A stretch of DNA of 64,000 bases. It comes from Heteronotia binoei. Taxonomy: Eukaryota. Each line of letters begins with the position of its first letter. Positions within the stretch are counted from its first letter, which is position 1. Positions 1 through 64,000 of the stretch are shown piece after piece. Location of the stretch: positions 10,416,001-10,480,000 of the forward strand of contig NC_083237.1 in NCBI RefSeq assembly GCF_032191835.1, read 5' to 3'. Position numbers and translations under genes: made by a program. The notes under the pieces were generated by a model, which was not told the DNA's origin, ran no database searches, and saw only the letters and a program-made list of their open reading frames with translations.

Positions 1-259
1 CTGCCTAGGATGCTGTTCCGCCTTGAGCTGCTGCGGCCTGTAAACTGATGAAGGGGAGAGGATGGCAAAAGGTGCAGAGTGGGTGGAACGATTTTAATGT
101 GGGTAGGGTTGTGACCTTTGAGGGGTGGCAAAAAGGGTGGGTGGGGGATATCCATGGGAACCTGGATTATCTTTGACTTAGAAGTGAAACAAGGGAAAGA
201 TTGACACAAAAGCACTCTCAGTAAACCCATAGAAACAGTGACCAGAAAGCGAACTGAGC

Positions 260-602
260 TAGAGTATCTGCTTGGTAAGCAGAAGGTCCCAGGTTCAATC
301 CCCGGCATCTCCAACTAAAAAGGGTCCAGGCAAGTAGGCGTGAAAAACCTCAGCTTGAGGCCCTGGAGAGCCGCTCCAGTCAGGTGAGGGACGGTGGCTC
401 AGTGGTAGAGCATCTGCTTGGGAAGCAGAAGGTCCCAGGTTCAATCCCCAGCATCTCCAACTAAAAAGGGTCCAGGCAAATAGGTGTGAAAAACCTCAGC
501 TTGAGGCCCTGGAGAGCCGCTGCCAGTCTGAGTAGACAAGACTGACTTTGATATACCGAGGGTCTGCTTCAGTAGAAGGCAGCTTCATATGTTCATGTTC
601 AT
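260..602 (+). mobile_element. Two tandem copies of a tRNA-derived SINE (first truncated, 260-385; second near full length, 386-602)
   Basis: A box TGGCTCAGTGG, B box GGTTCAATCCC, body recurring across the window, (ATATGTTC)n-like tail resembling a CR1 3' end. Confidence 0.85.
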
Positions 603-1057
603 GAGCACTGAAGGGAGGAAAATCAACACAGAATGCAAAAGAAAACCTGACGAACATGCACAATGAAAGTGAGGGGAAACCTCAGTGCATAACAGGTCTT
701 AATTGGATTAGCCAATACTAGGCACAAAAGAGATTTCACATTGCATAAAAGAATTCTAAGCAAAAGAAGACACTCTACTACATTTCAGGATTTCATTCTA
801 TACATGCTCAGAATAAGGAATATTAGGGGCATTGGGCTATGGTGACTTTCATCAATGCTGCCCCCAGTTCCAAAACAGGAGCCCAAAATAACCTCCTCAT
901 CTCTTGGTTACATCATTGTACTGTTTGAATTGTGGTCTCAGGCTGAGCCAATTGTCTGAACTATGGCCCTTTGTTTTAATCTCTCTGTTTTATATTTACA
1001 AGATAGTTTAATTTTGTTGATGCGCTTTATTTATTGCTATTGTAATGCTCTCAGTGC

Positions 1058-1128
1058 CGTAAGCCACCCTGAGCCCACCTTGCGGGGTAGGGCGGGATCT
1101 AAATCGCAAATTAAATTATAATTAAATT
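1058..1128 (+). mobile_element. L2 LINE 3' terminal fragment
   Basis: GTAAGCCACCCTGAG...GGGCGGGAT plus A/T tail; matches the 3' end of the L2 at 38817-40280. Confidence 0.6.
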
Positions 1129-1406
1129 CAATAGTACAACATGAGTTTGGGAGGATTCTGTGTCACTTGGCCCTTTTTTTGAGCCATGATATTTCCCCCT
1201 CATGAAACAGAAATAAGGACTTTTGCTCTATTGATTTTGTAGTAGAACACATCTTTTCCAGAAGCATTTGCCATCTGCACCTGAGATTTCATCTCCCTGG
1301 TGGAATGATTTTTTTAAAAAAAGACTGAACATATTAATGCTTGTCATTTAAAAGGATAAAAAGGTATCCTTCAGAGCCTGTGAAAGCACCTGTAGCTTTA
1401 TTATGT

Positions 1407-1697
1407 GGTAAAGGTAAAGGTAGTCCCCTGTGCAAGCACCAGTCATTTCCGATTCTGGGGTGATGTCGCATCACAATGTTTTCATGGCAGACTTTTTACG
1501 GGGTGGTTTGCCATTGCCTTCCCCAATCATCTACACTTTCCCCCCAGCAAGCTGGGGACTCATTTTACTGACTTTGGAAGGATGAAAGGCTGAATCAACC
1601 TTGAGCCGGCAACCTGAACCCAGCTTCCACCAGGATCAAACTTAGATCATGAGCAGAGAGCTTGGACTGCAGTACTGCAGCTGCACCATGGGGCTCT
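1407..1697 (-). mobile_element. Sauria SINE
   Basis: (AAAGGT)n on + equals the (ACCTTT)n tail; typical Sauria body; many paralogues in the window. Confidence 0.85.
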
Positions 1698-2380
1698 TTC
1701 ATTAGGTGCTACAAACAGACAAATCCAGAAGCAGATAAAGTGACACAAATAAATTCAAATATCTTTGTAAAATTTCTGTGCTTACGCAGAAGGAGAGATG
1801 GGTGCTTTTTATTGGCTTTGGCTGATCTCCCTGTCTATCATTGTCTTCTGCTAAGTGATACATTCTAGAAAGGATTTTCCTCATTCTTTTAGTAAATATC
1901 TTAGATAGCATATGAAAATTAATTTTGAGAAAATGAAGAAGACGCCTACTCCAGGAAACAATCCAGAAACTTAAGCATGTGAGTACTGATCTTGCATTAA
2001 CTTTCTCCCAAATTGCCAGGGCTTTGTAGTTTAAAATTATAGGTGATGCACCATTTTTCACAATTTAAAGAAATGGGGCATATTGGGCTATTTTTTTTTT
2101 TGCTTTTACATTGAAAGCTGCAAACTAGAATTTTGTTTTAAAGGTTTCGAACATCAATTTAAGGAACCTCCCCCCCCCTTTACAAAAATGCAATCGCGAT
2201 TCTCATTTATCAGTTGAAAAATATATGAAGTCAATAATATCATTTTTTTTAAGGCTAGGGTAAAATAGTGTGTAAAGGAATGGTTTTGATCATATAATCA
2301 CTTAGGGAGCTATACTGTTATCTTTCAAGCATACTTGTGGAAACTAATAGAAAGGAGTGGATAATATGTTCTATTGAGAC

Positions 2381-2632
2381 AGTTTGCCGTAGTGGTTAAC
2401 TGCGTGGACTCCTATCTGGGAGAACTGGATTTGATTCCCCACTCCTCCAGCTGCTGAAATGGCCTTGGGTCAGCCATAGACCTTGTAGGAGTTGTCCTTA
2501 AAAGGGCAGCTGCTGTAAGAGCCCTCTCAGCCCCACCCACCTCACAGGGTGTCTGTTGTGGAGGAGGAAGATAAAGGAGATTATGAACCTCTCTGAGTGG
2601 AGGGCGGAATATAAATCCAATGTCTTCTTCTT
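2381..2632 (+). mobile_element. Squam3-like tRNA-derived SINE
   Basis: GTAGTGGTT...GATTCCCCACTCCTCC head, CAGCCCCACCCACCTCACAGGGTGTCTGTTGTG body, (TTC)n tail. Confidence 0.8.
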
Positions 2633-2919
2633 GATACTTTCTGCTGCTAACCAAAAGCTTCCATGAAGCCAGATGTCAGCAGATAGAATGATCAACAAGA
2701 CTGAGGGTCCCCAGGTGAGGCTTGTTGGCTCCATGACACCCACTGACACCTTTCCTGGTGCCCAACAAGGGCCTGGATGTGGCTTTTTTTCTAGCAAAGT
2801 TTCTGATTTTGCATTGTGTGGCTGCCTCCATGAAAATAATTTTGTTTCGGCGTCAGCTGCCACTACACTGTTGGTTTTGTTCTCTCTCATTCTTTTTTCA
2901 CCCTCTTGACTCTTGTACC

Positions 2920-3004
2920 TGTTTGGTGTAGTGATTAAATGTGTGGACTCTTATCTGGGAGAACCAGCTTTGATTCCCCACTCCTCCACTTGCAGCTGCT
3001 GGAA
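2920..3004 (+). mobile_element. Squam3-like SINE, 5' half (split by the Ngaro insertion)
   Basis: Ends at GCTGCTGGAA; the continuation AATGGCCTTGGGTCAGCC resumes at 10045; intact paralogue at 2381-2632. Confidence 0.9.
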
Positions 3005-3190
3005 GGTCCGGCCCTTACCCAGCCGAATCTGCCTGCAGTAATTGAGGCTGGGGGCCGCCTTTGCCCCGCCCGGAAGGAGGAGGGAGCAGGATCACCCGAT
3101 ATACGGGTGTTTTGCTGGGGCGGGGAATCGGGGCTTTATAAGCCTCGGTTTCCCGCCCTCCAACTCACGCAGTTCGGTTTGGGCTCTCTG
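3003..3190 (+). repeat. Split direct repeat A1 (188 bp)
   Basis: No mismatch to A2 (9291-9478) seen by eye. Confidence 0.95.
3064..3175 (+). promoter_or_regulatory. Putative Pol II promoter in repeat A
   Basis: GC boxes CCCCGCCC (3064) and GGGGCGGGG (3117), TTTATAA (3135-3141), Inr-like CTCACGCAGTT about 30 nt downstream; repeated in A2 (TTTATAA 9423-9429). Confidence 0.55.
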
Positions 3191-4000
3191 GATGAGAGCC
3201 TCGTGCGTCCGGAGCGTCGCCTGAGCGGTTGGTCGGCTGGTCCCTGCGGTCCTTCCCGGGTCGGTCTGCGCGTGAACAGCTGATCGGCGCGGCAGAGCTG
3301 ATTATTTCTGGGAGCGAGGGACCGGCGTTGGAGCGTGTTGAGCCTCGGCGGCTTCGGCGGCTTCTTCCACGCTCCGGCGGCGCGTGCGGCCAGCTGATTT
3401 GCGCTGCGAGGCTGAGTTTTGCGCAGCGTCTTCGGGGGCCTGGGAGGTCTGGGCCAGGGGGAAGCTTGCGTTGTGAGCCCTTCGGGCTGTGGGCTGTGGG
3501 TGCGCGGGCGATAGCCGGAGCGGGGCTGTGTGGGTGAAAGTCTTGGGGGCCAGGTAGAGGCCCGAGTAGTGGCCGGCGGGGCGCTGGGGCTTTGCAGGGC
3601 TGGGCTTCGGGCCGGCCACGCTGCCCGGTAAGGAGCGCAGCGTTCTTTCCATTGGTGGTCGCAAGCGCTGGGCCAGTAATACGCAGCTGCCTTGTGGTGG
3701 GGGCCTGTAGAAAAGGGTGCCTGCTGCTTATTGGGGGGCCTTTCTCACTCAGAGTTGAGTGGGTGAAGCACCCGGCCTCCCAGTTGTTAAGCCCTTTAAG
3801 TAGGTAGAACCATAACCCCCCCCCCCCCAATTTTCTTTAGTCCCTGGCCACGTGAGTTGAGCCTGCTGGGCTAGTGGTTGGGGTGGACCTCCTCCGGTGT
3901 GCAGTGGGCTTTTCCTCCAGTCTAGCCCTTCTTTCTACACATTCTTTGTAAGGGAGTGCTGTGGGTGAACCCTGGAGGTGGGTTGCAGTCGTTCCTAGGA

Positions 4001-4192
4001 GAGGGACAGTGGCTCAGTGGTAGAGCATCTGCTTGGTAAGCGGAAGGTCCCAGGTTCAACCCCCGACATTTCCATCTATATCATAAAAAAAAAAAAAAAA
4101 AGGGGGTGGGGTCCAGGCTAGTAGGAGTGAAAGAGCCTCGGCTTTAGACCTTGGAGTGCCGCTGCCTGTCCGAGTAGTCAATACTGTCTTTG
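4001..4192 (+). mobile_element. Diverged tRNA-SINE embedded in the Ngaro 5' leader
   Basis: Same family as 386-602; A box 4010-4020 and B box 4053-4063 intact; internal A17; 3' tail missing; ends about 25 nt before the gag ATG. Confidence 0.85.
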
Positions 4193-4216
4193 GCCTGTGC
4201 CATAGTAGCATTCAAG

Positions 4217-5748
4217 ATGGCTCCCAAAAAAGGTCAGGGTAAATCAAAAGGTAAACAGCCCGCCCGCCCACCTCGTGGGCGGGGCCAGCAGCAGCCTCCG
4301 GTGGAAGAACGGGCCGAAAGTGAGCAGGTGCGGATGGCCATTATGGGTCAGTTGGACGCCCTAGAGCAGGAGAGAGTCGCTAGGGGCGCCCCCATTTGGG
4401 AGGGACGCCGCCGGGCCTCCGGTCGGTCGGCCAGATTGACATTTGAGACGGAATTGCTCGCGCGTCTTTCTGCTTTACAGGGTGGGCCAGCGGAGACTGA
4501 AGCACCACTGGAACCGGACCAGGAGGAGGATCCGGAGGAGGGCCCATCGGGTGTGGCGCCGAGCGGCGGTGCGCAGGGCAGCAGTGAGCTTCGCACCCCG
4601 GGTGACGCTGGGGTCTTCACGGGTGATGGTGGTAAGCCCTTTTGTCAGCCAAGTTATGGGTGGCCGTGGGGCCCCATTCAACCCCCCCCCCACAGCCAGC
4701 GCAGGGTGGGGCATTTTGGGGTGTGGGGCAGCTAGGAGTCAGTGAGCAGTTGGGTCCTGTCCAGCCGTGGGCTTGGGGGTTTCACACACCCAGCCCGCTG
4801 CCCAACTCCGTCATTCTTCCAGTTGGCCAGCAGGTAGGCGCCATCGCGCCACCTGCGGTTTCTACCCCCCCGTCCACACCTGGCATTCTGCCGTGGGGTG
4901 GTCAGCAGTTGGCTCAGATGCAAGGGGCTTGGCCAGGGGCTCAGGGTAGCGGGTGGTTTTACCCGCCTAACCCTTATGCCAGCATTCCCTTTCATGTTCT
5001 TCCATATGGGGATACCTCCTTACCCCTGGGTGACCATTTGACTGTCGCTACGCGGGAGAAAATTCTCCGCGGCGAATTTGTGGATGTCTTCAGCCTCCTA
5101 TTCAGAGAGCTCGAAAAGAAGAGTAAGGACGAGCTCGATGATAAGGAGAAGGAGAAACTGAAGAGGAGGAAAGTAGATAGATCTTGGGCGAACTGGTTGC
5201 CGGGATTTCTGATCTATGCGGGAGTCATTGCAAGGGCGCAGCCGGCCAGGGCGGCCGCCCTCTTTCAATATATTGACATTGTGTATCGGGCGTATACGGA
5301 CTTCGCTGGTGCAGCTTGGCTGCAGTATGACGAAGCTTTCCGGATGCGGGCCGCAGTTAATCCTGGTATGCCGTGGGACCAAATAAACCAGCAGCTGTGG
5401 TTGCAGCTGATGTCCCCGGCGAAACCAAATGCCGGGGACAGGTCCGATAGCGGCCATTTAGTGCTTAGGGGGCAGCAGCAGCAACAGTCTTCTACAGGGG
5501 CCCGCGTCACCGCGGGCCAGTCGGTTCAAACCCGGTTGCTTTGCTGGGAGTTCGCATCCAAAGGTGCGTGTCCCAGGAAGCCCTGTAAGTTCCGGCATGA
5601 GTGCCCCCTCTGCGGCGGACCCCACGCAATGTCGGCCTGTAGCAGATCTAAGTTTAAGCCGGGCAGCAAGCGCCCTGGGGGTGGTGGGGGCGGGCAGAAC
5701 CCTCCTGGAAAAGGGGCCCAGCCCCATCCGCCTGACGGCTCTCAATGA
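4217..5748 (+). CDS. Ngaro Gag-like ORF1, split by a frameshift at a C10 run (4682-4691)
   Basis: ATG 4217 (MAPKKGQGKSKGK...); ORFs 4190-4735 and 4642-5748 join across the poly-C; C-terminal CWEFASKGACPRKPCKFRH-ECPLCGGPHAMSAC (CCCH plus CCHC zinc fingers, 5542-5640). Confidence 0.85.
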
Positions 5749-7330
5749 GTGGCTGAGCTTATACCCGTGCGCGGCCGATGCTCAGTATTTGCGCGACGGG
5801 TTTAGCTTTGGTTTTCGGATTCCCTATCAGGGGCCTAGGGCCCCTTTTTTGGCTACCAACCTGCGTTCTGTTGTTGGACTTGAGCAAGTGGTACGGGAAA
5901 AAATAGCCAAAGAATGTAGGGAAGGAAGGGTCCTAGGACCTTTTGATGCACCACCTGTTCCCACGTTGAGGGTATCGCCCTTGGGGGTGGTTCCCAAGAA
6001 GGTGGCTGGGGAATACCGTATTATTCACCACCTTTCGTACCCCAGGGGAGCATCGGTAAACGATGCTATCCCCGAGGAATTATGCTCGGTGCGTTATACC
6101 TCCTTTGACCAGGCGGTCAAAGTGGTGCGCTCCTGTGGGATCGGTGCAGAGATGGCGAAGTGCGACATTAAGTCCGCTTTTCGCCTCTTGCCTGTTCACC
6201 CCAGGGACTTCGAGCTACTGGGGTTTTGTTTTGATGGAAAATTTTATATGGATAGGGCTTTGCCGATGGGTTGCTCGATTTCGTGCGCAGCGTTTGAGCG
6301 CTTCAGTTCCTTTTTGGAATGGGCGCTCAGGCACAAGGCCGGGGTTAACGCTACAGCGCACTACCTGGATGACTACCTTTTTGTAGGTCCAGCGGGGTCC
6401 GAGCAATGCGCTGATTTGCTGAACGCATTTCAGGAATTAGCCCTCGAACTCGGGGTGCCCTTGGCACACGAGAAGACTGAGGGGCCAAGCACAGTCCTCA
6501 CCTTTTTGGGCATTGAGCTTGACACTCTGCAGCAAACGTCACGTTTGCCGGAGGCCAAGGTCGCTGACCTTAAGGTCAGGCTGGCTACTTTGAAAGGGCA
6601 GCGGAAGGTTTCGCTGCTGGAGCTACAACAGGTTGTGGGCCACCTTAACTTTGCCTGCAAGGTGGTGGCCCCAGGTAGGGCCTTTTGTAGGCGCCTTTGT
6701 GACGCTATGGGCCGGCTGCGCCTCCCCCATCACAGGGCCCGCGTTACTTCTGGAATGCGAGCAGACCTGGAGGTCTGGGAGGAGTTTTTGGAATCTTTCA
6801 ATGGTGTTTCTTTTTGGAGGGAGGATTTGAAGGTAGAGGCCGAGCTTCAGATTTCTTCGGATGCCTCCGGTGCCAACGGTTTTGGGGTATTTTTTAGAGG
6901 ACATTGGTGCGCGGAGCAGTGGCCCGCGGAATGGTTGGACAGCGGGCTCTGCAGGGACTTGACGTTTCTGGAATTTTTTCCCATCCTGGTGGCCGTTTGG
7001 CTCTGGGGGGAGCAGCTGGCCAACCATTCGGTCCTCTTTTGGTGTGATAACTTGGCGGTCGTCCATGTTATCAATTCTTTATCTTCTAAATCGGTGTTAG
7101 TTATGAATTTGGTTAGGTCCTTCACACTGCGTTGCCTCCAGTTGAATATTTTATTCCTGGCCAGGCACGTACCCGGGGTATGTAACGGGGTGGCGGATGC
7201 TCTGTCTCGCCAACAGATGGAGCGTTTTCGAGAACTGGCCCCAGAAGCAGATCAATGGCCAGCGAAAATGCCAGAGGAACTGTGGCGTCTTGGGAGAAGG
7301 AAGCCGGTAGGGCCATTCAGTTGGCACTAG
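5564..7330 (+). CDS. Ngaro reverse transcriptase / RNase H
   Basis: 588-aa uninterrupted ORF; KCDIKSAFR, LPMG, HYLDDYLF; RNase H SSDASG, LEFFPI, CDNLAVV, ADALSR; overlaps gag in the +1 frame. Confidence 0.95.
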   Translation: MRVPGSPVSSGMSAPSAADPTQCRPVADLSLSRAASALGVVGAGRTLLEKGPSPIRLTALNEWLSLYPCAADAQYLRDGFSFGFRIPYQGPRAPFLATNLRSVVGLEQVVREKIAKECREGRVLGPFDAPPVPTLRVSPLGVVPKKVAGEYRIIHHLSYPRGASVNDAIPEELCSVRYTSFDQAVKVVRSCGIGAEMAKCDIKSAFRLLPVHPRDFELLGFCFDGKFYMDRALPMGCSISCAAFERFSSFLEWALRHKAGVNATAHYLDDYLFVGPAGSEQCADLLNAFQELALELGVPLAHEKTEGPSTVLTFLGIELDTLQQTSRLPEAKVADLKVRLATLKGQRKVSLLELQQVVGHLNFACKVVAPGRAFCRRLCDAMGRLRLPHHRARVTSGMRADLEVWEEFLESFNGVSFWREDLKVEAELQISSDASGANGFGVFFRGHWCAEQWPAEWLDSGLCRDLTFLEFFPILVAVWLWGEQLANHSVLFWCDNLAVVHVINSLSSKSVLVMNLVRSFTLRCLQLNILFLARHVPGVCNGVADALSRQQMERFRELAPEADQWPAKMPEELWRLGRRKPVGPFSWH

Positions 7331-8196
7331 CTCCCAGCACCAGGAAGGCGTACGACAGAGCGTCCAATCAATTTCGGGAATTCAGGAGTGCGGCGGCACT
7401 GCCTGACATTTGGCCGTTTCCTGTGGAGCACATTATGCATTTCTGTGTGCACCAGAAGGAAAGGGGCCTGGGACTGAAATCAATTCGGGGCCAACTTGCA
7501 GCATTGGCTTTTGCTAGCAAGGCCCGCGGTTTCCCTGAGTATACTGGCGATTTCAGGGTTAGAAAAATGCTCGAGGGTTGGGCCCGGGAGCGGACCCGGC
7601 GGGTGGATGATAGGCAACCTATATCCCCGTCTGTTCTTCGAGGGTTGTTTGGGGGTTGGCCCTGTGTTTGTTCCTCCCCCTTTGAAGCAGCATTGTTTCA
7701 TGCTGCCTCTCTGCTGGCCTTTTTTGGGGCCTTGCGGGTAAGTGAGCTGGTGGTTCAGTCCAAGGCTGATACCTCTGGGAGGGCGCTCCAATCCAAGGAT
7801 ATCAAAATTTCGGACAGTCAGCTTGTCCTGACAATCCGCCGGTCTAAGACGGACCAAAGGCAGAGGGGCTCTGTCATTACAATCGGTATGTGCTCTATTC
7901 AGGACTTATGTCCGGTCAGGGCTGTCCGGCGGTACATTAGGGTTAGAGGGAACGTTGAAGGCCCCTTTTTAAGGCATGCCGACGGCTCCCCTCTCACCAA
8001 ATATCAATTTTGGAAGATCACAAGTAAGGCTCTGGCCAGGTTGGGTTTACAGGGCTTTAAATTCGGAACACATTCCTTTAGGATTGGGGCGGCCTCCACA
8101 GCCGCTTCTATGGGTTATACGCCCTCGGCCATTCAGCATATAGGCCGATGGCGGTCGTCGGCTTACAAAACTTATGTTCGCCCTTTGGTCACCTAG
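7255..8196 (+). CDS. Ngaro tyrosine recombinase
   Basis: 313 aa; LRVSEL (R), RSKTD (K), HSFR (H-x-x-R), GRW (W), AYKTY (catalytic Y). Confidence 0.95.
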   Translation: MASENARGTVASWEKEAGRAIQLALAPSTRKAYDRASNQFREFRSAAALPDIWPFPVEHIMHFCVHQKERGLGLKSIRGQLAALAFASKARGFPEYTGDFRVRKMLEGWARERTRRVDDRQPISPSVLRGLFGGWPCVCSSPFEAALFHAASLLAFFGALRVSELVVQSKADTSGRALQSKDIKISDSQLVLTIRRSKTDQRQRGSVITIGMCSIQDLCPVRAVRRYIRVRGNVEGPFLRHADGSPLTKYQFWKITSKALARLGLQGFKFGTHSFRIGAASTAASMGYTPSAIQHIGRWRSSAYKTYVRPLVT

Positions 8197-8264
8197 ACGG
8201 AGGTGGGGGGCCTGCTGGTGTTGTATTGTGGTTACTGTTTGTTGACAGTTCTTTGTCTTTTCAG

Positions 8265-8860
8265 GTGCTGGTGCGCGTGGTGAGAGACGTCGCGTTCTCA
8301 TCTGCGGGCACAGCATGGTTTTCTGGGCTGCCCATTTCGCCAGACGATCTTCAGTGGGCACCCAGCTTGGCCTCAGTGCGTGGGCCACTGTGGATTGGCT
8401 GGGTCGTCGGGGGCTGCGCTGGCCCGGGATCATGCCCCTGCTTTTTAAGGAATGGAAGGCAGCACCTCCACACATTCTGGTCGTCCACTTAGGTGGGAAC
8501 GACTTGGGGCTGCTGCGTGGGAAGGCTCTATCCCAGCAGGCCTTGGCTGACCTCCGGGAAATTCGGCGGAGGTGGCCTGGTGTTATCCTGGTTTGGTCGG
8601 CAATTTTGCCGCGTAGAGTGTGGAGGCATGCCATTTCACCGGGCGGGGTGGAACGAGCCAGGCGAAAAGCTAATCGGGCTATTCAGAAAGCCATGGAAGG
8701 GGGACTAGGAATTTTTCTCCCACATCCGGCCATACGGGTCGAGCAAGTTGACCTGTATCGGCCGGATGGTGTTCACCTTTCTGATTTGGGTAACCGGGCC
8801 TTTTTGGACGAAATTCGGCAGGGGGTGCGGTTGGCTCTGGGCCAACCGTTGGGGCGCTAA
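8265..8860 (+). CDS. SGNH/GDSL-type hydrolase exon of Ngaro (first ATG 8315 lies after the nucleophile)
   Basis: Block I ICGHS (8300-8314), block II G (LGRRG), block III GGND, block V DGVH; in-frame TGA at 8243; acceptor TTCTTTGTCTTTTCAG ending at 8264. Confidence 0.85.
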
Positions 8861-8889
8861 TGCCAAAGCAGAGGCTTGACATTGGCGGT

Positions 8890-9290
8890 GGCTAGAGGAG
8901 GTTGGCCACAGGGTTTCCCAGGGGAGCACCTATGGCCTAGCACCGTTGGTGCGGTGGTCTGCATGAACCGTAGATGGGCTAGACGGCTCAGTGCGGGGAT
9001 TGCAGATCACAGGGAGCCTCACCTGGGCGGATCTTTCCACGGGGATTGATGCCGGCTCGGATGGTGGTGGCTCGAGGCCTGGCCGCTCAGCTACAACCCG
9101 AATTTGGCGGGCTTGTGCTGGGGGCAGGGTGGCTCGCCCTTTGGACAAGGCGGGGTCCGGGGTTGACCCCAGGGCTTGTCTGGTCAGGTTTTCACCCCTC
9201 CTGCCAGTTACAGTTATTTAATGTTTTAATAAAGCGGCCCGGTTTTAAACCCAACACTTGTGTCTGCTTCTTCATTCCGACTGGGGGGGC
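8890..9290 (+). repeat. Split direct repeat B1 (401 bp)
   Basis: No mismatch to B2 (9644-10044) seen; offset 754 bp. Confidence 0.95.
9228..9233 (+). terminator. Polyadenylation signal AATAAA in B1 (copy in B2 at 9982-9987)
   Basis: AATAAA followed by CA and a GU-rich TTGTGTCTG element. Confidence 0.65.
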
Positions 9291-9478
9291 AAGGTCCGGC
9301 CCTTACCCAGCCGAATCTGCCTGCAGTAATTGAGGCTGGGGGCCGCCTTTGCCCCGCCCGGAAGGAGGAGGGAGCAGGATCACCCGATATACGGGTGTTT
9401 TGCTGGGGCGGGGAATCGGGGCTTTATAAGCCTCGGTTTCCCGCCCTCCAACTCACGCAGTTCGGTTTGGGCTCTCTG
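9291..9478 (+). repeat. Split direct repeat A2
   Basis: Identical to A1; abuts B1 (GGGGGGGC|AAGGTCC). Confidence 0.95.
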
Positions 9479-9643
9479 CCCACCCGCCCTCCCTTTGGCA
9501 GTACAGGCGTTTGCTGGTCGCCTTTTTGGGGCCAGGTAGGAATTTTTTCGCTTCCACACAATTGGCTTCAGTGGGAGTGTTTTTCGCCTACCTTGTACTG
9601 CCTTGTAGGTTAGGATTTGTTAGCGGTAGTTGTTTTGGTCGCA

Positions 9644-10044
9644 GGCTAGAGGAGGTTGGCCACAGGGTTTCCCAGGGGAGCACCTATGGCCTAGCACCGT
9701 TGGTGCGGTGGTCTGCATGAACCGTAGATGGGCTAGACGGCTCAGTGCGGGGATTGCAGATCACAGGGAGCCTCACCTGGGCGGATCTTTCCACGGGGAT
9801 TGATGCCGGCTCGGATGGTGGTGGCTCGAGGCCTGGCCGCTCAGCTACAACCCGAATTTGGCGGGCTTGTGCTGGGGGCAGGGTGGCTCGCCCTTTGGAC
9901 AAGGCGGGGTCCGGGGTTGACCCCAGGGCTTGTCTGGTCAGGTTTTCACCCCTCCTGCCAGTTACAGTTATTTAATGTTTTAATAAAGCGGCCCGGTTTT
10001 AAACCCAACACTTGTGTCTGCTTCTTCATTCCGACTGGGGGGGC
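9644..10044 (+). repeat. Split direct repeat B2
   Basis: Identical to B1. Confidence 0.95.
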
Positions 10045-10218
10045 AATGGCCTTGGGTCAGCCATAGCTCTTGCAGGAGTTGTCCTTAAAAGGGCAGCTGC
10101 TGTGAGAGCCCTCTCAGCCCCACTCACCTCACAGGGTGTCTGTTGTGGGGGAAAAAGATATAGGAGATTGCAAGCCGCTCTGAGTCTCTGATTCAGAGCG
10201 AAGGGCAGGGTTTAAATC
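10045..10218 (+). mobile_element. Squam3-like SINE, 3' half
   Basis: Continues the SINE interrupted at 3004; (TTC)n tail. Confidence 0.9.
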
Positions 10219-10435
10219 TGCAGACTTCTTTTTCTTCTTGGTGTGGGTGTGGGTGTGTTTGTGTGTGTGCATGTATGACTATGCCTCCCAAGCTGGTCAT
10301 TTTGTGATTGTGCCTATCAACCTGCATCAGCATTTCAAAAGTGCCCACAGGATCAAAAAGTGTGAGGATGCCCTAAACTTGACAGAAAATTTCATTCACT
10401 CAACATGATCGTTTTTATATTTTCCTCAGGTCGGG

Positions 10436-11392
10436 ATGGAAAACCATACAGTTGTGGCGGAATTTATTCTACTGGGCTTCCCCAGCATCCAAAAGGTGCG
10501 AGTTCTAGTCTTTGTGGGTGTTCTGGTGATGTACATCTTAACTGTCAGCGGAAACATCATCATTGTGACCACCGTGGCTTATGATTCCACTCTCCACAAG
10601 CCGATGTACTTCTTTCTTGGCAACCTCTCTTTCTTGGGAATCATCTATGTATCTTCCACAATCCCCAAGCTTTTGATTAATTTGCTAACAGTCAAGAAAT
10701 CTATCAGCCTAGCTGGTTGTAAAGCTCAAGCCTTCTCCCATTTTTTCTTGGGAGCCACAGAATTTTTCCTCCTCACCGCCATGGCTTATGATCGGTACAT
10801 GGCTATATGTCACCCTCTTCATTACCACACCATCATGAGCACTAGGGTTTGCATTCAGCTGGCATGTGGCTCGTGGTTTGGTGGCCTCATGACTGTCTTA
10901 GTGCAGACAATTCTGGTGTTCCGGCTGCCGTTCTGTGGACCCAACATCATCAATCACTTCTACTGCGATGTTGGGCCATTGTTAAAGCTGGCTTGCACCA
11001 ACACTCGCCTCATTGAATGGATGGTCTTCATCATTGCGACTGTTGTGGTATTCAGCAATTCTCTTTTGACAGTGGTTTCCTACATATTCATCATCACGAC
11101 TGTGATGAGAATCCCATCTGCATCTGGGAGACAGAAAGCCTTCTCTACTTGCATTGCTCACTTGGTGGTGGTCATCATGTTATACGGGGCAATCATCTTT
11201 ATATATGTCAGGCCAACAGGTCATTCCTCGTTGAATATGAACAAAGTGGTATCCCTCCTAAATACTTTGGTCACCCCTCTATTGAACCCTTTTATATACA
11301 CCCTCAGAAACAAGGAAGTGAAAGATGCCCTGAAAAAAGGATTAATTAAGAATAAAATCTTTGAGAACAACAAATGGGAAATAAATTTATGA
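10436..11392 (+). CDS. Olfactory receptor OR-a, class II, family 6-like (318 aa, intact)
   Basis: [37 protein letters not shown]; splice acceptor TTTTCCTCAG (10428-10429) 6 nt before the ATG. Confidence 0.95.
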   Translation: MENHTVVAEFILLGFPSIQKVRVLVFVGVLVMYILTVSGNIIIVTTVAYDSTLHKPMYFFLGNLSFLGIIYVSSTIPKLLINLLTVKKSISLAGCKAQAFSHFFLGATEFFLLTAMAYDRYMAICHPLHYHTIMSTRVCIQLACGSWFGGLMTVLVQTILVFRLPFCGPNIINHFYCDVGPLLKLACTNTRLIEWMVFIIATVVVFSNSLLTVVSYIFIITTVMRIPSASGRQKAFSTCIAHLVVVIMLYGAIIFIYVRPTGHSSLNMNKVVSLLNTLVTPLLNPFIYTLRNKEVKDALKKGLIKNKIFENNKWEINL

Positions 11393-12460
11393 TGAGCAGC
11401 AATGTGGATTTGGTTGGGTCTTTTTTTTTTGCCTTGAAATATACAAAACTCAGAATTGGGATTTGGCCAATCCAATTCGTGTGCTGCCTTTGTCGTGTGC
11501 ATTTAAGATGGATGGCTGACCACTGTGATATTATCTGCAGGATGCTGGGTTTAAGCCTCTTTATTCCCAGAACCATTTTGGCCATAGACTCATTGAGGTA
11601 GCCTTGAACAAGTCACAAGTCAGTCATAAGCCTTAATCTCAGTTTCTCCCCTTGGTAACATGGGAACATATGGATATATATAAATTGGATAAGGGTGTAT
11701 AAAGTGTCAGCCCAACTATCAGGGGATGACAGATGGTCAGCAGCATGACTATATCATGTACTTGGGGAGAATTGCATTGCTCACTTGGTGGTGGTCATCA
11801 TGTTATACGTATGGTTGACTTGTACATATTGTTCAATCATATTTTGAAGCCCATATCCATTTTGTTATCCAGTGGGTAAAATTCACTTCAAATTGTTATA
11901 TATGTGCCATCAAGTTACACCAGATTTATGGCTACTAAAATGGCTAATAAAATCACAGTAACTTTGGCTTTCAAGCAAAGGTCACTGTCTTCTTCTGCAG
12001 ATTCTTCCTTGGTGGTGTTCCACTGAAGTACTGACGCTGCCTAGTTTCCACCATCTAATAAGACCAGGTTATACCATGCCACTTTCTCTTCCTTCTCAGA
12101 CACTTAAGTTAAGATTCATCATGAAATCACTGCGTTCATGTCATCAAGTCTCATTTGCCCTCTTGGATTACCTTGATGAACAACCGCATAAAACATAAGG
12201 TTGGTAGATGAAGAGAGATAAATATTGGAACCTAACCTGAAGTAAAATAGACCTATCAAGGTGGCATTGTTCAGCATAAATACTGGCACGATGTCAGTAA
12301 ATGAGTAATGCTTATACTAAACAGTACTACTGAGATATGTCAGATGACCATATAATAAAGAGAACTGAATATAATTAAAAATAATTATGTTGAATAAAAC
12401 CAGTGCTCATTTTCCTAACTCTGTGATCTGATACTGGCATCCAAGAGGACTTAGTGAGAA

Positions 12461-12741
12461 TAATAAGAAGAGATTGGATTTATATCCTGTCCTTCACTAC
12501 CTGGAGGAGTCTTTTAGCGTTTTACAATCTCCTTTCCCTTGCCCTCCCCACAATAGTCATCCTGTGAGGTAGGTGGAGCTGAGAGAGCTCTAACAGAAAC
12601 TGCTCTTGATGGGAACAGCTCTACAAGAACTTGTGACAGACTGAAGGTCACATCAGCAGGTACATGTGGAGAAGTGGGGATTCAAACCCAGTTCTCGCAG
12701 ATAAGAGTCTGTACACTTAACCACAACACCAAACTGACTCT
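12461..12741 (-). mobile_element. Squam3-like SINE (older copy)
   Basis: Reverse complement of the Squam3-like head and body. Confidence 0.75.
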
Positions 12742-13669
12742 TAACATGAATAATTAGACTTTGCAATCAGTCACACACATTACTTCTCATTAGTTTACTG
12801 TGTTAACATATTTGAGGGGAGAGTTTCACTCTCCTCTATTTCCATCCATCTTAGCCATTGAAAACAGAGAAGCAGTTGTGTCTATCACTCCAATTTTTCA
12901 AATCCCCCCTTCCTGTGGATTTGCATTAGTGCCCTCTTCAACAATTAAGTTCACATAATTGCCATTATACGAAAGGGTTTTTTTTTTTTAAGTGGTGAAA
13001 TTATGGTGAACCCACCATGCGTTTCCCTGTGGAGTTTGTGTTTCTATCAGATTGTCCCATCCTTACCCCATTGTTCTATTCTAGAGGCTTGTTCTAGCTT
13101 TATATTAGCTATTTTAGGATTTTGACAAACCTCCTAAGCTTATGTTCAATAGTGCTTCAAATCATTTTGTTCCTCATTTTCTTTCTTTGCCACTTTTCCA
13201 ATCCACTGTACCTCTCTGATTTACTATTTGCAGAACTCATATTATTGTAAGCCATCTAAAGATGGGTGTAAACATTTTAAAATAAATGAATGTGGTTGCC
13301 TCAACTGTGTAGTTCTTCCATCTACCTATCACTGGCCCAGTAGGGGGTCCATTTAGAGATAGTGGTTTGTATGTCTCTGCAGTTGCTTCCATGTTCTTTC
13401 TAATCTGGGAAGCAACAGAAAAGTAAGAAATGTATGCCTTTTCTGATCATGGCTTAATCAGTCAGCAAGTGACAACCAGGCCTTCTGTGATTTCCAGAGC
13501 TGTGTGTTCAAACACTGATTACACATTTGATCACCTCAATAGGAGAGAAACACACACCTGATCACAGCAATCTTAGCCTATTAATAAAATCACAGTAACT
13601 TTGGCAGAGACATTCTGAAGCATATTCTCCTACCTATATATTAAGGGAGAAATGGAATGATTTGATTTT

Positions 13670-14058
13670 GCCAATCTAGGCAAAGCCCAAGATCTAGGGC
13701 TTTCTCGGTGGCAGCACCAGAACTCTGGAACACCCTCCCAGAAGCTATAAGGGCCCTGCGGGATTTGTCAGCGTTCCGCAGGGCCTGTAAGACCGAACTG
13801 TTTAAACGGGCTTTTGTGGTTGATTGAAAATGAGCTGCCACCGGACATCCCACAGAATGCTGGCGAGCATAGGCAGAAGTCAATACCGCCTAGATTGGAC
13901 TGAGACAGCGCTAATAGTTTTAAATTGATAAGTAAATTATGGTTTTATATGTTTTATTGAATCGATTGTTTTTATGATGTTGTGAGCCGCCCTGAGTCCG
14001 CTTGCGGAGAGGGCGGGATATAAATGTAAAGTAGTAAATAAATAAATAAATAAATAAA
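13670..14058 (+). mobile_element. L2 LINE 3' fragment
   Basis: Encodes RAFSVAAPELWNTLPEAIRAL...FRRACKTELFKRAF; L2-type 3' UTR; (TAAA)n tail. Confidence 0.8.
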
Positions 14059-14106
14059 TCTTTTCTTTTATTCATGCATTTTTTTTGGGGGGGGGAAATC
14101 CCACCC

Positions 14107-14466
14107 TGTTGGAATTTGCAATGTTCTAAGTTCCAGTTATTATAGAGTTAAAAGTGTTTCCCTGTTCCCTATTGTCTGCCTGACCTAGAAAGAGGAACTT
14201 TGCCCCCTGCCAATGAAGAGATAGCCCAGAGAAAGGACTGTTCGTTTGTATAAGCTATTGGTCTGCTAGTCAGGTGACTTCCTTTGTCTAGGGAGCAAGA
14301 GGTCAAGAAGAAGGTGGAATCTCCATCGTAGCAATGTGACTTTCTTAGAGATAAGATGTAGGCTATAGAGTTTCTTATTTTCCATCCCGTTCCCCATCCC
14401 TGTAGAATAGAGTTACGATTTTGTTTTTATACTAAAAAGGCTCTCAAATCTCATTTCGACCCAACG
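14107..14466 (+). mobile_element. Probable solo LTR (about 360 bp)
   Basis: TGTTGG...CCAAC(G) termini, near-matching 4-bp flanks ACCC/ATCC, internal TATAAG. Confidence 0.5.
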
Positions 14467-14832
14467 ATCCATTGAACTGTTTGGGATATTAAAGGAAATG
14501 ATTTTCCAAGCAGAAACCTCTAACGCACCCAAGGTATGGATTCACTGATTTCGTCATTAATAGTTGCTTTCAAAGGTCTTTAACATATATGTAGCATCTG
14601 TATATGTATACGTAGCATCTGGCATGGTAACCCATTCTTCTGACCACTAGTCAAATTGTGGGGATTCCTGTGCAAGTTTTTAGTCCTTAAGAAATCTTAC
14701 AGGCAAACATACGTGGAGATTGGAAGCAAGTTTGAGTATGGAGAAGAGGTATAAGTTTGACATTGAAGAATATGGCTATTTTTATTTATTTTTGCTTTAC
14801 ATTGCTGTGTTTATTTCATTTTGGGCAGAAAA

Positions 14833-14931
14833 GGATTAGACTATCAGTGGTTATTAGCCACTGTTTGAGACAGGACCCTGGAATAGATGAATCGCAGAAC
14901 TGATCCAGCAGGCTCTCCTTATGTTCTTATG
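14833..14931 (+). mobile_element. CR1 LINE 3' end
   Basis: CTGATCCAGCAGGCTCTCCTTATGTTCTTATG terminus. Confidence 0.7.
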
Positions 14932-15849
14932 ATCTAGAAGTTCTTTCCTGTATCAAATACTATGAAGGTCCATTTGTAAGAGTATTATGCTATTTAAAAA
15001 GTTATGGGATTTAAAATACTTGGCAAATTGGCCTCATGAGAATCATGAAAGTTCTTGACAGTTAAATCTCATGGAGAAAAGGGGAGATGAGAAGAAAATG
15101 AAGCAACTGCTCCGCTGGGTATTCCAATCTCTTCTCGGTCCACTGAGAATGGATGTCTGTGTGCAAATGAGACAAAGGGGAGTAGCAAGAAAGAGAAAGG
15201 AGAAAATAGTAGAGCGAAACCATTAGGCTCAAGATGTGATTGTTAAGTGGAGGAGATAACTCCTCTGCATGGCAAGAAACTCCTGCATCCTTAGACTTCT
15301 TGTTTACAGATTGTTTGAAATTATATTTCTTTTGACTTACTCGACATAGATAATTTCCTCCTGATTTACAAGCAATGGCAGAATGGTTGTTAAAGAAAAT
15401 TCAGCATTACTTCCACACCTTCCATTGCTGTTGTAGTAGAATTTACTACAGATAAAAGCTTAATTTAGCATCTGGTTGATGTTCTCCTCCATGGTTTCTG
15501 GGAGGTTTCTACTGATTTGCAGCTAGGACAACTGTCATCTAGTTAGAAGCATCTCTTCCAAGGACAAGAAGCTGATCCACCAGATCTCACAAATGACAGT
15601 CCAACGTTGACTTCAGTAGGGATCTGCCTATGATCCCATCAGTAAGGTGAGCTAGCTGTTCCTAAAAATGTATTGTGTTAAATGGGAGAGAGAACTTCCA
15701 GTGATAGCCCAAAGGAAAAGAAGCTGACTATAGTATGAGATAAAAGATTGTTTTATTATATACACATATTGGATGATAAGAGGGAGAGGTCCTAGAGGCT
15801 GTGGTCTGCCCTGGTGTTCCCTCATCACCCTTGGATTCAGAGGATGAAT

Positions 15850-16225
15850 ACCTCTGCATGCAGAAGTTCCCTTTAATCACCATAGCTAGTAGCCACCTAT
15901 AGACCTATCCTCCATGAATCTCCCTAATCCCTTTTTAGAACTATCTATGCCTGCGGCCATTACTACATCCTCTGGCATTGAATTCCACATTTTAATCCCT
16001 TGTTGTGTAAAGTAGTATTTCCTTTTGTCTTTTCCAAATCCACTGCCCATTGGCTTCACTGGATGCTCTCGAGTTCTAATATTTTGGGAGAAGGAGAGAA
16101 TCGCCTCTTTGCGAACTCTTTTCACGCCATGCGCAATTTTATAAACCTCTATCATGTCCCCATTTAGTCATCTCTTTTCAAAACTGAACACTCGCAGCCG
16201 CTTCAGCTTTTTCTCATAGGACTGG
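15850..16225 (-). mobile_element. CR1 LINE fragment (end of ORF2)
   Basis: MIEVYKI...KRKYYFTQ...MWNSMPEDVV. Confidence 0.85.
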
Positions 16226-16319
16226 GGCTGCAAAACCCTCCCCCCCCCAAAAAAAACCCCCAAATATATTCCTGTATTTCTTTTATTCTACACTTTGTGC
16301 TCACAGACCAATGGGCCAT

Positions 16320-16476
16320 NNNNNNNNNNNNNNNNNNNNNNNNNNNNNNNNNNNNNNNNNNNNNNNNNNNNNNNNNNNNNNNNNNNNNNNNNNNNNNNNN
16401 NNNNNNNNNNNNNNNNNNNNNNNNNNNNNNNNNNNNNNNNNNNNNNNNNNNNNNNNNNNNNNNNNNNNNNNNNNNN
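16320..16476. other. Assembly gap (157 N)
   Basis: N run abutting the tail of a minus-strand L2. Confidence 1.
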
Positions 16477-16779
16477 CCGCCGAAGCAGGCTCAGGGCGGC
16501 TTACAGGACATGGTATAAACCATGTTATAACAATAAAAACAAGATGATACAGTTAAAATACAATTCATAGGTTAACTATATTAAATAAATAGTCTAAAAC
16601 CAGTATAACTTGATAGTGCCACAATCTCAGTATGTACAAAGATGGCTTGATGTTACTACCAGGTTCTGTTTTAAAAAGCTAGTTGGAAGAGGTCGGTTTT
16701 GCAAGCCCTACGGAACTGATTGAGATCCCGTAGGGCCCGCACCTCCTCCGGTAGCTGGTTCCACCATTGGTTCCACCAT
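16477..16779 (-). mobile_element. L2 LINE 3' fragment
   Basis: Minus strand encodes WNQLPEEVRALRDLNQFRRACKTDLFQLAF; small TGGTTCCACCAT duplication at the 5' junction. Confidence 0.8.
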
Positions 16780-17692
16780 ACAGTCCAATACTATAAAAGA
16801 CAACCAAACAACCATAAATACCAGGTACAAAGTATAAAATATTTAGCAGTTAGAGTCTTGCTCGAGGACATGTCACCACAAAGTTCAATGCGTGACCCAG
16901 GGCCACATACAAAGCAATTTTCAATGGGGCTCCAGCCTTCTAAGCAGACTGATTTCGGTGAATGATGCAATTCTTCATGGAATTACGTCGCTACTTGGTC
17001 TCAAGCTAACCTACTTTTCTAGGAAAGGCGAATGCTGTATGCCACAGTAAACTCTTCAGAGGAAGGGCAAGATAAATATGAAATAAGGAGATATATTATT
17101 TCTTTATGACTCTGGCCATACTTGATTCAGGTATAGGTGCACCCTTAAGAAGCCCTAGGCATCTTGTTTGCTTTCCTCTATCAGATTCTTTAACTCCTGG
17201 CTGGCCCACCACCTTGTTCGGGATGCTCTGGTATGGTCTCATTCAGACACAGGATACCTAGGGCTTCTTAAGGCCACAGCTGAATCTAAGTTAGACCTGA
17301 CCAGAGTCCACTGGAACAAGTTAATCAAAGCACTTCAAATGGACGTTTGTCTATGTGCCTCACAACTGAGTCCAATTCCTCATTTTTAAAGTATCCAAAC
17401 CAACTGTGCAAACTCACAAAAACGTAAGTTGTGTCAGTTGATGCAAATAGGACTGATTTGTTCCCTGTTACAAAGTTTGGATTATTTTGGTCAGAATTTT
17501 AGATTTTTCATTTAATGTCAGGAATGAATATATATTCCCTCTTTCATATATTTTATAGTCCCTGACGTTTTATTGTCAGTTGTTTTGGGTTTCCACTTAT
17601 TGCCATTGGATTTATCCATGATTTGTAATACTTGTGCAAACTGTATCATTTTTGTTTCTACATACGTGTGTGCTTGGGGCTCTTTGGTTTGT

Positions 17693-18133
17693 AGAAATGA
17701 TGACTGAGGGGTGACATGATAGAGGTTTACAAGATTATGAATGGGATAGACAAGGAGAAATGATGGCTGAGGGGTGGCATGATAGAGGTTTACAAGATTA
17801 TGAATGGGATAGACAAGGAGAAATGATGACTGAGGGGTGACATGATAGAGGTTTACAAGATTATGAATGGGATAGACAAGGAGAAATGATGACTGAGGGG
17901 TGGCATGATAGAGGTTTACAAGATTATGAATGGGATAGACAAGGAGAAATGATGACTGAGGGGTGACATGATAGAGGTTTACAAGATTATGAATGGGATA
18001 GACAAGGAGAAATGATGACTGAGGGGTGGCATGATAGAGGTTTACAAGATTATGAATGGGATAGACAAGGAGAAATGATGACTGAGGGGTGGCATGATAG
18101 AGGTTTACAAGATTATGAATGAGATAGACAAGG
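17693..18133 (+). repeat. 63-bp minisatellite, 7 copies, derived from CR1 ORF2
   Basis: Unit landmarks at 17701, 17764, 17827, 17890, 17953, 18016, 18079; unit reads EK**LRGDMIEVYKIMNGIDK. Confidence 0.95.
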
Positions 18134-18561
18134 CAGAGAAAGAAGAACTTATCTGCTTTTCTCACAATACAAGAACTTGTGGGCACTGAATGAAATTGCT
18201 GAGCTGTTGGGTTAGAACAGATAAAAGGAAGTACTTCTTCACCCAATGAGTGATTAACACATGGAATTCACTACCTCAGGAGGTGGTAGCAGCTACAAGC
18301 AGAGATGACTTCAAGAGGGGATTGGATAAACATATGGAGCAGAGGTCCTACAGTGGCTATTAACCACCAGTTATAGATGGAACTCTCTGTCTGGGGCAAG
18401 TGATATTCTGTATTCTTGGTGCTTGGGTGGGGGGTGGGGAGAGTGGGAGGACTTCTAGTGGGACTCCTGATGGCACTTAGGTTTTTTTTGCTACTCTGTG
18501 ACAGAGTGTTGTACTGGATGGGCTATTTGCGTGTTCCAACATGATTTCTTATATTCTTATG
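17693..18561 (+). mobile_element. 5'-truncated CR1 LINE with full 3' UTR
   Basis: Degenerate ORF2 C-terminus, CTTATATTCTTATG tail. Confidence 0.85.
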
Positions 18562-18607
18562 TGTTTATAAGTACACTATAGTTATTTACGCACAAAGTGT
18601 TGTGCTG

Positions 18608-18898
18608 GAAAGGAAAAGGGAAAGGTCCTCTGTGCAAGCACCAGTCGTTTCCGACTCTGGGGTGATGTTGCTTTCACAACATTTTCACAGCAGATTTTTT
18701 ACGGGGTGGTTTGTCATTACCTTGCCCAGTCATCTACGCTTTTCCCCCAGCAAGTTGGGTACTCATTTTATCGACCTCAGAAGGATGCAAGGCTGAGTCA
18801 ACCTCGAGCTGGCTACCTAAAAACCCAGCTTCCACCGGGGATCAAACTCAGGTCATGAGCAGAGCTTAGGACTGCAGTACTGCAGCTTTAACACTCTG
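18608..18898 (-). mobile_element. Sauria SINE
   Basis: Homologous to 1407-1697. Confidence 0.85.
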
Positions 18899-19122
18899 AG
18901 AAATAATGGGGGAACTGCATTCCTTTTTCAGGGGCAATTTAGTGCAGGAAAAAGAAAACAGTAAAAACTGAAATACAGGAGGCTCAAAAATGAAACAGAT
19001 TTTTTAAGCAATGCAGGCAGGTATCAGGAATTGCAAATCATCTCTGTTTGTTCTGGAATACTGAAGTCTCTTCATCAGAGATAACCCTCAATGACAACAT
19101 TTCTTTCTCCTCAGAACCACAA

Positions 19123-20061
19123 ATGGAGTTAGCTGCCACCAACCAATCACTAGTGAAAGAGTTTATCTTCCTGTATTTCCCTGTACGCCACGACATGCAG
19201 ATCCTCTTCTTTCTGGTCCTGCTTCTCACGTATCTCCTCACCCTCACAGGAAATATGGTCATTCTTTCTCTTATATGGATCAGCCAAAGCCTTCACACTC
19301 CGATGTATTTCTTCCTCAGCAATTTGTCTTTCCTGGACATCCTCTTCACCACAGCGATTGCTCCCAAAATGCTCTCAGATCTTCTGGCTGAAAAGAAAAT
19401 AATTTCATTGCATGGATGCTTTGCTCAATTTTATTTCTATTTCTTCCTGGGGACTGTGGAGTTCATCCTTCTAGCTGTTATGTCTATTGATCGTTATGTA
19501 GCCATATGCCACCCACTAAGGTACACTGTAATTATGAATGGGCGAGTCTGCTTTTTGATGGTTTTGGGATGTTGGGTGGGAGCTTTTCTATCAGTCTGTC
19601 CTACAGTTATTGTCTTCAGACTTCCCTATTGTCGGCAAACTATCAACCACTTCTTTTGTGACATTGCACCATTGTTGGAGGTGGCGTGTGTTGACACCCG
19701 CTTCCTAGAACTCCTTGATTCCGTCATTTCTTCCTTAGTGGTCCTTAGTTCCTTGATACTCACCGTGGTATCTTACACCTATATCATCTCCACCATCCTC
19801 AAAATCCCTTCTGGAAAAGGGAGGCAGAAGGCCTTTTCCACCTGTGCCTCTCACATCACTGTGGTCACCATTGCTTATGGAAGTTGTATCTTTATGTATG
19901 TCCGTCCAAATCAAAGCGAGTCTCTAGCCTTTGATAAAGTTACTGCTGTCTTGACTACAGTGGTGACGCCTCTTTTGAATCCCTTCATATACAGTCTCAG
20001 GAACGAGAAAGTGAAACAGGTTTTGAAGGAGGCAGTAGAAAGGGAATTTCTCCGTAAGCAT
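19123..20061 (+). CDS. Olfactory receptor OR-b, family 6-like; stop codon falls in the gap
   Basis: MELAATNQS start behind acceptor TTCTTTCTCCTCAG; [24 protein letters not shown]; all 7 TMs precede the gap. Confidence 0.9.
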
Positions 20062-20237
20062 NNNNNNNNNNNNNNNNNNNNNNNNNNNNNNNNNNNNNNN
20101 NNNNNNNNNNNNNNNNNNNNNNNNNNNNNNNNNNNNNNNNNNNNNNNNNNNNNNNNNNNNNNNNNNNNNNNNNNNNNNNNNNNNNNNNNNNNNNNNNNNN
20201 NNNNNNNNNNNNNNNNNNNNNNNNNNNNNNNNNNNNN
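20062..20237. other. Assembly gap (176 N)
   Basis: N run. Confidence 1.
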
Positions 20238-21310
20238 CCCAGCAACTTCTCCTATTCCCTTCCCGTACATTCAGTTATGAAACTCAATGACATCAGTAAA
20301 GACAGGGTATTGTCAAGAACGTGGATTGGAATATCCTTGATTATAGGATCTCCCTTCCATTTGAGTTCCATGACAACCTAAAACCTTAAGATATGGAAAA
20401 TAATGACTGGATCTCCCAGCATCATTTCACCTCCCCACAATGTCAGCCACTGATATCTCTGTTTTGCTTCAAAACTGCTGCTAGAATAAAAAGGACTGAT
20501 CTTTAAATCTCTTGTTGAATTCTGTATAGGTGAATGGAAGGATGAAACTGATATTGGTAAATATAACTTTTAACACGCTGGATGTGGTGAGGGCTTTGCT
20601 TGGGGACCTCCCCCTTCCCAGAAGATGTTCCTAAAACGAGCAACACTTTTCATTGAGGTAGATTGTGGGCTATGTCTATCCAAGAATAATTTACATCACC
20701 TGCAATTGGCTTTCTTTGCCACAGGAATATTAAGAAGAGGCCAGATTTGATTAGTTATGTAGAAGCATTATGTCAAGTCAGCTATCCCCGGGACCATTCT
20801 AGCCACTGAAAGGACCACAGCAGCAGCAACAGTTGGGGAAATATGGCTGCCAGGTTCCCTCTGGGGGTAGGGGATTCCTTGCACCTTGCACTATGTTTTA
20901 AGGCCATCAGTCCAATTGTGTCCTCTCTATGGTTACCATAGAGTTTTCAGCAGTTTCTTTAAAAAGCTGTGATGTCACTTACAGTTTTTCCAGAAGTGAT
21001 AACACATTGTCACTGACAGCCATCCCCACTACATCCTTACCCCCACCTGGCCTCACATTGGTTGCCATTCTGTGTAAGGTAACCCTGCAGATAAATGGTG
21101 ACAGCATACAGGAATGTTAAGAAAGAAGAATATTTACACAATGGAAGTGGAAACCATTTTGTTCATTTTGAAAGCCTTTCATTCAGCCTGTGTATTGAAA
21201 TGGACAAATATTTGGTTCAACACTGGTATGTCTGGAGTGGATCCTTGAGAGAAAAAAGTCAATAAATAAAATCAATGCATACGTTATTTTAGACCCCAAA
21301 AAATATAATC

Positions 21311-22256
21311 ATAAGAACATAAGAGAAGCCATGCTGGATCAGGCCAATGGCCCCTCCAGTCCAGCACTCTGTGTCACATAAGAACATAAGAGAAGCCATG
21401 TTGGATCAGGCCAATGGCCCATTCAGTCCAACACTCTGTATCACACAGTGGCCAGAAATTTATATATATATATATACACACACACAAACTGTGGGTAATA
21501 GCCACTGATGGACCTCTCCTCCATATTTTTATCTAACCCTCTCTTGAAGCTGGCTATGCTTGTAGCCGCCACCACCTCCTGTGGTAGTGAATTCCACATG
21601 TTAATCACCCTTTGGGTGAAAAAGTACCTCCTTTTATCCATTCTAACCCGACTGCTCAGCAATTCATCAAATGCCCATGAGTTCTTGTATTGTGAGAAAG
21701 GGAGAAAAGTACTTCTTTCTCTACCTTCTCCATCCCATGCATAATCTTGTAAACCTCTATCATGTCACCCCGCAGTCAACGTTTCTCCAAGCTAAAGAGT
21801 CCCAAGTGTTTTAACCTGTCTTCATAGGGAAAGAGTTCCAAACCTGTAATCATTCTATTTGCCCTTTTCTGCACATTTTCCAATGCTATAATATCCTTTT
21901 TGAGGTGCGGTGACCAGAATTGCACACAGTATTCCAAATGAGATCTCACCATTGATTTATACAGGGGCATTATGATACTGGCTGATTCGTTTTCAATTCC
22001 CTTCCTAATAATTCCCAGCATGGCGTTGGCCTTTTTTATTGCAAATGCACACTGTCTTGACATTTTCAGTGAGTTATCTACCATGACCCCAAGATCTCTC
22101 TCTTGGTCAGTCTCTGCCAGTTCACACCCCATCAACTTGTATTCGTAGCTGGGATTCTTGGCCCCAATGTGCATTACTTTGTGCTTGGTCACACTGAAGC
22201 TCATCTGCCACGTTGATGCCCACTCACCCAGCCTCAACAGATCCCTTTGGAGTTCC
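21311..22256 (-). mobile_element. 5'-truncated CR1 LINE with a second tandem 3' end (21311-21376)
   Basis: ORF2 remnants LRSHLEYCVQFWSPHLKKD and DKRRYFFTQRVINMWNSLP; two CTTATGTTCTTATG tails. Confidence 0.9.
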
Positions 22257-22495
22257 CTTTGGAATCAAAAAGTTTGCACACAAATGTGAACATCAACACA
22301 TGGTGAAATTCACTTTATCAGCATAATTTCAGCTGATTTGTATAATTGTGCTCATTCTACTTTGGGACAGGAAAAGAAACAACCAGATGTTCTTTCTTCT
22401 GTCAAATGTTACAATTTCTTTAGATTGCCATCATCTGAAAACTTTGCCAAGGAAAAAAGCCTGGGGCAAAGAAATACTTGGCCAATTGGCCCCAA

Positions 22496-22769
22496 GAGAA
22501 GATGATATTGGATTTATATCCCACCCTCCACTCCAAAGAGTCTCAGAGCGGCTCACAATCTCCTATATCTTCTCCCCCCACAACAGACACCCTGTGAGGT
22601 GGGTGGGGCTGGAGAGGGCTCTCACAGCAGCTGCCCTTTCAAGGACAACCTCTGCCAGAGCTGTGGCTGACCCAAGGCCATTCCAGCAGGTGCAAGTGGA
22701 GGAGTGGGGAATCAAACCCGGTTCTCCCAGGTAAGAGTCCGCACACTTAACCACTACACCAAACTGGCT
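22496..22769 (-). mobile_element. Squam3-like SINE
   Basis: Near-consensus copy. Confidence 0.85.
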
Positions 22770-25629
22770 AGAAAAGTTCTTAAGAATTTAAATCCCTTGA
22801 AGATGAGGACAAATGAAAGCAACCACTGAGTTAGGTGCGCTAAACTGTTCCCAGACCATTGGGAATGAAATTTATGTATGTCTGCATAGGAGGGAAAGAG
22901 GAGTAGGTAAGGTGAGAGAAAGGAGTTAGAGATAAACAGGTGGAAGAAAGCATTAGACTTGAGGAGTGAGTTCTTCCTGTCTCAAAGAGATTGTCATCTG
23001 TATACCAAGACTTTCATTCTTTATTTTCTTTTTGATTGGAATCCATTAGAAAACTGATGCTTCCCCCCCTCTCATGATTTCTAAGCAATGGAAGTAGTGG
23101 ATGTAATAGAAATTCAGTGCGACTTCAAGTGTCAATTCTGTTCCTGTAAGTAGTAAGTTATCTGTTTAAAACCACCATCTTTCTTGGCCACAACATGGTA
23201 GGTGTTAATCTGCCTGGGTCTCCACATATGCTTGTAGTGCTTTATGTCCATCATCCCCAAACTCCATCAATATCACTTTCTCTGTGTGCAAACTTAGTTA
23301 TTCAGTCAAGGGAAGATCGCACAGAGATAAGTTCCTGTTGGCATTCTCAGTAAGTTTAATTTACTTTTTATTCAATTTTATTGTTGGTTTCTTAAGTAAT
23401 TATTGCTCTATCTCTGTTTGCAAGAAGCTGCCACTAAATAGGTTTTGAAACCTTACCTTAACTCCTTTGAGGGGAGGAAATGCCAGGCATTAAAGACACT
23501 GAGGAATGCAGAGGCTGGCGTACTAAAGCTGTTGTAAATCAGAGCTACAAGCAACAGGCCTAAACAGCTAACTTTAAAAAAAAATCATCCTCTCAAAGTA
23601 ATGGACAATGAATCCTGCCAGTAGTAAAACAAACAAACAAACCCTGTAAACTATTCAAGCCAGAGTTTTGCCAGAATGATTAATTAATCATTAATCATTC
23701 AAGTTAGTGATTCCACAAATGCTCAAGAAAATGGCAGGAAGCCTTCAGCTGGAGTTCTTTCTATCTACCTCTTTTGGAATATTTCTGAAATCCCACCAAA
23801 TGAAGTTAGAAAATGATCTCCCAAATTCTGAAATTAAATCATTGGGATAATAATGCACTAAGATTCCAACTAACTATAAATGGAAGCTCCAAATCACTCA
23901 CCCTCTCCCTCACCTGTCTTCATTCCTCCTGTCCAGTCAAATCGAACCAGTTAATTCCTGGGTTGTGTTTGCCAATTCTCACTAGATTGATACCTGGTGG
24001 CTGCCAGTCATGTTGGATGAGTGGGGATAGTCTAAAGAGTAATGTGCTTAACTTTATTTTCTGCATTGCCTTTGTGGGAAATAGGACCTCCCTGTTCAAT
24101 GTATTGAACCCAGTCTCCATCCTCTTCTATCCCTTTTAGTACTCAGCGTTCTCTTTTTAACTAAAGTAAGTGTTGCTACTCGGTGTTGTACTCTATGCAT
24201 GCTCATGAACTGTTCAATTGATGATACAAAGGGATCACTAGCTAATTTCCAGTAAAAATCTTGTTTGATGGATCTGTAAAATTCACTATCTAGGCTTCCA
24301 AAAGCATGAAGGGACACTCAGCATCTGAATTTGTCCACTTCAGGTTGTTGTTTTGACAGTATACCATTGCGTCCCCTTCTCCTTTACTGTTTTGAGACTC
24401 CCAGTACTTCTTTCTTCCTTTGTGCCCTGACTGAGAAAAAGCCTCCTCCAATCAGTCACTGTGGGACCTTCAAGGAAGTTTCTACTATTTTGTTGCCAAG
24501 ATCACTCAATGAGTCATTAGACATAGATACTGGGGATGAACAAATGATACTCTTTTCCACCAGATAAAACAAGAAAGAAATTCCAACAGCAGAGGACATG
24601 GATGGCAGCCTACAACTGCACAAGTAAGGTGAGTTGGTTTCTAAACAATTATGGCATAGAATGAGAGAGTGCTGGACCCAAACCAAGGATGGGTAGAAGG
24701 AAGCAGGTGAATGGAAAGCCTCATTGGTTTGCTACAGCAAGGCAAATCTTTTGTGGTCCTGATGTAGAAAAGGATGACCAACAGATCAAAGTCTTCTTGG
24801 AGCACAGTCCCAAAGGGAAGATTTTTTGCAGCTTGCTTGTTAATGAGAAAAGGTTTCTGGGGAGGGGGGGGGGGAGATAATGCAAGTTTATCAAATTATT
24901 CATGTTATGGAGTGGATAGAGTGAATTTTCCTTCTTCTGTCATAATACAAATCTTGGCATAACTCAGTGAAGTTCACCAGTAGTACATACAGGACAGCCC
25001 AAACAAAGTAATATATTAAATTTGTCATCAAAGGATATGGTAATAGATATCAGAAAGCTTTAGAAAGGACTAGATACATTCATGAAAGATAGAACTCTCT
25101 GATAGAATTTAGTTCTGATGGCTAAAAACCATAATCAGAGGCAGTACATATCTGAGTATCAGCTCCCGGAAGTGAACAAAGGACAACATTTGTTATCTCA
25201 CCATTTTTATTAATACCTGCTTTTTGAATAAGATCCTGTGATCTTGAAAAGTTCAGAGAGAATGTGAGGCCCACCTTCATGAAGCATCTATGAGGACTTC
25301 AGTATTTGACCTCTCTTCTACTTCACTGTGTTCCTTGGAGCATTTTGATCACACATTATGTTTTTCGTAACAATAAATGTCACATCCAGTCTTGGGTATG
25401 TGCGTTCAAACATGATTGTTGACCTCCTCATCCCACGGAATATAAATATATCATTCTGTTGATAAAGAAATGTTGTGCCTCCATAAGATTTGTAAATTTC
25501 TTCCTCATTCTTTCTTAGTAATATACTTTCATGATTACATTATTTTTCCACATTGAATTGTCAAGATATTCAATTCAATCCAATATTGTGTTTCTTCTAT
25601 ATGGCTCTTAAGGCACGCACATTCCCAGT

Positions 25630-25781
25630 GGCTGCAATCACACACACTAAATGATGTGCTTTCAATCCATTTTTAATGCACTTTCCAACTAGATTTTACT
25701 GTGTGGACAGGCGAAATCCAATTGGAAAGTGCACTTGAAAGTGGATTGGAAGTGCATTATTTGCTGTGTGTGCTTGCAGCC
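25630..25781. mobile_element. Palindromic MITE-like element
   Basis: About 60-bp imperfect inverted arms GGCTGCAA...TTGCAGCC; TSD not clear, superfamily unassigned. Confidence 0.6.
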
Positions 25782-25988
25782 CATGTTTCCCCTAAATATC
25801 CTAAACTGATTTACAGAAACATTTCTATTTCAATCACATTCATTTCATTTTTGCTTTCAAGGTAATTTCTGTATATTTTATTAAGATTTTCATCGTATGA
25901 AGGAAGTCTAAGAACTTTTGGCTAAGATGGGCAACAACTCAACGGGGGCTTTGTGAGATCTCATTTGTCTTTTCAGAGGGAGCAAAGA

Positions 25989-26939
25989 ATGGAGTCAGAC
26001 TGTAACAACCAATCATCAGTTAAAGTATTTGTCTTCCAGTCTTTCCCAGTCCACCGTGAAATGCAGATCTTCTCATTTGTGGTCTTATTTCTCACATATC
26101 TCCTCACCCTCATGGGAAACATTGTCATCCTTTCCCTTATATGGACTAATCAAAGCCTTCACACTCCAATGTATTTCTTCCTCAGCAATTTGTCTTTCCT
26201 GGACATCCTCTTCACCACAGTGATCGCTCCCAAGATGCTCTCCAACCTTCTGGCGGAACAGAAAATCATTTCTTTCAGTGGCTGCATCATACAGACTTAT
26301 TTCTATTTCTTCCTGGGGACTGTGGAGTTCATCCTTCTAGCTGTCATGTCCTTTGATCGTTACGTGGCCATATGCAACCCACTAAGATACACTGTAATTA
26401 TGAATGGACGGGTCTGTTTTTTGATGGTTTTGGGATGTTGGGTGGGAGCCTTTCTGTCAGTTCTTTCTCCTACAGTTGTTGTCTCCAGACTTCCTTTCTG
26501 TAAGCATTTCATCAACCACTTCTTCTGTGACATTGCGCCATTGTTGGAGGTGGCGTGTGTGAACACCCATTTCATAGAACTCCTAGATTTCTTGATGTCT
26601 TCCTTAGTGGTCCTCAGCTCCTTGATGCTCACTGTGGTATCTTACACTTACATCATCTCTACCATCCTCAAAATCCCTTCTGGAAAAGGGAGACAGAAGG
26701 CCTTTTCTACCTGTGCCTCTCACATCACTGTGGTCACCATTGCTTATGGAAGTTCTATCTTTATGTATGTCCGTCCAAATCAAAGCAACTCCCTTGCCTT
26801 TGATAAGGTTGCTGCTATCCTGACAACAGTGGTGACCCCTCTTTTGAATCCCTTTATATATAGTCTCAGGAATGAGAAAGTGAAAGAAGTGTTGAAGGAA
26901 GCCATAAAACGGGGTCTGTATAAGGATATGTCGTCATGA
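25989..26939 (+). CDS. Olfactory receptor OR-c, family 6-like, close paralogue of OR-b (316 aa, intact)
   Basis: ATG behind acceptor TTTGTCTTTTCAG; [24 protein letters not shown]. Confidence 0.95.
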
Positions 26940-27636
26940 TTTTAATTTCACCAGGTTCTATTTATTTACTTATTTAAATAAGTGGACATTCTGCATTTGG
27001 GGGGACTTTGACCACCTTGGAGGTCAGCTTCTTCAATTTCCTTCCCTTATAGTCAATTCTGCAATCCAGTTTCATCAACAAATACACTGCATTGTTAACC
27101 GCATGGATAGGCATACTTGTCATGATAGCTACTCCTTTCTGTTGGAGTGCCATTAAAATCAAAGCAGACAAGACACCAGAGATTAATTTATATTTGTTTA
27201 TAAATATTTAATGTTGATCAATAAATATGACATGAAAAGTCTCAAAAATTGATGGAATGAAGAGCTCGATTGGCCTGTTTTGTCAAAGGGAAGATATGTC
27301 CTAAATTTTGTACCTGCTGTTTCTACGGACATCAAGCTGTGACTTGCTGAGCAAAAACATTATGTTTTGTATACGCAGGCCACCACAGTGCCTTTCTAGA
27401 AAAGGATAAAGTGTCTAATTAATGGCACTGTTAACTTACAAAAAATGTCTCCTAAACATATGTGTTGGGCCTCATTCGGTCTTTTCAGAGAGAAGTATTT
27501 ATTCATATCAGTGTTATATTAGAACTTTGTATTGATTGTTGAGGATGCTTATGAACTTTTAAATTATTTGCCTGCCTGACTGATGTTCCAAAAATGGAGC
27601 CTCCATGTCCTTACTGTTGCTAAAAAAATTATATAC

Positions 27637-28103
27637 GAACATAAGAGAAGCCATGTTGGATCAGGCCAATGACCGATACAGTCCAACACTCTGTATCACA
27701 CAGTGGCCAAAATACACACACACACACATACTGTGGCTAATAGCCACTGATGGACCTCTGCTCAATATTTTTATCCAATCCCCTCTTGAAGCTGGCTATG
27801 CTTGTAGCCCCCACCACCTCCTGTGGCAGTGAATTCCACATGTTAATCACCCTTTGGGTGAAGAAGTACTTCCTTTTATCCATTCTAACCTGACTGCTCA
27901 GCAATTTCACTGAATGCCCACGAGTTCTTGTATTGTGAGAAAGGGAGAAAAGGACTTCTTTTTCAACCTTCTCCATCCCATGCATAATCTTGTAAACCTC
28001 TGTCGTGTCACCCCGCAGTCGACATTTCTCCAAGCTAAAGAGCCCCAAGCGTTTTAACCTTTCTTCATAGGGAAAGTGTTCCAAACCTTTAATCATTCTA
28101 GTT
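27637..28103 (-). mobile_element. 5'-truncated CR1 LINE
   Basis: RMIKGLEHFPYEERLKRLGLFSLEK...FFTQRVINMWNSLP; (CA)n in the 3' UTR. Confidence 0.9.
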
Positions 28104-28352
28104 AGATAATGAAGATAAATCTCCATCTCCAGTAATCCAATGGATTGAGGGCCTTACAGCCTTCTCAATCCATTGGATTACTGGATTGAGAAGATGATAA
28201 TAGTACATGGAACTATTTTTAGATATCTGGAAACCTTTCACAGATATTTATCATAGTTGTATTTGTTGTTATATTTTGTTATATTTTTTTAATAATTTCT
28301 TTCTGTTTGGAATAAAAATAATTATTTTGAAATAAAAGACCGAGAAATTCAT

Positions 28353-28484
28353 GACAGGTAGTTTCAGAGGGAAGCTCTGTTGGTCTGCAGTAGAACAACT
28401 ACACACAATTCCAGTAGGACCTTAGAGACAAAGAAGGTTTTTTGGGATATGAGTTTTTGAGAGTCAAAGTTCCCTTCATCAAAC
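28353..28484 (-). mobile_element. Penelope-like element terminal fragment with decayed hammerhead core
   Basis: Minus strand TTGATGA-A-GGGAA-CTTTGA-CTCTC-AAAA mirrors CUGANGA-stem II-GAAA; family assignment from recalled similarity only. Confidence 0.45.
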
Positions 28485-28645
28485 CATCAAATTGCAGCCA
28501 ATTTGCGGCAACCCCGTGGGGTTTTCAAGGCAAGCGATTTAGCAGATATGGTTTGCCATTGCCTTCCTCTGCAAAGTCTTCCTTGGTGGTCTCCCATCCA
28601 AATATCAGTCCTGCTTAGCTTCTGAGATCTGCCAAGATCAGGCTA
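28485..28645 (-). mobile_element. 5S rRNA-derived SINE (5S-Sauria-like)
   Basis: Minus strand GCCTGATCTT..AGATCTCAGAAGCTAAGCAGG..TTGGATGGGAGACC (5S) plus GAAGGCAATGGCAAACCA tail. Confidence 0.75.
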
Positions 28646-29035
28646 TCAGCAAAAATCAGCAGAATTCAAACTCACCTGGGGATGCTCTGTTGATTATATG
28701 GGTAACCAAGGGTATAGATAGATATCTGCAATGGCTGCCCCACAACATTGGAGCATTCACCTTCAGTGGTGTAAAACTCTGTGCCCATAGGACATTGAAG
28801 ATCTGTCTTGGGGCTACTGATATCTTGTAGCCATTGGGGCCATACTTCATGTTCATAGCACTGGTGGTGGGCATGCAGTTTACCCTTTCCCCTGATGTCA
28901 TTTGACTTGGGAAAAAAATGAAACTTTGAAGCTTTATTAAGTCTGGGTATGGAAAAAGTCTATCAGTTCCTCCTGGGAAAATGTCAGTAAAAAGGAAGCT
29001 TAAGGATCCCTTCATAAAACTGTTGCACGAATTCA

Positions 29036-29237
29036 TGTATCTGCCTTATACTGAATCAGAGCATTGGTCCATCAAAGTCAATATTGTCTACGCAGGCTGA
29101 CAGCAGCTCACCAAAATCTCCAGTGGAGGTATTTTGCATCACCCAACACCTGATCCTTTTAGCTGGAAATGTTGTACATTGAACATGAAACCTATTGCAT
29201 GCCAAGCAGATGACCAACCACTGAGCCAGAGCTCCTG
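29036..29237 (-). mobile_element. Old tRNA-derived SINE
   Basis: Diverged homologue of 386-602. Confidence 0.65.
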
Positions 29238-29300
29238 TGTCAGAGCCTCTGGATAGTGTGGTTCTATCACAAACAGCAATCTGGGTGCTCTGTTATATAG

Positions 29301-29670
29301 AAGAAGAAGATGATGATGATATTGGATTTATATCCCATGCTATACTCTGAATCTCAGAGCACTTAAATCTCCTTTATCTTCTTTCCCACAACAGACACCC
29401 TGTGAGGTGGGTGGGACTGATAGAGCTCTTACAGCCGCTGCCCCTTTCAAGGACAACTCCTACCAGAGCTCTGGCTGACCCAAGGCCATTCCAGCAGGTG
29501 CAAGCGGAGGAGTGGGGAATCAAACCCGGTTCTCCCAGATAAGAGTCTGTGCACTTAACCACTTAGCAAGAACTATGGCTGACCCAAGGCCATTCCAGCA
29601 GATGCAAGTGGAGGAGTGGGGAATCAAACCCGGTTCTCCTAGATAAGAGACTGCACACTTCACCACTACA
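29301..29670 (-). mobile_element. Squam3-like SINE with duplicated head
   Basis: Head segment present twice (about 29466-29563 and 29571-29670). Confidence 0.8.
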
Positions 29671-30280
29671 CCAAACAGGCTATCTTTAGCTGGGAATGCA
29701 GGTAAACCAGCTAGTGTTAACTGTATATGACACTTCATATGATCATCAGTCCAGGGATTATTAGAAGACTATCCAATCAGGTCTAAAAGAGCAGACGTCT
29801 ACTTTGTCAGTGTCTCAATCGTGCTGTGGAATAGGCTTGATAGCACACAACTTGTGTGACTCACCCAGCCTCAGCTGCTTTCTGATGTTCAACAGGAGCC
29901 ACCCCATGAAAGTCAATACGATTCAGTGGTTAGAGTTTTAGGATCTGGGAAACCCTCCATGCGGTCATGAAAACTCATTGGGTCACCTAAGCTTGTCACA
30001 CACTCTCAGTCTTACCAACTTAATAGTGTTATTTTGATAATAAAATGGAGGAGAGCGATGCAATCTGCTTGGGGTTTCCATTGTGGAAATCATGAAATAT
30101 CAATATGGCTGAAAGCGTGTGTTGGGGGAGGGGTTAAGAGCAGACTGGTTTATGTGTGAGAAAGAGAAAAGGAAGAAAGGGAAGGTGAGGGTATGAAGGC
30201 TGTCTGCTGGAGGAAAAAGAGAAAATAATGCGGGGAAGGGCATACAGGGGAGAATGATGTGCCCTCTACATATCCTTGAG

Positions 30281-30850
30281 AGCCAGTCTGCTGTTGCTGT
30301 TAAGAGTGGTGGACTATACTCTGGAGAACCGAGTTTGATCCTCCTCATGAAGCCAGTTGGTGACCTTGGGTCAGTTACAGTTCTCTCAGGAATCCTTCAG
30401 CCCCACCTACCTCGCAGGATGTCTATTCTGGGGAGAGGATGGGAAGGTGATTGCAAGCTGCTTTGAAAAAGAAGATATTGGATTTATATCCTGCCCTCCA
30501 CTTTGAAGAGTCTCAGAGAGGCTCACAATCTCCTTCCCCTTCCTCCCCCAGAACAGACACCCTGTGAGGTGGGTGGGGCTAAGAGGGCTCTCACAGCGGC
30601 TGCCCTTTCAAGGACAGAGTCTCAGAGCGGCCTACAATCTCCTTTACCTTCATCCCCCACAACAGACACCCTGTGAGGTGGGAGAGGCTGGAGAGGACGC
30701 TCACAGCAGCTGCCCTTTCAAGGACAACCTCTGCCAGAGTTATGGCTGACCTAAGGACACTCCAGCAGCTGCAAGTGGAGGAGTGGGGAATCAAACCCGG
30801 TTCTCCCAGATAAGAGTCCGCACACTTAACCACTACACCAAACTGGCCTC
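30281..30850. mobile_element. Tail-to-tail Squam3-like SINE cluster (+ 30281-30465, - 30466-30850 with internal duplication)
   Basis: SINE motifs on both strands; partial paralogues at 43211-43540 and 54544-54872. Confidence 0.75.
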
Positions 30851-31039
30851 CAGTTTGAGACTCCTTTGGGTAGAGAAAAGAAGAGTATAAAACCCAGCTC
30901 TTCTTCTAACAGATGTACCGCCGAAGAGAGAAGGAAACAGGAATCTATGGGGCATGCCAGGGCAAAAATAGAGGAAATAGTGGGGAAGGGGGAAATAAAA
31001 AGGCAAAAATAGAGGAAATAGTGGGGAAGGGGGAAATAA

Positions 31040-31303
31040 AAAGGTAGGCAAGCAACAGTTGTTTCTGACTCCGGGGTGACGTTTTCATGGCAGACTTTTT
31101 ACTGGGTGGTTTGCCATTGGTTTCCCCAGCCATCTACATTTTACCCCCAGGAAGCTGGGCACTCATTTTACTGACCTCGGAAGGATGGAAGGCTGAGTCA
31201 ACCTTGAGATGGCTACCTGAACCTAGCTTCCGCCGGGATCGAACTCAAGTCGTGAACAAAATTTGGACTGCAGTACTGCAGCTTACCACTCTGCACCACG
31301 GGG
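31040..31303 (-). mobile_element. Sauria SINE (paralogues 43878-44159, 55135-55415)
   Basis: Sauria body. Confidence 0.8.
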
Positions 31304-31840
31304 AAATAAGATGCAGCTATTAAAAATGTCTGATTTTTTTTTTTAAAAAAAATAGGCATTTCTATATAGAAAAGCAATCTATTCTACTATTCTCAAGTTT
31401 GTTTGCAAAGTTAGGTCTGCAACTTCTTAATTACTCTTGCTAATTAGGCTGGGTAAATGTTACCTTCTTCAAAGTTATTCCCATCTGAGAAAATTGCATC
31501 AGTCAAGATGCTTCTTTTTATGACTTGCACTCGACTGAAATTATACCAATGTCCTTCATGTCCAGAGAGTTGGGTAGATAGCTTCACAATTCTCATCTGG
31601 AATATTTCAGGCAAATTGAGTGCTTCAACTATCAAAAGGGGAAAGTGCCTCGCTTTTTTCCCCAAACACCAGCATTTCTAAAGGTGTTTCTCTTCCTCCG
31701 TTTCTGTGCTAAGAATGTAGAAGAACAAAGGCAGAATGTTTATAACAATTACATTTATGTAACTCGTTGGTCAATATTCATTATTACTTCAGGTGAACTG
31801 AACGGAATCTCAGTGTGAAAATACAAACCTTTGTAACAAC

Positions 31841-31998
31841 CAGGGATTGCTTTGTAGAAAAATAGGTGGTGGAGCTCATCCTGGGATTGTTGTGCAGCTG
31901 CACCTACTATTCAATGGACAAGGTGGAGAGGAGGAGGGGGAACCCTCAGAAAGGTTCAGGAGCTGCTCTCCTGTGAGCTCCTGTGGAATCCGAGGCCT
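31841..31998. mobile_element. hAT-like MITE (paralogues near 44706 and 55960)
   Basis: CAGGG...TTTGTAGAAAAA terminus matches the TIR of the elements at 35240 and 42427. Confidence 0.5.
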
Positions 31999-32092
31999 GG
32001 TAACAACCCCTTTTACAGAAACATCAAATACCTTTTCCTACTGTTGGACCAATTAAGTAATAATCCTTTGACAGACAAGTTATAATTGATAA

Positions 32093-32370
32093 AAAGGTAA
32101 AGGTAGTCCCCCCTGTGCAAGCACCAGTCATTTTCAACTCTGGGGTGACGCTGCTTTCACAACGTTTTCACGGCAGGCTTTTTATGGGGTGGTTTGCCAT
32201 TGCCTTTCCCAGCGATCTACCCTTTCCCTCCAGTAAGCTGGGTACTCATTTCACCGACCTCGGAAGGATGGAAGGCTGAGTCGACCTGGAGCCAGCTACC
32301 TGAGCCAGCTTCTGTTGGGATCGAATTCAGGTCATGAGCAGAGGGCTCCGAGCGCTCTGTGCCACGGGGC
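32093..32370 (-). mobile_element. Sauria SINE (paralogues 44957-45234, 56211-56509)
   Basis: (AAAGGT)n tail and Sauria body. Confidence 0.85.
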
Positions 32371-32671
32371 AGATTGATGCACCAATGGAATTTTGCTGGC
32401 TGCTAACAGCACCTTTCCTAAAGGATTTCATATTCTTCTCTGACAGCAATTGATGTGACTTACCAATTATGGGATAGATGTATGAACATGGTTTTTAATC
32501 TGAATCTCTGAACTTGTAGTCCAACATTCTGACTGCTGTAACACACTGAACTTGGACACCTAAATAATATTGGTCCTGCAGTGTTCATTTCATACGAAGC
32601 TAGAACATTTTGTTTGTCTGCATTCTGAGCCATTCGAGAGGGACAACTGTCATTCTGCATCAATTGAAACG

Positions 32672-33649
32672 ATGCTAAATGCATCAACAGTGACTGAATT
32701 TATCCTAGTAGGGATTCCTTTTTTCTACGATCTACACAGGATTTTCTTTTTCATAGGTTTATTCCTGTACATTGTAGCCATCCTAGGGAATGGATTTATC
32801 CTTGCCATTGTGGCTATCGAGCCAAGACTTCAGACTCCCATGTACTTCTTCCTGAGCAACCTGGCTTTTTTGGAGATCTGCTACACCACGACCGTAGTAC
32901 CCAAGCTGCTACAAACACTGATAGAAACACGGACCACAATTTGTTTCCATTGCTGCATGGCCCAGAACTTATTCTACTTCACATTTGGAGGTACAGAGCT
33001 TTTAATCCTTACAGTGATGTCCTTCGACCGGTATATGGCCATATGCAAACCACTCCAATACCCAATGATCATGACCAAGAATGTTTGCAAGCAGTTGTCC
33101 TTGGCCACTTGGTGCTCGTCATTCATACTCTTTTTCTTCCAGTGTCTCCCTATATGGAGGATGTCTTTCTGTGCTTCCAACGTTGTTGATCATTTCTTGT
33201 GCGACGCCGCTCCCCTGTTTAGCATCGCATGTACTGATACCTTCCTCAATGAGATTGTGGGATTGCTCTGTGCCATTTTACTGGTTATTTTGACCTTGAT
33301 CTTCACCTTGGTGACATACGTCTACATTATTTCTACCATCGTGCACATTCCTTCAGCCAAGGGACGCAAAAAGGCTTTTTCCACCTGTTCGTCTCACCTG
33401 ATCGTGATATCTATATTGTATGGGGCACTGATGGTCATGTACGTGAGGCCCACACTGCATTCCTCATCTCGCTTAACCAGGGTACTAGCGGTGCTGAACA
33501 CAGCCGTGACCCCAGTGCTGAACCCTTTCATTTACACAATAAGGAATGCGGAAGTGAAGGCCGCTGTCAGAAATGCAATCTGTAAGAAGAGACAGTTGTC
33601 GAATGAAGAGTTCTTGGACGTGTCCAATAAAGTGGGCAAATACGAGTGA
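32672..33649 (+). CDS. Olfactory receptor OR-d, family 6-like (325 aa, intact)
   Basis: MLNASTVTEFILVG, LQTPMYFFL, MSFDRY, KAFSTC, PVLNPFIYTIRN. Confidence 0.95.
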   Translation: MLNASTVTEFILVGIPFFYDLHRIFFFIGLFLYIVAILGNGFILAIVAIEPRLQTPMYFFLSNLAFLEICYTTTVVPKLLQTLIETRTTICFHCCMAQNLFYFTFGGTELLILTVMSFDRYMAICKPLQYPMIMTKNVCKQLSLATWCSSFILFFFQCLPIWRMSFCASNVVDHFLCDAAPLFSIACTDTFLNEIVGLLCAILLVILTLIFTLVTYVYIISTIVHIPSAKGRKKAFSTCSSHLIVISILYGALMVMYVRPTLHSSSRLTRVLAVLNTAVTPVLNPFIYTIRNAEVKAAVRNAICKKRQLSNEEFLDVSNKVGKYE

Positions 33650-33929
33650 TCTGAGAACTCTGAGATCGGCATACATGGAGATATAAACGATTCCTGATAA
33701 ACAGCACAGTATGTGGAACCAATAATGCAGGAAGGTGGCACAGTAAGTGGAACCAGTTGGAACTTCTCATATTCTGCTGGAGGGTATAAGATTCTCCTGA
33801 TGTCTGTATCTTCTTTGCAACTTGAATATTAAATTAGAAACTTCAGCACTGTTTCATTGTTATAAATATCAGCATGGACTATACCATGCATAGAGTAAAC
33901 TATTGTTGTCAAGTGAAGAACCTCATAGG

Positions 33930-34147
33930 GGAGGGATGGTGGCTCAGTGGTAGAGCATTTGCTTGGTAAGCAGAAGGTCCCAGGTTCAATCCCCGGCATT
34001 TCCAACTAAAAGGGTCCAGGCAAATAGGTGAGAAAAACCTCAGCCTTAGACACTGGAGAGCCGCTGCCAGTTTGAGTAGACAATACTGACTTTGATGGAC
34101 TAAGGGTCTGATTCAGTATAAGGCAGCTTCATATGTTCATATGTTCA
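33930..34147 (+). mobile_element. tRNA-derived SINE (paralogues 46796-47012, 58026-58243)
   Basis: A and B boxes, (ATATGTTC)n tail. Confidence 0.85.
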
Positions 34148-34986
34148 TTACTTCCTTGCTGGGTTGTTTGTAATTGGAAATTAGTAGCATGTTGTTAAGT
34201 TGTGTATCAGCATATTCAGTGTTGGTGGCTAAATATGACACTGCTGTTGAAATATGCTCAAAAGCAATTGATTTCTTCAGGTCATTTATCGTTTGATATC
34301 AGCTCACTTTGGGTTGTGACTACTCATTTCTGGTCTGCAGCATTCTTAAGTCTGGCATATACTCAGAACATATTGGACTGGCATTCAAAGGGGGGGGGGT
34401 GTATGTGAAACTGATGGGTTAAATGGCTCAGAGTCATTTAAACCTAACAACTGTCTGGTGGACCTGTTGGATTTAAATGGTTATGAGCATTAAACTTCTT
34501 GGTTTCATCCCCCACTTTGAAGTGCAGGGAAGTAAAACCAACTGGTCAAATGGCTGCCAGCCATTTAAACCTTCTTGAGCATCCCCCCTTCTTTCTTCTG
34601 GCCCTTGCAAGCCACGATTGGCAGAAATGTGGAAGAGAAATCCCTTCCAAGGTGGTCCCTCCCCATGTCTCCCAGCAGTGACTTGCTGCGGATGGGAGTA
34701 AGGGGGAAACCAATTTGCCAGACGGGCACAGTTTAAGTGGGGTCCTTTTGGGTTGGTTCAGGGGCTGTTCTGAACCCTAAAGCAAATAAAACCATCTTTT
34801 TTGGGGGGTTGTGCCCACCCTAATATCTAGTGCTTAAAATTATGTATTCCTTTCTGCTTGACACAATCAAGATACATTATTAGTGACAGGCCAGAAGCAG
34901 AAATGCTGGGAAAGAATATTTATGTGCTATTTGATGATGGGGATTTCTCTAAACAGCACCCCTGGAAACGGAGTGAATGAGACAGA

Positions 34987-35125
34987 NNNNNNNNNNNNNN
35001 NNNNNNNNNNNNNNNNNNNNNNNNNNNNNNNNNNNNNNNNNNNNNNNNNNNNNNNNNNNNNNNNNNNNNNNNNNNNNNNNNNNNNNNNNNNNNNNNNNNN
35101 NNNNNNNNNNNNNNNNNNNNNNNNN
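34987..35125. other. Assembly gap (139 N), probably spanning a (TA)n microsatellite
   Basis: Paralogous positions 47806-47890 and about 59230-59290 contain (TA)n. Confidence 0.85.
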
Positions 35126-35239
35126 TATGATATGCTGGTAAAGATAATGTAGACAGGTAAAATGAAAAATCTAAACATGTTAAACAGTACATTTTAATGC
35201 ATTGTTTTCTGAACACCTGCTGTTGGCATTGCTTCCTTT

Positions 35240-35754
35240 CAGGGGTTTTTTTTAGCAGGAACATACAAGAGCCTAGTTCCAGTTGGCTTGGCATCAGTGG
35301 GTGTGGCCTAATATGCAAATGAGTTCCTGCTGGGTTTCTTCTACAAAAAACCCCTGTGCAAAACAATGGCGCTGTCAGGGGTGTGACCTAATATTCAAAT
35401 GAGTTCCTGCTGGGTTTATTCTACAAAAAAACTGTGCAAAACAATGATGATGTCAGAGGGAGTGGCCTAATATTCAAATGAGTTCCTACTTGATTTCTTC
35501 TACAAAAAAACCCTGTGAAAAACAATGGTGGTTAGGAAGTATGGTCTAATATTCCAATGAGTTCCTGCTGAATTTCTTCTACAAAAAAACTGTGCAAAAC
35601 AATGGTGATGTCAGGGGGTATAGCCTAACATGCAAATGAGTTCCTGCTGTGTTTCATATACAAAAAAACCCTGTGCAAAACAATGGTGATGTCAGGGGGT
35701 GTGTCCTAAAATGCAAATGAGTTCCTGCTGGGCTTTTTCTACAAAAAAAGCCCT
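35240..35754. repeat. hAT-like MITE with a tandem array (about 80 bp x 6) of its right end; paralogues 48005-48522 (x6) and 59407-59681 (x3)
   Basis: Left CAGGGG-T(n)-AGCAGGAAC; each unit ends CTACAAAAAA(G/C)CCTG and holds ATGCAAAT or a 1-2 nt variant. Confidence 0.8.
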
Positions 35755-36360
35755 TCTTCCTGTGATGGTATGATTAAATTGGGATGCAACCGTATCTGTA
35801 TAGTACCTCCCAAGAGAAGCAATGTACTGAACTTGTAACAGTAAAATAAGATAATAATTTAAAAAGCACAAATAAACTTAGTGATTTTTCACATACATTC
35901 CTGGGGGCAGGAACTAAGTCTTCTGAATTATTCCACTTTCTGGGGAAACCAGACAAATCATATTATTCTATTTTGTAGATGTCCTGTATTTTAAACTCTG
36001 TGTGTGTGTGTGTGTGTGTGAAATGATTCTCACTATATAATCTGTTTTGTGTCTGTATCCTTTCACTTAGAAGAAATACCCTAATTTGCAGCTAGGGAGT
36101 CATAATTTCTCTGACAATCCTCAGTGATCAATAAATTATTTTGTAATTTTTTAATGTTTTGTGGGGCATTTGAAAAGATACCTAAAAACGTTCAAGGGAT
36201 TTGGTGATTGTTGAAAAGATGTAGATTGTTGGAAGACTCTGAGGCATAGGAAAGGAATTCAAAATAGGCAAGATGAAGACTGAGAGCCCAAGCTAACTTT
36301 CCACTGGAATATGTCAATCACTATTCGCTTTCATGCTTACTTCAATAATGCAGGAAGGTG

Positions 36361-36547
36361 GCATAGTATAGCCTGATCTCATCAGATCATGGAAACTAAG
36401 AGGGCTGGTAATTGATTGGGAGACCACTAAGGAAAACTCTGCAGATGAAGGCAATGAAAAACCATTTCTGTCTCTCACAGGCCTTGAAAGGGCCTCGTTG
36501 AGGTCACCATAAAATGATTGCAACTTGACGGCATCTGCATACGTACG
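36361..36547 (+). mobile_element. 5S-derived SINE (paralogues 49123-49309, 60283-60469)
   Basis: TAGCCTGATCTCATCAGATC...TTGGGAGACCAC plus GAAGGCAATG tail. Confidence 0.7.
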
Positions 36548-38816
36548 TATTCTCAGTGAAGTAGACACTGTGTACACAAATCAGAACAAAGTCCAAATGT
36601 ATGCATTAAACTCAGTTTTACTTAAGACTGGTATAAAGAATCAAGGAGTATTCCAAGTCTTCCTTTTTCCCCTGTGGGTTTCTGCTCACACACAGGTGCT
36701 AGTGGGTATAAACACTCTGGGCAATAACCCTATATCTGAATTTCTCCAAAAGAATCACTCGTTTTCTTTGTCATCACCCACACAGAAACCCGTGTTGAGA
36801 GGTGTCAGAGGCCCATCTCCTTCACCTCATATGTTGCTCAACTAATAAATATTGGGGAGATGCACCAAGGAGGTGCTTCCTGAGAATTTGTAGCAGTAAA
36901 ATAAAGAGCAAAGAATGTAGCAGTTCTTCCCATACATTCTTGAGGGGTGCAGGGAGGAAATACTCGGGCAAAGTAGTCCAGAGAGCTTCTGAAGCAGAGG
37001 TGGATGGCCATCAGGGCAACAGTGACACTGCTTTGAACCTATGGCTATTCATTTCCATGAATATGCACACTTTATATGAGGTCCAAATCTTGGACCAAGT
37101 ATTCCCCGGGCAGAAGGGCCCAATGATAATTCCAGGTGCACATGTGTATCAGCTCTTGACATGTTGAAAGGGCACAGTCCTATAATACATGTAAGCCAAT
37201 TGGGTAATAATTCCCCATTTTTTTTCTATGTGTGCAGTTCCTTTGCATAAATTATATTATCTTTTTGTGAGTTTGGACCAGTCTTCCAGGAGACAATATT
37301 TGGTTGAACCCCCTGACAAACAGGCAAGACTTCATGATCTGGAGATAGCAAGAGAGGGAGATATAGAAAGTAGTAGTAACACACACAAGTGTGACTAAAC
37401 ACAGTAATTTCATGTTGGTGTGCAGCTGACTGGTGGGGAAGACCCGCCTCTAAACAGCCCCCTCCCATGTTGACATAATTGGTGCAATTATGTCACCTGG
37501 AAGTGATGTCAGGCACATTGTACACTAACACTCTAGCATTTTGGCCAACAGTTTTTGGTTACCATAGAGCTCTGGGTCAAAATGCTAGAGTGTCCACACA
37601 CAACATGCCTGGCATGATGATGTCACTTCCAGATGATCTCATCATGCCAGGTGCACAAAGCACATGTGCAAGAACATCCCAGAATAGACCTGGGAGCTCC
37701 CTGTTAGATGTCGGTTTTGAAGCATTCTTCGTGGTTTTGTAATTGTTCAGTTTTTATTTGATCTCTAGGATGAAAAATTTAAAATACACAAGGCAGACCT
37801 TCTGAAGCAAAATAATTCTCCCTGCTACAACTAATCTCAGGTGTGCTTGATAAATCAGGCTCACGGGTTTATCAATCTGAATTAGCATGGAAGAAATTGA
37901 CTTTTGGAAAGACATTCCCGTGAGAAACTGCTAGCAAGTGAAGAGACTGGAGACTTACTGAGTCAAACCCACTTTTAATAGCATGGGTAATGTTAAAAGC
38001 TTGTGAGCACTTAACAGTTTTACAGAGCAATCGAATGCTCAATTTACAATAATCCCTCAATTGACTTCATTTCTAAAAAGGATTTTGTTTTCTTCTCCAT
38101 CTGGTTTACAAAAAACGGACAGGGACAAATGAAGGCTGTTCTTAGCATTCAGTATAGATAGTCTCTAGCCAATGCTTCTTCAGATTGTGCTGAAAACAGG
38201 CTGAAGACAAGGTGAAGAGCACAGCATCATGAAAAAATCTGTACAATCCCAACATTGTGGTGGAATTATTTCATCATAATCTCATTGTGGAAATTTGTAT
38301 CCATAGTGACTTAATGAAGACTGCTTTTTAAAGTATCCCCACCTGCACCTTTTTCCTAACCCACTCTTCAGAATCATGGAGGATAATTTCTTGCTATTGG
38401 AATAAATAGGTAATTATTCTCCTTTGATGATTGAAGTGTAATGATGAATTAAGCATGTGGGAGGAGGAAATGTTGTCACATACCATTTATAGGTAGTCAA
38501 GCTCTTTCATTCCAAAGTGAGTATTTGTTGATACTTAGAAAACACACAAAGAATAGAATAATGAAAAGTGTTTATTAGATCCACATAATGAAAGTTTTTT
38601 GTTTTAATATTGCAGTATTAAAAATTTTCATGGTGATATATCACAGTCTTTCCCCCTTTCTTGGCCTCTCACCATAGCTGCAGCAAGGCCTCTGTTTGGA
38701 AAGTGGCCTCCCAAGTTCATTGTCTCAGGAACAACATGAGATTAGAAAAATTGGCTCTTCAAATTCACTGGGCACTTGATATTATCCTAGCCTTGATGGA
38801 GAAGGGGGACATGTGC

Positions 38817-40196
38817 ATCTGGATCGAGGTGGCGTGGCGGTGCTGATATTGCTGGATCTGTCGGCCGCATTTGATACGGTCGATCATCAGTTACTGGCCC
38901 GCCGGCTCGCCGACATGGGGATTGGGGGATTGGCCTTACAGTGGCTTTCCTCCTTCCTCGAAGGACGGGGACAAAGGGTGGCCATTGGGGGGGAACGGTC
39001 CCGGAGGCATCCACTAGTATGTGGGGTCCCACAAGGGGCAGTTCTCTCCCCGATGTTATTTAACATCTATATGCGCCCCCTTGCCCAGATTGCCCGGAGG
39101 TTTGGACTTGGGTGCCATCAATATGCTGATGACACCCAACTCTACCTGCTAATGGATGGCCGGCCTGGCTCCGTCCCAGAAAGCCTGGACCTAGCATTGC
39201 AAGCCGTGGCAGGCTGGCTCAGACTGAGTGGGCTGAAGTTGAATCCAATGAAGACAGAGGTCCTGTGCTTGGGTCGCGGTGCCCTGGGAGGGGAAATCCC
39301 CTTGCCAGTCCTTGACGGTGTGCAGCTTAAAGCGGCACACAAGGTCAAGAGCCTGGGGGTTCTTCTGGAGCCTTCATTATCAATGGAGGCACAGATAGCG
39401 GCCGCTGCCAAGTCCGCGTTCTTTCATCTTCGTCGGGCGAAGCAGTTGGCCCCCTTCCTAGAGCGCCGCGACCTAGCAACAGTGATCCATGCTACGGTCA
39501 CCTCGAGACTGGACTACTGCAACGCCCTCTACATGGGGCTGCCCTTGTGCCAAATTCGGCGGCTGCAGCTGGTGCAGAACGCGGCGGCTAGGCTGTTGCT
39601 GGGGCTCCCAAGGTGGGAGCACATACAGCCGGGGCTGCGCGGACTGCACTGGTTGCCAGTGGCATACCGAGTTCGCTACAAGGTGCTGGTTATTACCTTT
39701 AAAGCCCTATATGGCCGAGGACCTACCTACCTAAGGGACCGTCTCTCCCCATATGAGCCCCAGAGGGCACTGAGGTCATCTGGGAAAAACCAGCTGAATA
39801 TCCCTGGGCCAAGGGAGGCCAGACTGAAAGCCACCCGGGACCGGGCCTTCTCTATTACTGCTCCACTACTGTGGAACCAACTCCCTGAGGAGGTGAGGGC
39901 CCTACGATGTTTAGAGGGATTCCGTAGGGCCTGTAAGACCCACCTTTTCAAGATGGCCTTCAACTAGCGAAAAAACTTGTGACAAAACTAGATATGCTGC
40001 TAGAAATGCTTTTATTCTTGAAACGTTTTTACTTCTGAAATTTATTGAAACCTGTTTATAACGCCATACTGTTATGTTAATTTTAATACTCTGTAATTGT
40101 TTTAACCATGTTTTATAAGTATAATTGATGTAATGTGTGTTTTATGTTGTGAGCCGCCCTGAGCCTGCTCCGGCGGGGAGGGCGGGATAGAAATAA

Positions 40197-40280
<84 letters not shown>
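38817..40280 (+). mobile_element. Young 5'-truncated L2 LINE with (TTA)n tail of about 27 units, absent from the paralogous spacer
   Basis: Uninterrupted RT ORF to 39967 (LLDLSAAFDTVDH, GVPQGAVLSP, YADDTQLY, RRACKTHLF); empty site at 51595-51612. Confidence 0.95.
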
Positions 40281-42074
40281 GACCAAGAATGTTGTGTTTT
40301 CATTAATGATTCATATTCTGAGACCTTTTATCAAGGCCAGTATGAAAGCAACACCCTCAGGGCACCAGGGTTCTTTCACTTGTGGGACTAGCCAATTAAA
40401 GTCACACAGTGAGACAAAATCCAGACAGCAAAAAGAGGCAACAAAAGTTTTATTTAAATAAGGAACAACATACAGCCCAAGGTTCAGTTCAGTTGTTCAC
40501 TGAGATCCAGTTGTGTTCAAACTTTTATACTCTTCATCACTTCTTCATTTTCATTATTAATCTGTCATCAACATGCATGCACTCATGCATTTTCTTTGTC
40601 TCTAACATTCATAAATATTATATTTGCAAAACAAGACGTTCCTGGCTTATTTTCCACTTTACTGTTCTTTTCATCCACAGGTGTGTTGTCAAGACTTCCT
40701 CATTAAAAATGAAATATAACATCTTTCTAGACACTGACCTTCCTGCTGCCTTCAGTTGGCTACTTTCTCATACTTTCCATCTTTCATGAACTTACAACCT
40801 TAAATTCGTATCACAAGCAAAACTTAACTTTATATTGTATAATCTTGCTTCTACATACACAAAGACATATTAAAACACTTGTTCATTAAGCATTCCTACA
40901 AATATATGAAAACAATTGATAATAATACCACATCAGCCATTTCTTAGAAAAATTGAACTTTTATACGGACTTTTCAGCTTCAAATATCATATGCTGAAAG
41001 AACTAACTTACCTCTCTTGAATACATGTTCTTGTTTATTCTCTAATTGATCAGGAGGCTTTTATCTGATTTTTCAAGATATTTATATTTTCTGCAAAAAC
41101 TGTAAACAAAACACTTTTCTTCTTAACTACTTAAGGGTGCTCTTTGTATAGAAATCATTTCTGATGTTCTAATTACTATTTTAATTAGCCTTCAAAATTT
41201 GATTTACTTTCACCTAGTTCAAAGTGTAGTGATGCAGTACCACAAAATGGTTTTTAAATTTTAAATTGTAATTATGTTTTATTGGGTTTTATTGGTTTTA
41301 ACTTGTGAATATGAATGTTGTCAGCTGCCCTGAGTTCACTTGCGGAGAGGGCGAGATAGAAATTTAAAGTAATAAATAAATAATAATAAATAAATAAAGG
41401 TTCTAGACAGGAATCAAAAATAACAAAACATCTGTTCTGCTAGAAGTGTCTTAGATGGCTATCTCTTGGCTCTGATCCCAGTCTAATTGGCTGAAAATAT
41501 TTTCCAATAACAAGGTTTACCTTTGCTTGCTAAAAATAATAATGCTGATTGCAACAGGTGCTACTTAATTCCTTGCTACCAGCATAGAGTCTTGTGGATT
41601 AAATGATCAAACTGCTTAAACGTCATGCATTTCCTTAGCTAAATATAATAATCCGCGAACAATTCAATTTAACACAGTATTAAACATTTAAAATCCTTGT
41701 GATAAACATACAGTAGAGGAAAGCTATTCCACATTTGAGTCCTAATAAATCATATTAACTAACAAAGCCTCACCTGTTGTCTGCCTATTCAGAAAGCCTT
41801 TAATTGAATTATAACTTTTTAAAATCCATAATGCTCAAAACTATTATTTTATGAACTTTCTCAGAATCTAAACTATAAGCAACAGATTTCTTAACTAATA
41901 TTAAAACATTATGGGCTATAAGCAGCATAGGGGAACTTTAAACTTTAATTCACCTTTTGAAACTGTGTTCTATCTCAAATAAAGAAGGCATTTTGCCAAG
42001 TTAATTTTGTCTGTTCAGAAAATTAAATCACAAATTTCCCATTTTGAAGTATGCGTCAAGGCTAAAACTGATAG

Positions 42075-42373
42075 CCATATTGGATTTCCAGGTCTTCCCT
42101 GACTTCCAGCAGGGGGCTCCCAGGCATATTTTGGGATGTTCCTGTATGTGTTTTCTAAAATGATAGCGCATTGAGGAAAACCATAGAATTTTCCCGGAAA
42201 CACCTAGAGTGGCTGGTGTGGGATGTTGCCATTGTGATGACATCACTTGCGGGTGACATCATTGTGCCAGTGACATTGGGGGAGGTTTCCCCTACCAGCC
42301 CAATATGGGCTGGTGTGTTGGGAATCTCCTGGGTCGGAAAACCCCTGCCCAGACCAGCGGCTTGGCAGCCCTA
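42075..42373. mobile_element. TAGGG-type hAT-like MITE (paralogue near 53407-53702; related inverted copies near 37425-37710, 50210-50495, 61360-61690)
   Basis: TGGCAGCCCTA / TGGCAACCCTA termini, GTGATGACATCACTT core. Confidence 0.55.
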
Positions 42374-42426
42374 TTCAGAAGTAGCAAGAGAGGGAGAAAT
42401 AGAAAGTAGTAGTAACACAGACAAGA

Positions 42427-42597
42427 AGGGCTTTTTTTGTAGCAGGAACTCCTTTGCATATTACGCCACACTCCCCTGATGTAGCCAGTCCTCCTGGAGC
42501 TTACAGTATGCCCTGTAAGAAGAGCCCTGTAAGCTCTTGGAGGATTGGCTACATCATGGGTGTGTGGCCTAATATGCAAAGGAGTTCCTGCTACAAA
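42427..42597. mobile_element. Palindromic hAT-like MITE (paralogue 53756-53917)
   Basis: About 70-bp inverted arms TTTGTAGCAGGAACTCCTTTGCATATT... / ...AATATGCAAAGGAGTTCCTGCTACAAA. Confidence 0.75.
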
Positions 42598-43763
42598 GTG
42601 TTTACACACAGTGTTTGCCTAAACATAAGAATTTTATGTTGGTGTTCAGAAGTATATCAAGACACTGCAGGGCCAATAAATGTGATAACACTAGATTCCA
42701 CGAGCCAGCTGCTCAGAATGTTAACTGAGATTTTGCTTCAGAAGAAGAGAAATCATGAGACACACCAGGTTCCTTAGAGAAACTACAGGAACCTCAAACT
42801 GGCCCACTAAAAGCCCTGGAAATAGAGTTCAGAGGCAAACTTTCTCCTCCCTCCTGTCCTGTTCCCAGCAGCCACTTGTATTGACAGGTATATTCCCTCT
42901 GGAAAGGAGGTCTCATGCTAATAGCTATTGATCTTCCCTCCATGAATGAGTTGTCTACCATTAATTTGATTGCTGTCAATTCTAGTTCTGGAGTATTCCT
43001 AAAAGGTGTTTTGATTGCTCTTTCTATTTTCCATATGAATGCTACTAAGAAATCGTTACTTTCAAAACAAAGATTTTTTTAAAAAAAATACTAGTTGTAG
43101 GCATTTCCACATAGAAAAGCAATTCATGGTATTATTCTAATGTTTATAGGCAATGTTTATTCTGTAACTTTTTAATGAGGTTTGTTACTTGGCATGGGTT
43201 TATTCTGTAACTCGCAGGGTGTCTATTCCGGGGAGAGGATGGGAATGCGATTGCAAGCTGCTTTAAAGAAGAAGATATTGGATTTATATCCTGTTCTCCA
43301 CTTCGAAGAGTCTCAGAGAGGCTCACAATCTCCTTTACTTTCCGCCCCCACAACAGACACCCTGTGAGGTGGGTGGGGCTAAGAGGGCTCTCACAGCAGC
43401 TGCCCTTTCAAGGACAACCTCTGCCAGAGTTATGGCTGACCCAAGCCATTCCAGCAGCTGCAAGGGGAGGAGTGGGGAATCAAACCCGGTTCTCCCAGAT
43501 AAGAGTCCGCACACTTAACTACTACACCAAACTGGCCTCCAGTTTGAGACTCCTTTGGGTAGAGAAAAGAAGAGTATAAAACCCAGCTCTTCTTCTAACA
43601 GATGTACCGCTGGGCCCAGCCTGGTGACTGGCACCATGCAGAGGTTTCCCCCTCACCCAGGAAGAAGCTGCCAGCTGAAGGAAAATCTGAAGATGGGGAC
43701 AGGTAAAGATAGGTTAGCTGGTGGGTGGTGAAGAGAAAAGGAAACAGGAATCTATAATAATAA

Positions 43764-43830
43764 TAATAATAATATTTTATTTTTATATCCCGCCCTCCCC
43801 GCCAGGCGGGCTCAGGGCGGCTAACAGACA
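43764..43830 (-). mobile_element. L2 3' end present only in unit 2
   Basis: (TAA)n plus ATCCCGCCCTCCCCGCC..GCTCAGGGCGGCT; absent at 30950 and 55085. Confidence 0.7.
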
Positions 43831-45536
43831 TGGGGCATGCCAGGACAAAAATAGAGGAAATAGTGGGGAAGGGGAAAATAAAAAGGTAAAGCTAGTCCTC
43901 TGTGCAAGCACCAGTGGTTTCTGACTCTGGGGTGACATTTTCATGGCAGACTTTTTACTGGGTGGTTTGCCATTGGTTTACCCAGTCATCTACATTTTAC
44001 CCCCAGGAAGCTGGGTACTCCTTTTACTGACCTCAGAAGGATGGAAGGCTGAGTCAACCTTGAGCTGGCTACCTGAACCCAGCTTCCACCGGGATCGAAC
44101 TCAAGTCGTGAGCAAAATTTGGACTGCAGTACTGCAGCTTACCACTCTGCACCTCGGGGTAATAAAATGCAGCTATTAAAAATGTCTGAATTTTTTTTTA
44201 AAAAAAAAATAAATAAATAGGCATTTCTATATAGAAAAGCAATCTATTCTACTATTCTCAAGTTTGTTTGCAAAGTTAGGTCGGTAACTTCTTAATTAAT
44301 CTTGCTAATTAGCCTGGGTAAATGTTACCTTCTTCAAAGTTATTCCCATCTGAGAAAATTGCATCAGTCAAGATGCTTCTTTTTTATGACTTGCACTCGA
44401 CTGAAATTATACCAATGTCCTTCCTGTTCAGAGAGTTGGGTAGATAGCGTCACAATTCTCATCTGGAACATTTCAGGCAAACTGAGTGCTTCAACTATCA
44501 AAAGGGGAAAGTGCCTTGATTTTTTTCCCAACACCAGCATTTCTAAAGGTGTTTCTCTTCCTCCATTTCTGTGCTAAGAATGTAGAAGAACAAAGGCAGA
44601 ATGTTTATAACAATTACATTTATGTAACTCGTTGGTCAATATTCATTATTACTTCAGGTGAACTGAACAGAATCTCAGTGTGGAAATACAGTCCTTTGTA
44701 ACAACCAGGGATTGCTTTGTAGAAAAATAGGTGGTGGAGCTCATCCTGGGATTGTTGTGCAGCTGCACCTATTATTCAATGGACAAGGTGGAGAGGAGGA
44801 GGGGGAACCCTCAGAAAGGTTCAGGAGCTGTGCTCCTGTGACCTCCTGTGGAATCCGAGGCCTGGTAACAACCCCTTTTACAGAAACACCAAATACCTTT
44901 TCCTACTGTTGGACCAATTAAGTAATAATCCTTTGACAGACAAGTTATAATTGATAAAAAGGTAAAGGTAGTCCCCCCTGTGCAAGCACCAGTCATTTTC
45001 GACTCTGGGGTGACGCTGCTTTCACAACGTTTTCACGGCAGGCTTTTTATGGGGTGGTTTGCCATTGCCTTTCCCAGCGATCTACCCTTTCCCTCCAGTA
45101 AGCTGGGTACTCATTTCACCGACCTCGGAAGGATGGAAGGCTGAGTCGACCTGGAGCCGGCTACCTGAACCAGCTTCTGTTGGGATCGAATTCAGGTCAT
45201 GAGCAGAGGGCTCCGACCGCTCTGTGCCACGGGGCAGATTGATGCACCAATGGAATTTTGCTGGCTGCTAACAGCACCTTTCCTAAAGGATTTCATATTC
45301 TTCTCTGACAGCAATTGATGTGACTTACCAATTATGGGATAGATGTATGAACATGGTTTTGAATCTGAATCTCTGAACTTGTCGTCCAACATTCTGACTG
45401 CTGTACCACACTGAACTTGGAGACCTAAAGAATATTGGTCCTGCAGTGTTCATTTCATACGAAGCTAGAACATTTTGTTTGTCTGCATTCTGAGCCATTC
45501 GAGAGGGACAACTGTCATTCCGCATCAATTGAAACG

Positions 45537-46514
45537 ATGCTAAATACATCAACAGTGACTGAATTTATCCTAGTAGGGATTCCTTTTTTCTACGACCTAC
45601 ACAGGATTTTCTTTTTCATAGGTTTATTCCTGTACATTGTAGCCATCCTAGGGAATGGATTCATCCTTGCCATTGTGGCTATCGAGCCAAGACTTCAGAC
45701 TCCCATGTACTTCTTCCTGAGCAACCTGGCTTTTTTGGAGATCTGCTACACCACGACCGTAGTACCCAAGCTGCTACAAACACTGATAGAAACACGGACC
45801 ACAATTTGTTTCCATTGCTGCATGGCCCAGAACTTATTCTACTTCACATTTGGAGGTACAGAGCTTTTAATCCTTACAGTGATGTCCTTCGACCGGTATA
45901 TGGCCATATGCAAACCACTCCAATACCCAATGATCATGACCAAGAATGTTTGCAAGCAGTTGTCCTTGGCCACTTGGTGCTCGTCATTCATACTCTTTTT
46001 CTTCCAGTGTCTCCCTATATGGAGAATGTCTTTCTGTGCTTCCAACGTTGTTGATCATTTCTTGTGCGACGCCGCTCCCCTGTTTAGCATCGCATGTACT
46101 GATACCTTCCTCAATGAGATTGTGGGATTGCTCTGTGCCATTTTACTGGTTATTTTGACCTTGATCTTCACCTTGGTGACATACATCTACATTATTTCTA
46201 CCATCGTGCACATTCCTTCAGCCAAGGGACGCAAAAAGGCTTTTTCCACCTGTTCGTCTCACCTGATCGTGATATCTATATTGTATGGGGCACTGATGGT
46301 CATGTACGTGAGGCCCACACTGCATTCCTCATCTCGCTTAACCAGGGTACTAGCGGTGCTGAACACAGCCGTGACCCCAGTGCTGAACCCTTTCATTTAC
46401 ACAATAAGGAATGCGGAAGTGAAGGCCGCTGTCAGAAATGCAATCTGTAAGAAGAGACAGTTGTCGAATGAAGAGTTCTTGGACGTGTCCAATAAAGTGG
46501 GCAAATACGAGTGA
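45537..46514 (+). CDS. Olfactory receptor OR-e (325 aa, intact; 2 aa differences from OR-d)
   Basis: Same motifs as OR-d; A4T and one V/I change. Confidence 0.95.
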   Translation: MLNTSTVTEFILVGIPFFYDLHRIFFFIGLFLYIVAILGNGFILAIVAIEPRLQTPMYFFLSNLAFLEICYTTTVVPKLLQTLIETRTTICFHCCMAQNLFYFTFGGTELLILTVMSFDRYMAICKPLQYPMIMTKNVCKQLSLATWCSSFILFFFQCLPIWRMSFCASNVVDHFLCDAAPLFSIACTDTFLNEIVGLLCAILLVILTLIFTLVTYIYIISTIVHIPSAKGRKKAFSTCSSHLIVISILYGALMVMYVRPTLHSSSRLTRVLAVLNTAVTPVLNPFIYTIRNAEVKAAVRNAICKKRQLSNEEFLDVSNKVGKYE

Positions 46515-47819
46515 TCTGAGAACTCTGAGATCGGCATACATGGAGATATAAACGATTCCTGATAAACAGCACAGTATGTGGAACCAATAATGCAGGAAGG
46601 TGGCACAGTAAGTGGAACCAGTTGGAACTTCTCATATTCTGCTGGAGGGTATAAGATTCTCCTGATGTCTGTATCTTCTTTGCAACTTGAATATTAAATT
46701 AGAAACTTCAGCACTGTTTCATTGTTATAAATATCAGCATGGACTATACCATGCATAGAGTAAACTATTGTTGTCAAGTGAAGAACCTCATAGGGGAGGG
46801 ATGGTGGCTCAGTGGTAGAGCATTTGCTTGGTAAGCAGAAGGTCCCAGGTTCAATCCCCGGCATTTCCAACTAAAAGGGTCCAGGCAAATAGGTGAGAAA
46901 AACCTCAGCCTTAGACCCTGGAGAGCCGCTGCCAGTTTGAGTAGACAATACTGACTTTGATGGACTAAGGGTCTGATTCAGTATAAGGCAGCTTCATATG
47001 TTCATATGTTCATTACTTCCTTGCTGGGTTGTTTGTAATTGGAAATTAGTAGCATGTTGTTAAGTTGTGTATCAGCATATTCAGTGTTGGTGGCTAAATA
47101 TGACACTGCTGTTGAAATATGCTCAAAAGCAATTGATTTCTTCAGGTCATTTATCGTTTGATATCAGCTCACTTTGGGTTGTGACTACTCATTTCTGGTC
47201 TGCAGCATTCTTAAGTCTGGCATATACTCAGAACATATGTGAAGCTGATGGGTTAAATGGTTCAGAGTCATTTAAACCTAACAACTGTCTGGTGGACCTG
47301 TTGGATTTAAATGGTTATGAGCATTAACCCCCACTTTGAAGTGCCGGGAAGTAAAGCCAGCTGGTCAAATGGCTGCCAGCCATTTAACCCTTCTTGAGCA
47401 TCCCCCCCTCTTTCTTCTGGCCCTGGCAAGCCACGACTGGCAGAAATGTGGAAGAGAAATCCCTTCCAAGGTGGTCCCTCCCCATGTCTCCCAGCAGTGA
47501 CTTGCTGTGCCTAGGAGTAAGGGGAAAACCAATTTGCCAGACGAGCACAGTTTAAGTGGGGTCTTTTGGGGTTGGTTCAGGGGCTGTTCTGAACCCTAAA
47601 GCAAATAAAACCATCTTTTTTGGGGGGTTGTGCCCACCCTAATATCTAGTGCTTAAAATTATGTATTCCTTTCTGCTTGACACAATCAAGATACATTATT
47701 AGTGAAAGGCCAGAAGCAGAAATGCTGGGAAAGAATATTTATGTGCTATTTGATGATGGGGATTTCTCTAAACAGCACCCCTGGAAACTGAGTGAATGAG
47801 ACAGATTTTATTGTTTTGG

Positions 47820-47874
<55 letters not shown>

Positions 47875-50800
47875 GATTTTTTATGTTTCTTATGATATGC
47901 TGGTAAAGATAATGTAGACAGGTAAAATGAAAAATCTAAACATGTTAAACAGTACATTTTAATGCATTGTTTTCTGAACACCTGCTGTTGGCATTGCTTC
48001 CTTTCAGGGGTTTTTTTTAGCAGGAACATACAAGAGCCTAGTTCCAGTTGGCTTGGCATCAGAGGGTGTGGCCTAATATGCAAATGAGTTCCTGCTGGGT
48101 TTCTTCTACAAAAAACCCCTGTGCAAAACAATGGTGTTGTCAGGGGTGTGACCTAATATTCAAATGAGTTCCTGCTGGGTTTATTCTACAAAAAAACCTG
48201 TGCAAAACAATGATGATGTCAGAGGGAGTGGCCTAATATTCAAATGAGTTCCTACTTGATTTCTTCTACAAAAAAACCCTGTGAAAAACAATGGTGGTTA
48301 GGAAGTATGGTCTAATATTCCAATGAGTTCCTGCTGAATTTCTTCTACAAAAAAACTGTGCAAAACAATGGTGATGTCAGGGGGTATAGCCTAACATGCA
48401 AATGAGTTCCTGCTGTGTTTCATATACAAAAAAAAACCCTGTGCAAAACAATGGTGATGTCAGGGGGTGTGTCCTAAAATGCAAATGAGTTCCTACTGGG
48501 CTTTTTCTACAAAAAAAGCCCTTCTTCCTGTGATGGTATGATTAAATTGGGATGCAACCGTATCTGTATAGTACCTCCCAAGAGAAGCAATGTACTGAAC
48601 TTGTAACAGTAAAATAAGATAATAATTTAAAAAGCACAAATAAACTTAGTGATTTTTCACATACATTCCTGGGGGCAGGAACTAAGTCTTCTGAATTATT
48701 CCACTTTCTGGGGAAACCGGACAAATCATATTATTCTATTTTGTAGATGTCCTGTATTTTAAACTCTGTGTGTGTGTGTGTGAAATGATTCTCACTATAT
48801 AATCTGTTTTGTGTTTGTATCCTTTCACTTAGAAGAAATACCCTAATTTGCAGCTAGGGAGTCATAATTTCCCTGACAATCCTCAGTGATCAATAAATTA
48901 CTTTGTAATTTTTTAATGTTTTGTGGGGCATGTGAAAAGATACCTAAAAACGTTCAAGGGATTTGGTGATTGTTGAAAAGATGTAGATAGTTGGAAGACT
49001 CTGAGGCATAGGAAAGGAATTCAAAATAGGCAAGATGAAGACTGAGAGCCCAAGCTAACTTTCCACTGGAATATGTCAATCACTATTCGCTTTCATGCTT
49101 ACTTCAATAATGCAGGAAGGTGGCATAGTATAGCCTGATCTCATCAGATCATGGAAACTAAGAGGGCTGGTAATTGATTGGGAGACCACTAAGGAAAACT
49201 CTGCAGATGAAGGCAATGAAAAACCATTTCTGTCTCTCACAGGCCTTGAAAGGGCCTCGTTGAGGTCACCATAAAATGATTGCAACTTGACGGCATCTGC
49301 ATACGTACGTATTCTCAGTGAAGTAGACACTGTGTACAAAAATCAGAACAAAGTCCAAATGTATGCATTAAACTCAGTTTTACTTAAGACTGGTATAAAG
49401 AATCAAGGAGTATTCCAAGTCTTCCTTTTTCCCCTGTGGGTTTCTGCTCACACACAGGTGCTAGTGGGTATAAACACTCTGGGCAATAACCCTATATCTG
49501 AATTTCTCCAAAAGAATCACTCATTTTCTTTGTCATCACCCACACGGAAACCTGTGTTGAGAGGTGTCAGAGCCCCATCTCCTTCACCTCATATGTTGCT
49601 CAACTAATAAATATTGGGGAGATGCACCAAGGAGGTGCTTCCTGAGAAAAGCAATTAACAGAATTTGTAGCAGTAAAATAAAGAGCAAAGAATGTAGCAG
49701 TTCTTCCCATACATTCTTGAGGGGTGCAGGGAGGAAATACTCGGGCAAAGTAGTCCAGAGAGCTTCTGAAGCAGAGGTGGATGGCCATCAGGGCAACAGT
49801 GACACTGCTTTGAACCTATGGCTATTCATTTCCATGAATATGCACACTTTATATGAGGTCCAAATCTTGGACCAAGTATTCCCCGGGCAGAAGGGCCCAA
49901 TGATAATTCCAGGTGCACATGTGTATCAGCTCTTGACATGTTGAAAGGGCACAGTCCTATAATAAGGCTACATACATATAGGCCAATTGGATAACAATTC
50001 CCCATTTTTTTTTCTATATGTGCAGTTCCTTTACATAAATTATTTATTTTTTGTGAGTTTGGACCACTCTTCCAGGAGACGATATTTGGTTGAACCCCCT
50101 GAAAAACAGGCAAGACTGCATGATCTGGAGATAGCAAGAGAGGGAGATATAGAAAGTAGTAGTAACACACACAAGTGTGACTAAACACAGTAATTTCATG
50201 TTGGTGTGCAGCTGACCGGTGGGGAAGCCCCACCTCCAAACAGCCCCCTCCCATGTTGACATAATTGGTGCAATTATGTCACCTGGAAGTGATGCCAGGC
50301 ACATTGTACACTAACACTCTAGCATTTTGGCCAACAGTTTTTGGTTACCATAGAGCTCTGGGTCAAAATGCTAGAGTGTCCACACACAACATGCCTGGCA
50401 TGATGATGTCACTTCCAGATGATCTCATCATGCCAGGTGCACAAAGCACATGTGCAAGAACATCCCAGAATAGACCTGGGAGCTCCCTGCTAGAAGTCGG
50501 TTTTGAAGCATACTTCGTGGTTTTGTAATTGTTCAGTTTTTATTTGATCTCTAGGATGAAAAATTTAAAATACACAAGGCAGACCTTCTGAAGCAAAATA
50601 ATTCTCCCTGCTACAACTAATCTCAGGTGTGCTTGATAAATCAGGCTCACGGGTTTATCAATCTGAATTAGCATGGAAGAAATTGACTTTTGGAAAGACA
50701 TTCCCGTGAGAAACTGCTAGCAAGTGAAGAGACTGGAGACTTACTGAGTCAAACCCACTTTTAATAGCATGGGTAATGTTAAAAGCTTGTGAGCACTTAA

Positions 50801-53800
50801 CAGTTTTACAGAGCAATCGAATGCTCAATTTACAATAATCCCTCAATTGACTTCATTTCTAAAAAGGATTTTGCTTTCTTCTCCATCTGGTTTACAAAAA
50901 ACGGACAGGGACAAATGAAGGCTGTTCTTAGCATTCAGTATAGATAGTCTCTAGCCAATGCTTCTTCAGATTGTGCTGAAAACAGGCTGAAGACAAGGTG
51001 AAGAGCACAGCATCATGAAAAAATCTGTACAATCCCAACATTGTGGTGGAATTATTTCATCATAATCTCATTGTGGAAATTTGTATCCATAGTGACTTAA
51101 TGAAGACTGCTTTTTAAAGTATCCCCACCTGCACCTTTTTCCTAACCCACTCTTCAGAATCATGGAGGATAATTTCTGGCTATTGGAATAAATAGGTAAT
51201 TATTCTCCTTTGATGATTGAAGTGTAATGATGAATTAAGAATGTGGGAGGAGGAAATGTTGTCACATACCATTTATAGGTAGTCAAGCTCTTTCATTCCA
51301 AAGTGAGTATTTGTTGATACTTAGAAAACACACAAAGAATAGAATAATGAAAAGTGTTTATTAGATCCACATAATGAAAGTTTTTTGTTTTAATATTGCA
51401 GTATTAAAAATTTTCATGGTGATATATCACAGTCTTTCCCCCTTTCTTGGCCTCTCACCATAGCTGCAGCAAGGCCTCTGTTTGGAAAGTGGCCTCCCAA
51501 GTTCATTGTCTCAGGAACAACATGAGATTAGAAAAATTGGCTCTTCAAATTCACTGGGCACTTGATATTATCCTAGCCTTGATGGAGAAGGGGGACATGT
51601 GCCTTAATTGACCAAGAATGTTGTGTTTTCATTAATGATTCATATTCTGAGACCTTTTATCAAGGCCAGTATGAAAGCAACACCCTCAGGGCACCAGGGT
51701 TCTTTCACTTGTGGGACTAGCCAATTAAAGTCACACAGTGAGACAAAATCCAGACAGCAAAAAGAGGCAACGAAAGTTTTATTCAAATAAGGAACAACAT
51801 ACAGCCCAAGGTTCAGTTCAGTTGTTCACTGAGATCCAGTTGTGTTCAAACTTTTATACTCTTCATCACTTCTTCATTTTCATTATTAATCTGTCATCAA
51901 CATGCATGCACTCATGCATTTTCTTCGTCTCTAACATTCATAAATATTATATTTGAAAAACAAGATGTTCCTGGCTTATTTTCCACTTTACTGTTCTTTT
52001 CATCCACAGGTGTGTTGTCAAGACTTCCTCATTAAAAATGAAATATAACATCTTTCTAGACACTCACCTTCCTGCTGCCTTCAGTTGGCTACTTTCTCAG
52101 ACTTTCCATCTTTCATGAACTTACAACCTTAAATTCGTATCACAAGCAAAACTTAACTTTATATTGTATAATCTTGCTTCTACATACACAAAGACATATT
52201 TAAACACTTGTTCATTAAGCATTCCTACAAATATATGAAAACAATTGATAATAATACCACATCAGCCATTTCTTAGAAAAATTGAACTTTTATATGGACT
52301 TTTCAGCTTCAAATATCATATGCTGAAAGAACTAACTTACCTCTCTTGAATACATGTTCTTGTTTATTCTCTAATTGATCAGGAGGCTTTTATCTGATTT
52401 TTCAAGATATTTATATTTTCTGCAAAAACTGTAAACAAAACACTTTTCTTCTTAACCACTTAAGGGTGCTCTTTGTATAGAAATCATTTCTGATGTTCTA
52501 ATTACTATTTTAATTAGCCTTCAAAATTTGATTTACTTTCACCTAGTTCAAAGTGTAGTGATACAGTACCACAAAATGGTTTTTAAATTTTAAATTGTAA
52601 TTATGTTTTATTGGGTTTTATTGGTTTTAACTTGTGAATATGAATGTTGTCAGCTGCCCTGAGTTCACTTGCGGAGAGGGCGAGATAGAAATTTAAAGTA
52701 ATAAATAAATAATAATAAATAAATAAAGGTTCTAGACAGGAATCAAAAATATCAAAACATCTGTTCTGCTAGAAGTGTCTTAGATGGCTATCTCTTGGCT
52801 CTGATCCCAGTCTAATTGGCTGAAAATATTTTCCAATAACAAGGTTTACCTTTGCTTGCTAAAAATAATAATGCTGATTGCAACAGGTGCTACTTAATTC
52901 CTTGCTACCAGCATAGAGTCTTGCAGATTAAATGATCAAACTGCTTAAACTTCATGCATTTCCTTAGCTAAATATAATAATCCGCGAACAATTCAATTTA
53001 ACACAGTATTAAACATTTAAAATCCTTGTGATAAACATACAGTAGAGGAAAGCTATTCCACATTTGAGTGCTAATAAATCATATTAACTAACAAAGCCTC
53101 ACCTGTTGTCTGCCTATTCAGAAACCCTTTAATTGAATTATAACTTTTTTAAATCCATAATGCTCAAAACTATTATTTTATGAACTTTCTCAGAATCTAA
53201 ACTATAAGCAACAGATTTCTTAACTAATATTAAAACATTATGGGCTATAAGTAGCATAGGGGAACTTTAAACTTTAATTCACCTTTTGAAACTGTGTTCT
53301 ATCTCAAATAAAGAAGGCATTTTGCCAAGTTAATTTTGTCTGTTCAGAAAATTAAATCACAAATTTCCCATTTTGAAGTATGCGTCAAGGCTAAAACTGA
53401 TAGCCATATTGGATTTCCAAGTCTTACCTGACTTCCAGCAGGGGGCTCCCAGGCATATTTTGGGATGTTCCTGTATGTGTTTTCTAAAATGATAGCGCAT
53501 CAAGGAAAACCATAGAGTTTTCCCGGAAACACCTAGAGTGGCTGGTGTGGGATGTTGCCATTGTGATGACATCACTTGCGGGTGACATCATTGTGCCAGT
53601 GACATTGGGGGAGGTTTCCCCTACCAGCCCAATATGGGCTGGTGTGTTGGGAATCTCCTGGGTCGGAAAACCCCTGCCCAGACCAGCGGCTTGGCAGCCC
53701 TATTCAGAAGTAGCAAGAGAGGGAGAAATAGAAAGTAGTAGTAACACAGACAAGAAGGGCTTTTTTTGTAGCAGGAACTCCTTTGCATATTACGCCACAC

Positions 53801-56800
53801 TCCCCTGATGTAGCCAGTCCTCCTGGAGCTTACAGTATGCCCTGTAAGAAGAGCCCTGTAAGCTCTTGGAGGATTGGCTACATCATGGGTGTGTGGCCTA
53901 ATATGCAAAGGAGTTCCAGATATAAAGTGTTTACACACAGTGTTTGCCTAAACATAACAATTTTATGTTGGTGTTCAGAAGTATATCAAGACACTGCAGG
54001 GCCAATAAATGTGATAACACTAGATTCCAAGAGCCAGCTGCTCAGAATGTTAACTGAGATTTTGCTTCAGAAGAAGAGAAATCATGAGACACACCAGGTT
54101 CCTTAGAGAAACTACAGGAACCTCAAATTGGCCCACTAAAAGCCCTGGAAATAGAGTTCAGAGGCAAACTTTCTCCTCCCTCCTGTCCTGTTCCCAGCAG
54201 CCACTTGTATTGACAGGTATATTCCCTCTGGAAAGGAGGTCTCATGCTAATAGCTATTGATCTTCCCTCCATGAATGAGTTGTCTACCATTAATTTGATT
54301 GCTGTCAATTCTAGTTCTGGAGTATTCCTAAAAGGTGTTTTGATTGCTCTTTCTATTTTCCATATGAATGCTACTAAGAAATCGTTAATTTCAAAACAAA
54401 GATTTTTTTTTTAAAAAAAAATACTAGTTGTAGGCATTTCCACATAGAAAAGCAATTCATGGTATTATTCTAATGTTTATAGGCAATGTTTATTCTGTAA
54501 CTTTTTAATGAGGTTTGTTACTTGGCATGGGTTTATTCTGTAACTCGCAGGGTGTCTATTCCGGGGAGAGGATGGGAATGTGATTGCAAGCTGCTTTAAA
54601 GAAGAAGATATTGGATTTATATCCTGTCCTCCACTTTGAAGAGTCTCAGAGAGGCTCACAATCTCCTTTACTTTCCACCCCCACAACAGACACCCTGTGA
54701 GGTGGGTGGGGCTAAGAGGGCTCTCACAGCAGCTGCCCTTTCAAGGACAACCTCTGCCAGAGTTATGGCTGACCCAAGCCATTCCAGCAGCTGCAAGGGG
54801 AGGAGTGGGGAATCAAACCTGGTTCTCCCAGATAAGAGTCCGCACACTTAACTACTACACCAAACTGGCCTCCAGTTTGAGACTCCTTTGGGTAGAGAAA
54901 AGAAGAGTATAAAACCCAGCTCTTCTTCTAACAGATGTACCGCTGGGCCCAGCCTGGTGACTGGCACCATGCAGAGGTTTCCCCCTCACCCAGGAAGAAG
55001 CTGCCAGCTGAAGGAAAATCTGAAGATGGGGACAGGTAAAGATAGGTTAGCTGGTGGGTGGTGAAGAGAAAAGGAAACAGGAATCTATGGGGCATGCCAG
55101 GACAAAAATAGAGGAAATAGTGGGGAAGGGGAAAATAAAAAGGTAAAGCTAGTCCTCTGTGCAAGCACCAGTGGTTTCTGACTCTGGGGTGACATTTTCA
55201 TGGCAGACTTTTCCTGGGTGGTTTGCCATTGGTTTACCCAGTCATGTACATTTTACCCCCAGGAAGCTGGGTACTCCTTTTACTGACCTCAGAAGGATGG
55301 AAGGCTGAGTCAACCTTGAGCTGGCTACCTGAACCCAGCTTCCACCGGGATCGAACTCAAGTCGTGAGCAAAATTTGGACTGCAGTACTGCAGCTTACCA
55401 CTCTGCACCTCGGGGTAATAAAATGCAGCTATTAAAAATGTCTGAATTTTTTTTAAAAAATAAATAAATAAATAGGCATTTCTATATAGAAAAGCAATCT
55501 ATTCTACTGTTCTCAAGTTTGTTTGCAAAGTTAGGTCGGTAACTTCTTAATTAATCTTGCTAATTAGCCTGGGTAAATGTTACCTTCTTCAAAGTTATTC
55601 CCATCTGAGAAAATTGCATCAGTCAAGATGCTTCTTTTTATGACTTGCACTCGACTGAAATTATACCAATGTCCTTCATGTTCAGAGAGTTGGGTACATA
55701 GCGTCACAATTCTCATCTGGAATATTTCAGGCAAATTGAGTGCTTCAACTATCAAAAGGGGAAAGTGCCTCGCTTTTTTCCCCAACACCAGCATTTCTAA
55801 AGGTGTTTCTCTTCCTCCGTTTCGGTGCTAAGAATGTTGAAGAACAAAGGCAGAATGTTTATAACAATTACATTTATGTAACTCGTTGGTCAATATTCAT
55901 TATTACTTCAGGTGACCTGAACAGAATCTCAGTGTGGAAATACAGTCCTTTGTAACAACCAGGGATTGCTTTGTAGAAAAATAGGTGGTGGAGCTCATCC
56001 TGGGATTGTTGTGCAGCTGCACCTATTATTCAATGGACAAGGTGGAGAGGAGGAGGGGGAGCCCTCAGAAAGGTTCAGGAGCTGTGCTCCTGTGAGCTCC
56101 TGTGGAATCCGAGGCCTGGTAACAACCCCTTTTACAGAAACACCAAATACCTTTTCCTACTGTTGGACCAATTAAGTAATAATCCTTTGACAGACAAGTT
56201 ATAATTGATAAAAAGGTAAAGGTAGTCCCCCCCTGTGCAAGCACCAGTCATTTTCGACTCTGGGGTGACGCTGCTTTCACAACGTTTTCACGGCAGGCTT
56301 TTTATGGGGTGGTTTGCCATTGCCTTTCCCAGCGATCTACCCTTTCCCTACAGTAAGCTGGGTACTCATTTCACCGACCTCGGAAGGATGGAAGGCTGAG
56401 TCGACCTGGAGCCGGCTACCTGAACCAGCTTCTGTTGGGATCGAATTCAGGTCATGAGCAGAGGGCTCCGACTGCAGTGCTGCAGCTTTACCACTCTGTG
56501 CCACGGGGCAGATTGATGCACCCATGGAATTTTGCTGGCTGCTAACAGCACCTTTCCTAAAGGATTTCATATTCTTCTCTGACAGCAATTGATGTGACTT
56601 ACCAATTATGGGATAGATGTATGAACATGGTTTTTAATCTGAATCTCTGAACTTGTCGTCCAACATTCTGACTGCTGTACCACACTGAACTTGGAGACCT
56701 AAAGAATATTGGTCCTGCAGTGTTCATTTCATACGAAGCTAGAACATTTTGTTTGTCTGCATTCTGAGCCATTCGAGAGGGACGACTGTCATTCTGCATC

Positions 56801-56810
56801 AATTGAAACG

Positions 56811-57788
56811 ATGCTAAATACATCAACAGTGACTGAATTTATCCTAGTAGGGATTCCTTTTTTCTACGACCTACACAGGATTTTCTTTTTCATAGGTTTA
56901 TTCCTGTACATTGTAGCCATCCTAGGGAATGGATTCATCCTTGCCATTGTGGCTATCGAGCCAAGACTTCAGACTCCCATGTATTTCTTCCTGAGCAACC
57001 TGGCTTTTTTGGAGATCTGCTACACCACGACTGTAGTACCCAAGCTGCTACAAACACTGATAGAAACACAGACCACAATTTGTTTCCATTGCTGCATGGC
57101 CCAGAGCTTATTCTACTTCACATTTGGAGGTACAGAGCTTTTAATCCTTACAGTGATGTCCTTTGACCGGTATATGGCCATATGCAAACCACTCCAATAC
57201 CCAATGATCATGACCAAGAATGTTTGCAAGCAGTTGTCCTTGGCCACTTGGTACTCATCATTCATACTCTTTTTCTTCCAGGGTCTCCCTATGTGGAGGA
57301 TGTCTTTCTGTTCTTCCAATGTTGTCGATCATTTCTTGTGCGACGCCGCTCCCCTGTTTAGCATCGCATGTACTGATACCTTCCTCAATGAGATTGTGGG
57401 ATTGCTCTGTGCCATTTTACTGGGTATTTTGACCTTGATATTCACCTTGGTGACATATGTCTACATTATTTCTACCATCGTGCACATTCCTTCAGCCAAG
57501 GGACGCAAAAAGGCTTTTTCTACCTGCTCATCTCACCTGATTGTGATATCTATATTGTATGGGGCACTGATAGCCATGTATGTCAGGCCCAACCTGCATT
57601 CCTCATCTCCCTTAACTAGGGTACTAGCGGTGCTGAACACAGCCGTGACCCCAGTGCTGAACCCTTTCATTTACACAATAAGGAATGCAGAAGTGAAGGC
57701 CGCTGTCAGAAATGCAATCTGTAAGCAGAGACGGTTGTCGAATGAAGAGGTCTTGGACGTGTCCAATAAAGTGGGCAAATACGAGTGA
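56811..57788 (+). CDS. Olfactory receptor OR-f (325 aa, intact; about 15 aa differences from OR-d/e)
   Basis: Same motifs as OR-d. Confidence 0.95.
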   Translation: MLNTSTVTEFILVGIPFFYDLHRIFFFIGLFLYIVAILGNGFILAIVAIEPRLQTPMYFFLSNLAFLEICYTTTVVPKLLQTLIETQTTICFHCCMAQSLFYFTFGGTELLILTVMSFDRYMAICKPLQYPMIMTKNVCKQLSLATWYSSFILFFFQGLPMWRMSFCSSNVVDHFLCDAAPLFSIACTDTFLNEIVGLLCAILLGILTLIFTLVTYVYIISTIVHIPSAKGRKKAFSTCSSHLIVISILYGALIAMYVRPNLHSSSPLTRVLAVLNTAVTPVLNPFIYTIRNAEVKAAVRNAICKQRRLSNEEVLDVSNKVGKYE

Positions 57789-58851
57789 TCTGAGAACTCT
57801 GAGATTGACATACATGGAGATATAAACAATTCCTGATAAACAGCACAGTAGGTGGAACCAATTGGAACTTCTCATATCCTGCTGGAGGGTATAAGATTCT
57901 CCTGATGTCTGTATCTTCTTTTCAGCTTGAATATTAAATTAGAAACTTCAGCACTGTTTCATTGTTATAAATATCAGTATGGACTATACCATGCATAGAG
58001 TGAACTATTGTTGTCAAGTGAAAAACCTCATAGGGGAGGGAAGGTGGCTCAGTGGTAGAGCATCTGCTTGGTAAGCAGAAGGTCCCAGGTTCAATCCCCG
58101 GCATCTCCAACTAAAAGGGTCCAGGCAAATAGGTGAGAAAAACCTCAGCCTGAGACCCTGGAGAGCCGCTGCCAGTTTGAGTTGACAATACTGACTTTGA
58201 TGGACCGAGGGTCTGATTCCATATAAGGCAGCTTCATATGTTCATTACTTCCTTGCTGGGTTATTTCTAATTGGAAATTAGTAGCATGTTGTTTAGTTTT
58301 GTATCAGCATATTCAGTGTTGGTAGCTAAATATGACACTGCTGTTGAAATATGCTCAAAAGCAATTGATTTCTTCAGGTCATTTATCGTTTGAGATCAGC
58401 TCACTTTGGGTTGTGACTACTCATTTCTGGTCTGCAGCATTCTTAAGTCTGGCATATACTCAGAACATATTGGACTGGCATTCAAAGGGGGGCGGGTGTA
58501 TGTGAAACTGATGGGTTAAATGGCTCAGAGTCATTTAAACCTAACAACTGTCTGGTGGACCTGTTGGATTTAAATGGTTATGAGCATTAAACTTCTTGGT
58601 TTCATCCCCCACTTTGAAGTGCAGGGAAGTAAAACCAACTGGTCAAATGGCTGCCTGCCATTTAACCTTCTTGAGCACCCCCCCCTCTTTCTTCTGGCCT
58701 TTGCAAGCCATGATTGGCAGAAATGTGGAAGAGAAATCCCTTCCAAGGTGGTCCCTCCCCATGTCTTCCAGCAGTGACTTGCTGCGGATGGGAGTAAGGG
58801 GAAAACCAATTTGCCAGACGGGCACAGTTTAAGTGGGGTCCTTTTGGGTTG

Positions 58852-58987
58852 AACATATATGAACATATGAAGCTGCCTTATACTGAATCAGACCCTCGGT
58901 CCATCAAAGTCAGTATTGTCTACTCAGACTGGCAGCGGCTCTCCAGGATCTCAGGCTGAGGTTTTTCACACCTATTTGCCTGGACTC
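58852..58987 (-). mobile_element. 5'-truncated tRNA-SINE specific to unit 3
   Basis: Absent at the paralogous sites 34750 and 47570. Confidence 0.8.
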
Positions 58988-61900
58988 AGGGTTTGGCTCA
59001 GGGGCTGTTCTGAACCCTGAAGCAAATAAAACCATCTTTTTTTTGGGGGGGGGTTGGGCCCACCCTAATATCTAGTGCTTAAAATTATGTATTCCTTTCT
59101 GCTTGACACAATCCAGACACATTATTAGTGACAGGCCAGAAGCAGAAATGCTGGGAAAGAATATTTGTGTTGTTTGATGATGGGGATTTCTCTAAACTGC
59201 ACCTCTGGAAACTGAGTGAATGAGACAGATGTTATTGTTTTGGGGTATATATATATATATATATATATATATAACAGATTTGTTATGTTTCTTATGATAT
59301 GCTGGTAAAAATAATGTTGACAGGTAAAATGAAAAATCTAAACATGTTAAGCAGTACATTTTAATGTATTGTTTTCTGAACACCTGATGTTAACATTGCT
59401 TCCTGTCAGGGCTTTTTTTGAGCAGGAACATACAGGAGCCTAGTTCCGGCTGGCTTGGGATCAGAGGGTGTGGCCTAATATGCAAATGAGTTCCTGCGGG
59501 GTTTCTTTTTCAAAAAACCCTGTGCAAAACAACGGTGATGTCAGGGGGGTATGGCCTAATATTTAAATGAGTTCCTGCTGAGTTTCTTCTACAAAAAACT
59601 GTGCAAAATAATGGTGATGTCAGGAGGTATGGCCTAATATGCAAATGAGTTCCTGCTGGGCTTTTTCTACAAAAAAGCCCTTCTTCCTATGATTGTATGA
59701 TTAAATTGGGATGCAACCATATCTGTATAGTACTTCCCAAGAGAAGCAATATACTGATCTTGTAACAGTAAAATAAGATGATAATTTAAAAAGCATAAAT
59801 AAACTTAGTGATTTTTCACATACATTCCTGGGGGCAGGAACGAAGTCTTCTGAATTCTTCCACTTTCTGGGGAAACCAGACAAATCATACTACTCTATTT
59901 TGTAGATGTCCTGTATTTTAAACTCTGTGTGTGTGTGTGTGAAATGATTCTCACTATATAATCTGTTTTGGTGTTTGTATCCTTTCACTTAGAAGAAATA
60001 CCCTAATTTGCAGCTAGGGAGTCATAATTTCTCTGACAATCCTCAGTGATCAATAAATGATTTTGTAATTTTTTAATGTTTTGTGGGGCATTTCAAAAGA
60101 TATCTAAAAACGTTCAAGGGATTTGGTGATCGTTGAAAAGATGTAGATTGTTGGAAGACTCTGAGGCATAAGAAAGGAATTCAAAATAGGCAAGATGAAG
60201 ACTGAGAGCCCAAGCTAACTTTCCACTGGAATATGTCAATCACTATTCGCTTTCATGCTTACTTCAATAATGCAGGAAGGTGGCATAGTATAGCCTGATC
60301 TCATCAGATCATGGAAACTAAGAGGGCTGGTAATTGATTGGGAGACCACTAAGGAAAACTCTGCAGATGAAGGCAATGAAAAACCATTTCTGTCTCTCAC
60401 AGGCCTTGAAAGGGCCTCGTTGAGGTCACCATAAAATGATTGCAACTTGACGGCATCTGCATACGTACGTATTCTCAGTGAAGTAGACACTGTGTACAAA
60501 AATCAGAACAAAGTCCAAATGTATGCATTAAACTCAGTTTTACTTAAGACTGGTATAAAGAATCAAGGAGTATTCCAAGTCTTCTTTTTTCCCCTGTGGG
60601 TTTCTGCTCACACACAGGTGCTAGTGGGTAGGCAAGATGAACACTCTGGGCAATAACCCTATATCTGAATTTCTCCAAAAGAATCACTCGTTTTCTTTGT
60701 CATCACCCACACGGAAACCCGTGTTGAGAGGTGTCAGAGCCCCATCTCCTTCACCTCATATGTTGCTCAACTAATAAATATTGGGGAGATGCACCAAGGA
60801 GGTGCTTCCTGAGAATTTGTAGCAGTAAAATAAAGAGCAAAGAATGTAGCAGTTCTTCCCATACATTCTGGAGGGGTGCAGGGAGGAAATACTCGGGCAA
60901 AGTAGTCCAGAGAGCTTCTGAAGCAGAGGTGGATGGCCATCAGGGCAACAGTGACACTGCTTTGAACCTATGGCTATTCATTTCCATGAATATGCACACT
61001 TTATATGAGGTCCAAATCTTGGACCAAGTATTCCCCGGGCAGAAGGGCCCAATGATAATTCCAGGTGCACATGTGTATCAGCTCTTGACATGTTGAAAGG
61101 GCACAGTCCTATAATAAAGCTACATACATGTAGGCCAATTGGGTAATAATTCCCCATTTTTTCCTATATGTGCAGTTCCTTTACATAAATTATATTATTT
61201 TTTGTGGGTTTGGACCAGTCTTCCAGGAGATGATATTTGGTTGAACCCCTGACAAACAGGCAAGACTGCATGATCTGGAGATAGCAAGAGAGGCAGATAT
61301 AGAAAGTAGCAGTAACACACACAAGTGTGCCTAAACACAGCAATTTCATGTTGGTGTGCAGCTGACCGGTGGGGAAGCCCCCTCCCATGTTGACATGATT
61401 GGTGCCTCCAAACAGCCCCCTCCCATGTTGACATGATTGGTGCAATTATGTCACCTGGAAGTGATGTCAGGCACATTGTACACTAACGCTCTAGCATTTT
61501 GGCCAACGGTTTTTGGTTACCATAGAGCTTTGGGTCAAAATGCTAGAGTGTCCACACACAACATGCCCGGCATGATGATGTCACTTCCAGATGATCTCAT
61601 CATACCAGGTGCACAAAGCACATGTGCAAGAACATCCCAGAATAGACCTGGGAGCTCCCTGCTAGAAGTCAAGGAAGACCTGGCAACCCTATATAGCTTT
61701 CAGTTTTTTAACTCAGCTTTGAAACATACTTAGTGGTTTTGTAATTGTTCAGTTTTTATTTGATCTCTAGGATGAAAAGCTTAAAATACACAAGGCAGAC
61801 CTTCTGAAACAAAATAATTCTCCCTGCTACAACTAATCTCAGGTGTGCTTGATAAATCAGGCTCACGGGTTCATCAATCTGAATTAGCATGGAAGAAACT

Positions 61901-62566
61901 GACTTTTGGAAAGACATTCCCATGAGTAACTGCTAGCAAGTGAAGAGACTGGAGACTTACTGAGTCAAACCCACTTTTAATAGCATGGGTGATGTTAAAA
62001 GCTTGTGGGCACTTAACAGTTTTACAGAGCCATTGAGTGCTCAGCTGAAAAGAATCCCTCAAATGACTTCATTTCTAAAAAGGATTTTGCTTTCTTCTCC
62101 ATCTGGTTTACAAAAAACGGACAGGGACAAATGAAGGCTGTTCTTAGCATTCAGTATTGATAGTCTCTAGCCAATGCTTCTTCAGATTGTGCTGAAAACA
62201 GGTTGAAGACCAGGTGAAGAGCACAGCATCATGCAAAAATCTGTACAATCCCAATATTGTGGTGGAATTATTTCATCATAATCACATTGTGGAAATTTCT
62301 ATCCATAGTGACATGATGAAGATCACTTTTTAAAGTATCCCCACCAGCATCTTTTCCTAACCCACTCTTCAGAATCATCGAGAATAATTTCTTGCTATTG
62401 GAATAAATAGGTAATTATTCTCCTTTGATGATTGAAGTGTAATGATGAATTAAGCATGTGGGAGGGGAAAATGTTGTCACATCTGCTTGAATTGCCATTT
62501 ATAGGTAGTCAAGCTCTTTCATTCCAAAGTGAGTATTTGTTAACCTTTTCATCTTGTTGGTAGTAG

Positions 62567-62900
62567 AAAGTGCCATCAAGTAACAGCTGAGTTAGAACAA
62601 CTCCTGATGGGGTTTTCAAGGCAAGAGACGGACATAGGTGCTTGGCTTATTGCCTGCCTCTTTGTAGCAATGCTGGACTTCGTCTGTGGTCTCCTACTCA
62701 AGAGTTAACCCAGGCTGATCCAGCTTAGGTTATGACAGGGTGGTCAACGGTAGCTCTCCAGATGTGTTTTGCCTATAACTCCCATCAGCCCCAGTCATTG
62801 GCCGTGCTGGTTGGGCCTGATGGGAGTTGTAGGCAAAAAAAAAATCTGGAGAGCTACCGTAGGCCACCCCTGGGTTATGAGATCTGATGAGCTCAGGTTG
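62567..62900 (-). mobile_element. Old 5S-derived SINE interrupted by a hAT MITE
   Basis: 5S-like CCTGAGCTCATCAGATCTC...CTAAGC...GGAGACCAC on the minus strand. Confidence 0.6.
62736..62872. mobile_element. 137-bp palindromic hAT MITE with perfect 8-bp TSD
   Basis: CAGGG...CCCTG termini; GGTTATGA at 62728-62735 and 62873-62880. Confidence 0.9.
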
Positions 62901-62984
62901 AGGCACTTTCCGTCTTACTGTTCCTCAAATGGGCTCAGAGTGCTGTCCCTTTCCTTTACTCCTCAGTCATTTTATCTGTGCAGC

Positions 62985-62989
62985 AGCCC

Positions 62990-63024
<35 letters not shown>

Positions 63025-63103
63025 TTGGCCGCTGTGTGACACAGAATGTTGGACTGGATGGGCCATTGGCCTGATCTAACATGGCTTCTCTTATGTTCTT
63101 ATG
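62985..63103 (+). mobile_element. CR1 3' end with internal (TG)n
   Basis: TGTGACACAGAATGTTGGACTGGATGGGCCATTGGCCTGATC...CTTATGTTCTTATG. Confidence 0.8.
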
Positions 63104-63162
63104 CTTTCCGTTTGAATGAAAGAAAGTGCAGGGCTCAGAGTAGCCCAAGGAGTTTAATGGAT

Positions 63163-63376
63163 GAACATATGAACATATGAAGCTGCCTTATACCAAATCA
63201 GACCTTTGGTCCTTCAAAGTCAGTATTGTCTTCTCAGACTGGCAGCGGCTCTCCAGGGTCTCAAGCTGAGGTTTTTCACACCTATTTGCCTGGACCCTTT
63301 TTTGGAGATGCCAGGGATTGAACCTGGGACCTTCTGCTTCCCAAGCAGATGCTCTACCACTGAGCCACCGTCCCTG
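63163..63376 (-). mobile_element. tRNA-derived SINE, near full length
   Basis: Reverse complement of the 386-602 family. Confidence 0.85.
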
Positions 63377-63614
63377 TGGAGTCTCAATCTCTCTCTTCCA
63401 ACTTTGTCTTCAGCATAATGACAACTTCAGCATAATGACAACTTACTGCACTATTTCATTGCATTTTTCTTTGTTGTAGTTGTTTTAAAAAGCCTATATT
63501 CTGGATATTCCAATAAATTGGAAATTATAAATTTCTTGATTATATATATTGGCCTAATACTAGGCCAATATATATATTATACTATATTATATATATTGGC
63601 CTAATACTAGGTAA

Positions 63615-63832
63615 GAACCCTGTGGCGTAGAGTTCAAGCTCTGCTCACAACCTGAGTTTGATCCCGGCAGAAGCTGGGTTCAGATAGCCAGCTCGAAGCT
63701 GACTCAGCCTGCCATCCTCCGATGTCAGTAAAATGAGTACCCAGTTTGCTTGGGTTGAAGTGTAGATGACTGGGGAAGGCAATGGCAAACCACCCCATTA
63801 AAAAGTCTGCCAAGAAAACGTCATGATGTGGC
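63615..63832 (+). mobile_element. Sauria SINE truncated by a CAGTG-type MITE-like element (63833 to window end)
   Basis: Sauria body on +; abrupt switch to CAGTGTTCCCTC... Confidence 0.7.
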
Positions 63833-64000
63833 CAGTGTTCCCTCAAAGCTGAGTTGGTGTGAGCTAGCTCACAGATTTTTAGCCTCCAGCTCAAACATTT
63901 TTTTTTATTAGCTCAGGAAAAATGGCCACAGAGCATAATAATTTATGCAGCAGCTCACAACTTTAATGTCAGTAGCTCACAACATAGAATTTTTCTTCAC

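What the first reader, a model, noticed from the sequence alone, without database searches (positions are those of the whole stretch)
4217..8860. Predicted spliced Gag-N/SGNH-hydrolase fusion: a hidden mRNA of the Ngaro element
Seen: the hydrolase nucleophile motif (ICGHS, 8300-8314) lies upstream of the first ATG (8315) and downstream of an in-frame TGA (8243), so the ORF cannot give a complete enzyme from its own ATG. A strong acceptor (TTGAC branch-like site, TTCTTTGTCTTTTCAG|GT at 8264/8265) precedes it in phase 1. Inside gag, GGTG|GTAAGC (4631/4632) is a near-consensus donor, also phase 1. Joining them gives 415+596 = 1011 nt, an uninterrupted 336-aa protein (MAPKKGQGKSKGK...helical EQVRMAIMGQLDALEQ / LLARLSALQG...DG|GAGARGERRRVLICGHSM...GGND...DGVH). 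Established: vertebrate Ngaro elements can carry SGNH hydrolase ORFs, and LINE ORF1p such as zebrafish ZfL2-1 combines a basic motif, a coiled coil and an SGNH esterase. Inference: the element builds the same architecture by splicing, tethering a lipid-binding esterase to its Gag particle via the shared N-terminus. I cannot confirm whether this splice has been described.
Basis: partly seen in the sequence, partly recalled or inferred. Interest (0 to 1): 0.9.

Follow-up and report, generated by a model that had tools for sequence, protein, structure and literature searches.

The report
Spliced Gag-esterase fusion of Ngaro
A young jumping gene (a Ngaro retrotransposon) in this lizard-like genome most likely makes its lipase-like enzyme by splicing the start of its coat-protein gene onto the enzyme exon, much as retroviruses make their envelope mRNA. 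Gene models in at least six other lizard species have the same join, but I found no paper that describes it.

Summary
The catalytic Ser of the SGNH hydrolase (8312-8314) lies just before the first ATG (8315) and after an in-frame TGA (8243). Donor GGTG|GTAAGC (4631/4632) and acceptor TTTTCAG|GT (8264/8265) are both phase 1. Joined, they give an open 336-aa frame.

The splice reading is strongly supported, but only indirectly.
- Gene models in Eublepharis, Rhineura, two Anolis species and Gekko kuhli are two-exon genes of the same build: a gag-N exon of 385-466 nt, an intron of 3.4-3.6 kb holding gag core, RT/RH and YR, and an SGNH exon of 593-605 nt, always phase 1. Cluster lists add like-sized proteins in Hemicordylus and Elgaria, whose gene structures I did not check.
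- One Eublepharis family matches the window's sites almost base for base.
- A 1677-nt public-run contig carries a related fusion as one uninterrupted ORF.
- RNA contigs laid on this window showed no junction and were uninformative.

The best solved match by sequence is the zebrafish ZfL2-1 LINE ORF1p esterase. Tethering to Gag and lipid binding remain untested.

This copy's gag is frame-broken downstream of the donor; the break is not an intron.

The scan had already flagged this fusion on other copies in this genome, and one follow-up reached the same reading. This is a new variant of known kinds. No paper describing it was found.

The parts
3003..3190 (+). A1 split direct repeat of the Ngaro element (5' end)
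   Evidence: 100% identical to A2 at 9291-9478.
4217..4631 (+). Coding part of exon 1: gag ATG plus 138 codons and 1 nt. It encodes a basic N-terminus, an acidic patch, two short conserved helices and a low-complexity linker.
   Evidence: It aligns with the N-termini of the fusion proteins of other lizards. The model of P0010 gives helices at 39-56 and 74-95.
4629..4637 (+). Splice donor GTG|GTAAGC, phase 1, split codon G|GT
   Evidence: The homologous Eublepharis donor is GGGAGATG|GTAAGT. All seven loci compared have G|GT and phase 1.
4632..8264 (+). Intron of the subgenomic mRNA (3633 nt). It holds the rest of gag, RT/RH and YR.
   Evidence: Introns of 3431-3615 nt with the same content occur in relatives.
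4642..4768 (+). Zone of the gag frame break in this copy. The two gag frames overlap at 4642-4735, and a run of ten C lies at 4682-4691.
   Evidence: Gag homology to L008 and L011 runs in the first frame to 4672-4687 and resumes in the second frame at 4768-4819. In relatives gag is one ORF of 462-518 aa.
5564..7330 (+). RT/RNase H ORF (inside the intron)
   Evidence: Pfam RVT_1, E 7e-12.
7255..8196 (+). Tyrosine recombinase ORF (inside the intron)
   Evidence: Pfam Phage_integrase, E 2e-6.
8241..8264 (+). Branch-like TTGAC (containing the in-frame TGA at 8243), pyrimidine tract and acceptor AG
   Evidence: A pyrimidine tract plus AG about 40 nt before ICGHS is kept in all relatives, including the unspliced contigs L006 and L007.
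8265..8860 (+). Exon 2 coding part: complete SGNH hydrolase plus stop
   Evidence: Pfam Lipase_GDSL_2. AF2 model with pLDDT 92 and pTM 0.89. 60 homologues were found.
8306..8314 (+). Block I G-H-S with the nucleophile Ser at 8312-8314. The first ATG follows at 8315.
   Evidence: G, H and S are nearly invariant in alignment A1.
8486..8503 (+). Block III H-L-G-G-N-D (oxyanion Asn at 8498-8500)
   Evidence: Invariant columns in alignment A3.
8765..8776 (+). Block V D-G-V-H (catalytic Asp and His)
   Evidence: Invariant D167 and H170 in alignment A3.
8890..9292 (+). B1 repeat, with AATAAA at 9228-9233
   Evidence: 100% identical over 403 nt to B2 at 9644-10046; sequence read.
9291..9478 (+). A2 repeat
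9644..10046 (+). B2 repeat (3' end of the element)

Best explanation
The window holds a very young Ngaro (tyrosine-recombinase) retrotransposon at about 3003-10046. Its fourth gene, an SGNH esterase, has no start codon of its own. It is most likely expressed from a spliced subgenomic mRNA. A donor inside gag (4631/4632) is joined to an acceptor 41 nt before the G-H-S motif (8264/8265), which removes the gag core, RT/RH and YR. The 336-aa product carries the first 138 residues of Gag (a basic N-terminus, two short conserved helices and a disordered linker) fused to a complete esterase. Unspliced RNA must also persist, to make Gag, RT and YR and to serve as the template, as in retroviruses.

Shown here: the sites, their phase and the open frame; their conservation in relatives; the fold; the catalytic residues.

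Inferred: that the splice is used in vivo, and from this copy.

Speculative (about 0.3-0.4): that the shared Gag N-terminus makes the esterase co-assemble with Gag or bind the element's RNA, and that the esterase targets membranes or lipids as proposed for the ZfL2-1 ORF1p.
For: 1. Geometry and open frame.
2. The ATG-8315 product would lack strand beta1 and the nucleophile Ser.
3. The hydrolase search returned many lizard proteins of 320-352 aa whose N-termini align with this Gag-N.
4. I solved the exon structure at ten loci in five other species: Eublepharis (L001, L008-L010), Rhineura (L002, L003), Anolis carolinensis (L004), A. sagrei (L005) and Gekko kuhli (L011, whose submitter-style locus tag suggests a different annotation source). 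All have exon 1 starting at the gag ATG (385-466 nt) and an intron of 3431-3615 nt holding gag core, RT and YR. In the nine loci solved to the stop codon exon 2 is 593-605 nt; the Gekko model adds a third short exon. All are GT-AG, phase 1, with last exon base G.
5. The Eublepharis L008 family has GGGAGATG|gtaagt and ttgtcttttcttag|GTGCTGTGGCG, against the window's GGTGATGGTG|gtaagc and tttgtcttttcag|GTGCTGGTGCG, with the same split Gly codon.
6. The unspliced contigs L006 and L007 keep the pyrimidine tract and AG, a stop just upstream, and no ATG.
7. Logan contig L012 (1677 nt) carries a collinear 394-aa Gag-N-like/SGNH ORF with no gag core, RT or YR, that is, the joined form.
8. Cluster members show dozens of such loci per genome, many with isoforms.
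9. The only significant solved match by sequence is the ZfL2-1 ORF1p esterase 4c1b, E 7.7e-4. The fold matches PAF-AH Ib alpha and GDSL lipases.
Against: No junction read or contig was obtained for this genome. The only RNA runs found were metatranscriptome contigs about 7% diverged, and one 1126-nt contig runs unspliced through 8264. The gene models may rest partly on ab initio prediction or on each other; their transcript evidence could not be inspected. The library type of the run behind L012 is unknown, and its exact junction could not be placed. A stretch just before its hydrolase weakly resembles the RT/RH C-end in another frame. Some relatives have an in-frame ATG upstream of GHS, so splicing to gag is not the only possible route in every family. 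This copy's gag is frame-broken, so the copy may be non-autonomous or silent. Self-association of Gag-N was not supported (no verdict).
Confidence: 0.75

Rival explanations
1. The two-exon models are annotation artefacts. The hydrolase is instead translated from unspliced or differently spliced RNA, by a non-AUG start between 8246 and 8300, by reinitiation after the YR stop (8194-8196), or through a leader donor upstream of gag.
For: No junction RNA was seen here, and one RNA-run contig is continuous across 8264. Stronger-scoring donors exist in the leader, for example 3627 CCG|GTAAGG. Some relatives carry in-frame ATGs before GHS.
Against: Between TGA 8243 and the Ser codon there is no ATG, and the only near-cognate codon is ATC 8300, inside strand beta1. 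The YR frame ends 49 nt before the hydrolase frame opens, and an in-frame stop lies between them, so frameshifting cannot link them. A leader donor would leave ATG 8315 as the first start and give a dead enzyme. An identical phase and junction codon at 11 loci of 6 genomes, from more than one annotation source, is hard to get by chance. The intron-less contig L012 exists.
Confidence: 0.12
2. The splice is a real feature of the family, but this particular copy is a silent or non-autonomous passenger. It inherited intact splice sites, yet its gag is frame-broken and it makes no product.
For: Gag homology changes frame between 4687 and 4768, whereas relatives have one gag ORF of 462-518 aa. A host SINE sits in the leader at 3993-4192. 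No near-identical RNA contigs were found.
Against: The A and B repeat pairs are 100% identical, so the copy is very recent. The break lies next to a run of ten C, a typical place for an assembly error. The break is downstream of the donor, so the fusion ORF itself is intact.
Confidence: 0.3
3. The same donor also serves a short intron inside gag (4632-4822, 191 nt) that restores a continuous 446-aa Gag, so the donor is constitutive.
For: Joining 4631 to 4823 gives one open frame.
Against: Gag homology to relatives continues in the first frame past the donor to 4672-4687, and in the second frame from 4768, both inside the would-be intron. Relatives read straight through the donor. Acceptor 4822 ranks only 21st of 460.
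Confidence: 0.04

Closest known systems
Esterase-type ORF1p of CR1/L2 LINEs (zebrafish ZfL2-1 ORF1p; PDB 4c1b esterase; PMC3905857)
   Same: An N-terminal helical, multimerising region, then a poorly conserved linker, then a C-terminal SGNH esterase of about 170-190 aa. It is the only significant solved match by sequence. No RNA-binding fold is present, but there are basic peptides.
   Different: ORF1p is a single ORF of a non-LTR element, whereas here the architecture is assembled by splicing in a tyrosine-recombinase element. Identity is only about 21%. Dimerisation and lipid binding were shown for ZfL2-1 and are untested here (no verdict).
Retroviral env-type subgenomic mRNA, especially avian leukosis virus, where env mRNA keeps the gag start codon and first codons (own knowledge)
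   Same: A donor within gag and an acceptor just before a 3' gene that lacks its own start. The intron holds gag-pol. Unspliced RNA must coexist with the spliced form.
   Different: 138 Gag residues are shared rather than a handful. The product is a soluble esterase, not a membrane glycoprotein. The element is a YR retrotransposon without LTRs or integrase.
Ngaro elements with an SGNH ORF (Goodwin and Poulter 2004, as cited in PMC9210276; Xenopus DIRS-53_XT and DIRS-54_XT)
   Same: Order gag, RT/RH, YR, SGNH ORF, with split direct repeats A1 ... B1 A2 B2.
   Different: The papers I could read call the hydrolase an extra ORF of unknown function and say nothing of how it is expressed. In Xenopus all the ORFs are said to overlap, whereas here the hydrolase frame is closed 49 nt after the YR stop.
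GDSL ORF3 of bdelloid LTR retrotransposons and Terminons (PMC5408684)
   Same: A GDSL/SGNH esterase captured as a 3' extra gene of a retroelement. ORF3s of LTR elements are said to be expressed from spliced messages.
   Different: The host class and element class differ, and no Gag-N fusion is reported there.
PAF acetylhydrolase Ib alpha subunit (PDB 3dt6, 1wab)
   Same: It is the best structural match of the esterase domain (Foldseek E 4e-7, TM 0.62 by target, 20% identity).
   Different: It is a cellular enzyme, with no Gag-like N-terminus and no link to a mobile element.

Membership tests
Ngaro (YR retrotransposon, order DIRS) | Split direct repeats A1 ... B1 A2 B2 | tested here: met
   A1 3003-3190 = A2 9291-9478 and B1 8890-9292 = B2 9644-10046, both pairs 100% identical.
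Ngaro (YR retrotransposon, order DIRS) | RT/RNase H and tyrosine recombinase ORFs; no methyltransferase | tested here: met
   RVT_1 and Phage_integrase hits, with no other Pfam family in the ORFs.
SGNH/GDSL hydrolase | Catalytic blocks I (GxS), III (GxND) and V (DxxH) present | tested here: met
   GHS at 8306-8314, GGND at 8492-8503 and DGVH at 8765-8776. These columns are invariant or nearly invariant across homologues. A conserved Gly in the block II region (WxGxxG) is also present.
SGNH/GDSL hydrolase | Alpha/beta SGNH fold | tested here: met
   AF2 pLDDT 92 and pTM 0.89. The Foldseek top hits are PAF-AH Ib and GDSL lipases. Pfam Lipase_GDSL_2 scores above its cutoff.
SGNH/GDSL hydrolase | Esterase activity | not testable with these tools
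   This needs an enzyme assay.
Esterase-type LINE ORF1p (ZfL2-1 class) | Encoded as ORF1 of a non-LTR retrotransposon | tested here: not met
   The host element is a YR retrotransposon and the protein needs a splice. It works like this class but is not a member.
Esterase-type LINE ORF1p (ZfL2-1 class) | N-terminal coiled coil that multimerises, then a linker, then the esterase | tested here: inconclusive
   Two helices (39-56 and 74-95 in P0010) and a disordered linker are predicted. The homodimer job gave no verdict.
Esterase-type LINE ORF1p (ZfL2-1 class) | Esterase domain related in sequence | tested here: met
   4c1b_A is the only PDB sequence hit below 1e-3 (E 7.7e-4).
Retrovirus-like spliced subgenomic mRNA | Conserved donor in or near gag and acceptor before the 3' gene, in compatible phase | tested here: met
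   Window plus 10 loci of 5 species, all GT-AG and phase 1.
Retrovirus-like spliced subgenomic mRNA | The joined RNA is observed | tested here: inconclusive
   No junction was seen in the RNA contigs laid on the window. An intron-less joined ORF lies on Logan contig L012, but the run type is unknown and the family is distant.

The most novel reading that the evidence does not exclude
Ngaro elements of tetrapods, and perhaps of fish, regulate a retrovirus-like splice that turns the N-terminus of Gag into an ORF1p-like, esterase-bearing particle protein. This would be the first spliced subgenomic mRNA in the DIRS order. The esterase module would be shared with, or exchanged with, CR1/L2 LINEs and would serve a membrane- or lipid-dependent step common to otherwise unrelated retroelements.
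Probability: 0.35. Interest if true: 0.7.

Novelty: new variant of a known kind. Interest (0 to 1): 0.58.

Why it matters
The SGNH ORF of vertebrate Ngaro elements has been listed for twenty years as an extra ORF of unknown function, with no account of how a start-less ORF behind three other genes is translated. A conserved splice from gag answers that question and would show that a tyrosine-recombinase retrotransposon uses retrovirus-style alternative splicing. It would also show that two unrelated retroelement classes (LINE CR1/L2 and Ngaro) arrive at the same protein plan of helical N-terminus, linker and esterase. This makes the proposed lipid or membrane step of retrotransposition testable in a second system. 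It also explains hundreds of 'uncharacterized protein LOC' entries in lizard and frog RefSeq annotations as products of transposable elements.

Tried and rejected
1. RNA evidence. Two run searches found only one study of metatranscriptome contigs. Laid on 3350-9349, they gave no 4631-8265 joint, sparse coverage from copies about 7% diverged, and one contig that runs unspliced through 8264. This is uninformative, not negative.

2. Self-association of Gag-N. Complex prediction on residues 27-95 in two copies gave no verdict (score 0.02, partner pLDDT 48). It is no evidence either way.

3. A gag intron using the same donor (4632-4822). Rejected, because Gag homology runs through it in both frames.

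4. Frameshift or readthrough from YR into the hydrolase. Rejected, because the frames do not overlap and TGA 8243 lies between them.

5. Other Ngaro copies in the window. None were found.

6. Literature. Searches on Ngaro with hydrolase, intron, spliced, SGNH and Anolis found no description of the splice. Goodwin and Poulter 2004 and Poulter and Butler 2015 are not held, so prior mention there cannot be excluded.

7. Run accession SRR6291285 was not found in any paper.

8. Amphibian gene structures. P0048 is not on record. For P0126 no DNA was returned; only a gene span of 6190 nt for 334 aa.

9. The Elgaria protein P0027 is not on record.

Full report
**The observation**

The gag ATG is at 4217. 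The sequence GGTG|GTAAGC places a donor after 4631, with exon 1 of 415 nt in phase 1. TTGAC, a pyrimidine tract and CAG|GT place an acceptor before 8265, with exon 2 of 596 nt.

The hydrolase frame is closed by TGA at 8243 and has no ATG until 8315. That is the codon right after the Ser of I-C-G-H-S (8300-8314). Joining the two exons gives 1011 nt and 336 aa with a single terminal stop.

Pfam confirms RVT_1, Phage_integrase and Lipase_GDSL_2 in the three downstream ORFs. On a rough scoring matrix of my own (values from memory, used for ranking only), the donor ranks 9th of 426 and the acceptor 5th of 460 within the element.

**The element**

Split direct repeats define a Ngaro element of about 7 kb. 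A1 at 3003-3190 equals A2 at 9291-9478, and B1 at 8890-9292 equals B2 at 9644-10046, both pairs 100% identical. The insertion is therefore very recent. The window holds no other copy.

**Why the hydrolase needs an upstream exon**

An AlphaFold2 model of the exon-2 product is confident (pLDDT 92, pTM 0.89). It has strand beta1 at residues 8-14 and Ser16 at the start of helix 1, while Met17 is ATG 8315. A protein started at that ATG would lack the central strand and the nucleophile.

Other routes to translation are poor.
- Between 8246 and 8312 the only near-cognate start codon is ATC 8300, inside beta1.
- The YR frame stops at 8196, 49 nt before the hydrolase frame opens, and an in-frame stop lies between them. 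A frameshift or readthrough therefore cannot link them.

**Comparative evidence, the main result**

A database search with the hydrolase returned 60 proteins. Many are lizard proteins of 320-352 aa, close to the predicted 336 aa. Their N-termini align with this element's Gag-N. The shared plan is M-P-P-K-K-G...K-G-K-Q-P-A-K-R-P, an acidic S/D/E patch, a helix I-L-A-R-I-A-A-L-E, a basic stretch, a helix L-x-R-L-S-A-L-E, a low-complexity linker, and then I-L-I-C-G-H-S.

I fetched the genomic loci and solved the exon structures exactly:
- Eublepharis macularius: L001 and L008-L010
- Rhineura floridana: L002 and L003
- Anolis carolinensis: L004
- Anolis sagrei: L005
- Gekko kuhli: L011, a model with a submitter-style locus tag

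Every gene starts at the gag ATG and has a first exon of 385-466 nt. It then skips 3431-3615 nt that contain gag core, RT/RH and YR, as confirmed by tblastn with the window's proteins. In the nine loci solved to the stop codon it resumes with an exon of 593-605 nt; the Gekko model adds a third short exon. All are GT-AG and phase 1, with G as the last exon base. The window's values are 415, 3633 and 596 nt, phase 1.

The L008 family of Eublepharis matches the window nearly base for base at both sites. Its donor is GGGAGATG|gtaagt against the window's GGTGATGGTG|gtaagc. Its acceptor is ttgtcttttcttag|GTGCTGTGGCG against tttgtcttttcag|GTGCTGGTGCG. The split Gly codon G|GT is the same and is followed by Ala.

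Two unspliced contigs from other sources (L006, L007; 47-63% protein identity) keep a pyrimidine tract and AG about 40 nt before I-C-G-H-S. They also have a stop just upstream and no ATG.

Cluster listings show dozens of such LOC entries per genome, also in Hemicordylus and Elgaria, often with several isoforms. From my own knowledge, Gnomon isoforms usually need transcript support. I could not inspect that evidence.

**A joined form exists as a physical sequence**

A profile search of 1.8 billion representatives found 5057 relatives of the esterase, many with N-terminal extensions of 100-300 aa. One of them, P0125 (394 aa), is not a gene model. It is a single uninterrupted ORF at 449-1633 on a 1677-nt Logan contig of run SRR6291285 (L012).

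It has a 448-nt leader, a Gag-N-like N-terminus with a basic patch, S-S-D-E-E-E-E and two helices, then ...A-A-G-D-G-E-A-P..., and then the esterase. There is no gag core, RT or YR. It aligns end to end with the lizard fusion proteins.

Whether the run is RNA or DNA is unknown. The contig is either a spliced mRNA or a retro-copied one, and either implies the splice. There are two caveats:
- The family is distant, with 44% identity in the esterase.
- The junction cannot be placed without a genomic copy. Nucleotides 963-1034 weakly resemble the RT/RH C-end in another frame (E 0.002), which I cannot explain.

**RNA of this genome**

Only one study of metatranscriptome contigs held related sequence. 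Laid on 3350-9349, the contigs were about 7% diverged and sparse over gag-N. They showed no 4631-8265 joint, and one 1126-nt contig is continuous across 8264. Contigs show presence, not absence, and unspliced RNA or DNA is expected anyway. This test is uninformative.

**Gag in this copy**

Gag is split over two frames, 4217-4735 and 4642-5748. I first noticed that the same donor joined to acceptor 4822 gives one open 446-aa frame. That reading fails.

In relatives gag is one ORF of 462-518 aa that reads straight through the donor. Their Gag aligns to the window in the first frame up to 4672-4687 and in the second frame from 4768-4819. The break therefore lies between those points, at or just after a run of ten C (4682-4691). 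It may be a real indel or an assembly error. It is downstream of the donor, so the fusion ORF is untouched.

**How it probably works**

The donor lies inside the gag coding sequence, so the element must balance two RNAs, as retroviruses do. Unspliced RNA serves Gag, RT/RH and YR and is the template. Spliced RNA serves the fusion.

The product resembles the esterase-type ORF1p of CR1/L2 LINEs.
- The only solved structure that matches the esterase by sequence is the ZfL2-1 ORF1p esterase 4c1b (E 7.7e-4).
- That protein has an N-terminal dimerising coiled coil, a poorly conserved linker and an esterase that binds negatively charged liposomes (PMC3905857).
- The model of the natural fusion P0010 shows helices at 39-56 and 74-95, a disordered stretch at 97-141 and a confident SGNH domain at 146-332. 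Its best fold matches are PAF-AH Ib alpha and GDSL lipases.

That the shared N-terminus brings the esterase into Gag or RNA assemblies is inference only. The homodimer job returned no verdict.

**Breadth**

Models with an N-terminal extension before the esterase also occur in other groups:
- frogs: Bombina, Ascaphus, Ranitomeya, Pelobates, Mixophyes, Eleutherodactylus and Engystomops
- a caecilian: Rhinatrema
- a fish: Cyprinodon

I could not check their exon structures. One Bombina gene spans 6190 nt for 334 aa. Some families have an in-frame ATG before G-H-S (Anolis loci; Logan P0012 and P0018). Some appear to read from YR into the hydrolase. The route of expression may therefore vary between families.

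**What is known**

The papers I could read describe the Ngaro hydrolase only as an additional ORF of unknown function (PMC9210276, PMC6681497 and PMC7192593). No held paper links Ngaro to a spliced message. The founding paper is not held, so I cannot exclude an earlier remark there.

The proteins themselves are already in RefSeq as uncharacterized entries. Within this scan the same fusion was flagged on other copies of this genome, and one follow-up (s1-322583) reached the same reading. I reached mine before reading it.

**Verdict**

- The splice reading is well supported by conservation and by an intron-less contig, but is not shown at RNA level for this genome. My confidence is about 0.75.
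- The functional model is plausible but untested.
- This is a new variant of known kinds: the retroviral env-type splice and the LINE esterase ORF1p. Interest is moderate to good, 0.58.

Noticed in passing
window 4642-4768: This otherwise pristine copy has a frame break in gag. Homology to relatives' Gag switches frame between 4687 and 4768, next to a run of ten C (4682-4691). It may be a real indel or a homopolymer assembly error.
   Followed up: yes
window 3993-4192: A tRNA-derived SINE with an A-run sits inside the element's leader, upstream of the gag ATG. About 74%-identical copies lie at 382-550, 33923-34094, 46788-46959, 58028-58199 and 63215-63375. It drew enormous contig depth in all RNA runs.
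   Followed up: partly
window 8750-9349: In three RNA-run contig sets the B1 region has summed depth of 100-740, against about 10 for the element interior. Possible causes are 3'-coterminal RNAs, the doubled B repeat, or B-like sequence elsewhere.
   Followed up: no
L012 963-1034: Just upstream of the esterase in the intron-less Logan contig, a different frame reads M-E-R-F-R-x-L-A-P... This resembles the C-terminal end of the window's RT/RH ORF (7217-7288; E 0.002). It may be chance or a trace of a different junction.
   Followed up: partly
L004 6743-6837; L005 6720-6898; proteins P0012, P0018: Some relatives carry in-frame ATG codons upstream of G-H-S, mostly within the intron's pyrimidine tract. 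A gag-independent start is therefore conceivable in those families.
   Followed up: partly
proteins P0138, P0214, P0153: In some representatives the esterase is preceded in one ORF by sequence that looks like the YR C-terminus or the RT N-terminus. Other families may fuse the esterase differently, or these may be read-through gene calls.
   Followed up: no
proteins P0095-P0101: Giant predicted proteins of 1300-3100 aa contain two to six esterase stretches. They are probably gene models that chain several elements together.
   Followed up: no
window 10436-11392: An intact 318-aa ORF with olfactory-receptor hallmarks (MAYDRY, NPFIY) lies about 400 nt beyond the element's 3' end.
   Followed up: no
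window 2371-2598, 2910-2993, 10019-10185: SINE-like sequence flanks the element on both sides, as if it had inserted into a SINE. The right-hand match starts 28 nt inside B2.
   Followed up: no
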